In this document: positions 1 through 64,000 of the stretch, in pieces
How the letters are laid out: each line of letters starts with the position of its first letter
Numbering within the stretch: the stretch's first letter is position 1
Program-made: the position numbers and the translations under genes
The notes under the pieces: model-generated
Told to the model about the DNA's origin: nothing
Seen by the model: the letters and a program-made list of their open reading frames with translations, nothing else
The model's database searches: none
NCBI GenBank assembly: GCA_943787575.1
Contig: CALSMY010000018.1
Span: 1,240 to 65,239 of the forward strand
DNA from: an uncultured Opitutales bacterium
GTDB lineage: Bacteria; Verrucomicrobiota; Verrucomicrobiia; Opitutales; Seribacteraceae
DNA length: 64,000 nucleotides
Direction: 5' to 3'

Positions 1-3
1 ATC

Positions 4-1188
4 ATGCAAGAAATATTGGATTCGGTCGACTCTTGGGATGGAAAAGTACTTACATATGTCAACAGGGAAGCGATTTCTGCGGGGGCTTACATTGCTATCG
101 CAACTCAAGAAATTGCTTTTGCCCCCTTTTCACAAATTGGAGCAGCAGAAGCTGTCAGTGGGGGCGGTGGTCAAATCGATCCATCGATGAAAAGAAAGAT
201 TAATTCCTACCTTAAGGCCAAAATTCGTAATTTTGCAGGACCATACAAATATCGTTCTTTAGTTATGGCAGCCATGATGGATGCCAATGTTAGTTTGATT
301 ATCGAAGGAGAAACCTTAAAGGCAGCGGATGGAACCCAAATCAAAAATCCCGGAGAACTCCTTACACTTACTGGTGAAGAGGCAATAAAGACTTATGGCG
401 ACCCACCTCAGTCCCTTTTGGGAATTGGAGTATTTGAGGACTTAGAAGACCTTCTGGATCAAAGGTGGGGCAAGGAAAACTATCAAATTATTCGCATGGA
501 AATTAATTGGGCAGAAAATGCAGGATTATGGTTAAATGGAATTGCTCCTTTGCTTTTAAGTGTTGGGTTAGTCCTGTTATTTATCGAATTTAAGACGCCC
601 GGGTTTGGGGTTTTTGGAATATTGGGCATTGGGTTTATTCTTATCTTTTTTGGATCAAAATATGTAGCCGGTCTTGCTGGCCAAGAAGAACTCCTTTTAT
701 TTCTGGTTGGATTCTGTTTGATCTTGGTTGAGGTCTTTTTAGCACCCGGATTATTTTTTCCCGCCCTACTAGGTTTGGCTCTTATGTTTGGTTCTTTGAT
801 TTGGGCAATGGTTGATATTTGGCCGGGTCAAGAAATCGACTGGTCTTTCGCTTTATTTCGTGTGCCTTTAGTTGAATTGGCTCAATCCTTCGGGCTTGCT
901 TTTATTTTGGGATATTTTGCGATAAAAATAATGGGAAAAACTCCCATGGGGAAGTCGATGCTTTTGGAAACCTCGGTGGGGAATCATAAATCAAATCAAC
1001 CAAGTGTATACATCGAGCCTAACAAAGTTGGAGTAACCGTATCGGAATTATATCCTGTAGGAAAGATCCAGATTGATGGGAAAACCTATGAAGCCCGTTC
1101 CGCTATTGGCAAAATTGAAAAGGGTCAACGGGTCAAAGTTATTAAGCAGACTGGCTACGAGATAGTAGTCGAAGAGATAACTTCTTAG
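4..1188 (+). CDS. nfeD: NfeD-family membrane-bound serine protease (ClpP-class domain, TM region, C-terminal OB-fold); probably 5'-truncated by the window edge
   Basis: AISAGAYIA Ser motif and IGAAEAV; hydrophobic IEFKTPGFGVFGILG block; C-terminal LYPVGKIQIDGKTYEARS; lies upstream of floA. Confidence 0.85.
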   Translation: MQEILDSVDSWDGKVLTYVNREAISAGAYIAIATQEIAFAPFSQIGAAEAVSGGGGQIDPSMKRKINSYLKAKIRNFAGPYKYRSLVMAAMMDANVSLIIEGETLKAADGTQIKNPGELLTLTGEEAIKTYGDPPQSLLGIGVFEDLEDLLDQRWGKENYQIIRMEINWAENAGLWLNGIAPLLLSVGLVLLFIEFKTPGFGVFGILGIGFILIFFGSKYVAGLAGQEELLLFLVGFCLILVEVFLAPGLFFPALLGLALMFGSLIWAMVDIWPGQEIDWSFALFRVPLVELAQSFGLAFILGYFAIKIMGKTPMGKSMLLETSVGNHKSNQPSVYIEPNKVGVTVSELYPVGKIQIDGKTYEARSAIGKIEKGQRVKVIKQTGYEIVVEEITS

Positions 1189-1190
1189 GT

Positions 1191-1655
1191 ATGATCAAAA
1201 TATTAGCCGCTCTCTTCTTTGGTTACCTATTGGTTGCCCTGGAGGCAATTGTACCCGGAGGTGTCTTGGGACTCTTGGGTTTTGTTTGTTTGTTAGCCTC
1301 TTCCTATTTTGCTCATTTAGAATACGGAGGATGGATGATTCCACTTATCGTTTTTTTAATTGGTGGGTTTGGTGGGGTTCTTTTGGTCTTTTATCAATTT
1401 AAGTGGCTGTCCCAAAGCAAATTTGGAAAGAATATGTTTGTTCATGCAACCAGTGGAGCAGTTAAAAAAGAAAAACTTTTGCAAGAATTGGTTGGTAAAA
1501 ACGGACATGCTGAAACGGATCACCACCCCGAAGGATTGGTTCGGGTTGATGATAAAACCTACGATTCCTTCTGTAGTTCAGGTTTTTTATCAAAAGGGGC
1601 AGAAGTTGAAATTATTAAAGCTGATGCCTTTCGCTTGATTGTTCGTCCGCTTTGA
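1191..1655 (+). CDS. Short NfeD-family protein (TM + OB-fold)
   Basis: LEAIVPGGVLGLLG TM motif; C-terminal LVGKNGHAETDHHPEGLVRVDDK. Confidence 0.8.
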   Translation: MIKILAALFFGYLLVALEAIVPGGVLGLLGFVCLLASSYFAHLEYGGWMIPLIVFLIGGFGGVLLVFYQFKWLSQSKFGKNMFVHATSGAVKKEKLLQELVGKNGHAETDHHPEGLVRVDDKTYDSFCSSGFLSKGAEVEIIKADAFRLIVRPL

Positions 1656-1703
1656 ATTTGTCTGCTTGAGTAAAGTTTAACCCATTACCTCTAAAATTAT
1701 ACA

Positions 1704-2696
1704 ATGAACGAATTAATATATTGGATTATTATCGGCCTACTTTTGATCGTGGGCTTGGTATTTTCACTTATCATCATCTCTTTCTTCAGTACCTGGCTAA
1801 AAGCATACCTAGCCCGCGCCCCTGTAAGTTTTGCAACCCTTTTGGCGATGCGTCTTCGTGGTGTCCCTGTCGGTTTGATCGTAGACGCAAGAGTTACCGC
1901 AGTTAAAGCAAATATACCTCTAGATACTGATCAGTTAGAGGCCCATTATTTAGCCGATGGAAATGTCGTGCAAACCGTGCAATCTTTAATCGCTGCATCA
2001 AAAGCAAGTATAGATCTATCCTGGGATCGTGCTTGTGCGATTGATCTGGCCACTCGTGGAACAAGCAAATCGGTTCTGGAAGCGGTTCGCACCTCAATCA
2101 ATCCCAAAATTATTGATTGTAAAATTGAGGGCCGTGACACCATTGATGGTGTAGCTAAAGACGGGATACAAGTTAAAGTACGGGCTCGAGTAACGGTTAG
2201 AAGTAATTTGGATCGTTATGTAGGAAGTGCTCAGGAAGAAACGGTCATTGCCCGCGTTGGTGAAAGCATTGTTTCCACCATAGGTTCGTCCGAAAATTAC
2301 AAGGTTGTCTTGGAGAATCCAAACCAGATCACTCAACAGGTGCTGAATAGAGGCCTTGATCAGGGTACGGCCTTTGAGATTCTTTCGATCGATATTGCAG
2401 ATGTAGATCTGGGTGAAAATCGAGGTGCAGCTCTTCGTTCTTCTCAAGCTTCCGCTGACAAGGAGGTTGCTCAGGCTCAAGCAGAAATTCGCAGAGCTGC
2501 AGCTGTTGCCTTGGAGCAGGAAAATAAAGCCAAAGTCCAAGAAATGCAGGCCAAGTTAGTCGAAGCAGAAGCACAAATTCCGCTTGCTATGGCCGAAGCA
2601 TTTCAAAAAGGCAACCTAGGGATTATGGATTATTACAGAATGCGCAACATTGAGGCGGATACAGAAATGAGAGAAAGTATCTCTAGCGATAAATAG
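1704..2696 (+). CDS. floA: Flotillin-like protein FloA (YqfA/UPF0365)
   Basis: [43 protein letters not shown] and [21 protein letters not shown] hallmarks. Confidence 0.92.
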
Positions 2697-2732
2697 CACC
2701 ATTCTTCACCGTCTAAAAATAATTTATCTATT

Positions 2733-3227
2733 ATGCCTGATTTGCCTATAGATACCTTATTTATTGTAGGGCTTCTCATTGCTTCGTTTGTGGGCAAAAT
2801 GCTCGAAGGAAGAAAGAAAAAAGAGCGAGAAAGAAATAAAGGTACTCCTCGGGAGAGACCCTTCAATCAGGAACCGGTATCTGATTACGAGGATGCTGCT
2901 GATGAAAAAGGTCTGGGAGATTTGCTTAAAGAAGCTTTTGGGGAAACTATCGAGCCGATACCAGTGCGGACGAATGCCAAGGAAACGAGTGAGGAAACAG
3001 CCCGAGAACATGATTATAATTTAGCTGAACCTTTACCGCTGCCCTCGCAAACTTTAGAAAGAGTAACTCCTGATAAAAGTTGGGATGTTCTTGAACGAGT
3101 TGACCGAAACGAGACTCGGAATTGGCTTAAAAATGAGGGTCTTGGCTCGTCTCAATCCTTGCGCCGGTCTTTTTTGGTAAAAGTCCTGCTTGATAAACCG
3201 CCTGGATTAAAAAGATCTGGCTTCTGA
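2733..3227 (+). CDS. Hypothetical single-TM protein (positionally YqfB-like)
   Basis: N-terminal TM, charged linker, C-terminal SLRRSFLVKVLLDKPPGL; directly after floA. Confidence 0.6.
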   Translation: MPDLPIDTLFIVGLLIASFVGKMLEGRKKKERERNKGTPRERPFNQEPVSDYEDAADEKGLGDLLKEAFGETIEPIPVRTNAKETSEETAREHDYNLAEPLPLPSQTLERVTPDKSWDVLERVDRNETRNWLKNEGLGSSQSLRRSFLVKVLLDKPPGLKRSGF

Positions 3228-3385
3228 TTTTTACAGGAACTACCTTCCACCTTGGAAGCCTTCTTCTTTTCTTTAGCTTCAAGGCTTTTCCTTAAGCCTA
3301 CTTCCATGCAAGCTTGGTTCCATTGACATGTCTGAGGGAATTTACAAGACCCTAAAATACACCGCACTGTTTTATTTTTTTGCAC
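3152..3385 (-). CDS. Possible small Cys-rich protein
   Basis: GTG start; C-x4-C-x5-C-x5-C followed by a Lys-rich helix; fills the gap downstream of the TolC-like gene but overlaps the convergent gene by 76 nt. Confidence 0.35.
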   Translation of the reverse strand: MQKNKTVRCILGSCKFPQTCQWNQACMEVGLRKSLEAKEKKKASKVEGSSCKNQKPDLFNPGGLSSRTFTKKDRRKD

Positions 3386-3483
3386 TAATAATAAGCAATA
3401 TTCAACAAAAGTAAGCTATACAATATTTTAGAACTCCCAAAATCAATTTCTCTGTAAAGGCATTCGTAATAAACATGAGAAAT

Positions 3484-4866
3484 TTAGTCTAACCAGTTGA
3501 TACCAAGCCTCTCGGATAAGATAAGAAATGATTTCCAATAATTACTTCTATAATTAAGAGATGTTCTTTTACTTTCGTTTAAGCGGATCATTTCCTGGAT
3601 AAGATCAATTCTTGAGATCAATCCGGCTTGAAACTTTAGATCGGAAATTTGATAGGCTTTTATAAATTCATCCACTAAATTCTGCGATATTTTAAAATCT
3701 TCTACATTTGATTGATGATTAATAGTGGCCGTTTCAATTTCTTTAACTGCCCGTAAAAGAGAAGCCTTCCACTCTAGATCAATCATCTTTAGGGAGGCCT
3801 CATCTATTCTTAACTGAGTTCTTCGCTTAGGGCTTAATATGGGTAAGTCTATCACAGGTCCTCCAGAGAATTTCCATTGTTCGAATCCATCGGACAGGTC
3901 ACCACTCATTCCAATGCCAGAAAGGTTGAGGTTAAGAGAAGGATAAAGATTTAAGCGTGAGGCATTGATTCTATGTGCTTGTGCATATATCTTTAATTGG
4001 CCAGCAAGAATATCAGGTCTCCCCTGAAGCAATCTACTCGGTAGAAGAGAAGGTAAACTAGGTAAGGTTAATGATGAGAGGTTTGGAATTTCAGAGAGGT
4101 TCCCGTCAAGTGGTGAACCCAGAAGCGTTCCTAGTTGTATCATACAGATATCGAGATCTTGTTTGATCCGATTATGTTCTAAAACTTGTAATTTGATTTG
4201 TGTCTCCATTTTAATCAAACTGATGTTATCGTCTAATCCTGCATTATATTTATGTAGATGCAAAATGTGTGCTTCGTGATGGTCTCTAATTTGTCTGGTT
4301 GCTATGGCCAGTTCTTCCTTCAGGAAACATGCCATAAGCCATCGTTCAGTAATGCTGTAAATCAATTTTAGTTTTGCTCCTTCGAGTATATGCTTTTCAG
4401 CCTCAATAAATTTAGCAGATTCTTTTTTACGTTCATTCCACTTGCCCCATAAGTCTACCTCCCATCCATACATAGCACTGGATTCCCATCGAGGAGTTCG
4501 GGAAGTTTGAAAATTGGTTATTTTGGACTTTTCCTGTCCTTGGTTCAATCCGATGGACCCTTTCGAAAGAGGTTTGGAACCATCAGTTCGAAAACCAGAT
4601 TTTGATTTTGCTAAATCGAGCTTTGCTAATTTTGCATGCCAAGAAGGATTTTCTTTAAGAGCTTTTAGAATGAGATCGTGAAGATCCCTATTCTTAATCG
4701 TGGATTGAAAGCTAAGTTCCAGTGACACATTGTTGTCTTCCGTACTTAGACTAAATTGATGATTATAATTTAACTTCGATTCAGGAGAATACTTTAAATC
4801 ATCATTTTTATGATTTACACAACTACTTACCAACCAAATGAATAAAAAATATAAATAAAACCTCAT
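3484..4866 (-). CDS. TolC/NodT-family outer-membrane efflux lipoprotein
   Basis: Lipobox-like VSSC; WEVDLWGK, LPSRLLQGRPDI and LYPSLNL OEP motifs. Confidence 0.85.
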   Translation of the reverse strand: MRFYLYFLFIWLVSSCVNHKNDDLKYSPESKLNYNHQFSLSTEDNNVSLELSFQSTIKNRDLHDLILKALKENPSWHAKLAKLDLAKSKSGFRTDGSKPLSKGSIGLNQGQEKSKITNFQTSRTPRWESSAMYGWEVDLWGKWNERKKESAKFIEAEKHILEGAKLKLIYSITERWLMACFLKEELAIATRQIRDHHEAHILHLHKYNAGLDDNISLIKMETQIKLQVLEHNRIKQDLDICMIQLGTLLGSPLDGNLSEIPNLSSLTLPSLPSLLPSRLLQGRPDILAGQLKIYAQAHRINASRLNLYPSLNLNLSGIGMSGDLSDGFEQWKFSGGPVIDLPILSPKRRTQLRIDEASLKMIDLEWKASLLRAVKEIETATINHQSNVEDFKISQNLVDEFIKAYQISDLKFQAGLISRIDLIQEMIRLNESKRTSLNYRSNYWKSFLILSERLGINWLD

Positions 4867-4893
4867 TGCGGAATATAGAAATATATTTAAATA

Positions 4894-5436
4894 TTATAGG
4901 AGTTCAATTTGCTGAGCATTTAAAAGCATCGCAGGTGGGATTGATTGTGAGTCTATTGTTCCAAGTACTTTGATTTTTCTCCCTGGTTTCAACCCCTTTA
5001 CTCCTTTAAGCGTACCTCTGAGTAAATTGGTATGTTCGTCTACTACTTGGATACTAATTGTAGAGGATAAAATTCTCTTTCTATCTTCACAACAAGCATC
5101 CCATGGAGTTGGGCAATGATGAGTATCTATCTCGTCACAAGCCTTAATCGAGTCATCACATAGAATAAAACTGGCCCTTCCTGCAGTAAAAGGCTCTCTG
5201 CGTCCTCCTATAAAACCGTTTATAACAATAATTTCCCCTGAATTAGCTCTCTTTTTTGCCTCAACGACTGACAAGGAGTCTCCAAGGTTTTGATTAGTAA
5301 TGAAATCCACTGGTAAGTTTGCCTTTAAAGTAAACCTTTTCTTTTTTTCATTCTCACCATTTTCCATTCCGCAATTGCAGATTAAAAATATTGAAATTAA
5401 TAGTATGATAAATTTTAAGGATGTTTTCATATTCAT
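4894..5436 (-). CDS. Uncharacterised Cys/His-rich lipoprotein (HHCPTPWDACCED motif)
   Basis: Signal peptide with lipobox-like ICNC; beta-rich, OB-fold-like pattern; Cys cluster. Confidence 0.75.
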   Translation of the reverse strand: MNMKTSLKFIILLISIFLICNCGMENGENEKKKRFTLKANLPVDFITNQNLGDSLSVVEAKKRANSGEIIVINGFIGGRREPFTAGRASFILCDDSIKACDEIDTHHCPTPWDACCEDRKRILSSTISIQVVDEHTNLLRGTLKGVKGLKPGRKIKVLGTIDSQSIPPAMLLNAQQIELL

Positions 5437-5451
5437 TTATTAACGATGTAA

Positions 5452-6600
5452 TTAAGAAGATCTAAGTGTTTCTGGTAAAGATTTACGCAAGCAATTCCAT
5501 GCTGGGGGTAAACCCCCGAGTACTCCTAGGATAATTCCAGTTCCCAACCCAAGTACTAATATGGGAGAATTAAAGTCTAAAATAAATACACCTATAGAAA
5601 AAGGAAATGCGATATCTTGAAGCATTCCTAGAACAATTAAAAATGAACAAATTGATCCAATAAACCCAGTAACGCAGGATTCTTGGATCAAGCTCAATAG
5701 TATTGCTTTTCTGGTAAATCCAATTGCTTGCATAGCTCCAAATTCCTGAATTCGAGCAGAAAATGCGGCATACAGAGTATTTAGACCACCAAATAAAGCA
5801 CCTATAGAGAGGAGAATTGCACAAAGCCATGCCATCCATCGTATAGGTGCGTAAAATCTCGACATTTTTGCGTAATATTGAGTTTCTTGAATCGCAACCA
5901 ATTCCAAGTCTAATCTTTGTTTTGTAAACGCATCTAAATCAGGAATGAAGTCGGTACTCGCGAGGGCTACTACGACACAGGATAGTTTGTCTCTTTGCGT
6001 ATAAGTCATCAGATCCTGAAGCGGTACCCAAACTTCAGCTTCCATAACTGTTCCAATCGCGTCAAAAACTCCGGAAATTTTCAATTCTTCTCCACTTAAT
6101 TCCACCATTTTTCCGACTTGGAGAGCCGAATTTTCTAGACCAAGTTTGTGGTGTGCCAATCTGCCAATCATTATTTCTCCAGATTCTGGAAAGCGGCCTT
6201 TTAAAATCCGGATACCTTTGTGTACCCATAAGGCTTCATGGCGTACCCCTCTAACTAAAGCCTGAGACTTTATTCCATTATTATTGAGGATTCCGTTGAA
6301 ATGAATTTCCGGAGAAATTGCAGGCTTTTCCATAGTCTGAATGATTCCGGGAATAGAACCAGCTACAATTTGATCCAAACCACTCTGAACTTCACTTCGT
6401 TCCACACTTTCTTCACTTCCAGCACCTAGAAGGATGACATTTCTCGAGTCTCCGGTTTGGGCAAGAGTACGCTCCATAGCTTGGTTCATAGATGCAGCAA
6501 GCATGACCAGTATTACAACTAATGAACTTCCGCTAATCAATTGAACTGATTGGCCGGGTCTGCGCAGAAGGTTTCTGCAGGAGTAGATAAAAGGAATCAT
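5452..6600 (-). CDS. ABC transporter permease, MacB/FtsX family
   Basis: Start moved to ATG 6600 (MIPFIYSCRNLLRRP); RIQEFGAMQAIGF FtsX motif; C-terminal GGLPPAW. Confidence 0.88.
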   Translation of the reverse strand: MIPFIYSCRNLLRRPGQSVQLISGSSLVVILVMLAASMNQAMERTLAQTGDSRNVILLGAGSEESVERSEVQSGLDQIVAGSIPGIIQTMEKPAISPEIHFNGILNNNGIKSQALVRGVRHEALWVHKGIRILKGRFPESGEIMIGRLAHHKLGLENSALQVGKMVELSGEELKISGVFDAIGTVMEAEVWVPLQDLMTYTQRDKLSCVVVALASTDFIPDLDAFTKQRLDLELVAIQETQYYAKMSRFYAPIRWMAWLCAILLSIGALFGGLNTLYAAFSARIQEFGAMQAIGFTRKAILLSLIQESCVTGFIGSICSFLIVLGMLQDIAFPFSIGVFILDFNSPILVLGLGTGIILGVLGGLPPAWNCLRKSLPETLRSS

Positions 6601-6604
6601 GCAA

Positions 6605-7768
6605 TCAGCTTGTTTTGAGGCTTTCCTGGATGGAGGATTTGCTACCTTGCCAAGCTGGGTAAAGACCAGCAATTACTCCCATCCCAAGAGAGGCAAAAAT
6701 GCCTCGAAAAACCACTTCACCAGATGGGACGAAAGCCAAAACTAATCCTTCGTTTCCTATCGAAACACCTTGGTAATGAAGAAAGCAATAGGACGCAAAA
6801 ATACCCAAAAAGCCACCAAGCCCAGAAAGTAAAACACCTTCTGCAAGAATCATCCAACCAATCATTACCTTGGAATACCCCAAGGTTTTGAGAACGGCAT
6901 GTTCGGATATTTTTCCTCTCACTGTGAGCAGGATGGAGTTAGCTATCAGTCCCACGACCGCACAAACACAAGCAAGACCAATCCACCTAGAAAACCGTAT
7001 AAGTTCGATGAGTTCGGTCGCGGTATTGGCAAAAAAAGCCTTCTCAGGCTGGGTGGAGGTGGGCTCAGTGTCGCTTTTAAACCTTTGGTCAATAGCATGA
7101 GATACGCTCTTTATTAAAGAGGAATCATTTACCTTTACGTTGAATTGTGTGACCACGCCCAAACCGATTTTCGAAGCCTGTTGAAGAAAAGGCAGGTGAA
7201 CAAAGGCTACATTGTCATTTTGTGAACTATCTTCAGCCTCGACGACGCCACTGACCGAAACTGTTATTCCAGCCGCGTCAAATAGATCACCTACATTCAA
7301 TTTTCTTCTTTTGGCTAGGTTTTTTCCTATGAGAGCTCCATCATCTCTTTTTTGCCAGGTTTCCCATGAACCTTTCAACATTTTGATTTCACCATTTTTG
7401 TCCTTAAAAGTGTCACTAGGTACACCTCGGAAAACGACCACGTCCAAACTGGTGCCACAATTATTAACTACGATTTGAATGGGAATAACCGATTTTACTC
7501 CTGGTAATTTAGCTATTTCGTTTTTGTAATGTTCGGGCAGCCGGCTGGTTGCTGGGCAAAATCTGTTTTCTCGATACACAACGAGCGTGGTGTCATCAGC
7601 GTTTGAAACTGTGGCTGTTTGAAGGGAACCTTGCATAGTTTCAACCGAAGCAAACAAAAACATACCGGTTGCCACACCCAGTAAAGTTAGAAAAGAGCGA
7701 GTGCGGTTTCTTAAGGCCTGTTTGCAGGATAACGAGGCTATATTCAAAAGGATAAAAAACAGTTTCAT
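6605..7768 (-). CDS. ABC transporter permease, MacB/FtsX family
   Basis: RNRTRSFLTLLGV; EHAVLKTLGY; AGLYPAWQ. Confidence 0.88.
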   Translation of the reverse strand: MKLFFILLNIASLSCKQALRNRTRSFLTLLGVATGMFLFASVETMQGSLQTATVSNADDTTLVVYRENRFCPATSRLPEHYKNEIAKLPGVKSVIPIQIVVNNCGTSLDVVVFRGVPSDTFKDKNGEIKMLKGSWETWQKRDDGALIGKNLAKRRKLNVGDLFDAAGITVSVSGVVEAEDSSQNDNVAFVHLPFLQQASKIGLGVVTQFNVKVNDSSLIKSVSHAIDQRFKSDTEPTSTQPEKAFFANTATELIELIRFSRWIGLACVCAVVGLIANSILLTVRGKISEHAVLKTLGYSKVMIGWMILAEGVLLSGLGGFLGIFASYCFLHYQGVSIGNEGLVLAFVPSGEVVFRGIFASLGMGVIAGLYPAWQGSKSSIQESLKTS

Positions 7769-8448
7769 TTACTTTGCAAAAGTTTGCCTTTTTCCAACTC
7801 AAGCAACCGAGATGCTCGGGCTGCAGCTTTCGGGTCGTGAGTAACCATAACAATGGTTCTTTTTTGTACTTCGCTTAAGGATTGCAACAGATCGAGAATT
7901 TCGTCCGCCGACTGCCGGTCTAAATCCCCAGTTGGTTCATCAGCAACAATTAATGAAGGGTCGGTTACTAGAGCCCGAGCAATGGCTACCCGTTGTTCTT
8001 GACCCCCAGAAAGTTCATTAGGCCGATGATTCATTCGATCAACCAGTCCAACTTGTTCCATTACTGCTTCAACGCGGGCTCGGCGCTCTTTCTTCTTCAT
8101 TGAGTGGATCAATAAGGGAAGCTCGACATTTTCATAAGCGCTAAGAACCGGAAGTAAATGGTAGAGTTGAAAAATATAGCCAATGTTACGGGAACGCCAA
8201 CTTGTAAGCTGATCGCGATTCATTTGGTCCAGTTGAGAATCTCCAATTCGAAGACTTCCAGAAGAGGGAGAATCCACCCCCGCAATGATATTTAGCAAAG
8301 TAGTTTTTCCACTGCCTGAGGGTCCCATCAAGGCAATAAATTCAGCAGGAAAAACCTCCATACTTAAACCTGCAAGAGGAGTAATGGACTGTTCGCCCTT
8401 GCGGTACTCTTTGGTTAATCCCAGTGCTTCAATGTAAGAATGTTTCAT
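7765..8448 (-). CDS. ABC transporter ATP-binding protein (LolD/MacB-like)
   Basis: Walker [10 protein letters not shown]; signature [15 protein letters not shown]; Walker B IVADEPTG; VTHD. Confidence 0.95.
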
Positions 8449-9821
8449 TGGAATTTGGAAATTTTAATCCGGTCGCCAGATTTTAGGGAAGATGGTGGGT
8501 TGAGAATGATGAGGTCCCCCGCATTTAGGCCAGAAATAACAGATATGTATTGATTGTTAATTTCATTACCAAAACGAACTTTCCGTAATTCTGCACTTCT
8601 GCCATCTGCCCCAATTATCCAGAGTTCTTTTATTGATTGATTATTTTCAGGCTTCAGTGTGAAAGGTACAAAAACGCCGAGACTGTTTGCAGAGTTTTTA
8701 CTTTTTGAGTTTTCTGTATCTAATAAAAATTTAGCTCGGCAGAGCATTTCCGGCCTTAGTCTGTCATCTGGGTTCAGAATCCGAACTTTTACCTGAAGTG
8801 TATTTCTTTGCAGGTCTGCTTCACCAGAGATTCGAGTTAATATTCCCTCAAATTTTAGCTCTGGTAAAATAGAACAAACGATTTCAACTTTTTGGTTTAA
8901 TGAAAGTTTGGAGGCGTCCGCAAGTGGGACGTCAATACGTGCTTGTAGTTTGTCTGCCTCAAAAATAATCAAAGCGGTGGATGAATCAGGGGCATCCATC
9001 TGTCTCATCAATCTTTTCCCGGGACTTGCTAAAAGCTTTAAAACCACTCCGTTAATGGGTGAAAGAATTAGGGTGCGGTTAAAGTCTAACTCAGCCTTTT
9101 CCCAAAGAATTTTCCGGGATTCAGTTATGCTTCTTAATGAATTTAACTGGTTGGACAAAAGCTCGATTCGTCCCTCGGATTCCTCGACATTGGCCGTTGC
9201 TCCCTGTGTGGAAAATTTGAGGCTTTCTGCTTTTTTTCTAGCTTGGTATAGGTCGGCTGATGGCACTGCACCGATTGGTAGAGACTCCAGGCGATTAAAG
9301 TAATCAATTTGCTCCTCCTGAATGGCTTTATGTTGGTTAAGTATGTTGTTGGCCTTTTTTAGTGAAGATTTACTTAACTTAATTTCGCTAAAAAGTTCAG
9401 CTTCTTTGAAATTAGCCTCATCTAGTTGGGCCTGCGCAAACTTAAGAGCTAGGCGAGCATCGTCATTTACAAGAGAGACCAACTTCTGGCCTTTTTTGAC
9501 GGTATCACCCTCAAGAACAAATACCTCATTTACGATCCCGTCATACAAAGAGGGAACTCGTTTCGGGTAAGGGTCGGGTTCGATCCATCCGCTAGCTTGA
9601 AACAGAACTGTTGTTTCATTTGTAGCATCTACTCTACTGCGGTTTGTTTCTTCAATGGGGTGAAGAATAGCCTTGGTTACAACAACAGCTTTTTCATCCC
9701 CAAAGCCACAACCTGCTAGGGCAATTAGAAGAGGACAGGTTATAATTGAACTGTAAGTGTAGATTGACTTTTTGAGGGTCTTGATTCGAAAACCACAAAA
9801 TTTATTATCTGGATATTTCAT
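8445..9821 (-). CDS. Efflux periplasmic adaptor (membrane fusion protein)
   Basis: ASGWIEPDP; EGDTVKKGQKL lipoyl half-motif; coiled coil; LRPEM; lipobox-like LAGC; exact start uncertain. Confidence 0.88.
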   Translation of the reverse strand: MKYPDNKFCGFRIKTLKKSIYTYSSIITCPLLIALAGCGFGDEKAVVVTKAILHPIEETNRSRVDATNETTVLFQASGWIEPDPYPKRVPSLYDGIVNEVFVLEGDTVKKGQKLVSLVNDDARLALKFAQAQLDEANFKEAELFSEIKLSKSSLKKANNILNQHKAIQEEQIDYFNRLESLPIGAVPSADLYQARKKAESLKFSTQGATANVEESEGRIELLSNQLNSLRSITESRKILWEKAELDFNRTLILSPINGVVLKLLASPGKRLMRQMDAPDSSTALIIFEADKLQARIDVPLADASKLSLNQKVEIVCSILPELKFEGILTRISGEADLQRNTLQVKVRILNPDDRLRPEMLCRAKFLLDTENSKSKNSANSLGVFVPFTLKPENNQSIKELWIIGADGRSAELRKVRFGNEINNQYISVISGLNAGDLIILNPPSSLKSGDRIKISKFQ

Positions 9822-9887
9822 TGTTTGATAAATTGACTTAATCGAAAGTGATCCAACATTCGGATGCACTTATTAAGAAAATTTGAA

Positions 9888-10220
9888 TCAAACTTGAATC
9901 ACTTGAGATAGTAAGTTGTGCTTTCGGGGTATTCGGTAGAGATATGGATTAACCTTACTGGTAAACGGGTTATTTTTTCGTAAATTAAGGACGGAAAATT
10001 GTCTTTGGTAAAAACACTGAAAATAACCCGAAAACTCGATGGTATTGGCAGAAATTGAATAATAATCGAGATTCTCAAGACAAAGGTGATTATGGGAATC
10101 TGCAGGGCTAGAATCATAACAATTTTCGCATGCTGCCATGGAATTTTCACTGTCTACGCATAAGCACTCTACGAAAGGGAGTGCCAACAAGACTGCAATC
10201 AACATGTAAGCTAACTTCAC
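9888..10220 (-). CDS. Small secreted Cys/His-rich protein heading the export operon
   Basis: Signal-like N-terminus, then CLC, CENC and HNHLC motifs. Confidence 0.6.
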   Translation of the reverse strand: MKLAYMLIAVLLALPFVECLCVDSENSMAACENCYDSSPADSHNHLCLENLDYYSISANTIEFSGYFQCFYQRQFSVLNLRKNNPFTSKVNPYLYRIPRKHNLLSQVIQV

Positions 10221-10397
10221 GCTTCTATCCTATTTGTGAGCTTAATTTTGGTCAAGAAAATTATGGTCCTTGTAGGAGTATGGATTAAGCAATTTGAAAC
10301 CCGAAAACTGGAGGTTGTGTCTTCTTACAACAAGCTTGCCACCTCGTGGTTTTTAGTTCACTTTGATTCTTTTGATTAAATCCCCGTCTATTCTATT

Positions 10398-11078
10398 ATG
10401 TCCAACATAACCGAAACTATCCTCAAGGTTGACAGCCGTGAAAAACATGGCACCAGTCTCTCCAAAAAATTAAGATCTCAAGGGCGTATTCCTGCCGTAT
10501 TTTATGGCAAGGATATCCTCAAGCACTATTCTGTGGACGACAGTAAGTTCCGTGCTCTAATGAGATCCTCTGGTGGAACCCTCTCGCTCATAGAACTTGA
10601 AGAAGACTCGGGCGACAAAGAGCTTGCTTTGTTAAAGGATATTCAAATTGATTCCGTAAAGGATAATATTTTGCATTTGGATTTTGTTCAAGTTACCAGA
10701 GGTCAGACTCTTGAAACGAAGATTCCTTTAGAACTAGTTGGAGAATCAATTGGGGTTAAAAGTATGGGCGGAATTCTGGAATTCCACCAAAGCGAAATCT
10801 TAGTCCGGTGTCGACCAAGTCAACTCCCCAAAGGCCTTGAGTTGGATATTAGCGGGCTTGATTTGGGCGATAGTTTACAAATTAGGGACCTTCCTGTGAT
10901 TGAGGGAGTAGAATATGTTGCTGACCCCGAAGGCAATGTGGTTACTTGTGTAAGCAGTGCCAGCGGTCGAGCGGGTGCAGAAGATGAAGCCGATGAAGGA
11001 ACATCCGAAGAGCCTTCCACGGAAGATGATGATTCAGTTACACCCGATTCAGATTCCAATGACGAAGGTTCCGAGTAA
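10398..11078 (+). CDS. rplY: 50S ribosomal protein L25/Ctc
   Basis: LRSQGRIPAVFYG, ILHLDF, CTC C-terminal domain, acidic tail. Confidence 0.95.
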   Translation: MSNITETILKVDSREKHGTSLSKKLRSQGRIPAVFYGKDILKHYSVDDSKFRALMRSSGGTLSLIELEEDSGDKELALLKDIQIDSVKDNILHLDFVQVTRGQTLETKIPLELVGESIGVKSMGGILEFHQSEILVRCRPSQLPKGLELDISGLDLGDSLQIRDLPVIEGVEYVADPEGNVVTCVSSASGRAGAEDEADEGTSEEPSTEDDDSVTPDSDSNDEGSE

Positions 11079-11096
11079 TCATGTTTCTTCAACTCG

Positions 11097-11684
11097 GTGA
11101 ATTTAGTAATTCTTGGCCTTGGGAACCCTGGAGTTGATTACGAGCATTCGAGGCACAATGTAGGCCATTGGTTTGTTAATCACTTTGCAAAATTCCAAAA
11201 AGCTTCCTTCCATGCTAGTCCATCTTACCAAATCTGTAGTTTCCCTTTTGCTGAAGGTAAGCTAACTTTGGCTAAATCGGCCAATTATATGAATCAAAAC
11301 GGACAAGGTATAAAAAAATTGCTTAATACTTTTTTAGGCAAGAAAGATAAGTTTGTTATCGTCCATGATGAACTAGATCTGCCTATTGGTCGGGTCAAGT
11401 TATCTCATGGTAAGTCTGCTGCAGGTCATAATGGAGTTACTAGTGTGCTTGAACAATTAAACTTTTCTCCCCTTCGCCTTCGTATAGGGATTGGTGCAAC
11501 TAGGCACCCGGACCTGTCATCTTCTGAATTTGTTCTTTCTCGCTTCTCCAATGAAGAGCAATTATGTTTAAATTCGTTAACTACAACCTTAATTCATTCC
11601 ATTCGATTACTCGTTAATCGTGGACTTTCGTTTGCCCTCAATTTTACTAATTCGTACCCTTTAAATAAACCTACACTACTATGA
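11097..11684 (+). CDS. pth: Peptidyl-tRNA hydrolase
   Basis: GLGNPG..Y..SRHNVG, YMN, VHDELDLP, GHNG, RLRIGIG. Confidence 0.95.
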   Translation: MNLVILGLGNPGVDYEHSRHNVGHWFVNHFAKFQKASFHASPSYQICSFPFAEGKLTLAKSANYMNQNGQGIKKLLNTFLGKKDKFVIVHDELDLPIGRVKLSHGKSAAGHNGVTSVLEQLNFSPLRLRIGIGATRHPDLSSSEFVLSRFSNEEQLCLNSLTTTLIHSIRLLVNRGLSFALNFTNSYPLNKPTLL

Positions 11685-11975
11685 CATCCAGAAACTACTC
11701 TAGCCACCATTGTTGTTGATCCAAGCGGAAGCGAAGGATCGACAAGTGAAATGATTCCGAAGCTTAGTGAAGTGATTGCTCAATCCGACGGGGAAGTGAC
11801 TAAAGTGCAGGAGCTAGGTCAGCATGACTTTGCCTATCCTTCCAGGAAAAAGATTTCTCGGGGCACATATCTTCAGTTTGAGCTTTCAGGGACTCCTGAA
11901 ACCCCGCAAAAAATTAAGGAAAAATTGCGACTTGAAAAAAAGGTTGATCGTATCCTGATCGAGTGCAGTAGTTAG
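11681..11975 (+). CDS. rpsF: 30S ribosomal protein S6 (one extra base near 11699, probable sequencing error)
   Basis: ATG 11681 overlaps the pth stop (ATGA); MTSRNY then LATIVVDP in the +1 frame joins the 11751 ORF with LGQHDFAYP..K...GTY; position before ssb. Confidence 0.9.
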
Positions 11976-11990
11976 TATCTCTTAAACTCT

Positions 11991-12458
11991 ATGGCCTCAC
12001 TAAATAAAGTCCTTTTAATCGGCAATCTTACCCGCGACCCAGAGGTCAAGATGCTGTCTTCTGGTAGGCCTGTTTGTAACTTCGGACTTGCCCTGAACAG
12101 AAACTTCAAAGACTCCGAAGGGAACAAGCGAGAAGAAGTAACTTTTATCGAAGTTGAATGTTTTGGGCCTAGGGCCGAGGCAGTGGGTAGGTTCTTCACC
12201 AAGGGTAGGTCTATTTTTGTTGAAGGACGTTTAAAGCTTGATCAATGGGAATCTAAAGAAGGTGAAAAGCGTAGTGCTATCCGGGTTGTATTGGATAACT
12301 TTGAATTTGTAGATGCAGGGAAATCGGATTCTGGTTCGAGCATCCCTACTAGGAGTGCCCAAGCCGATCAACAAACCGTAAAACCAACTCCCTCCGCTGC
12401 CCCTGACCAAACTTTACCTTCGACAGAACCTGATTTGGACGAAGACGTACCTTTTTAA
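11991..12458 (+). CDS. ssb: Single-stranded DNA-binding protein
   Basis: LNKVLLIGNLTRDPE; C-terminal DEDVPF. Confidence 0.97.
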   Translation: MASLNKVLLIGNLTRDPEVKMLSSGRPVCNFGLALNRNFKDSEGNKREEVTFIEVECFGPRAEAVGRFFTKGRSIFVEGRLKLDQWESKEGEKRSAIRVVLDNFEFVDAGKSDSGSSIPTRSAQADQQTVKPTPSAAPDQTLPSTEPDLDEDVPF

Positions 12459-12478
12459 CCCTCCCCCAAACTATTACA

Positions 12479-12952
12479 ATGGCTCAAACAGAAATTTTAC
12501 TCTTAGAAAAAGTCGACAACCTCGGAACTGAAGGCGATGTTGTCAAAGTCCGTCCCGGTTACGCTCGAAACTTTTTACTTCCCAAAGGTATTGCGGTACC
12601 TCTTAATCAAGCTAACAAGAAACGCTTAGATTCCCTCAAGATTGCTCGTGCAGCTAGAGAAGCAGAAGAATTGCAAAACGCTCAAGATGTTGCTTCTAAA
12701 ATTGAAGGCCTTTCTATTGCGATAGCCGTTAAAACAGGATCTGGAGGTAAATTGTTCGGTTCTGTTACTGCTTCTCAGATTATAGAAAAGGTTAGTGAGA
12801 AAGGCTTCTCACTGGATAAAAAGCATTTTAATAATTTTTCTCCTATCAAGAACCTCGGCCAAACCATTGTGTCTTTGTCTCTGTCGAAGGAAGTCACTGC
12901 GGAATTGAAAGTCGAAGTTGTTTCGGAAAACCCCATCGAGGAAGAGGAATAA
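12479..12952 (+). CDS. rplI: 50S ribosomal protein L9
   Basis: LG..GDVVKVRPGYARNFLLPKG; GKLFGSVT. Confidence 0.97.
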   Translation: MAQTEILLLEKVDNLGTEGDVVKVRPGYARNFLLPKGIAVPLNQANKKRLDSLKIARAAREAEELQNAQDVASKIEGLSIAIAVKTGSGGKLFGSVTASQIIEKVSEKGFSLDKKHFNNFSPIKNLGQTIVSLSLSKEVTAELKVEVVSENPIEEEE

Positions 12953-12986
12953 TTTACCTTCAATCATTGTAGAAGGAAAGAAACTA

Positions 12987-14468
12987 ATGTCGACTGTTTC
13001 GTCCCTGTCTACAACCGCGAAAGATTATTCGGATTCATCTTCTGATAGGAAGATGGGCAATCGTTCACTTGAAAAGATTGAAGGACAGGCACTACCTAGT
13101 AACCTTGATGCGGAACAAGGAATTTTAGCTGCCTGTATTGTTGACGCTTCTGGCGAAGTGATGAGCAATTGTATTGAGCAAGCGCTTAGGCCGGAAGACT
13201 TTTATTTTACCAAGCATCAAATGATTTTTGATGCCCTTCTCGACCTTCATCAGGAAACAATCGAGCCTGACGAGATTGTCTTGGCAGAAAAACTCAAAAG
13301 TAATGGCAATTTAGAATTAGCTGGGGGGCAAGAGGGAATTACTAGTTTGGCTGGACGAATTGATACCACGGCTCATGCATCTTTTTGGTTAGACATAGTT
13401 AAGCAAAAATCTCTGCTTCGTAAATGTATTTACATGGCTTTCGAAATGATTGACGGAGCTAACCGCCAACCAAGTAATGTAGAAGATTTTCTCGCAAATT
13501 TTGAACAAAGGGTTTGTTCATTGGGTGATGATCAAAACCTTCGTGCTTCCATTCCGTTCAGAGAACCTATTCAACACGCGATGGAACAAATCCAGCGTAT
13601 GCTTTCTCGTGAGGAAACAGATGGTGTTTTTACTGGATACTCTGACTTAGATGGTTTAACTAATGGCTTCAAACCTGGGGAAATGATCGTATTGGCAGCT
13701 CGCCCATCGGTCGGGAAGACTAGTCTTGCCATGAATATCGTCGAAAACATTGCCTTTAATGCACAATACCAGGATCAGCCCAGGCATGCTCTTGTTTTTA
13801 GTTTGGAAATGAGTGCCACATCTCTTGCGATGAGATTGATTTGTGGAAGAGCTCGTGTGAATATGAATGATCTGCGGAAAGGTTTTGTTCCTCGCAGTCA
13901 GGCCGAAAACCTACATCAAACAAGTAAAGAATTTCAACAGGCCTCTCTCTGGGTTGATGATACCAGCGGTTTAAGCATTAACCAAATTAGGGCAAAGGCA
14001 AGAAGGTTAAAAATGCGTAATAAGCTAGATTTTATAGTGGTTGATTACCTTCAACTGATCTCAACAGAATCGAGAGTTTTTTCCAGAGAGAACCAGATAT
14101 CTGAAATATCTCGTGGACTTAAAGCAATGGCGAAAGAACTGGAGGTACCTGTGTTGGTATTAAGTCAATTAAATCGAGACTCCGAAAAAGAACGTAGAGA
14201 CCCAAGGCTATCAGATTTACGAGAGTCAGGAGCTATCGAGCAGGATGCTGATGTAGTTATGCTTCTTGGTAAACAAAGGAAGGGTGAGGATATCAGAGAA
14301 ATGGACTATGATGGGGAGGCAGAATCAAAAGAAGAAGAGGAAGACTATGAGCCCATCGTATTGATATTAGCAAAACAAAGAAATGGTCCCACGGGAAAAA
14401 TCAATCTTGCATTTAGGCGTAAATTCACTCGATTCGAAAGTATGCAACAAGACCACCGTTTGAATTAG
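12987..14468 (+). CDS. dnaB: Replicative DNA helicase
   Basis: LAARPSVGKTS, FSLEMS, VVDYLQL, LSQLNR, SDLRESGAIEQDAD, KQRNGPTG; start moved to ATG 12987; no intein. Confidence 0.97.
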   Translation: MSTVSSLSTTAKDYSDSSSDRKMGNRSLEKIEGQALPSNLDAEQGILAACIVDASGEVMSNCIEQALRPEDFYFTKHQMIFDALLDLHQETIEPDEIVLAEKLKSNGNLELAGGQEGITSLAGRIDTTAHASFWLDIVKQKSLLRKCIYMAFEMIDGANRQPSNVEDFLANFEQRVCSLGDDQNLRASIPFREPIQHAMEQIQRMLSREETDGVFTGYSDLDGLTNGFKPGEMIVLAARPSVGKTSLAMNIVENIAFNAQYQDQPRHALVFSLEMSATSLAMRLICGRARVNMNDLRKGFVPRSQAENLHQTSKEFQQASLWVDDTSGLSINQIRAKARRLKMRNKLDFIVVDYLQLISTESRVFSRENQISEISRGLKAMAKELEVPVLVLSQLNRDSEKERRDPRLSDLRESGAIEQDADVVMLLGKQRKGEDIREMDYDGEAESKEEEEDYEPIVLILAKQRNGPTGKINLAFRRKFTRFESMQQDHRLN

Positions 14469-14475
14469 ATTGGAT

Positions 14476-16856
14476 ATGAGACTATTTACATTCTTACTAT
14501 GCTTCTCGGTCTGCGTTGGGACCCTTATTGCCGATACCTCTTCGGGGGGTAAGACGATCTCTACCATAAAGATTGAAATTTCAGGCCCCCCCACTGTAGG
14601 GGAATCATATGTAAAACAAAATTTACAAATTCAAGAAGGAGATCATTACAAAACATCCTCAATAGATAAGTCGATTCGTAACCTTATGGAAACCGGATCC
14701 ATTAGCGATGTTAAGGTTTTTAAAGATCCTGTTGCTTCCAAAAACGATGATGTCGCCCTCGTTTTCAAAGTAGTTACTAAGCCAAGGATTGAAGAAATTC
14801 GTTTTAATGGAAATAACGAGCTATCAGATAAAAAACTTTTAAAATCAATTACTGCAAAGGTTGGAGAATTATACGATGAAGCTAAAGTTAAGTCGGATAT
14901 AATCATTTTAGAAAGACTTTACCTAGAAAAAGGGTTTTGGAATTCTGGCGTTTCTTATCAAGTTCTTCGAGGAGCAGATGATCCTGATAAAAAAATATTG
15001 AGTTTTTTTATTGAAGAAAATGAATTAAGGAAAATTCGCCGAATCCTTTTCTCCGGTAACATTGCATTGGATGAAGGTGAATTGCTTGATGCGATGGAAA
15101 CGGCACCTTGGCGCTTTTGGAGGTTTTGGTCAAAAGGTCAAAATATTTACCACGCGTATTAGATGACGATATCGATAAAATATTACAGATCTATCGAGAT
15201 GAAGGTTTTCTAGATGTTAAAATAGATCAATCAAATTTAATTCTAAGACCTTCTGGATCAAATAGAATTGATCTACAAATTCCTGATTACTGAAGGCACC
15301 AGATCTTATTTCGGGACTCAAAATGTATTTGGACAAGCGATTATTGATAGCAATGACTTGTTAAAGGATTCTTTAATCACTACTGGTGAGCCTTACTCAC
15401 CGACTTTACTTGCAAAAGAACGGAGTCGTTTAAAGGAGAATATATGGAGATAGAGGTTATTTAGACTCTCAAATCCGGATACAAAGAAAACCAAACCTCA
15501 TAAACAACCAAATAGATTTAGTATTTGAGATAACGGAAAACAATAAGTTTTCAGTAAACTCCATTGAAGTTAGAGGGAATGAGAAAACCAAAACGGTTGT
15601 TCTTATTCGGGAACTTGCATTGGCACCCGGTGAGACTTTTGATTTAACTCGGATGGAGACAAGTGAAGCTAGGCTAAAAAATACCAAGCTTTTCGAGAGA
15701 GTTACCATTAGTGATGAACCTATTGCATCTGGTGACCCAGAATTAAGAAATTCCAGGCGCAATATGATTGTAGATGTTGACGAAGGGCGTACTGGTCATG
15801 TCTCATTTGGAGTTGGGTTTAGTACTTTGGAAAAAGCCATGATGTATGCAGAGTTTCGTCAGGGTAATTTTGATATTATGAAATGGAGGGCACCTCACCG
15901 CTTACAGGGTGACGGCCAAAAATTCCGACTTCGTTTGAAACTTGGTTCCAAGAGCAATGAAGTCCGTTTAGCCCTTGAGGAACCATGGTTCCTCAACCGT
16001 CGAGTAGCTGCAGGCTTTGAAGTTTTTCGAGAAAAATCAGATTATCAAAGTTCCTATTATGATGAACTGCGGGCAGGCTTTGAAGTTTATTTTCGTAAGA
16101 GATTATTTGAGTTGGTGGAGGGAAGGTTATTTTACAGTTTGAGGATGTTTTAATTGAAGACATTGAAAACACTTCAGAACTACCTGGATTAGGGATGACC
16201 CTGCATACAATGCCAGCACAAATGAGATTCAGCGGAAAATTTCCAAAGTTGGGCTTACCTTAAGCCGAGACACCAGAGACAGCCTTCTTTTTCCAACTGA
16301 GGGCAGCTTAGTATCGATTAGAAAAGAGTTTGCAGGTGGTATTTTTGGAGGGGATGCCGACTATGGTCGTTTTGAAATACAAGGTGTTCAATTTTTCAAA
16401 ACCTTTGATGCTATGGAACAAGTGTTGTCAGTGTCAGGAAGAACCGGAACCCTTGGAAAGTTTGATGGGGACGACGCAAATGTACCATTTTTTGAAAAGT
16501 TTTTCTTGGGCGGCCCTTACAATTTAAGAGGTTGGGATTACCGCGAGGCTGGTCCAAATGTACTAGGGGAGCCAGTGGGTGGAAATTCATTTTCCTATGC
16601 AAGTTTGGAATATACTTTTAAGGTCGCCGATCCTTTGCGCTTTGCGTTCTTTTATGATGGAGGCTTTCTTCGTAGGGGAGATTTTAAATTTGCACCGGGC
16701 AATGCCTCAGAGGGTTGGCATGACAATTGGGGACTTGGTATTCGTATTATGGTTATGGGTATGCCTTTGCGTTTAGACCTCGGTTTCCCCATGTCGGACC
16801 CAAGTAAGAGCGGTGCTTCCACCCAATTTCACTTTTCTGGCGGTACAAGATTTTAA
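14476..16856 (+). CDS. bamA: Outer-membrane protein assembly factor BamA (about five single-base frameshifts)
   Basis: POTRA repeats; GNEKTKTVVLIREL; FFLGGPYNLRGWDY; C-terminal QFHFSGGTRF; ORFs 14470, 15108, 15268, 15620 and 16413 join via indels near 15134, 15277, 15440, 16140 and 16194. Confidence 0.92.
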
Positions 16857-16901
16857 AGTATTGTTGCCAACATCTATCCACTTTCTGCATTATAAACTAT
16901 T

Positions 16902-17445
16902 ATGAAAACATTTTATTATCTCCTTTTTATTACCTCTCTTCACTTTTGTTCAAAGTGCCCAAGCTCAGAAAACTGGAGTTGTAGATGTGCAAAAAGTTTT
17001 TGATGGCTATCAAAAGGTTAAGGATGCACGTGAACGCTTGGACAAATCCAAACAAGTAGCGATGGAAGAGTTAGAGATTTTTCGCGATGAAATGGGAAAA
17101 ATCGTCAATGAACTAAAGGAAATGGAAGAAAAGCTTAAGAACCCAAATATCGACACCGCGACCTTAAAAGAAAAATATCAAGCCAAGGTAACCGTGGCTA
17201 AGGAAAAGCAGGATGATATGGTAGCCTACGATAAGAGAGCCAAAGCAACTATTGCACAAAGACAAAGAAACCTCTTGGTCGAGCATTTAGAAGATATTCG
17301 AACGGCCATTAAGAAAGTATCAGAAGCAAAGGGTTTAGACTTGGTTCTTAATTCCTCGGAAACCCAGTTGGGAGTATTTTATTCCTCAGATCAAATCGAT
17401 TACACCGAGGAAGTTATTGTTACATTAAACGCACAAAAAAAGTAG
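16902..17445 (+). CDS. skp: Skp/OmpH periplasmic chaperone (frameshift in the T-rich signal-peptide region)
   Basis: ATG 16902; AQAQKTGVVDVQKVFDGY in the frame of the 16987 ORF; GLDLVLN and IDYTEEVI; lies between bamA and lpxD. Confidence 0.88.
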
Positions 17446-17476
17446 CACTCTGTAGTATACGAGCTAAGCAAAAACA

Positions 17477-18508
17477 GTGAGTCTTAGCATAAATGTATCG
17501 GAATTAATCGATTTATTTCCTGATGCAATTCAATCAGGTCAAACATCTATTGGGAAATTAGGTGGCATTGCCAATCTTCGCGATGCGAAGGCCGGGGATC
17601 TTTCCTTTTTGGGTAATGCAAAATATAAAAGCCAGGTTGACCTCTGTAAAGCCAGTGTAGTTCTTTTGCCCAATGATTTTCAAGGTAAGCCCTCAAACAA
17701 TCAACTATTTATAAGATTGGAAAACCCTTCACGAGCGTTAGCTCAAGTCTGCGAATTATTAGAAGGAAAATTATATCCAGCACCAGCACCAGGAATTCAC
17801 CCAACAGCATTTCTAGAGGAGAGTGCTAGCGTCCATCACAGTTCTTCTATCGGTGCATTTAGTTATGTTGGGCACGAATCTATCATTGGTCCGAATTGCA
17901 CGATCAACACTCATTGCCATATTGGAATGGGTACAACGATCGGTGAAGGCAGTGTATTTTATCCAGGAGTTAAATTGTTGGCCCGCTGCCAGATAGGTAA
18001 ACAAGTAATTTTGAATGCCGGAGTTGTAGTGGGCTCTGAGGGCTATGGTTTTGATCAGGGTGATGGAAGTCATCAAAAAATTCCTCATCTTGGAAAAGTC
18101 GTCATCGAGGATAATGTAGAAGTTGGTGCTAATACATGTATCGATCGAGCTAGGTTTGAAGAAACCACGGTAGGTCAAGGTACCAAACTTGATAATTTGG
18201 TTCAAGTCGGTCACAATGTCAAAATTGGTAAAAATTGTTTGATCGTTGCTCAAGTTGGAGTAAGTGGAAGCGTGGTTATGGAGGATGAAGTAATAGTTGG
18301 CGGACAGGCTGGATTTGCGGGGCATCTAAGAGTTGGAAAAGGGGCAAAGATTGCTGGCCAAGCTGGTATAACTAAGGATGTAAAGCCAGGGGAATTTCTT
18401 AAAGGTAACCCAGCCCTGCCCTTTCATTTGGCTCAAAGGATTTCTGTTTTACAAAGAAAATTGCCAGATCTTTTCAATAGGTTTGCCCAAGAAAAAAGCA
18501 AAGAGTAA
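17477..18508 (+). CDS. lpxD: UDP-3-O-(3-hydroxyacyl)glucosamine N-acyltransferase
   Basis: GDLSFLGNAKY; hexapeptide repeats; GSEGYGF; GANTCIDR; KLDNLVQVGHNV. Confidence 0.96.
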   Translation: MSLSINVSELIDLFPDAIQSGQTSIGKLGGIANLRDAKAGDLSFLGNAKYKSQVDLCKASVVLLPNDFQGKPSNNQLFIRLENPSRALAQVCELLEGKLYPAPAPGIHPTAFLEESASVHHSSSIGAFSYVGHESIIGPNCTINTHCHIGMGTTIGEGSVFYPGVKLLARCQIGKQVILNAGVVVGSEGYGFDQGDGSHQKIPHLGKVVIEDNVEVGANTCIDRARFEETTVGQGTKLDNLVQVGHNVKIGKNCLIVAQVGVSGSVVMEDEVIVGGQAGFAGHLRVGKGAKIAGQAGITKDVKPGEFLKGNPALPFHLAQRISVLQRKLPDLFNRFAQEKSKE

Positions 18509-18516
18509 ACAAAGAA

Positions 18517-19467
18517 ATGCGAAACGGTACTAACCTAAAGATTTTTAGCGGTAATTCGAACCTCCCTTTGGCAAAAGAAATATGTGCCTACCTTGATATG
18601 GAAATAGGAGATGCTTTAGTTACTTCATTTCCTGACAGTGAAAGTTTCGTTCGGTACAACGAAAATATCCGGGGAATGGATGTTTACCTTCTCCAGTCGA
18701 CTAATTCCCCAGCCAATCACAATATCATGGAATTATTGATCATGATAGATGCCGCAAGAAGGGCATCTGCTGCGAGAATTTCTGTGGTTATTCCTTTTTT
18801 CGGATACGCTCGGCAAGATCGTAAAGATCAACCTCGTGTTCCAATCACTTCAAAATTGATCGCCAATCTTTTGGTTGCAGCTGGTGCTAACCGAGTGCTT
18901 ACGATGGATTTGCATGCCCAGCAAATTCAGGGATTCTTTGATATTCCAGTTGATCATCTATACGCATCCCCTGTGTTTTTTGATTATATGCGAAACCGAA
19001 ATACGGAAAATATGACTATTTTCACTCCTGATGTAGGTGGTATGAAAATGGCCAGTGCCTACGCTGAGGTACTGGGTTGTCCATTAGGGTTTGTAGCAAA
19101 AAGAAGAACGGGGGCAAGTACGGTAGAGGCAACCAATTTAGTTGGCGAAGTGGAAGGTCGAGAAATTTTAATTATTGATGATATGACTGAAACAGCTGGT
19201 ACCTTGACCGCAGCAGCTAAGCTTTTGAAAGAGCGTGGGGCCAAGAGAGTTTCTGCAGTAATTAGTCATTGCGTGCTTAATGAAACCGGTAAAGAGCGTT
19301 TACAGCAAGGTCACTTGGATGAATTAGTTACCACCAATTCAGTAAACATGCAGGTGGATAATTTACCCATCACTCAATTGAGTGTGGCTCCTTTGCTTGG
19401 GGAAGCAATTCAAAGGACACATACTGACAGTAGCATATCGAGTTTATTTGAAGTTAAGGGATTCTAA
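18517..19467 (+). CDS. prs: Ribose-phosphate pyrophosphokinase
   Basis: PFFGYARQDRKD, MDLHAQQIQGFFDIPVDHL, IIDDMTETAGTL. Confidence 0.97.
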   Translation: MRNGTNLKIFSGNSNLPLAKEICAYLDMEIGDALVTSFPDSESFVRYNENIRGMDVYLLQSTNSPANHNIMELLIMIDAARRASAARISVVIPFFGYARQDRKDQPRVPITSKLIANLLVAAGANRVLTMDLHAQQIQGFFDIPVDHLYASPVFFDYMRNRNTENMTIFTPDVGGMKMASAYAEVLGCPLGFVAKRRTGASTVEATNLVGEVEGREILIIDDMTETAGTLTAAAKLLKERGAKRVSAVISHCVLNETGKERLQQGHLDELVTTNSVNMQVDNLPITQLSVAPLLGEAIQRTHTDSSISSLFEVKGF

Positions 19468-19533
19468 ATTTAAGTTTACAAGACTTAGGTATTTCCAAAA
19501 CAAATTTGCTTACCAATTCCGCTTCAATTGTTG

Positions 19534-20944
19534 ATGCGCCAAAAGATTATATTTCTAAATTACAGGTTAGCTTGGATTACCTTTTTCATTTTTGGTTGGA
19601 ATGCGTTTGCAGAAAAAAAAGGTTTTTCACTTAGAGTTGATGAGGCCGACCTTGATCGTTCGGCGGCAAATCCTATACAGAGTTACTCGAACATTCTCGG
19701 TAAGGCTACTCCGGCAGTAGTTGCGGTTACTACCCAACAAGTTGTCAGAAGACTATATCCCGGTGCAGGTAATCCAATAGAGGATTGGTTTAGGCGTTAT
19801 TATGGACTCCCCCGAATAAATCAGCCAAGGATAGAAGAAGAAAAAGTACCTGCTGGCATAGGCTCTGGCGTGCTTGTTTCTCCGCAAGGCCATGTGGTAA
19901 CAAATGCACATGTTATCTCAGATCCAAGAACTGGAGAGTTAATGGAAGAAGTTGTGGTCAAGCTCGGTGAACAAAAGGAATACCCTGCAACAATCATTGG
20001 CTATGACCACACCACAGATATTGCTGTACTCAAGATCGAAGCTGACGAGGATCTCCCCTTCGCCACACTTGCCAATAGCGATCAGCTACAAGTCGGCGAT
20101 GTAGTTTTTGCCGTTGGTAATCCACTTGGAATTGGGATGACAGTTACTATGGGCATTGTCTCTGCCACAAGAAAATCGGAATTAGGGATTCTTCGTGAAG
20201 ATGGTGCTTATGAGAACTTTATTCAAACAGATGCATCGATCAATCGGGGTAATTCAGGCGGAGCCCTTTTAGATGCACAAGGAAGATTGGTTGGTATTAA
20301 TACGGCTATTATTTCACAAACAGGTGCCAGTATAGGAATTGGGCTGGCAATACCTGTTAATATGGTACGACGGGCACTTACTGATTACATGGAGGAAGGT
20401 AAAATACGAAGAGGTTTTCTAGGAGTGTCCTTAGAGCCAGGTCCTAATGGAAGTGCTGCAGTTGTCGCTAGTGTGGTCTCTGGAAGTGCGGCGGACGAGG
20501 CAGGTTTTTTGGCTAATGATAAGATTGTAAAAGTAGGAAAAAAGCTCGTTTATTCAGTGAACCAAGCTAGGGTGGCTATTTCTCAAACCTTGCCAGGGGC
20601 TCAAATTCAAATCGAAGTTTTAAGAAATGGAGAACCCGAAACGCTCTATGTAACTCTTGGGTCAATGTCAGAGGGAATTGTTCCTATTCCAGGTCTTGAT
20701 TTGACTAGTTCTTACTCTTCAAAACCGAGAAGAATTTGATATTCCCGATTCTGTTAGAGGTGTTTTAGTTTCTCGTTCTTCTGGAGAAAATGAAACATTT
20801 AAAAAGGGTGTGGTCCTAGTAGAAATTAATGGTTCTCAGATACTTGATGTGGGCGATGTTTCTGAAAACCTATATTCCGGAATTAATCGGTTTTATGTTT
20901 GGTACCGTGGAAATTACAGATTTCTTGCATATCGCATTCCGTAA
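19534..20944 (+). CDS. HtrA/DegP-family serine protease with PDZ domains (frameshift near 20705)
   Basis: GSGV, VTNAHV, DIAVLKI, IQTDASINRGNSGG; the +1 frame continues with a second PDZ-like segment (FDIPDSVRGVLV...YRIP) to TAA 20944. Confidence 0.92.
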
Positions 20945-20999
20945 CTTGAATTATGCAGTTTGAAATAATTTTGGAGTCAAACCTTATACATCATTTGGT

Positions 21000-21569
21000 T
21001 TAGCTTCCCGGTTTGGTAGCCGGTATACTTTGCAAATGTTCGGGTAACATATCTACTGAATAGGTTGGGAAATTCATTTTCAGAAGAGACATAAATGTAA
21101 TACCGAAATTGATTGGCTCAACACTACGATCCACTAGGGACACAGCACCTAAAAAATCACAGGGATGATTGTTTATTATGTTGATCGCTTCCTGAACTCT
21201 TCCGCCTTTGGTCACGACATCTTCAACTAAAAGTACACGGTCTTTCGGATGAATCATAAAGTTTCTTCTCAAGGCAAGCTTGTCGTTCACTTTTTCCAAA
21301 AAAATGAAACGAGAACCAAGTTGCCTTGCCATTTCTTGCCCAATTACTAGTCCGCCCATTGCTGGAGCAATGATTAAATCAACCTGACTCCAAGGAATCT
21401 TTTCGATAAGCAGTTCAGCTAGTCTTTTGACTTTATCTAAATGCTGGCAAACTTGGGCACATTGGAAAAAATGCTCGCTTCTTAATCCTGAACGTAAAAT
21501 GAAATGACCCTTGAGCAGAGCATGCGTTTCTTCAAAAATTGAAATGACTTCTTTATCAGTTTGATTCAT
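21000..21569 (-). CDS. pyrE: Orotate phosphoribosyltransferase
   Basis: GHFILRSGLRS, PAMGG, VEDVVTKGG PRPP-binding loop. Confidence 0.93.
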   Translation of the reverse strand: MNQTDKEVISIFEETHALLKGHFILRSGLRSEHFFQCAQVCQHLDKVKRLAELLIEKIPWSQVDLIIAPAMGGLVIGQEMARQLGSRFIFLEKVNDKLALRRNFMIHPKDRVLLVEDVVTKGGRVQEAINIINNHPCDFLGAVSLVDRSVEPINFGITFMSLLKMNFPTYSVDMLPEHLQSIPATKPGS

Positions 21570-21754
21570 TGTAAAGACTTAGCAAAGAACAAGGCTTTCA
21601 TTGAAGCAATCCAATTTACAAATAAGAATATTCTTTTTGAGTTTCCCGGTTATCTGCTGTCGGTCAACTTTGCTTTTCAGTGAATGAAATTAAGCATGAG
21701 ATGTATTTGCAGTTCCTTATTTATCCCATAGCATTGGATATGAAAATAATTAAG

Positions 21755-22024
21755 ATGAACTGGTCAAAAGAACTTTGGTTTGCACTGCTATTTATTTCCG
21801 TTGGCTTTACTGTTTGGCCTTTGATGGTGTACTATTTAGGACTTGCTCTTGGAATAAGTTTTTTTGAGAGCACGACATTAAGAGTTTGGGCAGAACAAAT
21901 GGTTTATGGACCATTGGGACAGTTCAGTTTGCTCTTCCTGCGAAGCCTTACCTTTCTTTTCACTCCATATTTGTTTTTTAATTTTTTACGATTAATCCTC
22001 TGCAAGGCAGGCCAAGAGGTCTAA
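21755..22024 (+). CDS. Small hypothetical membrane protein
   Basis: Two hydrophobic segments; start at MNWSKE is uncertain. Confidence 0.55.
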   Translation: MNWSKELWFALLFISVGFTVWPLMVYYLGLALGISFFESTTLRVWAEQMVYGPLGQFSLLFLRSLTFLFTPYLFFNFLRLILCKAGQEV

Positions 22025-22029
22025 TCTTT

Positions 22030-23781
22030 TTATACCAGTTTTTCCTGCAGGTTGCAGTATTTGGCATATGCTCCATCAAGCATCATTAATTCTGGATGCG
22101 TACCTTTTTCAAGAATTTGGCCCTTTTCTAAAAAGATAATTTCATCAGCTTCACGAATAGTACTGAGTCGATGGGCTATAATAAGTGTTGTTTTATCTTT
22201 AATTAAATCATGTAGTGCTTGCTGGATTTGTCTTTCTGTATCCACATCTACACTTGATGTTGCTTCATCTAAGATAAGGATGGGTGAAGATTTAAGCATA
22301 GCTCGAGCAAGGGTCAGTCGTTGTTTTTCACCCATGCTCAACCTTACCCCTCTTTCTCCAATTAAAGTATTCATACCTTCAGGCAATAGCCTCACAAATT
22401 CCCAGGCGTGAGCTGCTTGTAAGGCTCGTTGTAATTCATCTTCGCTCGCATTTTCTGATGCTAAGAGTAGATTCTCCCTGACGGATGTATCGAAGAGAAA
22501 AGGGTCTTGAGAAACCAAACCGATATGAGTCCTTAATTCACTTAAGGAGAGCTGGCTTACATTTTTTCCGCCAATGGTAATATTTCCCTCATCCACATCA
22601 TAATAACGAAGTAACAAACTAGCGATTGTACTCTTGCCGGCTCCTGTGGGCCCGACTAAAGCGGTGGTTGAGCCGTGCGCCAAGGTAAAGGATAGGTCCT
22701 TAACCACAGGACTTCTTTCAGCATAAGAGAAACTTACTTTGGAAAATTTAATTTCTTGTTCGATAAGGGGGAATGGAACTGGGTGGGTAGGACTTTCGAC
22801 CTCAATAGGAGCGTCTAAGATTTCAAAAACTCTTTCGCCCGAGGCTTTTCCTGCAGCGACAAGATTATTAATTCCAACAAGTTGTCTAATTGGTTCGTAA
22901 AACATATTGGCGTAAAGTAGGAACGCGAAAAACTGGCCATTTGAGAATGTAGGGTCTGTTTCGAGTAAGTACGCACCCATTCCAACCACACCAAGAATCC
23001 CTAAGGAGGAAGTAAAGCTAGCCCCTGGGCCTTGAATGGACCAACGGTACATCGCGGTGAGGGAAACCTTTTCGAGCTCCCGGGCAATCTTTGCAAATCT
23101 TTTTCGTTCACGGAGCATAAGTGCGAAAGATTGAATTAATCGATTCCCTTGAATATCTTCGACCAAGAGGGAGTTGAGTTCTCCAGATTTATCGCGAACC
23201 GCACGCCAGTTTTTCTTCGATACACGGGCGTATTGATATGCCATCCAACCCAAGATGGGGAGGGGTAGAAAAACTATAATCGCAAGCCTTGGTTCTTGAA
23301 AAAACATCATTGCAGATACACCGACCAAGGTCAGCACCGCAATCACTCCCTGTTCGGTCCCGTCTAAAATCGCTCGTTCCACACTTTGTACATCTTCCAA
23401 TACTCGAGAGGAAATATCACCGCTCTTCCGACGATCATAAAAATTGATTGGTAAACGCAGTAGTTTGTCGTGAAGATCTTGTCGCAAGCGATAGATTACA
23501 TGTTGTTCGAGCTTGTTGTTGATGCGAATTCGAAAGCAGTTCAATAATTCCTTTAAAAAAAATATGCCAGCGATTAGGAAAATTCCCTTTATTAGTAATT
23601 TTCCGTCCCCAATACCCTTTGTAAATACATTGTCCAAAACTTGCTGAATGACAGAGGGTGCCAATACTGATAACAAAGTCATTACACAGGCTAATGTCAA
23701 AGTTCCTCCAAAAAGTAGCTTGTGAAAAAGTATATAGGTACTAACTCTTGAAATTACTTTTGTCTTTTTGGTTTGGCACAT
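22030..23781 (-). CDS. ABC exporter, fused TM + ATPase (MsbA-like family)
   Basis: GPTGAGKST, LSMGEKQRL, ILDEATSS, IAHRLST; N-terminal TM domain. Confidence 0.93.
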   Translation of the reverse strand: MCQTKKTKVISRVSTYILFHKLLFGGTLTLACVMTLLSVLAPSVIQQVLDNVFTKGIGDGKLLIKGIFLIAGIFFLKELLNCFRIRINNKLEQHVIYRLRQDLHDKLLRLPINFYDRRKSGDISSRVLEDVQSVERAILDGTEQGVIAVLTLVGVSAMMFFQEPRLAIIVFLPLPILGWMAYQYARVSKKNWRAVRDKSGELNSLLVEDIQGNRLIQSFALMLRERKRFAKIARELEKVSLTAMYRWSIQGPGASFTSSLGILGVVGMGAYLLETDPTFSNGQFFAFLLYANMFYEPIRQLVGINNLVAAGKASGERVFEILDAPIEVESPTHPVPFPLIEQEIKFSKVSFSYAERSPVVKDLSFTLAHGSTTALVGPTGAGKSTIASLLLRYYDVDEGNITIGGKNVSQLSLSELRTHIGLVSQDPFLFDTSVRENLLLASENASEDELQRALQAAHAWEFVRLLPEGMNTLIGERGVRLSMGEKQRLTLARAMLKSSPILILDEATSSVDVDTERQIQQALHDLIKDKTTLIIAHRLSTIREADEIIFLEKGQILEKGTHPELMMLDGAYAKYCNLQEKLV

Positions 23782-23832
23782 GTTTATAATTAAAAACAAA
23801 CACACAATACTTTTCTTAACTATATTACAAAC

Positions 23833-24285
23833 TTGGACTCTAAAATCATTCACGGACCGACCGGAGCTACTTTACTAGACCTCCCCTCCCCTTATGAGGC
23901 CCATTCATCGGGTCTCCTTCACCTGCCCAGGTTTTTGGCAAAAATTCGCAAACATTTGCAAGGGACTTTACCTAAAAGTTACCAACGGAATTTTACTAAA
24001 GGTTTTGATGGTTTTCTTTGTCTTCATTTAGGACTTGAAGCTGAGCAGATCATTGCTTGCGTACAAAAGGCCAAGAGCGAAGAAGAATTACATCATCGCT
24101 TAGAGGAGCTTTTACCAAAGGATTTAAGAGTTCATGAATGGAACCGTCGAGTGGTACAAATCGGAATGTCCGATATGGCACTCGAAAAATTACAAGAAAT
24201 TAAAGAAGGCTTGGGTGCCTCAGATCGCGATGAATTACGCTCTTTTGCTGATGTGATTGATTTCGATGAACAAAAAATAACTTAG
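23833..24285 (+). CDS. DUF5069-like protein
   Basis: LPSPY...GLLHLPRFLAKIR...G.LP..Y...GFDGFLC.HLG pattern; C-terminal DVIDFDE. Confidence 0.7.
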   Translation: MDSKIIHGPTGATLLDLPSPYEAHSSGLLHLPRFLAKIRKHLQGTLPKSYQRNFTKGFDGFLCLHLGLEAEQIIACVQKAKSEEELHHRLEELLPKDLRVHEWNRRVVQIGMSDMALEKLQEIKEGLGASDRDELRSFADVIDFDEQKIT

Positions 24286-24300
24286 TATTCAGTCTTAAAG

Positions 24301-25743
24301 TTAAACACGCTTGACTGTAAGAAGCGTTAAGTCATCTCGATCATGGCTTTGTGGACTAAATTTATTTAAATCCTGAATAATTTTTTGATTGATAGATTGG
24401 GGATCAAGGCTCGCATGCTTAATGAGTTCATCTTTTAGACGAGAAACCCCAAATTCTTCCTTTTCTTGGTTACTAGCTTCAGTTACACCATCGGTGAACA
24501 AACAGAGCAAGTCACCGACGGAAAAATCAGTTTCTTCGTTTTTGATGAGACCAGAAAATAAATCCGGCTCGACCATACCCAGTGCCATACCGTTACCTCT
24601 TAATTCCACCACTTCGTTGCTGGTGGTAGATGCTTTTACAAGTAAACCTGGCTCGTGACCGGCGCGTGCGTAGGTTATTTTATTGGAACGAGTATCGATT
24701 ACGGCAAGGAAAAGAGTGATAAACATATCCTTACGAATTCTTGAAAAAAGCTCTTCATTTAAAAGGACAAGAACTTCAGAGGGCGATCGATTTTTATGAA
24801 CTAAGTGCTTAAGGTGGGTTTGGCATAAGGCCATAAGCAGTGATGCAGGCACTCCCTTCCCTGAGACATCTGCAATACATAGGCAAAACTTGTGAGAAGA
24901 TAGCTTGTAAAAGTCGTAAAAGTCACCGCCTACTTGAGCTGAGGGTACATACCTTGCATCGATTTCCAGTCCTTTGCTAGGAGGAAAGACTCGGGTTAAA
25001 AAGAGCTCCTGAACATCATGAGCAAGCTTAAGGTCACCATCCATTCGGTTTTTTTCAAATCGAAGGTTCATAGCGTCCGAATTTTTGATAGCTAGAGCAG
25101 CTTGTTCACCCAATGAATTAATCATCGAAAAGTCTGTTTCAGAAAAAGAAAGTCCACTGGAGGGGTTCGCTACAGCGAGAACTCCCATCGTTTGGTCATC
25201 ATGAATTAGGGGCGAAAAAACCATAGAGCGGACAGATAAAGAGGTATCCTTGTGTTTTATAATTCTAGGGTCCTCAATGGCATGTGGAACAAACACTGGC
25301 TTGCCGGTTTTGGCTACTTGACCAACAATACCTTCTCCTGCTTCTAAAATTTCAGAGTTTAATATTTTTTCAATGAAACGTGCCCTTGGGGAGGTTTTTT
25401 CTTCCGGGTTAGTCTTAATGGCTCGCTGGGGAGGGAAAAGCCCTTCAACTGCAACTCCTTTTAACCTTCCGTTAGGAAGCTTTTCATAAATGCATGCACT
25501 TATTGCCCCGGTTGTAATAACAGCAGTATGAACAATTCGTTGGTAGAGGACTTTTCTTTCAACCCCTTCACCAATGGCCTCAGCCAAGTTGTGCATAAAT
25601 TCAACTGCAATTTTCTTTTCCTGCGAGAGTTGATTTTTTTGCTGCAATAATTTTTTACGAGAAATTTGCCAACGCCTTCGGCCAATAACCCAAAAACAAA
25701 GACCGATCATCAATCCGCCAAAAAACCAAATTAAAGAGTACAT
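24301..25743 (-). CDS. GAF + PP2C/SpoIIE (RsbU-like) Ser phosphatase with N-terminal TM
   Basis: VGGDFYD, IADVSGKGVPASLLM, RAGH, FTDGVTEA, DDLTL. Confidence 0.93.
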   Translation of the reverse strand: MYSLIWFFGGLMIGLCFWVIGRRRWQISRKKLLQQKNQLSQEKKIAVEFMHNLAEAIGEGVERKVLYQRIVHTAVITTGAISACIYEKLPNGRLKGVAVEGLFPPQRAIKTNPEEKTSPRARFIEKILNSEILEAGEGIVGQVAKTGKPVFVPHAIEDPRIIKHKDTSLSVRSMVFSPLIHDDQTMGVLAVANPSSGLSFSETDFSMINSLGEQAALAIKNSDAMNLRFEKNRMDGDLKLAHDVQELFLTRVFPPSKGLEIDARYVPSAQVGGDFYDFYKLSSHKFCLCIADVSGKGVPASLLMALCQTHLKHLVHKNRSPSEVLVLLNEELFSRIRKDMFITLFLAVIDTRSNKITYARAGHEPGLLVKASTTSNEVVELRGNGMALGMVEPDLFSGLIKNEETDFSVGDLLCLFTDGVTEASNQEKEEFGVSRLKDELIKHASLDPQSINQKIIQDLNKFSPQSHDRDDLTLLTVKRV

Positions 25744-25760
25744 ATTTTCTAGTAACTAAT

Positions 25761-26249
25761 CTATCCCTCTTTTTTTTGTTCAAGGTAGCTAACGACATCT
25801 GAGAACACTTTTAGGTTTTTTTCATTGAGATTCATCAGGGCCTTGTGAGCTTTGTATATGGTATCGGAGTTGGCATTCGATTGGGAAGATTTAATGGCAA
25901 GGTTTTCAAGCTGCACTTCATCCTTTATTTCATCCGAACTTACATTTGCAATCTGATGAATCCCCAAGTTGCATACAGTTTCTAAATTTCTTCCTCGTAG
26001 GTTGAGTAAAGAAATACTGCCCTCATCAGCAGCACTGCGGATTTTCAGAGCGACACTTACTAAGATGCCCAGGAAAGTACTGTCCATACTTGAGCAATCA
26101 TCAAAATCAATCACATATCTTTTTTGTCCCTTCTTACCCTGTTCTTCAAAAAAATTTCGAAGAGGTTCACAATTTAAGTAGGAAGCTTTGTTAAGAACCT
26201 TTACGAAAGCTCGGTCTGGTGTGACATGAACTCGATAATTAATGTCCAC
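25761..26249 (-). CDS. STAS-domain anti-sigma-factor antagonist
   Basis: IDFDDCSSMDSTFLGIL phosphoacceptor motif; directly upstream of the RsbU-like gene. Confidence 0.88.
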   Translation of the reverse strand: MDINYRVHVTPDRAFVKVLNKASYLNCEPLRNFFEEQGKKGQKRYVIDFDDCSSMDSTFLGILVSVALKIRSAADEGSISLLNLRGRNLETVCNLGIHQIANVSSDEIKDEVQLENLAIKSSQSNANSDTIYKAHKALMNLNEKNLKVFSDVVSYLEQKKEG

Positions 26250-26401
26250 TTCTGTAAACTGTTATGCTCTAACTTTCTCACAATCGGAGAAGCATGCATG
26301 TATTGATTTATAAGGAGAGCAAGTCACGATTGAGATTTTACTATCCTTGGCTTTGCGGGTTCTATGAACTTATGAATACCCTTCAAGCTATGTTTTTAAA
26401 A

Positions 26402-26869
26402 TTAAAGAACTCCTTTGATTTGTGTAAAGTCAGGAAGTTGTTTTGGATCATCGGAAGACCAGGCCAGGGCTACGGTGCCTTCTTTAGAAACAACAAAAGC
26501 AGAACGCTTTGATACACCTTGAAAGCCGATAAAATCTTCATACAGCACACCGTAACTTTTGGATACTTCCTTGTTGAAGTCACTAAGTAAAGGGAAGTTT
26601 AAACCTTCCTTGATCGCCATTGCTTCCTGTGCGAAGGGACTATCTACGCTAATTCCATACACCTTTGCATTTAATTCTTCGTAAGCTTTCAGGTCGTCCC
26701 TAACCGAACAGGCTTCTGCCATGCATACACTGGTAAATGCAAAAGGAAAAAAGAGTAAAACTACATTGGATTCGCCTTTGTGTTCGCTAAGGGTGACATC
26801 CTTAAGTCCGTCAGCGGTTTTGGTTTTGAGTGTGAAGTCTGGGGCGATTGCGCCAATTTCTAAGGTCAT
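26402..26869 (-). CDS. Peroxiredoxin (BCP/AhpE-like)
   Basis: APDFTL, FPFAFTSVCMAEAC (PxxxTxxC with CxxxxC), GISVDS, PLLSDF; start moved to ATG 26869. Confidence 0.92.
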   Translation of the reverse strand: MTLEIGAIAPDFTLKTKTADGLKDVTLSEHKGESNVVLLFFPFAFTSVCMAEACSVRDDLKAYEELNAKVYGISVDSPFAQEAMAIKEGLNFPLLSDFNKEVSKSYGVLYEDFIGFQGVSKRSAFVVSKEGTVALAWSSDDPKQLPDFTQIKGVL

Positions 26870-27019
26870 TTTGTCTCTTGGGTAAGGGTTATAAGAAGAG
26901 TTTAAATTGGTAAGGTTACAGAGGTTTCTTGCAAGCTGAATCATAACAGAAAAGAATGAGTCTTTCGTATTCTTCGCTCGTAGAAGTAGCACAATTTATT
27001 TATAGAGATCAAATTCGTA

Positions 27020-28195
27020 ATGATTGAGAATAAGTTGTTGGAAAATGCAGAGGTTATAATTGGGCAAGATGAATTGCTCGATAACCTTAAGCAGGGGCGT
27101 AAATTAAAGATTAAGTTTGGGGTTGATCCGACTCGTCCTGATTTGACTTTTGGGCACTTGGTTGTGTTCAATAAACTAAGGCAATTTCAAGATGCAGGTC
27201 ATGAAGCCATTTTATTAATTGGTGATTACACTGCTCGAATTGGCGACCCGAGTGGGCGTTCTGAATTGCGCCCTGAATTAACGGAGTCTGCAGTTAACCA
27301 AAATGCCACTACTTACCTCGAGCAAGCTTTCAAGATACTTGACGAGTCTAAAACTGTGGTTCGCAGGAACAGTGAATGGTTTGGTGAGATGAGTTTTGCT
27401 GATGCCCTTTCTCTTACTCGAAGTATGACGGTGGCACGAATGCTAGAAAGAGATGACTTTGAAAAACGTTTTAAATCCAATCAGCCAATTTCAATGGTAG
27501 AATTTATGTATCCGTTGATTCAAGGTTACGATTCAATTGTCTTGGAGTCCGATGTTGAACTGGGTGGAAATGATCAACTCTTCAACATGTTAGTGGGCAG
27601 AAACTTGCAGAAAGAAAAAGGATTGCCCCCGCAAGCGGTGATTACATTACCTTTACTTGTTGGATTGGACGGCTCTAAAAAGATGTCTAAAAGCTACGAT
27701 AATTACATCGCTTTTAATGATTCGGCTAAGGATATGTTTGGAAAAACGATGTCTATTTCCGATGAAGTGATGTGGGATTATTATCGCCTGTTGTTACTCA
27801 AAGACGAATCTGAATTGAAGGGACTCAAGCATTCTCACCCAATGGAGACTAAGAAACAATTGGCACGAGAACTTACCTCTGTTTTTTTTGGTGATAAAAG
27901 AGCTGATGAAGAATTGTGTGCTTTTTCCCAGGTTTTTTCAAAAGGAGAGGACCCAAAAGACATGCCTGAAATTTCTATTTCTCAAGGTTTGTCAGAACCT
28001 CCAACCCTTATAAACATTCTTTCTAAATCTGGACTATTTGAATCAAAAGGTCAAATTCGCCGATTGATCAAACAAGGAGCTGTTAAATTAGAAGGTGAAA
28101 AAGTAGATAGCCCAGATATTGACTTGGCAACTCTGTCAGCATCCCCAAAAATTCTTAAAGCGGGCAAGAAAATCTTCCTGCGAATAAAGCCATAA
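27020..28195 (+). CDS. tyrS: Tyrosine--tRNA ligase
   Basis: GVDPTRPDLTFGH, YPLIQGYD, GGNDQLFN, KMSKS, C-terminal S4 domain. Confidence 0.96.
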   Translation: MIENKLLENAEVIIGQDELLDNLKQGRKLKIKFGVDPTRPDLTFGHLVVFNKLRQFQDAGHEAILLIGDYTARIGDPSGRSELRPELTESAVNQNATTYLEQAFKILDESKTVVRRNSEWFGEMSFADALSLTRSMTVARMLERDDFEKRFKSNQPISMVEFMYPLIQGYDSIVLESDVELGGNDQLFNMLVGRNLQKEKGLPPQAVITLPLLVGLDGSKKMSKSYDNYIAFNDSAKDMFGKTMSISDEVMWDYYRLLLLKDESELKGLKHSHPMETKKQLARELTSVFFGDKRADEELCAFSQVFSKGEDPKDMPEISISQGLSEPPTLINILSKSGLFESKGQIRRLIKQGAVKLEGEKVDSPDIDLATLSASPKILKAGKKIFLRIKP

Positions 28196-28206
28196 GCTTT
28201 AAAGGC

Positions 28207-31200
28207 TCACTTCTTTCTTACTACTTTTCGTAAAAACCGGGCGGTAGGATTTTTATGTTTTTCTAATAAAGAAGTTACAGTCCCATGATGTAAGAGTTTG
28301 CCCCCCTCTTTTCCCCCTTTCGGTCCCAATTCAACAACGAAATCTGCTTCAGCGATGAGATCGACATCATGTTCGATCACAACCACGGTGTGACCATCGT
28401 CTACTAATCGATGTAGGAGAAGTATTAATTTTTGGCAGTCTTTTGAATGAAGCCCAATGGTGGGCTCTTCTAAAACATAAAAGTTTTTTTGGGCCTTACC
28501 TAACCTTCTTCCCTTGAGTTCGATCCCAGAAGAAAGTTCCGATGCCAGTTTAAGCCTTTGCGCCTCTCCTCCTGAAAGGGTGGGTGAAGTTTGACCCAAC
28601 CTCAAATAGCCTAGCCCTGTTTCTTTCATGAGGGAAAAGGTTTCCTTAAGCAATTCATCAAAGGAAAAGAAATCTACTGCATCGGCGAAAGTGAGGTTAA
28701 GAATTTCGTCGATGTTCTTTCCTCTCCATTTTAAATCAAGGACCTCGTCTTTGTAGCGCTTACCTGCACACTCTTCGCACTCAACATATGAATCTGGCAG
28801 GAAATTCATTTCCAATTTAATTTTTCCAGCTCCTTTGCAAATTTCGCATCTGCCCCCTTTTACATTAAAGGAAAAATCACTGGGTCCAAGCCCGCGAGCC
28901 TTGGCTTCGGGTAAGGTAGAGATCAATTCACGTATACGTGTCCAGACTCCTAAGTAAGTAACTGGAGTGGAGCGAGAAGTTTTGCCTATTGGGCTTTGTG
29001 TGACTTCGATTGCTTTGGCAAAGATGTTGCCATTTTTCAATTCGTAACCTTCAGCTTTAATATGTCCGGATCGTTCTTTAATCGATTGTTTAACCCCTTG
29101 AAAAAGAGGGCCTCGTACAAGGCTAGATTTTCCCGCTCCTGATACCCCACAACATACAATTAGGTGCCCTACGGGTAGACTCACCTTTAAGTTTTTAAGA
29201 TTCCGAAAATTAACTTTTGAAAGTTCAAGGTAAGCTTTTGAAGTTTTGCTATTGAATTTAGGAAGCGGGCGCCATTGCCCTTTTATAGGGTGGGCTATTC
29301 CCATGGAAAGGTGTTTACCGGTTCCCGATTGAGCATTCTCTGCAATTTGGAGTGGCTTCCCTATTTCAACCACACGACCGCCATCTTCTCCGGCGTGCGG
29401 GCCAATTTCGACAACACAATCTGCTTGTGAAATAGTTTCCAAATCATGCTCTACCACAAGCAGTGAATTCCCCTTGGCTTGGAGCTTGCGTAAAGAATCG
29501 ATTAATTTCTGATTGTCTGATGGGTGCAGGCCAATGGATGGCTCATCTAGAACATACAGAACACCCGAGAGGTTAGAACCCAATTGGCCGGCTAGGCGGA
29601 TTCTTTGAGATTCCCCACCAGACAGGGAAGCGGTTTCACGATTAAGGGACAAATAATCCAACCCCACATTGCTCATAAAGCATAACCTCTCGAGAACTTC
29701 GGGCAATATTGCGTTCAAAATAGGTAATTTTTCTTTTTGAACTTGGAGGTTTTGGAGAAAACCAGAAATTTCCTCCGGTGCCAGGGCAAGTAGTTTTGGT
29801 AAAGAAAGAGATCTTTTGTTCTTATCTTGTAAAAATACATTTCGGCCAATTGGATTTAAGCGTTCTCCAAGGCATGTAGGACAGGTTTCCCCATCAGTTA
29901 GTTTCCACCAATCTCCACTAGCCGGAAGTTCTTCTTTCATCCAGTCGTAAATTCTTCCATATCCATGACAAGATGAACATTGTCCGCGGGGCGAATTCCA
30001 GGACAGTAAGGAAGGCTCAAGGTCTGGATAAGCTTCCCCGGTTGAAGGATCTGATTTACGAGTAGAAAACCAAGAAATTTCGCCATCTGGAAAAAGGAGG
30101 AGGCAACGCCCTTTACCGATGTTTAAAGCATAGTCGATTGAAGTGTTTAAAACGGGTCTTGAGGGAGGTTTTACCCAGTGATTCATTACCACTTCAATGT
30201 CGTGCAATCGGTACCGGTCAAGGCCCTCAAAGGAATGCGTGGATAAAATATCTCCATCACAACGAACTTCCATAAACCCTTGTTCTCTGGCCCAGTTAAC
30301 CAAGGGTTTATGATGGCCCTTGCGATTGACAACGAGCGGAGCAAGCAGACGAACACCGCTGATTTTTTGAATGCGTTTCGCTAGGATTCGGGAAATTTCC
30401 TGAGGGGTGGAGGAGATCAAGGGTTTTCCGCTTTGCGGACTACATTGTTCTCCAAGGCGAGCGTAGAGAAGTCTTAAGTATTGAGCGATTTCTGTAATGG
30501 AACCAACCGTAGACTTTTTGGAACCACGAGTAACCCTTTGTTCGATGGCTACTGTCGGAGAGATCCCTTTAATTTGATCGACTTTTGGCTTTCCGACTTG
30601 TTCGACAAATTGTCGAGCATAAGAAGACATAGATTCGAGGAACCGCCGTTGTCCTTCAGCAAAAATTACTTGGAAGGCAAGAGACGATTTTCCAGATCCA
30701 GAGGGTCCAGTAACAACCACAAACTGGTTTGAGGGAATTCGTAGGTTTATGTTTTTGAGGTTGTTTTCTTGAGCCCCGAGTATTTCGAGGTCTTTTTTTC
30801 TGCCGTAGTTACCTTTTTTAAATCTCCCAGAGTCGATTTGTTTATCTTTAGGTTGTTTTTCTAAATCTGAGAATAAGCTACTGGTCGCAGTATTTAGAGA
30901 GCGGAACGAACGAGGAGACCCTTCAGCGATAATTTTACCCCCTAGCTTTCCTGCTCCTGGCCCAAGTTCTACGATCCAATCAGATTGGCAAAGAACCATG
31001 GGATTATGTTCAATAACAAAAAGCGAATTTCCACCCGCCACTGTTTTTTTAAGGCAGTCAACTAAACGCTGAACATCAGAGAGATGAAGACCGGTGGTAG
31101 GTTCATCAATTAACAAAATTGCAGGCTCCGACTTTTTATCAATTGGTCCCATATATTTGGCTAATTTCAATCTTTGCGATTCCCCACCTGAAAGAGTGCC

Positions 31201-33621
31201 AAGCGGTTGGCCCATCTTGAGGTAGCCCAATCCAAGTTCATGAAGAAGGGATAGTTTTTTGTGGGTCTTGGGAAAATGAGCGAATCTGAGTAATGCATCC
31301 GCAATGGTAAGTTCTAAAGCATCGGCAACATTTAATCCGTCCAATTGAATTTCCAAGAGATCATCCTTAAAGCGTTTGCCCTGACACAAAGAACAAGGAA
31401 TGGAAAGGTCGGGCAAGAATTGCATTTCCACATTCTCATAACCTAAGCCCATGCATGAATCACACCGTCCTTGCCCCGAGTTAAAAGAAAAGTCAGATGC
31501 AGAAAAACCAGACATTCTCGCCTGCTCGGTTCGCCCAAAGGCTTCTTTGATGGGTCCCCAGGCATCGGAGTAAAGGGCAGGGTTTGACCGGGAGGATCGA
31601 GCAACGGTTCCTTGGTCAATCATAACCACTTCAGAAAAAGGCAGGTCACTGGTTACCCAACCGTTGGGTGAGCCATGGCTAAGTTCCTGATAAATTAGGT
31701 CATGAACAAGGGTAGATTTGCCTGAGCCAGATAAACCAGCGATTGAAGTAAATTGACCAAGAGGCAAATTGGCATTGAAGTTCTTTAGGTTGTGAACATT
31801 TGCTTTCCTAACTTTTAGAAATTTAGTGGGTGCCTTGCTTGGCTTAATTTTACTTCGCCGGTGTTCTGTTGACTTCCCGGCGAGCCATTTTCCGGTCTCG
31901 GATTTGGCGGAACGCAAGAGTTGGGGAACCGTACCCTCAAAAGTAATATGCCCCCCAGCTAACCCAGGTTGCGGGCCAATTTCGATTACCCGATCAGCTG
32001 CTCGAATTACTTGATCATCGTGTTCAACTACGCATACGCAATTTCCACTTGTCGCCAAGTCCTGAAGGATCCCAATCAAACGGCCAACATCTTTATGATG
32101 CAGTCCGATGGTTGGCTCGTCTAAGGCAAAAAGGGTATCCGTCAAACCAGCCCCAAGGCAGGCAGTAAGATTAATTCTTTGCGTCTCTCCACCACTCAGG
32201 CTTCTTGAAGTACGATCCAGGCTTAGATAATCCAGGCCAACATCTCTCAAGTATCCAAGCCTGGTACAGATAGCCTCAAGGGGTAAGTCAGTCTTTGGCT
32301 CATTACTAATAGGCTGAGTTTTCATCAGCGAGAGGAGTTCGCAAACCGGTAAAGAATATAATTCTGGAAGAGAGCGACCTTTCCACTTCCAGAGTTGTGG
32401 TTCATATTGAAACCTTGTGCCCTTACATTCGGGACAATTAAAGTATCCTCGATACTTGGATAGAAACACCCGAACATGCATTTTATAGGTCTTTTTTTCC
32501 AACCATTTGAAAAAAGAGTTAACTCCATACCAACGTTCATTCCCCTCTTCATACAAGGGATCACCTTTCCAAATAAAATCTTGGCTGTCTTGAGAAAGGT
32601 CTTTCCATGCCAACTGCGGATCAATACCTAGATCTTTTGTTGATAGCATGAGGTCTTCAAGGCAGTGACCGTATACTTTACCCTGAAATGGCTTGATCGC
32701 ACCTTCAGATAAAGAAAGCTCTGGGTCGGGTATGACTAGACTTGGATTGATTTCAATTATCCGTCCAAAGCCTTTGCATTTTGGGCAAGCCCCGACGGGA
32801 GAATTAAAAGAAAATGAACCTTGTTCTAATTTCGCATAGCTTTTCCCCGAAACTCGAGACCGCAAACCAGTATGAAAAGATGACAAGATTTCTCCGCTCG
32901 ATGATCTCGCTTCAGCTTTTCCTTTTCCGTGGGAGAGGGCAAGGGATATGGCTTCGGCCATTCGATTTTGACTCTCAGGTTTTATCTTAATCCGGTCAAC
33001 GACAACAAATGCAGAAGTTTGATCCCAGGTCCCCTCCTTAAGAAGATCCTCGATGCGACCGTAATCTTTATCTGACAGTATTCGTGCATGACCTGCAGAA
33101 ATTAAAAACTGAAGAAAATCAGTAGTCGGCAAACTACCCCGCTCTATGGAAAAGCCTACAACTACATTTCGATTACTGAATTGGCTTGTAAAAGCCTTGG
33201 CCTGAGCCGAAGGAGTTTCTACTTGTATGAGCTTTCCTTTATCATCGGGGTCATGCAGGCGAGCAACTTGAGGAAACCAAACTTTAAAATAGTCGCAGAG
33301 CTCAGTCATCGTACCAACGGTTGACCTGGAATTCCTTACGGTATTCTTTTGTTCCACAGCAATGGAAGGACGTGCATTAGCCATGGAGTCAATTTTGGGT
33401 CGTGGTAAAGATTCCATGAATTGCCTGACATAGGGACTGAATGTTTCCACATACCGTCTTTGCCCCTCTGCGTGAAGAACATCGAAAAGTAGAGTCGATT
33501 TTCCTGTTCCGCTTAAGCCCGTGATCACGGTTAATTGACCAGGTAACAAGTCCAAATTGATGCCTTTTAAGTTATTTTCTCGGGCACCGCGTAGTTGGAT
33601 GGGCAGTGATTGTTTAGACAT
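28207..33621 (-). CDS. uvrA: Excinuclease ABC subunit A, tandem double-length form
   Basis: GARENNLK and GAQENNLK starts of two units; four Walker A and four LSGGE motifs; EGQRR twice; CxxC zinc fingers. Confidence 0.96.
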
Positions 33622-33670
33622 CCGTTATTCCTAGGGGAATTGGTGAATCGGACAAGACGCGAATTTAAAA

Positions 33671-33747
<77 letters not shown>

Positions 33748-33823
33748 GAACTATCATATCCTGTTTAAAACTTTCTTTTTCGCAAGTCGAATCTATTGGT
33801 CGTATTTTCCTGACTCTAGAAGT

Positions 33824-33851
33824 TTGACATTATCCGCTCATACTTTACTTT
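33824..33851 (+). promoter_or_regulatory. Candidate sigma70 promoter for rpmH-rnpA-yidC
   Basis: TTGACA, 16-nt spacer, TACTTT, ending 12 nt before the rpmH ATG. Confidence 0.45.
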
Positions 33852-33863
33852 TTGCTCTTTGTC

Positions 33864-34019
33864 ATGAAACCTACCTACAATCCATCTAAACTGCGCAGAG
33901 CCCGAAAGTTTGGCTTTCGCAAGCGCAATCAAACGAGTGCCGGACGCAAGGTGCTTCAAAATCGTCGCCGCAAGGGCAGGGCTAAATTAACCGCCTCTGT
34001 TCTTCCTCGGTTTCGTTAG
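33864..34019 (+). CDS. rpmH: 50S ribosomal protein L34 (absent from the ORF track)
   Basis: Translated by hand: [51 protein letters not shown]. Confidence 0.96.
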
Positions 34020-34045
34020 TCATTTCTCGCCTACCCGCAAACTGC

Positions 34046-34393
34046 GTGAGTTTAGGTCTTTCACGCGAGGAAAGGTTGCGTAAAACCTACGAATTCTTGC
34101 AGGTTAAATCAAATGGCGTTTCGATTAGGCAAGCCCCATTTTGGGTCCAAGCCCATGAGAAATTAAGTGGCCCTTCCAAGCTAGGAATAATTGCCACCAA
34201 ACGCTTGGGAAATGCGGTGGCTAGGAATCAGGCAAAAAGACTAATTCGCGAATTGTACCGCAATTATAAAAACCAATTACCGTGTATCATGGACTTGGTT
34301 GTTTTGCCAAGGCGGGCAATTTTTCAAATGCCATTTACTAAGTTAGAAACTTTATTCATTGATGCTCTTAACAAAGCGTCCAAACGATTATGA
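34046..34393 (+). CDS. rnpA: Ribonuclease P protein component
   Basis: ERLRK..EF; GIIATKRLGNAVARNQAKRLIRE; follows rpmH. Confidence 0.95.
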   Translation: MSLGLSREERLRKTYEFLQVKSNGVSIRQAPFWVQAHEKLSGPSKLGIIATKRLGNAVARNQAKRLIRELYRNYKNQLPCIMDLVVLPRRAIFQMPFTKLETLFIDALNKASKRL

Positions 34394-36477
34394 AAAATTA
34401 TTTACTGGGAGCTGGCTTTCTCGTTCTTGCTTTTTATCTGATTTGGCAACAAGGAGCCGAACAGATTGAATATTCTGACCGTCTTTCAAATAAAGAAGTA
34501 ATTGAGCAAACTCAAAGAGTTGAAGGCATTGAGGGTAACTCCTCTCCTTATTCAACAACTTCTGGCATAGAACCGGGCATTGTAAATTCCGAAGACTCGA
34601 CTCCATTTGCTGCAGCCGTACAACTTGGGGAGGAGAAACTAACGGATGGATTAAGCACAAATCTTTCCTCGATTACCTTTTCCAATCACACTGGAGCAAT
34701 CCGATCGGTTCAGCTTCATGAATCGGAAAGATTGAATAAGGCTTATGATATAGAACATTCCGAACAGCCTTTGCTAGGGATTGCTTTTGAAGATGAATCC
34801 GGAGCTCTTTTATCAGAAGCATTGCCCAATCCTCGAGGTTTTCGCTTGATTGAAAGTTCACCTAGTCGGGTGGTTTATCGATGGGAATCTCCTGGAAATC
34901 TGAGCATTGATCGAATTTATGAACGCTCAGAGGCAGATGGATATGGTCTTATCCACAAAACCGTTTTTCGTAGTTTGAGAGATTCTCCCATGGTAATTGA
35001 TCGAGTACGAATGTATCTGGGCTCAAGTTTTCAAATTCCCCGTATGTACAATCCTTTTGATCAGGCATCTACTTATTTAAGTGTTGGTTATTATAATGAA
35101 GGTGCTCCATTGGCTGAGGGTTGTTCCTGTGCCACTTGCAGTGGAAGAATCGATGGTGAAAGAGAAGAGTTTTTTCAATTAAATGAAATGGGGCCGAGTG
35201 GAAAGATTGAACCAAGGAGATTGTCTAAGGCTAAATGGGCATGCGTGAACAATCAATTCTTCGTAAATCTCTTACGACCAGAGTCTGAACTTAACGACTT
35301 CCGAGTTTGGGGTGAATCTGTACAATCCTCTATTGACGAGAGTGGAAATGAAATTCTTGGAATTAGTGGTGCAGTTTCTTTCCCCTTGGGAATTTTTAAA
35401 CCGAAGCAAACCAAAGAATTTTCTTTTAAGGTATATGCAGGTCCGAAGGATTACATTGAACTCTCCAAACTTGCGCACGAACAGAAGAAAGTCATGCAAT
35501 TTGGGGTCTTTTGGTGGATTTCAGAGCCCTTAAGTTGGAGTTTAAACAAATTAAGTTCTCTTCTGGGTAGTTATGGTTTGGGCATAATAGTACTCACGGT
35601 ACTGGTAAAGCTCATCCTTTGGCCCCTAACTGCTCAAGCTACTCGTTCTCAAAAGAAAATGCAGGCCTTACAAGGACCGCTCGCCAAGCTTCGAGAAAAG
35701 CACAAGGGGAGTCCCCAGAAGCTTAATCAGGAAATGATGAAGTTTTACAAGGAATACAAGGTTAACCCTTTTGCTGGCTGTTGGCCTATTCTTGTACAAA
35801 TCCCTATTTTTCTTGGAATGTTTTGGATGTTGAGGTCCGCGGCAGAATTATACGGTCAGGAATTTTTATGGGCGATGGACTTATCCGAGCAGGATAGTGT
35901 AGCTATGCTTTACGGATTTTCCTTAAATGTATTACCCATTTTCATGGTGCTTACGCAGTGGTATCAAATGAGGCTAAATCCAATGCAATTAGGGCCAGAA
36001 ATGAGCGAAGCACAAAGAATAAATGCAAAAATGATGCGCTTTATGCCCTTCATGTTTTTGGTTTTCCTTTACTTTTTCTCATCTGCTCTAGTTCTTTACT
36101 GGACGGTGCAAAATATAATGACCATTTTGCAGACGCTTTTGACCAAAAATGTAACCTTTCCCAATTTGACTGAAAAGGACGACAAAGGTCGGGAAAAAAG
36201 TTTTGATCGAAAATCAGAAAGAGAAGTCGAGGACATTGAGTATGAAGAGGAATCAGACGAGGAAGAAAAAAAGTTACGAAACCTCCTTGGCTTAAAAGCA
36301 AGAGGAAAGATTGATCCCAAACTTTTGGAAAGCAGGTATAAGGAAAGAATGAACAACTATACTTCAAAGCGCCTCAAAAATATGTCGGAACAAAAAAGGA
36401 CTGCAGCTGAAGAAAAGCGTGACAAAATCACTGAGGCTTATGAAACTTTGAAGAAAATAGATAACAAGCAATCTTGA
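34390..36477 (+). CDS. yidC: Membrane protein insertase YidC with a C-terminal J-like domain
   Basis: YAGPK, YGLGIIVLTVLVKLILWPL, VNPFAGCWPILVQIPIF, FLWAMDLS, ALVLYWTVQN; about 110-aa extra C-terminal tail. Confidence 0.95.
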   Translation: MKNYLLGAGFLVLAFYLIWQQGAEQIEYSDRLSNKEVIEQTQRVEGIEGNSSPYSTTSGIEPGIVNSEDSTPFAAAVQLGEEKLTDGLSTNLSSITFSNHTGAIRSVQLHESERLNKAYDIEHSEQPLLGIAFEDESGALLSEALPNPRGFRLIESSPSRVVYRWESPGNLSIDRIYERSEADGYGLIHKTVFRSLRDSPMVIDRVRMYLGSSFQIPRMYNPFDQASTYLSVGYYNEGAPLAEGCSCATCSGRIDGEREEFFQLNEMGPSGKIEPRRLSKAKWACVNNQFFVNLLRPESELNDFRVWGESVQSSIDESGNEILGISGAVSFPLGIFKPKQTKEFSFKVYAGPKDYIELSKLAHEQKKVMQFGVFWWISEPLSWSLNKLSSLLGSYGLGIIVLTVLVKLILWPLTAQATRSQKKMQALQGPLAKLREKHKGSPQKLNQEMMKFYKEYKVNPFAGCWPILVQIPIFLGMFWMLRSAAELYGQEFLWAMDLSEQDSVAMLYGFSLNVLPIFMVLTQWYQMRLNPMQLGPEMSEAQRINAKMMRFMPFMFLVFLYFFSSALVLYWTVQNIMTILQTLLTKNVTFPNLTEKDDKGREKSFDRKSEREVEDIEYEEESDEEEKKLRNLLGLKARGKIDPKLLESRYKERMNNYTSKRLKNMSEQKRTAAEEKRDKITEAYETLKKIDNKQS

Positions 36478-36513
36478 CAACCCCCGCCCTCTTTTAGTTC
36501 GATTTAAATATTC

Positions 36514-37266
36514 ATGTCTGGGCATAGTAAATGGGCTACCACTAAGAGGCACAAAGCTGCCATTGACGCAAAGCGTGGTAAAATCTTTAGTGTAATCAGT
36601 AAAGAAATATCCTTGGCCACTCGGGATGGTGGCAAAGATGCAGAGTTTAACCCCAGGCTTCGAACCCTTGTTTTAAAAGCCAAACAGGCCAACATGCCGT
36701 CTGATAACATTGACCGGGCCATTAAAAAAGGAGCCGGCGAACTGGGCGGCGTTACCTATGAAGAACTGCTTTACGAGGGATATGGGCCGGGAGGAGTAGG
36801 TTTGATTGTCGAAGTCACCACTGATAATAAAAATAGGTCGGCATCTGATGTAAGGAGTACTTTTTCAAAGGGAGGTGGAAACTTGGCAGGAGTGGGTGCA
36901 TTGGCTTTCAACTTTAAGCGGAAAGGTCAGTTCCTGCTAGCCCTGGATAAAATGCCAGAAGATGATTTGACTGAATTAGCTTTAGATAACGAAGCGGAGG
37001 ATGTTTTGGTGGAAGATGATCATTATGAGGTAATTTGTGAAACTTCCGATTTTGATCGATTGGCCGAGGCATTTGAGAATAAAGGAGTAGAACCGGATTC
37101 CTCGGAATTAGCTTACCTTCCCAATATTTTGGTGCCAATAAAGGACGAAGATGTAGCTCGTAAGGTTATGAATTTGATCGAGGCGTTGGAAGAACTCGAA
37201 GATGTTAAAGCGGTTCACGGAAATTATGACATGGACAAGCCTTTGCTCGAAAAGATTTCTTTGTAA
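36514..37266 (+). CDS. yebC: YebC/PmpR-family protein
   Basis: MSGHSKWATTKRHK, YEGYGPGGV, TDNKNRS; TTGACA just upstream. Confidence 0.95.
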   Translation: MSGHSKWATTKRHKAAIDAKRGKIFSVISKEISLATRDGGKDAEFNPRLRTLVLKAKQANMPSDNIDRAIKKGAGELGGVTYEELLYEGYGPGGVGLIVEVTTDNKNRSASDVRSTFSKGGGNLAGVGALAFNFKRKGQFLLALDKMPEDDLTELALDNEAEDVLVEDDHYEVICETSDFDRLAEAFENKGVEPDSSELAYLPNILVPIKDEDVARKVMNLIEALEELEDVKAVHGNYDMDKPLLEKISL

Positions 37267-37316
37267 TATTCTCTCTTCATATCTTTGCGGGTTAATAATT
37301 AACCAAACCCAATTCA

Positions 37317-39128
37317 ATGCCCATCTCTGATCATACTGACTATTCGAACCAGCCAAATGAAGTTGGTTTGGTTCATGAAGAATCTTTTGTGTGCCAGGAT
37401 CGCTTTGAACTTTCCAACGGTCAGTTCTTAGAGGGTTATGAATTAAGGTACGAGTGCTATGGGGAGCTTAATTCTGCAAAAGACAATGCGATCTATATCT
37501 GTCATGCTTTAACAGGCGACCATCATGTTGCTGGAATTTACAGTGAAGAAGACGATAAGCCGGGTTGGTGGAACCATGTTGTGGGGCCAGGAAAGCCGGT
37601 TGACACAAATCGTTTCTTTGTAGTTTCTTCGAATTGCCTTGGTGGTTGCAGGGGATCCACTGGGCCTTCCAGTAAGCGTGCAGATGGGAGTGGGGAATCT
37701 TACGGATCGTCTTTCCCTGATCTTTCTATTCGAGACATGATTCATGCACAGCGTGCGTTGGTTGATCATCTCGGGATAACCGCCTTGCATGCGGTGGTTG
37801 GTGGAAGCATGGGCGGAATGCAGGCCTTGCAATGGATTGTGGAGTATCCGGGGTTTGCCAAAAATGCTATCATCATAGCGGCCACCGCCCAGCACAGTGT
37901 ACAAACCATAGCTTTTAACGAAGCTGGTCGTCGTTCCATTCGAGGTGATGACGGGTGGCAAGGTGGGGATTATCAGGAACAGACTAGCCCAGACCAAGGT
38001 TTATCGGTAGCTAGAATGATGGCTCATATCACCTACCTTTCCGATATAGGTATGGAGGAAAAATTTGGGGGTGACCGAAGATTAAATCCCAGCGAAGATT
38101 TTGAATTTAGCGTTCAGGGTTATCTTGATTATCAGGGTAAAAAGTTCATCGAGCGATTTGACGCCAATTCTTACCTTAAACTTACCGAAGCTTTAGACAG
38201 ATTCGATTTAGTGGGCGATCAAGGCTTGGCAAAGGCTGTTTCTGGAGTAAAGACTCGCACCCTGGTCATCGCTTTTTCTAGTGATTGGCTGTATACACCT
38301 AGGCAAAACAAGCAGATTGTGGATGCTTTACTTCAAGCAGGAAAAGACGCATCCTACTTGGAGATTGATCATTCCCATGGCCACGATTCTTTTCTCATCG
38401 ACTCTGGCCCCTTTCTTCGGGCATTGGATGTTTTTCTTCAAACCGAGGATTCCTCAAAAACAGAGAACCTTGAAGCTGATGGGTTTAGAAAATTAAAAAA
38501 TCGATATGAGGTAAAAAAAGAAGCAGATTTTAGAGCGATTGATGACTGGGTGGCTCCCAATGATAAAGTATTGGATTTGGGTTGTGGCAGAGGATTATTG
38601 CTCGAGCATTTGCGGGAAACCAAAGAGGTTAGAGGATTGGGCGTTGATTGGGAATTAAACAATTCCACTTTCTGTGTAGCCCGGAAAGTTCCTATTTATC
38701 AGGAAGAAATTTTATCGGCTTTGACAAAGTTCAACGAAAACTCTTTCGATTGGGTAATTTTTTCTCGTATGGTCGAATCCTTGCCTGAACCAGGCAGAAT
38801 TCTCAAGCAAGCCCTTAGGGTGGGACGTAAAGTAGCCGTAAGTTTTGTTAATCATGGCTACTGGAGAAACCGTTGGAATTTCCTCTTACATGGAAAACGG
38901 GTATGCAACGATGTTTACCCCCATCAATGGGAGAGCAGTCATTTAAGTAATCATTTTTCGATTCGCGAGTTCGAAGATTTTTGCCTTCGTCTACAAGCGG
39001 AAGGAATGAAGGTAAGATTGGGACGAAGAATGTTTTATCGAGGAGACTGGGTAAAGTCTTGTTCTGCCTTTCCTAATTTCCGGGCAGGGCTAGCCATTTA
39101 TGAATTAGTTAAGGAAGGCATGGACTAG
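37317..39128 (+). CDS. metX: Homoserine O-acyltransferase MetX fused to a MetW-like methyltransferase-fold domain
   Basis: CHALTGDHH, GGCRGSTGP, GGSMGGMQ, RFDANSYL, HGHDSFL; C-terminal VLDLGCGRG...ALRVG...VSFVNHGYW. Confidence 0.92.
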   Translation: MPISDHTDYSNQPNEVGLVHEESFVCQDRFELSNGQFLEGYELRYECYGELNSAKDNAIYICHALTGDHHVAGIYSEEDDKPGWWNHVVGPGKPVDTNRFFVVSSNCLGGCRGSTGPSSKRADGSGESYGSSFPDLSIRDMIHAQRALVDHLGITALHAVVGGSMGGMQALQWIVEYPGFAKNAIIIAATAQHSVQTIAFNEAGRRSIRGDDGWQGGDYQEQTSPDQGLSVARMMAHITYLSDIGMEEKFGGDRRLNPSEDFEFSVQGYLDYQGKKFIERFDANSYLKLTEALDRFDLVGDQGLAKAVSGVKTRTLVIAFSSDWLYTPRQNKQIVDALLQAGKDASYLEIDHSHGHDSFLIDSGPFLRALDVFLQTEDSSKTENLEADGFRKLKNRYEVKKEADFRAIDDWVAPNDKVLDLGCGRGLLLEHLRETKEVRGLGVDWELNNSTFCVARKVPIYQEEILSALTKFNENSFDWVIFSRMVESLPEPGRILKQALRVGRKVAVSFVNHGYWRNRWNFLLHGKRVCNDVYPHQWESSHLSNHFSIREFEDFCLRLQAEGMKVRLGRRMFYRGDWVKSCSAFPNFRAGLAIYELVKEGMD

Positions 39129-39131
39129 GGG

Positions 39132-40019
39132 CTATTTGCGTCCTTGGTTCCAGCGGTAAGCAGAACCATATCCCCATGCTAAACCAACTGCCAATCCACC
39201 CGCATGTGCCCAATTGGCAATACCGCCAAAAACGCCGGTAAAGCAGATTAGAAAAAAGCCAAACATAATCATGGCTACCATTGGATCCAGTCGAAATCCG
39301 TCTGCCGGGTCTAACCGTGTTTTCACCCAGACATATCCAAATAATCCATATACGACTCCAGACATCCCTCCAAAGGCTGGTCCAGTAAGAGTAAATTGGG
39401 TTAAGTTGGACACCAATGCAATCAAGAGTATGAAAGAGATAAAAAACTTAGGCCCTTTTCTTTTTTCAATTTGCCCACCAAGGTCGTGGAGCCAAAACAT
39501 ATTAAACAAGATATGTAAAAAGTTAAAATGAAGGAAGATGGGAGTAAATACGCGCCAGATCTCTCCACTAAGAAATTCCGATAATTGCCCATCAACTTTT
39601 TCTGAAATAAAAAAACCGCCAACTAGTTCGGTGTTCTTACCCATACCTGAAAGTAGAAAGACCGCAACGCAGGTTATAATAAGCGAAAGGGTCATGGTAC
39701 CTGCTGAACGGTCAGTTCTCTGCCATTTATCTCGTAAGTTAAATTCCCTGAAACCACGATTTTTGGAAGGTTTTCTTGTCTTCGCATCCTTTTCTATTTG
39801 GGATGAAACCTCATATTTTTGGTCTTCCGGATTGGCTTGAAATTCGTTCAAAAAAGAAAAAGCCGAATCCACTTGGTCCTCTTCCGCGATCCAAACTTCC
39901 CAGTTTGCCTCTTTGGGAGAATCGGCTTTTTCAAGGGACGATTCTACGCCCTGTTTTTTGATATAACTCCAAAAACGAAGGGCGTGCTTTTCCGTGTTAA
40001 AACTTCCAATAAGTCGCAT
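39132..40019 (-). CDS. glpG: Rhomboid intramembrane serine protease (GlpG-like, with N-terminal soluble domain)
   Basis: WRVFTPIFLHF..LHILFNM, GMSGVVYG, ANWAHAGG. Confidence 0.9.
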   Translation of the reverse strand: MRLIGSFNTEKHALRFWSYIKKQGVESSLEKADSPKEANWEVWIAEEDQVDSAFSFLNEFQANPEDQKYEVSSQIEKDAKTRKPSKNRGFREFNLRDKWQRTDRSAGTMTLSLIITCVAVFLLSGMGKNTELVGGFFISEKVDGQLSEFLSGEIWRVFTPIFLHFNFLHILFNMFWLHDLGGQIEKRKGPKFFISFILLIALVSNLTQFTLTGPAFGGMSGVVYGLFGYVWVKTRLDPADGFRLDPMVAMIMFGFFLICFTGVFGGIANWAHAGGLAVGLAWGYGSAYRWNQGRK

Positions 40020-40080
40020 GCATTCCTGTTTTATTGGAATTGATCAAGATTACGAGTTATTTGCTTCCGAATGTTAAAAC

Positions 40081-41190
40081 TTAAGGTTCGATTGAATGAG
40101 GCGAAGCTTGGTCGCGAACAGACATTTCCAAAGATAATTCTCCATTCGAAAGAATTTTTGCTTTTCTTACATCACGCCTAAAATCTTCAAGCATTCGATC
40201 TTCAAGGAGTTGTTTTGTAATTCTTTTAATATTTTCAAGCAGTGGATCAGTAAAGAATGGTACAGTTTTGAGATAACCTGATTTCAATATTGGAGGGTGT
40301 TGGTCTGCTTTAGTATCAAAATTATGCTTATCGACATCTGTATGTGGTACTTTCTTTTTAATGAGAGCTTTTTTTAATAAATCCGTTCTTTGTTTAATCA
40401 CGCTAGCAGACTTAACGGATTTCAAGAGAGGTATGGCCTCATTATGCCTTTTTAAATCAATTAAAATTCTAGCTTTCCCTAATTTTAAGTAATCAATTTC
40501 AATCTCACTTCTCTTTCCAAATTCCTTTATTAGAATATCCCAAGCGTTCAGTGCGTCGTCTTTATTCGAAGCATTAAAATCAAAAAAGCTTTGCGCATAT
40601 CTTAATTGATAATCGAAGTTGGCCGGCTGCAATCGTGCCGCTTCTTTAAAACTTTCATGCATTAGTAGACCCATCTTCTCTGCTTTATTTAGCTTGGTTA
40701 AACGTTCCTCAAAAAGAAAAACAAAATTACCTAGGTTGTAGTGATAAAAAGGTTCATTGGGTTCTAGTCGAGTTGCCATTAAGAAAAACGGGAATGCTTC
40801 CATAGGTTGATCATTTTCAACCAAGTAATTTCCCAACTCTTGTTTAACCACGGCAATGTTAGGGTTCGCTTGATCGGCTCTTAAAAAAAGAGCCAGGGCA
40901 TCTTCGTTCTGCCCTGTCTTTCTCAGAAACTTACCAAACAGGATAAGGGCATGGGTGTTATTTGAGTCTTCCAAAAGATAAGATTCATATAGGTTTACAA
41001 TCTCCTGAGCTTGCCTGGTTAGTTCTGTTTCGGTCCACTTACTACCCTCTTTAAACAATCGATTCTGCTGCTCAACGATTTTAGATAGCTCTAAATCAGA
41101 TAGACTTGTGGCGTTTGCTAATATTTTCTGTTCTGTATGATGAATGAAAAACATTAACAAAATTAGTAGTCTGTAAATAAAAGTAGGCAT
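40081..41190 (-). CDS. Secreted tetratricopeptide-repeat protein
   Basis: Signal-like N-terminus; TPR helices (ALILFGKFLRK..EDALALF; YHYNLGN). Confidence 0.7.
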   Translation of the reverse strand: MPTFIYRLLILLMFFIHHTEQKILANATSLSDLELSKIVEQQNRLFKEGSKWTETELTRQAQEIVNLYESYLLEDSNNTHALILFGKFLRKTGQNEDALALFLRADQANPNIAVVKQELGNYLVENDQPMEAFPFFLMATRLEPNEPFYHYNLGNFVFLFEERLTKLNKAEKMGLLMHESFKEAARLQPANFDYQLRYAQSFFDFNASNKDDALNAWDILIKEFGKRSEIEIDYLKLGKARILIDLKRHNEAIPLLKSVKSASVIKQRTDLLKKALIKKKVPHTDVDKHNFDTKADQHPPILKSGYLKTVPFFTDPLLENIKRITKQLLEDRMLEDFRRDVRKAKILSNGELSLEMSVRDQASPHSIEP

Positions 41191-41266
41191 CTCTTTTTTA
41201 TCTTTCCCATTGTGGGAAGTCTTTCAAGCTTGGAACATTGTTCCTTAGACTTAATCATGTATAAAG

Positions 41267-42430
41267 ATGGATCCTAAACGCACCTCATTATTCCTATTTT
41301 CTTTATTGTTGTATCTGAGCCCTACCAGTTGGGCAAAAGATATCTGGGACTCAACTCTTTCTTACAGCCAAGTAGTGGCCAAAGCAAAAGATGGATCTCC
41401 TTATCATATGGGGCTTCTGGGGATTTATTTGAGATCCGGGGAAGCGGGTTGCTCGGTAAATACGGATGCGTCGAGACAATGGTCGGAAGCAGCTTTAAAA
41501 AAAGGGCATCCTTTCGGATCTTACAACTTGGCTAACCTTGCCATGCTAGAGGGGGATTTTTCCGAGGCAACCAGACTCTATCAAGATGCAGCCCTGCTTC
41601 TTCAAAGAAGAGCATCAGATGGAGACGCCGTAGCCATGTATTGTATGGGGGAGATTGATTTTCAAGTTCTTCCCACTAATGTACCGCGAGCTTTGGACCT
41701 TTTTCAAAAGTCTGCTGATGCAGGTTACCCTCAGGCACAGGCTACTATAGGTGCTCTTTATTTGAAGGGTTTGCCTGGTCTGTTGGAGAGAAATCCTGAA
41801 AAAGGGGTTGGTCTTCTTTCACAAGCTGTTCGAGCCAAATCTTTGACTGCAAGATTTAATCTTGGTATGGCTTATTATAATGGAGACGGAGTGCCTCAAG
41901 ATCCTAGCAAGGCAGCTCAGTGGTTGCAGGTTGCGGAGAAGCAAAACTTTGCCGAAGCCCAGTATGTCTTAGGGATGTTGTTGGCTGAAGGTGAAGAAGG
42001 ATTGCCCAAAAATCTAAGCCAAGGCGTTCGCTTGCTGAACAAGGCTGCTAAGCAGGGCCATAAACTTGCCAGGGCTTATTTAGAAAAAATGGACCTTAAT
42101 CCAGCGACGATTTCGAATAAAGTGGCTCAAACTACCCCTTCAAATTTTTCTAATTTTACGGGTAGTGAAGATGAGAAAATTTTGCAGGAAGCTAGAAAGT
42201 ATTACACAGGGATCGGGAGGTCTAAGAATTATGAAAAGGCCTTTTCTATGCTATTGCCCCTGGCCAAGGGTGGTTATGCAGAAGCAGCCCGTTTAGTTGG
42301 TTTGATGAAATTATCCGGAAGAGGAACTGAAAAAAATCCAAAGGATGCTAAGCAGTGGCTATCCGTAGCTGCACAAAAAGGAGATGAAGTGGCTCGACGA
42401 ATGTTAGAGCAATACAAGAGCCTTTTTTGA
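41267..42430 (+). CDS. Secreted Sel1-repeat protein
   Basis: Repeated A..G...AQ..LG..Y..G.G...D...A..W units. Confidence 0.9.
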   Translation: MDPKRTSLFLFSLLLYLSPTSWAKDIWDSTLSYSQVVAKAKDGSPYHMGLLGIYLRSGEAGCSVNTDASRQWSEAALKKGHPFGSYNLANLAMLEGDFSEATRLYQDAALLLQRRASDGDAVAMYCMGEIDFQVLPTNVPRALDLFQKSADAGYPQAQATIGALYLKGLPGLLERNPEKGVGLLSQAVRAKSLTARFNLGMAYYNGDGVPQDPSKAAQWLQVAEKQNFAEAQYVLGMLLAEGEEGLPKNLSQGVRLLNKAAKQGHKLARAYLEKMDLNPATISNKVAQTTPSNFSNFTGSEDEKILQEARKYYTGIGRSKNYEKAFSMLLPLAKGGYAEAARLVGLMKLSGRGTEKNPKDAKQWLSVAAQKGDEVARRMLEQYKSLF

Positions 42431-42479
42431 CCCTTTTCTTTGGGGTTGAAAAAATTCTAAACTCGTAGAGCGTTTTTCT

Positions 42480-44978
42480 GTGGATGCGTTCAGTAAATTA
42501 CCCGTTTTTCAAGAATTTGAAAAATTTAAGCAAAAATGGGAAGCCAATTCCCATGTTATTCTGAAATCACCCACTGGGTCGGGTAAATCCATTGCACTTC
42601 CTTATTTACTATCCAAATCTGGCTTGGTTACGGGTAAAATTCTAGTTGTTCAGCCACGAAGAATAGCTGCACGGGTACTTGCCGGTCAAGTTGCCCGAAT
42701 GTTGGGTTGGTCAATAGGTAAAGAAGTTGGATATCAGGTTCGCTTTGACAAAAAATACTGTTCAACAACTCAAATCGTTTATGTAACCGATGGCATTGCT
42801 TTGGCCAAGCTGTTGGGCGAAGAAAAATTAAATGAATTTGAAGTACTCATTCTTGACGAATTTCATGAGAGAAGTGCTCAGATTGATTTGTGCTTGGGAT
42901 TAGCCTTACAATTATGGCAATCATCAAAGCCAAATCTTCGTATCGTAGTAACTTCTGCTACTTTAAATCTTTCTGCGTTAAAAGAATTTATACCTCAATC
43001 TGGGTGCTTGGAGTTGAAAGATCGCTCCTATCCGGTCGAAGTCGAATACCAAGTGGTGAAGAAGGAAATACCCGTCTGGAGGTCATTGGTTGATCTTTTG
43101 CCTAGGCTATTGAGCAAAATGGATGGCGATGTTTTGATTTTTATGGATGGAGCTTATGAAATTTCTAAAACGGTAAATGCAATCATAACAAGTTCCTGGT
43201 CGAGAGGGCTCGAAATTAGGTCGCTATTTGGTGACCTGTCTAGCGAAAAGCAAGATATGGCATTGGCACCCAGTGAAAAAAGGAAAATTATCGTCAGTAC
43301 AAATATTGCAGAGACATCCTTAACGATTGAGGGTGTACGAATTGTTATTGATACAGGAAAAGCCAAAAAAATGCGTTATGATCAGAATCGTGGAATAAAC
43401 GCTTTATTATCTGAGCCAATTAGCAAAAGCTCGGCCGATCAACGAGCTGGTCGAGCTGGAAGGCTTGGACCTGGTTATTGTCTCAGGTTATGGAGTCATA
43501 CAGAGCATGAAAAGCGTGTCGAATTCGATCTTCCAGAAATTAGAAGAATAGACTTGAGCCAAATTTATTTAAATTTGTTAAGGTTTGATCTCTACCTCGA
43601 TCAATTAGATTTGTTTGATCCAGTTGCTCAGGTCGCCCTAAGCGATGCGAAGGCTAAGTTAAAAGAACTGGGTGCACTTACCGATCAGAATAATTTGACT
43701 GAGCACGGAACTCGAATGAGCCAATTACCTGTCGACCCCAATTGGTCGCATGCTTTACTCAAAGCAAACGAAAAGAATTTGGCCCCAGTGATTGCCTTAC
43801 TTTTGGCAATGCTTGAGGAACGACCTCCAGTACAATCGGATGTGCTAACTGATTTTTATCCTATGCCTAGCCCAAGATCCGATGCATATTGTTTACTTCT
43901 AGCTTTCGAAGAGGCATCTAGAAGAAAGTTTTCAGTTGAAGATTGTAAAAAACTGGGAATTCATGCTGGAAGGTGTAAAGATTCTGAACGTCTGGCACAG
44001 TCGCTTTGTGATATGCTTGGGCTTGTATACAAATTGGAAATCCCAAGCTTTGATGAGTTAGCCCAAATTCTAATATCCTGTTTCCCTAGAGCAATCGCTC
44101 GTCTTGTAAGCACAGGAAGGCGAATTTACGAGGATGCTCAGGGGCGCCGACTTCATTTAAGCAAAAGGTCGGTTCTTGGAAGTGAGCATTTTATTTTACC
44201 TCTACGAGTAGTTGAGAAAAAAATTAGAGGATCTTTAGTTTTAGAGATGGAGTGGGCTACAGGATTGAACGAGGATTGGATAAGGAAGTTTATTGGGCCG
44301 CAAAAAATTGCGACCACAGAAGTTTATTTGGATTTAAACACTCGAAAAGTGGTAAAAAAAGAAGTCGAGTCCTGGCAAAACCTAATTCTTTCAATTCGCG
44401 AGTCTGAGGATGTAAGCAAGGAAGAAAAAACCAAAGCTTATGCCAAGGCCTTGTTGGCGGGAGATTTAAAATTAAAAAAATGGGATGTAAGAGTGGATAA
44501 GTTATTAGAACGGCAGAGCTTTCTTGCCCGGCATTTTCCTGAACTTGGAATTAAGGAATTTGACGATGGGCTAAAGGTTCTTTTTTTCGAGCAGTTGTGT
44601 GAATCGGGATCCACATGGCGTGAGATTCGGAATTTAGATGTATATGATCCCTTACGAAATTGTTTTTCTAAAGAAGAGAATGAACTTTTGGATGAGGCCG
44701 TTCCTGAAAAAATCAATTTGGGTATAAAAAATCGTCCCTACCCCATTGATTATTCTGACCAAGGAGAAGTTGTGATTCGGGCTATATTGCAAGATCTATA
44801 TGAGGTAAAAATACACCCCAAGATCGTTTTTGGAAAATATCCACTGGTTATTGAAATTCTTGCCCCTAACCGGCGTCCCGTTCAAAGAACGACTGATTTG
44901 CCAAGTTTTTGGGATGGTGCATACCCTATGGTACGTAAGGAATTAGCGGGCCGCTACCCCAAGCATGAATGGCGTTGA
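42480..44978 (+). CDS. hrpB: DEAH-box ATP-dependent RNA helicase, HrpB-like
   Basis: PTGSGKS, QPRRIAAR, DEFHERS, TNIAETSLTI, QRAGRAGR; C-terminal FW.G.Y..VRKELAGRYPKHEW. Confidence 0.93.
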   Translation: MDAFSKLPVFQEFEKFKQKWEANSHVILKSPTGSGKSIALPYLLSKSGLVTGKILVVQPRRIAARVLAGQVARMLGWSIGKEVGYQVRFDKKYCSTTQIVYVTDGIALAKLLGEEKLNEFEVLILDEFHERSAQIDLCLGLALQLWQSSKPNLRIVVTSATLNLSALKEFIPQSGCLELKDRSYPVEVEYQVVKKEIPVWRSLVDLLPRLLSKMDGDVLIFMDGAYEISKTVNAIITSSWSRGLEIRSLFGDLSSEKQDMALAPSEKRKIIVSTNIAETSLTIEGVRIVIDTGKAKKMRYDQNRGINALLSEPISKSSADQRAGRAGRLGPGYCLRLWSHTEHEKRVEFDLPEIRRIDLSQIYLNLLRFDLYLDQLDLFDPVAQVALSDAKAKLKELGALTDQNNLTEHGTRMSQLPVDPNWSHALLKANEKNLAPVIALLLAMLEERPPVQSDVLTDFYPMPSPRSDAYCLLLAFEEASRRKFSVEDCKKLGIHAGRCKDSERLAQSLCDMLGLVYKLEIPSFDELAQILISCFPRAIARLVSTGRRIYEDAQGRRLHLSKRSVLGSEHFILPLRVVEKKIRGSLVLEMEWATGLNEDWIRKFIGPQKIATTEVYLDLNTRKVVKKEVESWQNLILSIRESEDVSKEEKTKAYAKALLAGDLKLKKWDVRVDKLLERQSFLARHFPELGIKEFDDGLKVLFFEQLCESGSTWREIRNLDVYDPLRNCFSKEENELLDEAVPEKINLGIKNRPYPIDYSDQGEVVIRAILQDLYEVKIHPKIVFGKYPLVIEILAPNRRPVQRTTDLPSFWDGAYPMVRKELAGRYPKHEWR

Positions 44979-45412
44979 GACAAGCTGGACTCGCTAGAAT
45001 ATTCTGTGAACTTTTTTGGTTTTTAGGCGGTTCTTTTCCGCTCAGAAATAATCAATCACGCGGTTGGTATGGAGAGTGGCTGGCTCGAAGATATTTGAAG
45101 CGTAAAAATTTGTCCGTTTTAAAAAAAAATTGGCGTAGTCCTCAAGACGCTCGTCGTGAAATTGATCTCATTTGTATGGACGGCGAATGCTTGGTCTTTG
45201 TGGAAGTGAGGGCACGATCCCAAAATTCTTTGAATAGCGGATTTTATTCAATTAATTATCAAAAGAAAAATACCTTATTGCGGGGCTGCTCGGATTTTTT
45301 AAATCAAAATAAAGACAGGTATAACACTTATCGATTTGATGTCGTAGAAATTGACTTGGCAGATTCTCACAACGAGCTATTTCACCACGAAAACGTTTCC
45401 CTCTTTCCATAA
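44969..45412 (+). CDS. yraN: YraN/UPF0102 family protein
   Basis: G..GE.LA..YL; NWR; EIDLI; LVFVEVR.R; RFDVV. Confidence 0.88.
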   Translation: MALRQAGLARIFCELFWFLGGSFPLRNNQSRGWYGEWLARRYLKRKNLSVLKKNWRSPQDARREIDLICMDGECLVFVEVRARSQNSLNSGFYSINYQKKNTLLRGCSDFLNQNKDRYNTYRFDVVEIDLADSHNELFHHENVSLFP

Positions 45413-45442
45413 TACTCTTCTCTTTATATTGTAGAAAGTTTT

Positions 45443-46957
45443 ATGAAAAATTCTGGAAAAAGGAGCATTCCTCCAACTGTGATGGTAATTTTTGGTGCGT
45501 CGGGCGATCTTACTGCCCGCAAACTTGTTCCAGCACTGTTCAATTTATCTTTAGATCACTTACTGCCTGAGAACTTTTTTCTAATAGGTTATGGGCGTAA
45601 ACACGTTTCCGATGATGACTTTCGGTCTGGGTTGAAAAAATCCTTATCTGCTTATTCCCGAAGACCTGTAGATAAAGATATTTGGGATAAGTTGGAGCCC
45701 GGTGTTTCTTTTCATACTGGAGCCTATGATGATCCATCAAGCTTTGAGGAATTGAAGCTTAAAATTGAAAAGATTGAGGAGATGGTTGATGGACCGATTC
45801 AGTGTATGTTTTATCTATCAACTCCCCCATCTGGATTTTTACCAATTCTTGAAAATCTAGGCAACAGTGGCTTGGCTAGATTGCATCAAAATACTCCTTC
45901 AGCTTCCAAGGTTATTGTAGAAAAGCCATTTGGTAGAGACCTGAATAGTGCCCGCGAACTTAATCAAATGATAAATCGTAGGTTTTCAGAGTCACAGGTC
46001 TTTCGAATTGACCATTATTTGGGCAAGGAAACCGTACAAAGTTTATTGGTTCAAAGATTTGCCAATAGCATTTTTGAGCCCGTATGGAATCGAAATTATG
46101 TGTCCTCTGTTCAAATTACCGTATCAGAAGATTTAGGGGTTGGTTCGCGTGCTGGTTATTATGATCGTAGTGGAGCAATGCGAGATATGATCCAAAATCA
46201 TGTTATGCAGTTACTTGCCCTGACTACTATGGAGCCACCATCGTCCTTGGATCCAGAAGCTATACGGGACGAGAAAGTCAAGGCATTGCAGGCAATTAAG
46301 CCTTTAAATTTAAAAGATCCCCACGCAGAGGTCGTTCGTGGAGTTTACACAGAAGGACTAGTTGGTGGCGAAAAGGCGATTGGTTACCAAAACGAAAATG
46401 GTGTCTCTTCCACTTCTTACACTGAAACTTACGCTGGGCTCTGTTTGCAATTGGATAACTGGCGGTGGAAAGGGGTGCCTTTCTACATAAGGTCAGGCAA
46501 GCGACTTGCGCGTAAAGTAAGTGAAATCGTGGTTCAGTTCACTCGTCCTCCCGCCATTCTTTTCGGACATGATTCAAGACAGCCTCTTTCTCCCAACCTT
46601 CTGACGATACGTATTCAACCGAATGAAGGAGTGGGTTTAAGTTTAAATTCGAAGACTCCAGGACTTGAAACTAAGCTTCAACCAGTCAACCTATCTTTTG
46701 GTTATGAAACGACCTTTGGCTCAAATACACCTGAAGCATACGAACGCCTTATTCTTGATGCTTTGGCTGGCGATGGAACACTTTTTATCCGCGGCGATGA
46801 GGCGGAAAACTCTTGGGGGTTACTAACGCCCGTGCTCGATTACTGGCAATCTATGGGCAACCAGGGGCTAGAGAAATATGCTGCTGGATCATGGGGTCCT
46901 TTGGCAGCCGATAAATTATTACTTCAACGGGGGCATGAATGGATTACAAACAAATGA
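45443..46957 (+). CDS. zwf: Glucose-6-phosphate 1-dehydrogenase
   Basis: [35 protein letters not shown]. Confidence 0.97.
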
Positions 46958-47586
46958 AAACTTTTACATACCGAGTATTTATCAAAGTCTGGCTATTATC
47001 TGCTGTTTGCTTGGGTTTATTTGCAAAGGTAGATAAGGATGAACTTGTGACTAAGATCCATACAAAACCTGTAGATTCAAAAAACCAGTTTGCTCTAATT
47101 GGAGGTGGATGCTTTTGGTGTACCGAAGCGGTATTTGAACAGATTGATGGGATAATGTCCGTAATCTCTGGGTATGCCGGCGGGCAGACCAAAAACCCAA
47201 CTTACAAAGATATCTGTACTGGTAAAACTGGTCATGCTGAGGTTATAAAGATTCATTTTGACCCCCAAAAAGTTTCATTTTCTCAGATTTTAGAAATTTT
47301 TGGAAATGCACATGATCCAACGACCCTTAATAGGCAAGGTGCGGATGTAGGCACTCAATATCGTTCAACCATCATGTTTTATGATGAAAAGCAAAAAAAA
47401 GAAGCAGAATTATGGAAAGAAAAACTTACATCTAAGCTTGTTGATTCCGTTGTTACCGAAATTGTTCCTGCTCCTAAGTTCTATCCAGCTGAGGAATATC
47501 ACCAGGATTATTATGCTAAAAACCCAGAACAAGGTTACTGTTCCTTTGTTATTCGTCCAAAACTCAAAAAACTTGGGCTGGAATAA
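46954..47586 (+). CDS. msrA: Peptide-methionine (S)-S-oxide reductase with signal-peptide-like N-terminus
   Basis: [40 protein letters not shown]; ATGA overlap with the zwf stop. Confidence 0.95.
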
Positions 47587-47754
47587 GTAATTGAAAATTT
47601 TAGAGATTTTAGAACTCTAAGTTGTATTTGAAATAATTTTTAAAGGACAATAAAGGCCCAATTCTTTTTATGCTCGATATGCATGTCGTGCCAAAAATCT
47701 GAATTTCATTAGATTTAGTTTTTAGTAAAAGCGTAAAAAAATAATAATCAAAGA

Positions 47755-47771
47755 ATGCATAGACTATGCAT
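47755..47771. promoter_or_regulatory. Perfect 8-1-8 inverted repeat, candidate operator
   Basis: ATGCATAG-A-CTATGCAT in the AT-rich spacer upstream of the AraC gene. Confidence 0.4.
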
Positions 47772-47836
47772 AAACACTATATTCTTGGCATTATAAAATC
47801 CTTGCCAAAAATATTATTTGGTAATTATCTAAATTT

Positions 47837-48619
47837 ATGGATCATGAAAATTTTAACAATTCATCAAAATCTATTCGGCACATAACAGAATGGTTTGAAA
47901 AAAATCAATGTAACTCTCTTTGTGTATCTGGTCTTTTTGATGATTTGCCGGGAGTGAGTTTCTTTATTAAAGATAGGGAACACCGACTTGTGATGGTCAA
48001 TGAAGGTTTTTTGCCTAGATTGGGTTTATCTCAGGAGGGATTATTTGGAAAAACTGATTTTGATTTATTTCCCGCCCGATTAGCTGAGCATTTTAGAAGG
48101 GATGACCGAGACATTTTTGAATCAAAAAAACCAAAGTTAAATATTTTGGAATTGGTTTTTAATAGCCAAGGTTTACCCGACTGGTATCTCACTAATAAGT
48201 ATCCACTTTTTAATGATCGTGGGGATGTTATTGGATTAATGGGAACTGTCCGTCCTTACGGAGATGGAGAGAAGAAAGAATTAAAATGGGAAAGAGACGA
48301 TGAAATTGGCCGTGCAGTTAATCATATTCGAAACAATTTTCGCGGTGAAATTTCAATTAGCGACCTAGTGAAGGTATCCGGAATTTCTCACCGAAAACTG
48401 CACCGTGGATTCGTCGAGTTGTTTGGTACTGCTCCTATGCAATTCATAACGAGAACAAGAATTGAGGCAGCTTGTGATGATTTACTTTCATCCAGTAAGA
48501 AATTGTCCATTATTGCTCGGGAGAACGGCTTTTACGACCAGAGTTCTTTTACCCAATTATTCAGGAGACAAATGAAAATAACGCCTTTAAAATACAGAAA
48601 ACAAAGAGGATTTATCTAG
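47837..48619 (+). CDS. PAS-domain AraC-family transcriptional regulator
   Basis: FFIKDR..R...VN; GKTDFDLFP PAS pattern; GFYDQSSFT..FRR...ITP..YR HTH. Confidence 0.92.
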   Translation: MDHENFNNSSKSIRHITEWFEKNQCNSLCVSGLFDDLPGVSFFIKDREHRLVMVNEGFLPRLGLSQEGLFGKTDFDLFPARLAEHFRRDDRDIFESKKPKLNILELVFNSQGLPDWYLTNKYPLFNDRGDVIGLMGTVRPYGDGEKKELKWERDDEIGRAVNHIRNNFRGEISISDLVKVSGISHRKLHRGFVELFGTAPMQFITRTRIEAACDDLLSSSKKLSIIARENGFYDQSSFTQLFRRQMKITPLKYRKQRGFI

Positions 48620-48622
48620 GAT

Positions 48623-49750
48623 TTATATACCGCTTCCGTAAATTTTTACTCTACGAATGTAAACTTCTGAATGTTCTTCAGCGATTGACCACCAATTGAG
48701 GTTATCTGTACTTGGAACGGAACCATTTTCAAAAGCTTCCACCAGCCTAGCACCTTCCATCGATAGTACTCTAACCATTACATCTATAACATCTGGGAAC
48801 AGGTAGAAGGTTTTATTGTTTAGAGTTTGATAAGCTTTGTAGGATGTAGCCATAAATTCTTCTGCAAGTAGACTTCCTGGTGAATTAATATCAATGGGCG
48901 GAAAAATCTGAACCAAATTTCCTGTACCAAAACTGTTTTTTTCTAAATGGTAGGCTCGGATTCCAAAATCTATAATGTTAGAAGCGAGGCAAAAGGAAGT
49001 AGGTGAATAATCAGTCCCGTCTGGTATGATCGGATTAATGATGGAGGAAGGAATTCGCGGAGTGCCTAAATCGGTAGGATCAAGAGAGGTCGAGGATGCT
49101 GATGAATTGTACCCGCCATCAGGGTGAAGATTGTAGCCAGCCTCGAAAGTATTTTTAGCCGATACATCAGATCTGAACAGTTGATATTTCGCTCTAGATG
49201 AAGGAGAGCCAGTCACTCCGTATCGTATGATTTGATAACCGATAGCACGTGCAGAGCCATGATTTTTTGCATTTGGATCTAATTCTGGAGATTGAGAGAA
49301 AAAACGTAACCAACAACCCGCAACACCAAAACGGGATTCTAAAAAAGGGCCCTGTCCAAGTGCATCAATCTCTGAATCTTTTAATTCTTCACTTGGCCAG
49401 TCTGAATCAACTATTCGAAGAGAGTCAATTGGGCTTTTACCATTACTACTGATGGACGGCTTTACCCAATAGCCGCTGTTCTCATTATCGTTAAGTAAAG
49501 ATATAGCCATCCAGGCATTGCCATCATTTCTGTAGAGGGCGCATTGAAGATCTTCTTGAACCTGGTCGAGTACAAATTGTGCAATCTGATTCGTTTCGAT
49601 TGTTGATGTTGACTTTGTCTGAGTTTCGAGAACTTGAGTAGAAATTAAAAGAAGCATACCTGAAAGAAGGGCAGTTACAGAGACTGCGACGAGCAATTCG
49701 ATGACTGTAAAGCCTTTAGCCCGTGTTGATGGAGGAATCGTTTCTTTCAT
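48623..49750 (-). CDS. Prepilin-type N-terminal cleavage/methylation protein (Verru_Chthon cassette C/PilW-like)
   Basis: Class III signal KG|FTVIELLVAVSV; LASNIIDFGI and FPDVIDVMVRVL motifs. Confidence 0.8.
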   Translation of the reverse strand: MKETIPPSTRAKGFTVIELLVAVSVTALLSGMLLLISTQVLETQTKSTSTIETNQIAQFVLDQVQEDLQCALYRNDGNAWMAISLLNDNENSGYWVKPSISSNGKSPIDSLRIVDSDWPSEELKDSEIDALGQGPFLESRFGVAGCWLRFFSQSPELDPNAKNHGSARAIGYQIIRYGVTGSPSSRAKYQLFRSDVSAKNTFEAGYNLHPDGGYNSSASSTSLDPTDLGTPRIPSSIINPIIPDGTDYSPTSFCLASNIIDFGIRAYHLEKNSFGTGNLVQIFPPIDINSPGSLLAEEFMATSYKAYQTLNNKTFYLFPDVIDVMVRVLSMEGARLVEAFENGSVPSTDNLNWWSIAEEHSEVYIRRVKIYGSGI

Positions 49751-49814
49751 TAAGAGATGAATGTAGTACTAACCTTTAACCAGACAAGTAAAGAGCCAAT
49801 TTAATTATTAGTAA

Positions 49815-50711
49815 TTATGCGATATAGCCCATGGCTTCTCCGAATCTAAAGTAAGTTTCATAACCCTTGGCTGATTGTTCTAGAAGATCTTCGCGGAAAT
49901 TTATGCAATTTTTGGGAAAGATAGTCATTACGCAAGATCCGCCAAAAGAAAAATATCCAAATTCATCTCCTTTTTCGACAAATGAATTTTCATTGGCGGT
50001 AATGTGAACAGATCCCACACAAGTTGCTCCGATTAGAAGTTGGACTACCTTTCCTACCTGCTCGTTTTCCACAATTGATAAATATCTCTTGTTTTCCCAG
50101 AAAATTGAGAGTCTTTTTCTAAGTGCGATTGGATTTACAGAGAGTAAGCTACCGTTGATTAATTTGTTATCTCCCACTTTGCCAGAAAGTGAAAAGTGAA
50201 ACCGGTGGTAGTCTACAGGGCATAGGCGACTAATAACCATGGATCCCTCTCTAAAGGTATTTCCTAAGTTTTCGGAACCGAGTAATCTAGAAAGATCAAA
50301 CCCTTGCCCCTTGGCATATACTTGCGAAACTTTTGATAAATTAGGCAGGATTAAGTGTCTTCCATCTGCAGGAAAGACGACCGAAGCTTGGGACGGGTGA
50401 ACCGGACGAGCTTGAGGTTTTAATTTACGGAAAAAAAATTGATTAAAGGTTTCGTAGCTTGCGGTTTTATCTAAAAATTCATCGGTGTTGAGCTCATATT
50501 TTTCGATAAAAGGGCAAATTTTGGAACGGCTTTCGGGGGTATCCATTTTGTTTCCATACCACTTGGAGAACCAAGGTCTTTTAACCATTCCCCACAATCC
50601 AATTCTTCCTAAAATGTTTTCGTAAGAAAAACGTAACCATTTTTCCCCGTATATTTTTTCGGTTTCATATACCGAAAGGTAGGGATTCCAAAAGCGTATG
50701 TCCGGATTCAT
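49815..50711 (-). CDS. psd: Phosphatidylserine decarboxylase proenzyme
   Basis: FNQFFFRKLK..ARP, PADG, RLCPVDYHRFH, ENKR, GATCVGS, FGGS self-cleavage motif. Confidence 0.92.
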   Translation of the reverse strand: MNPDIRFWNPYLSVYETEKIYGEKWLRFSYENILGRIGLWGMVKRPWFSKWYGNKMDTPESRSKICPFIEKYELNTDEFLDKTASYETFNQFFFRKLKPQARPVHPSQASVVFPADGRHLILPNLSKVSQVYAKGQGFDLSRLLGSENLGNTFREGSMVISRLCPVDYHRFHFSLSGKVGDNKLINGSLLSVNPIALRKRLSIFWENKRYLSIVENEQVGKVVQLLIGATCVGSVHITANENSFVEKGDEFGYFSFGGSCVMTIFPKNCINFREDLLEQSAKGYETYFRFGEAMGYIA

Positions 50712-50721
50712 TTAGATGTAG

Positions 50722-50745
50722 AAATAAAGCCCGATCCGGACGGGC
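50722..50745 (-). terminator. Probable intrinsic terminator after rpmB
   Basis: On the - strand, GCCCG-tccggat-CGGGC followed by TTTATTT. Confidence 0.5.
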
Positions 50746-50757
50746 AAAATGGAAGTC

Positions 50758-50988
50758 TTAGGCTTTTTGGATTTTTCCAGCCTTAATTGCTTTAACTGAT
50801 ACCCATTGACGTTTAATTTGTCCGCTGGGAAGTTTCACACGGATACGTTGTAAGTTTGGCCTGAAAGTGCGTTTGTTGTTTTTGACTAACTGTAAGCCGA
50901 TACCACCGGCTTTTTTGCTAACGCCTTTATGAATAATACGACCGCCTACTTTAGGGCGCTTACCTGTGATTGCACATACTTTGGACAT
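50758..50988 (-). CDS. rpmB: 50S ribosomal protein L28
   Basis: MSKVCAITGKRP...KRTFRPNLQ; start at ATG 50988. Confidence 0.95.
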   Translation of the reverse strand: MSKVCAITGKRPKVGGRIIHKGVSKKAGGIGLQLVKNNKRTFRPNLQRIRVKLPSGQIKRQWVSVKAIKAGKIQKA

Positions 50989-51052
50989 AACGAAAATAAG
51001 GGGATAAAGGTTAAATAATGTCAGAAAACAGCGATCTGACAAGATAAAAGGC

Positions 51053-52042
51053 TTAAAGGGGTTGCAGGTATTGATGAGCTTTGATGGATGAATTGCTCTC
51101 CGTAAGATAGTATATCTCTAACGCACTTGTTTGTGCAAGGAACATGGGTGCTTTATGCTTTCCCAAAACTAGGCAGGTCGATGCTATGGAATCAGCAATC
51201 ATGCCAGTTGGAGCCACCACAGTAACTTGAGCACTCCCTTTTAAGCCAATCCCAGTCTTTGGATTAAGTAAGTGAGAATAGCGTGTTCCATTTATTTCTA
51301 AGTTTTGCTCAAGATCGCCCGAGGTGGCTACCGCACAATTTGATAATTCAAGTACGGGCAATTCCGGGTGAGGCCTTCCTCCAATTTCTACACGCCACCC
51401 CTTAGATGCTTTCGGGGCATCGCCAATGGTCAAGTCTCCACCAGCATCGATTAAACATTTTGCAAAGCCCCGATTTTTCATTGCTTCAAGCATGCGGTCT
51501 GCAACATACCCTTTGGCAATACCTCCTAAGTCTAGAACCATTCCTGGAACGAGCAGATTTCCAGAAGTATTCAATCTGTTCAGAACTAATTTTTGATAAC
51601 CGGTTCGTTGCCGAGTTTCACGAAGTTTACTCATTTTGGGTAATTTTTGTCGAAAGCGGGCAATTCTCCACAAACGAGTGAGGGGACCTAAAGTTACATC
51701 AAATGCTCCATCGCTCATTCGCGAAAGTTCTTGGCCATACTCTAAAACCCTAAAGAGTTCATCAGATAATTTCACAGATCTACCATCTACTGAACTTTGC
51801 GAAAACAGAGATAGTTCGCTGTTTGCCTCATAGTCGCTAAAAAGCATATTTAGACGAATACCTTCACGGAAGGCTGAGTCTGTTGCCTTTTTGAGAGCAT
51901 CTGTCATGGGTGCATCTACGACTATTTGAACCTCAGTGCCCATGATTTTTTTAGAAAAGCGTGCTTTCGGTGTACCCTTCTCGTCTCCAAATCCAACAAG
52001 CACATAACTCAAAGTCAGCCACAGTTGGAGTAACTTAATCAT
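51053..52042 (-). CDS. apbE: FAD:protein FMN transferase
   Basis: MGT, GAFDVTLGPL, LDLGGIAKGY, GGD, AVATSGD, YSHLLNPKTG, ADSIAST. Confidence 0.95.
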   Translation of the reverse strand: MIKLLQLWLTLSYVLVGFGDEKGTPKARFSKKIMGTEVQIVVDAPMTDALKKATDSAFREGIRLNMLFSDYEANSELSLFSQSSVDGRSVKLSDELFRVLEYGQELSRMSDGAFDVTLGPLTRLWRIARFRQKLPKMSKLRETRQRTGYQKLVLNRLNTSGNLLVPGMVLDLGGIAKGYVADRMLEAMKNRGFAKCLIDAGGDLTIGDAPKASKGWRVEIGGRPHPELPVLELSNCAVATSGDLEQNLEINGTRYSHLLNPKTGIGLKGSAQVTVVAPTGMIADSIASTCLVLGKHKAPMFLAQTSALEIYYLTESNSSIKAHQYLQPL

Positions 52043-52098
52043 TTTTGTAGGTGATTGGAATTTGAGAGAAAGGATGATTAAAGATTGAGATTATAAAC

Positions 52099-52122
52099 AA
52101 ATATCTCTTAGTAAGGATATTT
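52099..52122. promoter_or_regulatory. Near-perfect inverted repeat in the divergent apbE/cytochrome spacer
   Basis: AAATATC-t-CTTA-g-TAAG-GATATTT. Confidence 0.4.
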
Positions 52123-52134
52123 ACTTTTGTATTT

Positions 52135-53874
52135 ATGAAGCCATTCAAACTTACTTGCAAATTCGTACTTGGAGCAATCCTCGCCACACCTTGGGTTCAA
52201 GGAAATTCCTCGGAGATTGATTTTGCCCGCGATGTTCAACCTATCCTCGAACACAACTGTGTGAGTTGCCACCGCGAAGACAACGCCAAGGGCGATGTGC
52301 GATTAGACACAAAAGCCGCCACTCTTGCCGGGGATGATGTTTTGGTGCCTGGGGATCCAGAGTCGAGTTCGCTTTATTGGACAACCACTCTGCCCTTGGA
52401 CGATGAATTAATTATGCCTCCCATTAAAAACGAGGAAAAAGACTATCCTTTAACTGATGCCGAAAAGGCAGTCCTTGAACAGTGGATTGTGGATGGAGCA
52501 GAATGGCCTGAAGAAATCGTACTAGAACCGCGCAAGCGTCTACCTAAAACCATTTCGTTTGTTGAGCATGTACAGCCTATTTTGGAGCTCAACTGTGTGG
52601 CTTGCCACTACGAGGGGAAGGTAAAAGCAGACCTGCGCCTAGATACTAAGGCTTATGCATTTGCCACTGATTATGTGATTAGTCCCGGTAATGCCCTTGA
52701 GAGCGACTTATATGTTCTTTGCACTCTTCCCATGGATGACGAAATGTTCATGCCCCCAGCCCCAGCGGATCCGCTTTCCTCAGGTGATTTATATACCTTG
52801 CGCCGATGGATTGATGAAGGTGCGGATTGGCCCGAGGAAGTAACTTTGGCTCCGAAGAAGAAGTCGCTCACCATCTTGGGGACGATGCCCAAAGACCTGT
52901 ATAAGGAGCTTGGTTTTTCTGAGGGTCCGGTAACGGATGAATTTTCCGAGTACGAGGAGGAAATATCTACTTCCGACCTTGCTTTTGAACTCGTGCCAAT
53001 CGAGGGGGGAGAATTTACCATGGGTAGTCCGTTGGATGATTCTTCTCGCGGTGAGAATGAGTGGCCCGCCCACCAAGTTGAAGTTTCTGACTTTTGGATG
53101 GGCAAGTATGAACTCACTTGGGACCTTTACGAGTTGTGGATGCTCAATATTGACCGGGATAACCGGGCTTACAAAAAAATGGAGGAAACCAAAGCCGATG
53201 CACTGACCGATGCGGTTACCAAGCCGACAGCTCCCTATACTGATATGACTTTTGGAATGGGCAAAAGCGGATTTCCCGCGATCTGCATGACTCAATTGTC
53301 TGCTAAAATGTATTGTATGTGGTTGAGTGCCCGAACTGGCAGGTTTTATCGATTGCCCACCGAAGCTGAGTGGGAATATGCCTGCAAGGCAGGGAGCGAT
53401 ACCGCTTATAACTTTGGAGATGATTCCGAATCCCTGCCCGATCATTCATGGCACCTCAAAAATAGTTTCTTTCAGTACCAATCAGTTGGGGGAAAGCCTG
53501 CCAATGGCTTTGGCCTTTTTGATATGCATGGTAATGTTTGGGAATGGACCCTTGATCAATTTGCTCCACCTCCCACAAAAGCACCTTCTGAAAAACGGGT
53601 AAACCCAATGGTAGTGCCCACCTCACTGTACCCAAGAGTGGTCAAGGGCGGTTCATGGGATGACGGTCCCCAAAACCATCGTTCAGCTGCACGCATGGCT
53701 TCTGAAGAATCCTGGAAACAACAGGACCCTCAAATTCCTAAAAGTGTATGGTATCATACCGATGCCCTGTTTGTTGGTTTTCGTGTCGTACGACCAAGAG
53801 AAATTCCACCCCTGGAAGATATAGAAAAATACTGGCCATCTGAAGCCGAGATTTTGGCTATTCCCTCACGGTAG
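52135..53874 (+). CDS. Secreted protein: two planctomycete-type cytochrome c domains + FGE-sulfatase (SUMF1/EgtB/PvdO-like) domain
   Basis: CVSCH and CVACH in duplicated F...VQPIL..NC..CH...MPP...WI..GA.WP units; GGEFTMGS, RLPTEAEWEYAC, FGLFDMHGNVWEW, KGGSW, VGFRVV. Confidence 0.9.
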   Translation: MKPFKLTCKFVLGAILATPWVQGNSSEIDFARDVQPILEHNCVSCHREDNAKGDVRLDTKAATLAGDDVLVPGDPESSSLYWTTTLPLDDELIMPPIKNEEKDYPLTDAEKAVLEQWIVDGAEWPEEIVLEPRKRLPKTISFVEHVQPILELNCVACHYEGKVKADLRLDTKAYAFATDYVISPGNALESDLYVLCTLPMDDEMFMPPAPADPLSSGDLYTLRRWIDEGADWPEEVTLAPKKKSLTILGTMPKDLYKELGFSEGPVTDEFSEYEEEISTSDLAFELVPIEGGEFTMGSPLDDSSRGENEWPAHQVEVSDFWMGKYELTWDLYELWMLNIDRDNRAYKKMEETKADALTDAVTKPTAPYTDMTFGMGKSGFPAICMTQLSAKMYCMWLSARTGRFYRLPTEAEWEYACKAGSDTAYNFGDDSESLPDHSWHLKNSFFQYQSVGGKPANGFGLFDMHGNVWEWTLDQFAPPPTKAPSEKRVNPMVVPTSLYPRVVKGGSWDDGPQNHRSAARMASEESWKQQDPQIPKSVWYHTDALFVGFRVVRPREIPPLEDIEKYWPSEAEILAIPSR

Positions 53875-54000
53875 TTTTGGATACTGGCTTATGGAAGAGA
53901 GCCAAAGACGGTTAGGGATAATTTTCTATCCTTTCTGAAAACAACAAAGCGGATTTAAGTTGCCCGCGACTTGCACCTTGGATCAGTTTAAAGGTTAGGA

Positions 54001-57000
54001 ATGAATCAAGAATTACCTGATCCAAACAACCGGCCAATTGTGGGTCTAAAAAGCAAGGGCTTTGCCTTGGTCATCACCCTGGCGCTCGTCAGCTTTGTTT
54101 TCTTACTGGTTATTTCATTAATTAGCCAAGTTCGTATGGATCTCGCTTATTCGGATGTCCGACAAGACCATATTCTTGCCAAAGCACATGCTCGTATGGG
54201 CATGATGATTGCCATTGGAGAAATCCAAAAACATCTTGGGCCCGATACAAGAGTAACCTCTACGGCTGATCTTTATGACGATCGTATTGAATCGGAAAAA
54301 GATTACCGAGCATCGGGTTACCCCTTGCCATCCACAAATTTAGAAGAAGTTAATCTTTATGAATCCGGAAAAATAAATAAAATAGAGCTTGGTCAGCGAC
54401 AATGGACTGGTGTGTGGAAGAATAGGGGTGGTTGGGCAGAGACCAAATTGCCCACTCCGCCGCTTCCTGAAAATAGAGACGATGGCAAAGCCCTGACCCT
54501 ATCATGGTCCTACGATTCAAGTTATGATCCGCACCCCGCAGTTGAACAGGCTTGGCTTGTGAGCGGAAATGAGGGGTGGAGCCGAAAACTCGGGATTATG
54601 GATTCTGCTGGTGTTTTATTTAGGGAATTTATTGAAGTGCCAGATGGAATAATTATCGACGACGAAGGGGTCAGAGTCCTGAAGTGATCCCTTGGGTGGA
54701 ACTTACGGAAATAAGGAAAATCCATGGTCCGATCACAAAAGTGTGGTTGAACAAATGGAATCTACGGGGTCATATCACCATCCGCTTATACCTTTACAGG
54801 ACCCAATCGGACCCGATCGAATGGACGGATCCGAACAAACGACTTGGTTGCTCAAGGCTCCCCTGCTAAATGAATCTTTCGAATCCACAAATTTTGATCA
54901 TCAAAAAAATTGGAAAGATTATTTGGTTACCGAACCTGTAAAGGTCAGAAAAACCGCCCTTCACTTCAGTGACGACAAGCGTAATCAAGAAGAAGACGTT
55001 GACTGGGCCGAACGAAGTGGAAGCTATGCATATTGGGTTGGAGACGAAGGTGTAAAGGCGAAGATCAATCTGATGGAACCATTTAAAGTGGAAGATGATG
55101 AGAGCATTACTTATCTATTAGATTCTCAAAATAAATTAAAGCTAGCCAGTGAGCCCAACATTAACGATGGAAGCTATGGCTTTGAATATAGTTCCGGGTT
55201 CGAAAAACGGAAGGACTTGATTAGTGCTTTAAGCATAGATGATTTATTATTGAATACTTCTTCTTCAGAAATTGGTTCAAATTATCATTATCATTCTATG
55301 ACTTCAGATTCTTTTGGAGTTTTGGCTGATGTTCGAACAGGGGGATTAAAAAGAGATTTAAGCCAGGCATTTGCTTTAAGCAAAAATACGAGTAAAGCCT
55401 GGGAGAAGGATTTTGGAGAAAACTTCATTTTTCGCGATCGGGTTCGGGCAATGAAGAATATTCCACTTGAGGCAGATACCATGAAGAACCAATGGTTTGT
55501 TTCTGCAAATGACGCGACTGTGGATGATCCCGATGCCCTTTTGGCAGGTCCACCATGGTCAGTTCTCGCGGGGTATCATAATTTAACAGATTTAAATAAT
55601 TCACTGGCGATGGATGCCCCCGACCAATTTCCCAGAACAGTGGGAGATAATGCTCTAATCTTTGGCCGAAGGGCTCCAGGAAGTCCCCGTAATGCCTTTA
55701 AGAATGCCCAGGCTGCGTATCCCTACTTTAATTGTTTTAGCTCCTCGGTTAGAAGCATTCGTCCTGAGCCCAAAAATCATCCGATCTTACCGGTCTTTGT
55801 CAAAGGGAGGCTTTCTATTTCTCCTGTTGCAACAGACTCCCCCGGGAACTTTTGCCTTGGGATTAATCCTGCGATTACACTTTGGAACCCCTATGATAAG
55901 GAAATGATCTTGAATGATTTATTTGTTGAGATTCCGTTCGGAGGAAATGGAGGCACTCCTAGTTCTTTAACCTGCAGGGTCACCCAGGTTGATTTTAAAG
56001 AATATGATTTGTACAGAAAATGGTGGGCTTATATTTACGGTGATTTTAATGCGTCGTTTGAGTTGTCAAAGAACGACCTTAATTCAATCGAACGCGAATT
56101 CTCAGCAGGATACATTAAGAATTGGAGGCAACCATGGGGAATATATTCTTTCTCAACTTTCAGGAATACCTATAATGAAACACAATCTCAACCGGGTTTA
56201 ATTGATACCTTTCTACAGAACTCCTCCCCACCATTGGGCTCGAGCATAAACCAAGCAAATTGGAATAATAGAGTGCCGCCCGATTCGATGTATGGAATAA
56301 AATTACAAGGCAATACATTTTACCATGAAAATCCACGAGATGGCATTGGGGATTATACCTTTACCTTTAATAGTATGACCAAAGAAGAATTCTCTTTTAA
56401 CCGGCTGTTTATGAGGATTAAAAACCAAAGCGACTCCTCTAATTCTGTGACATTAGCACCTGGAGAAGTGGTAACTTTTGCCGCTTTTGCTTCCTCTAAC
56501 GCCATAGATGTGCAAACAAATCAACCCGTTGCGTCCGGCTCGGTGCCTGACCCACCATCTGTTATAAATATTACAAGAAAACCCATGGGGGAAGTTGAAA
56601 AAGGCTATGTTTGGGATTCCGGCTTTGCTCTAAACAAAGATGCTTGTGCCTATGTAATTAACATGGGGGGAACTACCGGTTACCTTGTAAATACTGCCGA
56701 AAAATATACTCCTCAAGGAATCCTATCCAGTGTACCTTGGTCTAATTCTGAAAGGTATACAAAGCCGAATTGTTTTACTATTTGGCAGGGAGATCCCAAT
56801 AATCTTGAAGAGAGCAAAGTATTAACTCGTTTGACCAAACCGAGTAGCATAAATCCAAAGTCGTTGTCAGATATCCGTTCAGAAGCAAAGTTTAGCACGA
56901 ATGATTATCTCCAGTGGAATTTGGAGCAAAGTGCACAAGGAGCCTATCAGGAAAAATTGTTTGGTTTGGGCTGGGAGGTTGCAATGAGCATGCCTGGAGA

Positions 57001-59445
57001 TTTGGATAACGATAGGATTACTTTTAATGAGTTTAACCCTCGTGCATTAGTTCACAGTACCCAGCACGGCCAAGGTAGTTGGCTTAAGAGTCCTCGTATA
57101 TTGCAACCGGACTCACTACTCTAATCCTCCTCAATTATCCTTTACTCCCTCTCCCGGTCCTTTTTCCTACTCTATCGACGGCAAATCTTTTGCATTTAAT
57201 GTTAAAGATGACCAGTACCTTGAAAGTACGGCAAAATCTACTCCTGATATTTTCCAACTTCCAACCGTGTCTTCTGAAGATCCAGTGCCGGTCAATTTTA
57301 ACAATAATAATTTAGGCACAGTAGCCAGGGGTAACCTGTTAACTTTATCGGATAAAGGCACAAGTTATGGGTTTGATGAGGATGATAACCCTGACTCTTA
57401 CAATGATCCGGTTGTAGATGCTTCCTTTGGGCAGGAAAGAATTGGTTTTTTTAACAAAGATGAAAGCACGGGATCGCCATATACAGGAAAATTTTCTGGT
57501 TCTACACATGCGGTCATGTTCGAAACCCCAAAGGGAAAAGTTCTGTCGTTACTTCAATACAGGCATGCTAACCTGAACAATTACTTGCATGGTCCAAGCT
57601 ATGCTCTGGGGAATTCATATGCCACCACACAGGTAGCCAGGCATAGGAGTTGGGGAAGAGTACAGAGTATTACTAAAAAACCCACATCTGAGGGGGGGAT
57701 GCTCAGCGTAAGCAAAAATATGGAAGATGAAGATAGTGCTATAGCATTCTACAAAAACCTGCTTGGAGATGAAGTTGCAAGAGCAAGAGGTTTAAACAAC
57801 TTTATTGAATGGAACATCGATCCTAGTCAAGGATTTGCTCCATGGAGGTATTGGGGAGCTGATCAATTAAACCACCAAAATACAACCATTGATCATTCTT
57901 ATTATTTGAATCGAGCTCTTCTCGATGGTTATTTTTTGTCTGGGTCTAAAACGGGTAAAGATTATTCGAACGAAAATGATACTTTATTGGGGCAAAGGTT
58001 TCGTCCGTTTTTGTGGGACACTGCAAGCGGACAAGCTTTTAATCCTGCTAGTCATTCAGATATTGTCGGGAATAATCGATTAGTTGGATATTTACGAAAT
58101 GGTGAGTGGGAGGATTCACTTACCAGTTATAATTCTCAAGATGATGAGGATGACTATCGTTACCAAACGATTGCCGGAGATTTATTGCTTGAAGGAGCAT
58201 TCAATGTAAATTCAACTTCGGTTGATGCCTGGGTTGCTCAGCTCTCTTCCTTGCGGGGTCTACAAATCCAGCGACTAGATGGATCCTCTGCAGGTGTTGC
58301 TAACAGACGAGACACCGGTGGTTCGATTTTTGAATGAGCCAGCTTCCAATAACTGGAACGATTTGCGAACCTTAACAGATGAGGAAATTGAAAATTTAGC
58401 CAAAAGCTTGGTCAAACAAGTCAAACTGCGTGGACCATTCCTTTCTTTTGCCGATTTTGTAAACCGTAGATTAGCCCTTGGTCCGATGGATAGTGATCCT
58501 AGCAAATCCAAAGGTACGCGAGTAAATTTCGTTCTGAGGGATTTAAATAATTGGGAAAAGGAAGATAGGTTTACCACTCAGGGGTTGAGGGGGGCTGTTC
58601 AATCTGCAATTGCAGAAGCAGGGCTTAACGACGAAGGTTCATGGACAACCGACGACTGGATTCCCAAAGTGCCTTTGTTTAGATATGACTCGTCTGGAAT
58701 ATTGTTTGACTCCTCTTACGGACTAAGAGCATCAGCTTTAAATTCACCATCCTTAGACCCGGGTGGTAGTACACCTCGTTCTTGGGGTATTGGATCGTCG
58801 ACGCAGTTAAAACTAATTTCTCTGCCTGATGTAAATGGGAATGGATCGCTTGATTCGATTCGGGATGATATTATCACCTATCCAAGTACAAAATTTGGTG
58901 AGGCTCCGGAGAATCTATTAGCCGTTGAACACTTGGCAACTGGTGCGAATAAGCCTGGTTGGGTAATGCAGGCCGATCTTCTAAGCCCATTGGCACCGGT
59001 TAGCTCAGCCCGCTCTGACACCTTTGTCATTCGTGTGATGGGAGAGACGAACTCTGATTCTCCCGCAAGAGCATGGATTGAACTTGTAGTTCAAAGAACA
59101 CCAGACTTTGTAAAACCTGATATAGATCCAGCTCATCATCGCCCTCACGAACCCTTTAAGGACAAAAATAATAATGGATATTGGGATAATGGCTTTAATG
59201 AACATTGGTTGGATTTAAACCGCAATGGAGACTCACTTGCACAACCGGATTTACCCGGAGTGGGCGAACTTGGCAGACAGAAGGATTACAGAGACGGTAT
59301 GCTCTCCGATTTAAAATTAAAAATGGATCCTCAGGAGGAGGATACCCAATCCACCTCCCAAATCTCTTATCAAGGAATTAACCAAAGGTTCGGCCGAAAA
59401 TTTAAAATTATCCGTTTCCGCTGGTTAAGGGAGGAAGATGTTTAA
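54001..59445 (+). CDS. Giant pilin-like protein, Verru_Chthon cassette A/PilX-type, about 1800 aa (three single-base frameshifts)
   Basis: KG|FALVITL N-terminus; GPDTRVT, AWLVSGN, YAYWVGDEGVKA, DVRTGGLKRDLS, GAFNVNSTSVDAW, RGPFLSFADFVNR, RSDTFVIR, FGRKFKIIRFRWL; ORFs 54001, 54692, 57267 and 58279 join via indels near 54682, 57097 and 58302. Confidence 0.82.
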
Positions 59446-59463
59446 AGAATTAGGGCCTTTAAA

Positions 59464-60291
59464 ATGATGAACTTTTTTTTAAATTTTCGAATCTTGTTAG
59501 CTTTACCCCCTTTACTTCTTTCAGGCCAATTCGCTTGCAATTTATTTGCTCAAACTATTGTACCCACTTCTGAACCAACCGCTTATTTTAACGCGGTTTT
59601 TTTTGATAGCGGAGGTTCAGAAAATTTTGTTTATGCACCGTGGGGTAATGCCCAAGAGACCAATTCCACAATTTTTAAGATTCGGGTGGGTTCTTATCGA
59701 ATGTCTAAAAAGTTTTCTTATTATGGGAACAGCCCGCTCAAGCTTTACATTAGCAAACAAGACTTGGCTGATTTGGACGCTCCTCCCAAACTAATTTCCG
59801 TTGTAGAGCACGCTTTTAAAACCTCTAATTCAGGGACTGTGGAAGAAGTCTTATTACTAAAAAAAACCAAGGATGGTACGATCCAATCCTTCGGATTACC
59901 CTTCGGTAAATTCAAAATCCCCCAAGGGAACTTTCTATTTCAGTCTTTTGCCAAGGAAATGACTTATTTTAAGGTTGGAGAAAATAAATTTAGTTTGCCG
60001 GGCGGAAAGTCCAAGTTGGTTCAACCAGGTTCAAATGTAAAAGACTTGTCCATCAATGGATATTTAAAACGAAAAGGTAAATTCAAGGATGCTCTTATTC
60101 AAAATATTTCAAACTCTAAAACAAAAAGAGGTATTCTTGCTTTGAATGTTTCTGGTAATATGATCAAGCCACTTTCCTTGATTGAAAAAATAATTAAAGA
60201 GGAGTCTGTATTGGGATACGGATCTAATCGAACAACGAATCCTCTACAGCGGTCAGATGATCAAAATGCCACTAAAGCTACTCGGTTTTAA
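59464..60291 (+). CDS. Hypothetical secreted protein following the giant pilin-like gene
   Basis: Signal peptide; beta-rich; SKKFSYYG.SPLKLY; 18-nt gap from the upstream gene. Confidence 0.65.
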   Translation: MMNFFLNFRILLALPPLLLSGQFACNLFAQTIVPTSEPTAYFNAVFFDSGGSENFVYAPWGNAQETNSTIFKIRVGSYRMSKKFSYYGNSPLKLYISKQDLADLDAPPKLISVVEHAFKTSNSGTVEEVLLLKKTKDGTIQSFGLPFGKFKIPQGNFLFQSFAKEMTYFKVGENKFSLPGGKSKLVQPGSNVKDLSINGYLKRKGKFKDALIQNISNSKTKRGILALNVSGNMIKPLSLIEKIIKEESVLGYGSNRTTNPLQRSDDQNATKATRF

Positions 60292-60319
60292 ACCCCTGAG
60301 TTGAGTCCGTAAGATATCA

Positions 60320-60729
60320 TTAAAAGCCAAGGGATTGGTCCTTGGTAATTTTTCGATAGTAACATCCTTTTCTCGCGACCCCCTTCTCATCTTTGACATG
60401 GCATGCACCCTGCCCTTTGGGGCGTACACGATAGAGGATGGAGTTTTGTTCACAGTTTACCCGAACTTCTACGATCTCTAAATAGTCACCCGAGGTCTTT
60501 CCTTTGATCCATAATTCATTCCTGCTGGAACTCCAAAAGGTAGCCATGCCCTCCTTCGAGGGCTGTATTCAGGGCTAAGTTGGTTGGCATAGCCAACGAT
60601 TAATACCTCTCCACTTTCCGCATCCTGTGCGACTGCGGGTATGAGGTCTTCACCACAGGCAACAACCTTGGCAAGTTTCTTAAAATCGAGGGAGAGGGAG
60701 GTCCCGTTTTCCAGTTCGTGATGGTCCAT
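60320..60729 (-). CDS. hisI: Phosphoribosyl-AMP cyclohydrolase (two extra bases near 60555-60578)
   Basis: LIPAVAQD..SGEVL.VGYAN joined to FWSSSRNELWIKGKTSG...NCEQ...ACH...CYY; removing two bases gives QLALNTALEEGMATFW. Confidence 0.9.
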
Positions 60730-60833
60730 ATTTTTTGATTACTATGATGTGCACGGATAGTCGATTGGGAAAAGCTTTGTTTCTTACAATTGTCTGTATT
60801 CTCTGACCGAATTTTATTATGTATAATACCAAG

Positions 60834-61241
60834 ATGCCCAGGGATAAAGAATATGCAGTCGTGCTTTTCGATGGCGTTTGCCACCTCTGTGACGGAGCGG
60901 TCCGATTTATTTTGCGTCGGGAAAATTCCACATTGTTACGCTTTGCTCCTTTGCAGTCGGAAGCGGGTAAAGCTTTGCTAATGAAATACGGATATTCGGA
61001 AAACTATTTGGATGGCTTGATCTTTATTGAGAATAAACGAGCTCATGACCGTTCATCTGCCTGTTTGCATATTGCGGGTAAACTCAAATTGCCCTGGAAG
61101 TTGTTTGTTATTTTCCTGCTTGTTCCCAAGCCATTACGCGACCTTGTTTATCGGATGGTTGCGGTTGCTCGTTACCGGTGGTTTGGGAAAAAGGAAGTAT
61201 GTTCCCTGCCACAGGGAGAAGATCAGGCACGCTTTCTTTAA
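60834..61241 (+). CDS. DCC-family thiol-disulfide oxidoreductase (DUF393)
   Basis: VLFDGVCHLC, FAPLQS, RD..YR.VA..RYRWFG...C. Confidence 0.92.
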   Translation: MPRDKEYAVVLFDGVCHLCDGAVRFILRRENSTLLRFAPLQSEAGKALLMKYGYSENYLDGLIFIENKRAHDRSSACLHIAGKLKLPWKLFVIFLLVPKPLRDLVYRMVAVARYRWFGKKEVCSLPQGEDQARFL

Positions 61242-61248
61242 AAACTCT

Positions 61249-62086
61249 TTACTCCGCCAGTGCGGGGATCAGGTGTGCGAGGAGTCGGGTCATTCGGGGT
61301 AAGGCTAGTTCGGAGGTTCGCGTGACATCCTCGTGTGTAAGTGCATCGCTGTTCCGACCAGCGGCCAAGTTACTGATGCATGAAATGGCTCCGACTTTTA
61401 AACCAAGTCCGTTTGCCACCATGGCTTCTGGTGTCGTCGACATGCCCACGGCGTCTGCACCTAAGCTGGCAAATGCCCGAATCTCCGCTGGTGTTTCGAA
61501 GGCGGGCCCGGAAAGGGCGAGGTAGGTACCTTCTTTAATTTCCTGTCCTGTTGCGTTCCCAGCCTGCTTAATTTTCTGGATCAGTCCTGGGTCGTACACT
61601 TTCGATTGGTCGGGGAAGCGGGGAATGGAGGGGTGTGGCCCCTGTCCGATTAGTGGATTGCCCCCCATAAAATTCAGATGATCCGAAAGGGCCAGGAAGT
61701 CACCGGGTTGCAAATCCTCCCGAATTCCCCCTGCGGCATTGGTCAGCAGTAGCGTGCTGACTCCGAGTGCGTGGGCGAGAAGAGCGGGAAAAATGACCGG
61801 TTCCCAGCCAACCCCTTCATAAAAGTGCCTACGGCCCTGAAAAATTAGAACATCCAGACCACCTGGGCCTGGCAAGCCAGAGGTTTCCCTCATGCCCATC
61901 AACCGTGGTGGAGCCCATACCAGGCAATTTTTCATACGGTATACTGGAAATGGGAGATAGTCCGTCTACAATTTCCCCCCATCCGGAACCGCAAACCAAA
62001 CAAGCTTGGGGATGGATATCCCCCCAGGTCTCGTCCAAAATTTTGCGGGCTTGTAGGAGCGAGGGGGACGGAGTTTCTTCAGCCAT
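61249..62086 (-). CDS. Purine-nucleoside phosphorylase, trimeric type (frameshift near 61868)
   Basis: CGSGWG and VDGHEG.L in one frame; [35 protein letters not shown] and ISNLAAG in the other. Confidence 0.92.
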
Positions 62087-63266
62087 AAGTAAGTTCTACC
62101 CCATCCCGGCGGATGGTTACATGATTGGCTTGATCTGGGCGTAGAGAGGCTTCGGTTTGGCCAACCACTTGGGCATCAATCCCGAAGGATTTGGAAATTT
62201 CAATGACTCGGTCGGCATGTTCGGGTGGGCAATATGCTTCTAAGCGATGTCCCATGTTGTAAACTTGGTGCATTTCCTCGTTGGTGGTGCCTGAGGCTTT
62301 TTGAATCTCTGCAAATAAGGGAGGAGGAACAAAAAGATTGTCCTTAATGTGATGCACGCCGGTTCCGAAGCGCATACACTTGGTTTGTCCACCGCCTGAA
62401 CAATGAACCAACCCTTTCAGTTGGTCGCCAAGTTCCTCTGCCATAGCCTTGGCTACCGGCAGATAAGTGCGGGTGGGGCTGAGCAATGCCTGGCCTACAC
62501 TCAAACTAGAACCTGGGAGTGGGTCTGCCATACGGTAGGGCCCGCAGTATATGTATTCCTCCGGGGTTTTGGAATCGTAGGTTTCCGGGTATTGTTCGAA
62601 ATAATGCTTTGATAAAAGTTCATGCCTGGCACTGGTAAGTCCATTGCTTCCAATACCACTATTCTCAATCTTTTCATAGCTTGCTTGTCCGCTGGAGGAT
62701 AGCCCGACAATTGCTAAGCCCGGGCAAATTCGGGAATTATCGATCACCCGGTCACGTTCCATTACCGCTACGGCACAAGAATCCACCGCCACCGTGCCGG
62801 TCAGGTCTCCAACATCTGCAGTCTCCCCTCCCCCGCTGAGTACAGAAATGCCGAGATCCCGTAAGGATTGTAAAAACTCTTCAGTTCCTTCGATCAATGC
62901 TGCCAGAGCGTCGGCGGGAAAGTTTCTTGCATTCCGGTTAACGGTGCTGGAAATCATTACTCTTTCCCACGAACCCACACAGGCCAAGTCATCCAAATTC
63001 ATGACCAAACTATCCTGAGCAATTCCTTTAAATACAGAGGCATCTCCAGTCTCCCGATACCAGAGATATCCAAGTATCGATTTGGTGCCTGCCCCATCGG
63101 AATGAATGACATTGCAAAAATCATCCCGTCCGGTGAGTGCATCCGGGGTAATTTTGCAAAAAGCCCCGGGGAATAATCCACGGTCCATACGATCCACCAC
63201 GCGGTGAACTTCCTCCTTGCTCGAAGACACGCCTCGTTGATTGTAGCGATTTTGGGAACCTTCCAT
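62079..63266 (-). CDS. purM: Phosphoribosylformylglycinamidine cyclo-ligase (AIR synthase), Bacteroidota-like subtype
   Basis: [70 protein letters not shown]; start at ATG 63266. Confidence 0.88.
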
Positions 63267-63341
63267 GATTCTATCTCCTACTACTTGCTTGCCCCCTTGA
63301 CCATCCGAAAGCACTTTGGATCGTTCAATTACCAAAAAAAT

Positions 63342-64000
63342 TTGAAATTTAGGGTACAGTCATACTTGGAATTTGCGTCTTGGAAGCACAAAGCCCTCCC
63401 CCATTTGAGAAAAGAGGAAGGATGGAACAATCTATTTTGGCAAATTATGCGGACGAGAGAAAAATCCTCCAGAAAAAGCTGGGCAGGAAATATTTTCCAA
63501 GAGGGAAGAGTTCGATTATCTGCCCTCCTAACCCCCTCTAATTTTCTGCTACTATCCCATGGGTCCTTACGCGCGGTCGAAGCCCTCGGAAAATATGTTC
63601 ATCTAAGAAAGTGGAAATTGGATGGAGTCAGCGGTCCGGTAAATTTGGTAAACCAATTTCTTTTATCAGCAAATTTACAACCAAAAGATGAACCAAGTAT
63701 TTCCGCTCGTGACTTTAAACTTTTTCAAACTACTTCAAAAATAAATCCAACCAGGCGGGATGGATATGAGCTATATCGAGTTGAAGGCAAAGAATGGCCA
63801 AGGGCAAGGGTATGGGCTCATAAGTTTGCAATGGAAGCGAACCCTCCGATGGACTTAGCCGCCATTACCCAAATGGCCAAGCAAATGCAGGCTGCAAAAA
63901 ATTTATTTATTCTGAGAAATTCAGAAAATATATTCTGTGCCATGGCTGGGTTTGGCCGTTCCACTGAACGGTATCAGGTGATCAATATGGTTTATGTACC
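63342..64000 (+). CDS. Probable GNAT-family acetyltransferase, 3'-truncated by the window edge (absent from the ORF track)
   Basis: Frame open from TTG 63342 to the end of the window: ...EEGWNNLFW...GVSGP...[21 protein letters not shown]; exact start uncertain. Confidence 0.65.

Follow-up and report, generated by a model that had tools for sequence, protein, structure and literature searches.

A predicted J-domain fold, mostly without HPD, at the C-terminus of YidC in one family of Opitutales

The yidC locus and its product

The window (the whole 64-kb stretch of DNA analysed, from an uncultured Opitutales bacterium) has the gene order tRNA-Glu, rpmH, rnpA, yidC, yebC (Table 1). The yidC product matches PF02096 over residues 395-586 at 189 bits (cut-off 35), PF14849 over residues 278-383 at 40.5 bits (cut-off 24) and TIGR03592 at 202 (cut-off 84.3). 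Its core, its periplasmic domain and the rpmH-rnpA-yidC locus make it a member of the YidC/Oxa1 family. There is one yidC only in the source genome, which is 86% complete. We infer insertase activity from the family membership and from this being the sole yidC match.

Table 1. Features of yidC and its neighbours, in positions of the window
Feature	Position	Strand	Basis or remark
tRNA-Glu(TTC)	33671..33747	-	context
rpmH (L34)	33864..34019	+	context
rnpA	34046..34393	+	overlaps yidC start; no yidD between the two
yidC ORF, 695 aa	34390..36477	+	sole yidC match in genome
TM1/signal anchor, N-terminal hydrophobic segment, residues 1-24	34390..34461	+	hydropathy
Periplasmic domain (PF14849 match, residues 278-383)	34462..35544	+	profile match
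CxCxxC (C245, C247, C250) in family-specific periplasmic insert of ~24 aa	35122..35139	+	
Insertase core, conserved, residues 386-588	35545..36153	+	PF02096, TIGR03592
Linker, variable, acidic, predicted disordered, residues 589-620	36154..36249	+	18% mean identity, pLDDT <50
J-like domain, residues 621-695	36250..36474	+	predicted helices 621-632, 643-657, 659-663, 667-694
TSK in HPD position, residues 658-660	36361..36369	+	alignment of orthologous tails
yebC/TACO1 family gene	36514..37266	+	context

Several neighbours deserve mention in their own right. The yidD missing between rnpA and yidC adjoins thrS on another contig (G000:C2:157110-157466), and in one outgroup locus (L024) it is, by eye, in the usual place. 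Upstream on the minus strand, an ORF of 1804 aa (28207-33621) resembles by eye a double-length UvrA. Downstream on the plus strand, an ORF of 603 aa (37317-39128) is an alpha/beta hydrolase, MetX-like by context, fused to MetW.

The periplasmic insert has no Pfam match. Its CxCxxC motif is possibly a redox or metal site. Among the genera of the family compared here (g1, g2, g4 and g5) the motif is present in 19/19 g1, 37/37 full-length g5 and 1/1 g2 proteins and in 1/8 from g4. The other 7 g4 proteins keep at least a CxxC in the insert. None of the 8 outgroup YidCs has the insert; they have a Gly/Phe-rich loop further on instead. The insert appears on the same branch as the fusion described below.

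The fold of the tail and its distribution

The first-pass annotation of this DNA claimed that YidC runs in frame into a J-like tail with TSK replacing HPD, and the open frame and the triad in Table 1 bear it out. The tail sequence that it quoted begins at 36274, which is residue 629. Profile searches see little in the lone tail of the window protein. It reaches 14 bits (E 0.056) with PF00226, under the 27.8 cut-off, and it matches the NCBIfam HscB profile at E 3.4e-6 over positions 5-63 of 172, far under the cut-off. Orthologous tails align to it gaplessly over the whole domain, and two of these that have HPD clear the PF00226 cut-off when scanned alone (29.5 bits for g4, 36.6 for g2).

Although the PF00226 score is weak, a J fold is predicted. 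An AlphaFold2 model of the tail, built from a 57-tail alignment with 5 HPD rows among them, has a pLDDT of 87 and four helices in the J pattern. The top Foldseek match to this model is HscB (probability 1.00, TM 0.71, rmsd 1.7, E 0.23) and the top rows are mostly J-domains; nothing is found at E 0.001 or better. With VIA-align HscB is again best (Z 8.6, rmsd 2.5, 68 aligned), tied with Tim16/Pam16 (2guz_B; Z 8.3, rmsd 2.1, 62 aligned). Just these 2 chains of 48,161 have a Z of at least 8, a value that is modest for helical domains, and the tail is 11% identical to Tim16. In a model of core plus tail, from a 65-row alignment, the domain is confident and the linker disordered, with a pTM of 0.56. 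This means no fixed packing is predicted between core and tail. We conclude that the predicted fold of the YidC tail is that of a J-domain. An unrelated coil, which the first pass had named as an outcome that would undo its claim, is not what the helix pattern and the two structure searches point to.

In one Opitutales family, 67 of the 76 genomes have core and tail in one open frame. Of the remaining genomes 7 are without a match, 1 has a fragment and 1 has only a free J-protein. The length of the linker varies across the family, but the frame is never broken. A separate gene joined to yidC by an assembly indel is therefore ruled out, since the frame is single in 67 genomes and the changes in linker length preserve it.

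The fusion was not found elsewhere. The YidCs of other families (16/16) end by query residue 610 with no J tail. An order-wide search covered 201 genomes, 197 with a match. Of the 139 non-family rows listed, only G160 enters the J region, and it does so across two stops; a further 48 weaker rows lie beyond the listing. There is a J-domain in 0/12 of the long-tailed loci parsed from other families, a count that leaves out 2 of 14 loci (unparsed) and 2 rows reaching residues 242-245. The tail profile matched 3 of 120 other genomes of the phylum, in 4 places; 3 of these lack a YidC motif, and a frame of 143 aa makes up the fourth. Among the best 150 of a 50%-cluster library (1.84 billion representatives) 6 clusters match the last helices and the full J-domain, and all are family-like by sequence. 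The ESM Atlas scores are all under 0.8 and are a lead at most. Among the samples searched the YidC-J fusion is limited to one Opitutales family; this is sampling and no proof of absence. A different YidC tail occurs in another Opitutales family (f3; L089, L090 and L093). It is about 90 aa long, conserved, basic and helical-looking, and it is not J-like.

Some database entries are already annotated with PF00226 and PF02096 together. Since the g2 and g4 tails pass PF00226 as well, automatic annotation is able to pick up the HPD-intact architecture. No description of a YidC J-domain fusion was found in the literature, as judged from titles and the starts of abstracts, and Barriot et al. 2020, the main survey of J-protein architectures in bacteria, may list it. 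Neither 'YidC' nor '60KD' appears in the text or one supplement of PMC10410713, whose further dataset files may list it.

Loss of HPD and change of surface charge

The survey for HPD-intact versions suggested at the first pass turned them up in 9 of 68 orthologous tails, namely all 8 from g4 and the 1 from g2, which are the basal genera. HPD is absent in the other 59 (19/19 g1, 39/39 g5 and 1 g1-like contig in a g5 bin). Their triads are varied, and one row reads EES. The best 120 database homologues of a g4 query comprise 34 with HPD, 2 with RPD, 82 with other triads and 2 without a readable tail.

Two YidC trees were made with the tail removed. One was a quick tree of 74 rows, which gave long-branch warnings and left out 2 short rows; the other was a careful tree of 24 chosen rows. 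In both the outgroups lie outside, g2 and g4 branch off in that order, and the remaining fusion proteins form a single HPD-less clade. Support is full for this clade and for the fusion clade as a whole, at 100/100 in the careful tree. The simplest reading of this order would be one fusion and then one loss of HPD, in the clade holding the window genome.

The source of the domain can be judged from profile scores. The tail profile scores 35-52 bits against small membrane-anchored J-proteins of the same family, 25.5 bits against HscB, and 11 bits against the DnaJ and DjlA of the source genome. The free relatives considered here all stem from a single profile search, which does not sample at random. 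By similarity, the donor was probably a small membrane-anchored J-protein. The first-pass annotation had called the tail HscB-type. We reject HscB as its origin, because the free membrane J-proteins reach roughly double its score, the likeness is in loop lengths only, and a single Hsp70, with no HscA-like second one, was found in the genome (86% complete). The closest free relative is a 119-aa membrane-anchored J-protein at 52 bits in L032 and L033 (G024). The two copies are identical; the contigs that carry them nearly duplicate each other, and their bin has a contamination of 7%. This 119-aa protein was not found in the source genome (G000).

HPD is essential for Hsp70 stimulation, and DnaJ R22, K26, R27, K48 and K51 are basic residues facing acidic residues of DnaK, as described in PMC8215388. 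The DnaJ of the source genome is basic at 4 of these 5 positions in the same register. Two anchors fixed the register on the tails, the triad and the Ala-Tyr in the last helix (helix III), the numbering of the latter being assumed. The mean net charge at the five positions is +3.05 in the free relatives (n = 21) and +3.25 in 8 free loci. It is +1 to +2 in the fused HPD tails of g2 type (3 tails), -1.6 in the 8 from g4, and -2.4 in the HPD-less tails (19 g1 and 38 g5); the window tail is at -2. Acidic residues occupy position 647 in 52/57 of the HPD-less tails, 652 in 47/57 and 678 in 43/57. Since the fifth DnaK-facing position seldom has a basic residue in the free relatives either, the fall in charge comes from these three. 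Position 651, the K26 equivalent, is basic in 36/57.

The window YidC is without HPD, misses the PF00226 cut-off and is without a basic DnaK face. With HPD gone and the DnaK-facing charge reversed, the J-like domain likely neither activates nor docks DnaK. The first pass offered DnaK docking as one option, and the charge reversal argues against it; its other two options, a partner J-protein and the ribosome, are weighed below as possible partners. Stimulation of Hsp70 ATPase is predicted to be negative for the window tail, positive for g2 and uncertain for g4.

Other charged positions have been kept. Positions 630, 636, 669 and 677 are K/R in 66/66 of the fused tails counted, 638 in 63/66 and 679 in 64/66. 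In the free relatives (n = 21), where the count covers 669, 677 and 679, these are basic in 0, 0 and 1. It should be said that these fixed basic residues were picked from the alignment after the fact and are known as alignment positions, not as one surface. Some of them may be internal salt bridges. The fused domain has a net charge of +4 to +14 (one row was missed by the pattern), and 8/8 outgroup YidC tails are at +4 to +9. The linkers of g1 are at -4 to -10. In the window protein the domain is at +10 and the linker at -8. Since the linker is acidic, linker and domain together are only about neutral, unlike the outgroup tails.

The domain is under purifying selection, with a dN/dS of 0.11. 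Over 13 disjoint close pairs the values are 0.107 for the J-like domain, 0.265 for the linker, 0.077 for the periplasmic domain and 0.028 for the core. In the HPD-less clade (55 sequences) the domain has a mean identity of 52%, the triad of 29% and the linker of 18%. Among the 68 tails read, not one is cut short inside the domain. What the alignments, trees and rate estimates show together is a fusion, a loss in steps of HPD and of the charge facing DnaK, and a domain that has been kept under selection.

Possible roles of the domain

The chaperone content of the genomes bears on what the domain could do. The source genome has DnaK, DnaJ, a DjlA-type protein and a membrane J-protein beside htpG, as well as motifs of Ffh, FtsY, SecA, SecY and trigger factor. 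Between 2 and 6 PF00226 matches are kept in 34/34 family genomes searched, so other proteins can activate DnaK. Hsp70 (PF00012) has one match in 25/28 family genomes and two partial matches in 3. There is one match, with no cognate HscA, in the source genome (86% complete), and no second, specialised Hsp70 fit for a deviant J-domain was found among the 28. An HPD-bearing membrane-anchored J-protein adjoins htpG in 21/23 loci examined (L084, at G000:C13:29532-32185, with L081, L082 and L103-L122), which were chosen as likely orthologues, 2 of them off pattern. This suggests a membrane-linked DnaK-HtpG unit. In the source assembly htpG appears split between two overlapping frames (G000:C13:30319-32185).

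We tentatively favour the view that the domain is a folded, positively charged, J-derived module that docks the ribosome and replaces the ancestral basic tail of YidC, which we regard as quite possible, if short of probable. The basic C-terminus of YidC contacts rRNA H59, and tight ribosome binding needs it, as given in PMC5186731 and in PMC8595059 (citing Seitl 2014). The argument is that the domain stands where 8/8 outgroup YidCs have a basic tail of the kind that contacts H59. As the sequences and the tree show, the family ancestor had its short Lys/Arg-rich tail replaced by the linker and a J-domain. The basal fusions of g2 and g4, having HPD, would recruit DnaK to the insertase for the transfer of post-translational or tail-anchored substrates. 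The DnaK face later decayed stepwise and HPD was, on the simplest reading, lost once, while the hydrophobic core stayed almost fixed. R630, K636, R638, K669, R677 and K679 likewise stayed almost fixed while the DnaK face decayed. By analogy with basic YidC tails, the present domain would contact rRNA near the tunnel exit during co-translational insertion.

There are points against ribosome docking. Most of the charge is offset by the linker, which is acidic and also shifts the domain away from the membrane. The H59 contact in E. coli is described as directly after the last helix (PMC5186731), and the J-like domain sits about 35 residues beyond that site. A dN/dS of 0.11 exceeds that of the core and could mean only a need to stay folded. 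The g4 proteins, which keep HPD with a face already acidic, are unexplained by a simple story of an active domain that then died.

One can imagine instead that the domain binds some other partner at the membrane (SecYEG, SecDF-YajC, Ffh or FtsY, anionic lipids) or folds onto YidC's own cytoplasmic hairpin, gating or holding substrates. We consider this unlikely, though it deserves to be weighed. The domain combines basic positions that are fixed with acidic ones that are conserved, and motifs of Ffh, FtsY, SecY and SecA are in the genome, yet no specific partner is indicated. The YidC hairpin is basic by sequence, and salt bridges between hairpin and tail are described for S. mutans YidC2 (PMC8595059). 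Against the hairpin, the core-plus-tail model has no fixed packing at its pTM of 0.56, which is weak evidence from a 65-row alignment.

Another scenario follows Pam16, which tethers Pam18 at the translocon through a contact of J-domain to J-like domain (PMC3237618). The pseudo-J would pair with an HPD membrane J-protein, either the htpG-linked one or DjlA, and DnaK activation at the insertase would be kept in trans. The precedent itself, the tie of Tim16/Pam16 (2guz_B) with HscB as best fold match and the J-protein beside htpG in 21/23 loci all speak for it. We find it decidedly unlikely nonetheless. The fold is common to any J-derived domain, the Z near 8 is modest and the identity to Tim16 is 11%. 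Moreover, the basic residues were already fixed when HPD was still present, and the genes of the candidate partners are unlinked to yidC. Bolder, and improbable to our minds, is a bacterial analogue of the Hsp70 motors at eukaryotic translocons. In it the insertase would have acquired a J-domain of its own that activates DnaK, in the manner of Sec63/Pam18 and as the basal genera still have it, and this would have become a Pam16-like pseudo-J tethering an HPD J-protein and DnaK, with the periplasmic CxxC insert handling substrates on the opposite side.

The domain could also be a non-activating dock for DnaK or a competitor. Descent from an HPD J-domain, the basic K26 equivalent at 651 in 36/57 HPD-less tails and the presence of DnaK in the genome fit this. 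Against it, HPD is gone, 3/5 DnaK-facing positions are mostly acidic opposite a DnaK surface that is described as acidic (PMC8215388), and no specialised second Hsp70 was found in 28 family genomes, so we hold it to be very improbable. That the domain is a vestige, dead and tolerated at the C-terminus of YidC, would suit a triad that varies freely (29% mean identity) and a dN/dS about 4x that of the core, but it has the slimmest chance, with 0/68 tails truncated within the domain, a dN/dS of 0.11 vs 0.27 in the adjoining linker, and surface basic residues near-invariant over two genera.

YidC/Oxa1/Alb3 proteins with functional tails (E. coli YidC, S. mutans YidC2, R. baltica YidC) share the core, the periplasmic domain and the rpmH-rnpA-yidC locus, and like the window YidC they have a cytoplasmic C-terminal extension. 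Theirs is a basic tail, whereas in the window YidC an acidic linker leads to a J-derived domain that is predicted to fold and is net positive by itself, and there is a periplasmic CxxC insert. The class C membrane-anchored J-proteins (with a DjlA-like C-terminal J-domain) are the closest relatives of the tail. They are membrane-tethered and have the same spacing from triad to last helix, but they stand free and have both HPD and a DnaK face that is basic, the two features that the fused window domain has lost. HscB is the best solved-structure match, with a gapless alignment over 59 residues. It differs in that the YidC J-domain is C-terminal, has no HscB C-terminal domain and has no HscA-like second Hsp70. 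Pam16/Tim16 is also an HPD-less J fold on a protein-transport machine and is the tied best fold match. However, it is eukaryotic, a separate subunit and has a known J partner, whereas the YidC domain comes from an HPD ancestor within its own family. Descent from Pam16 is ruled out, since HPD was lost inside the family after the fusion and the identity to Tim16 is so low.

Sec63 is a J-domain protein at a eukaryotic translocon. Pam18 is described as a J-domain protein at a eukaryotic translocon too (PMC3237618). The HPD-intact YidCs of g2 and g4 follow the same logic of a J-domain at a membrane protein-transport machine, except that their J-domain forms part of an Oxa1-family insertase, on its side toward the bacterial cytoplasm, and the window copy is without HPD.

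To the fusion itself the analysis adds a series of charges, an estimate of selection, a likely type of donor and the CxxC insert in the periplasmic part. The fusion is found in one family only and is known here from genome assemblies alone. DnaK and YidC are reportedly both required for some tail-anchored proteins (Peschke 2018). No description of a physical link between DnaK and YidC was found in the literature searched. The finding bears on a possible direct hand-over of substrates from Hsp70 to a bacterial insertase and on the way in which it would work, and for that question the HPD-intact g2 and g4 proteins are a natural YidC-J fusion. The family holds a graded series from a free J-protein, through a fused domain with HPD and a basic face and a fused domain with HPD and an acidic face, to a fused domain without HPD. 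We argue that this series shows how a co-chaperone domain became a pseudo-domain that is conserved as part of an insertase.
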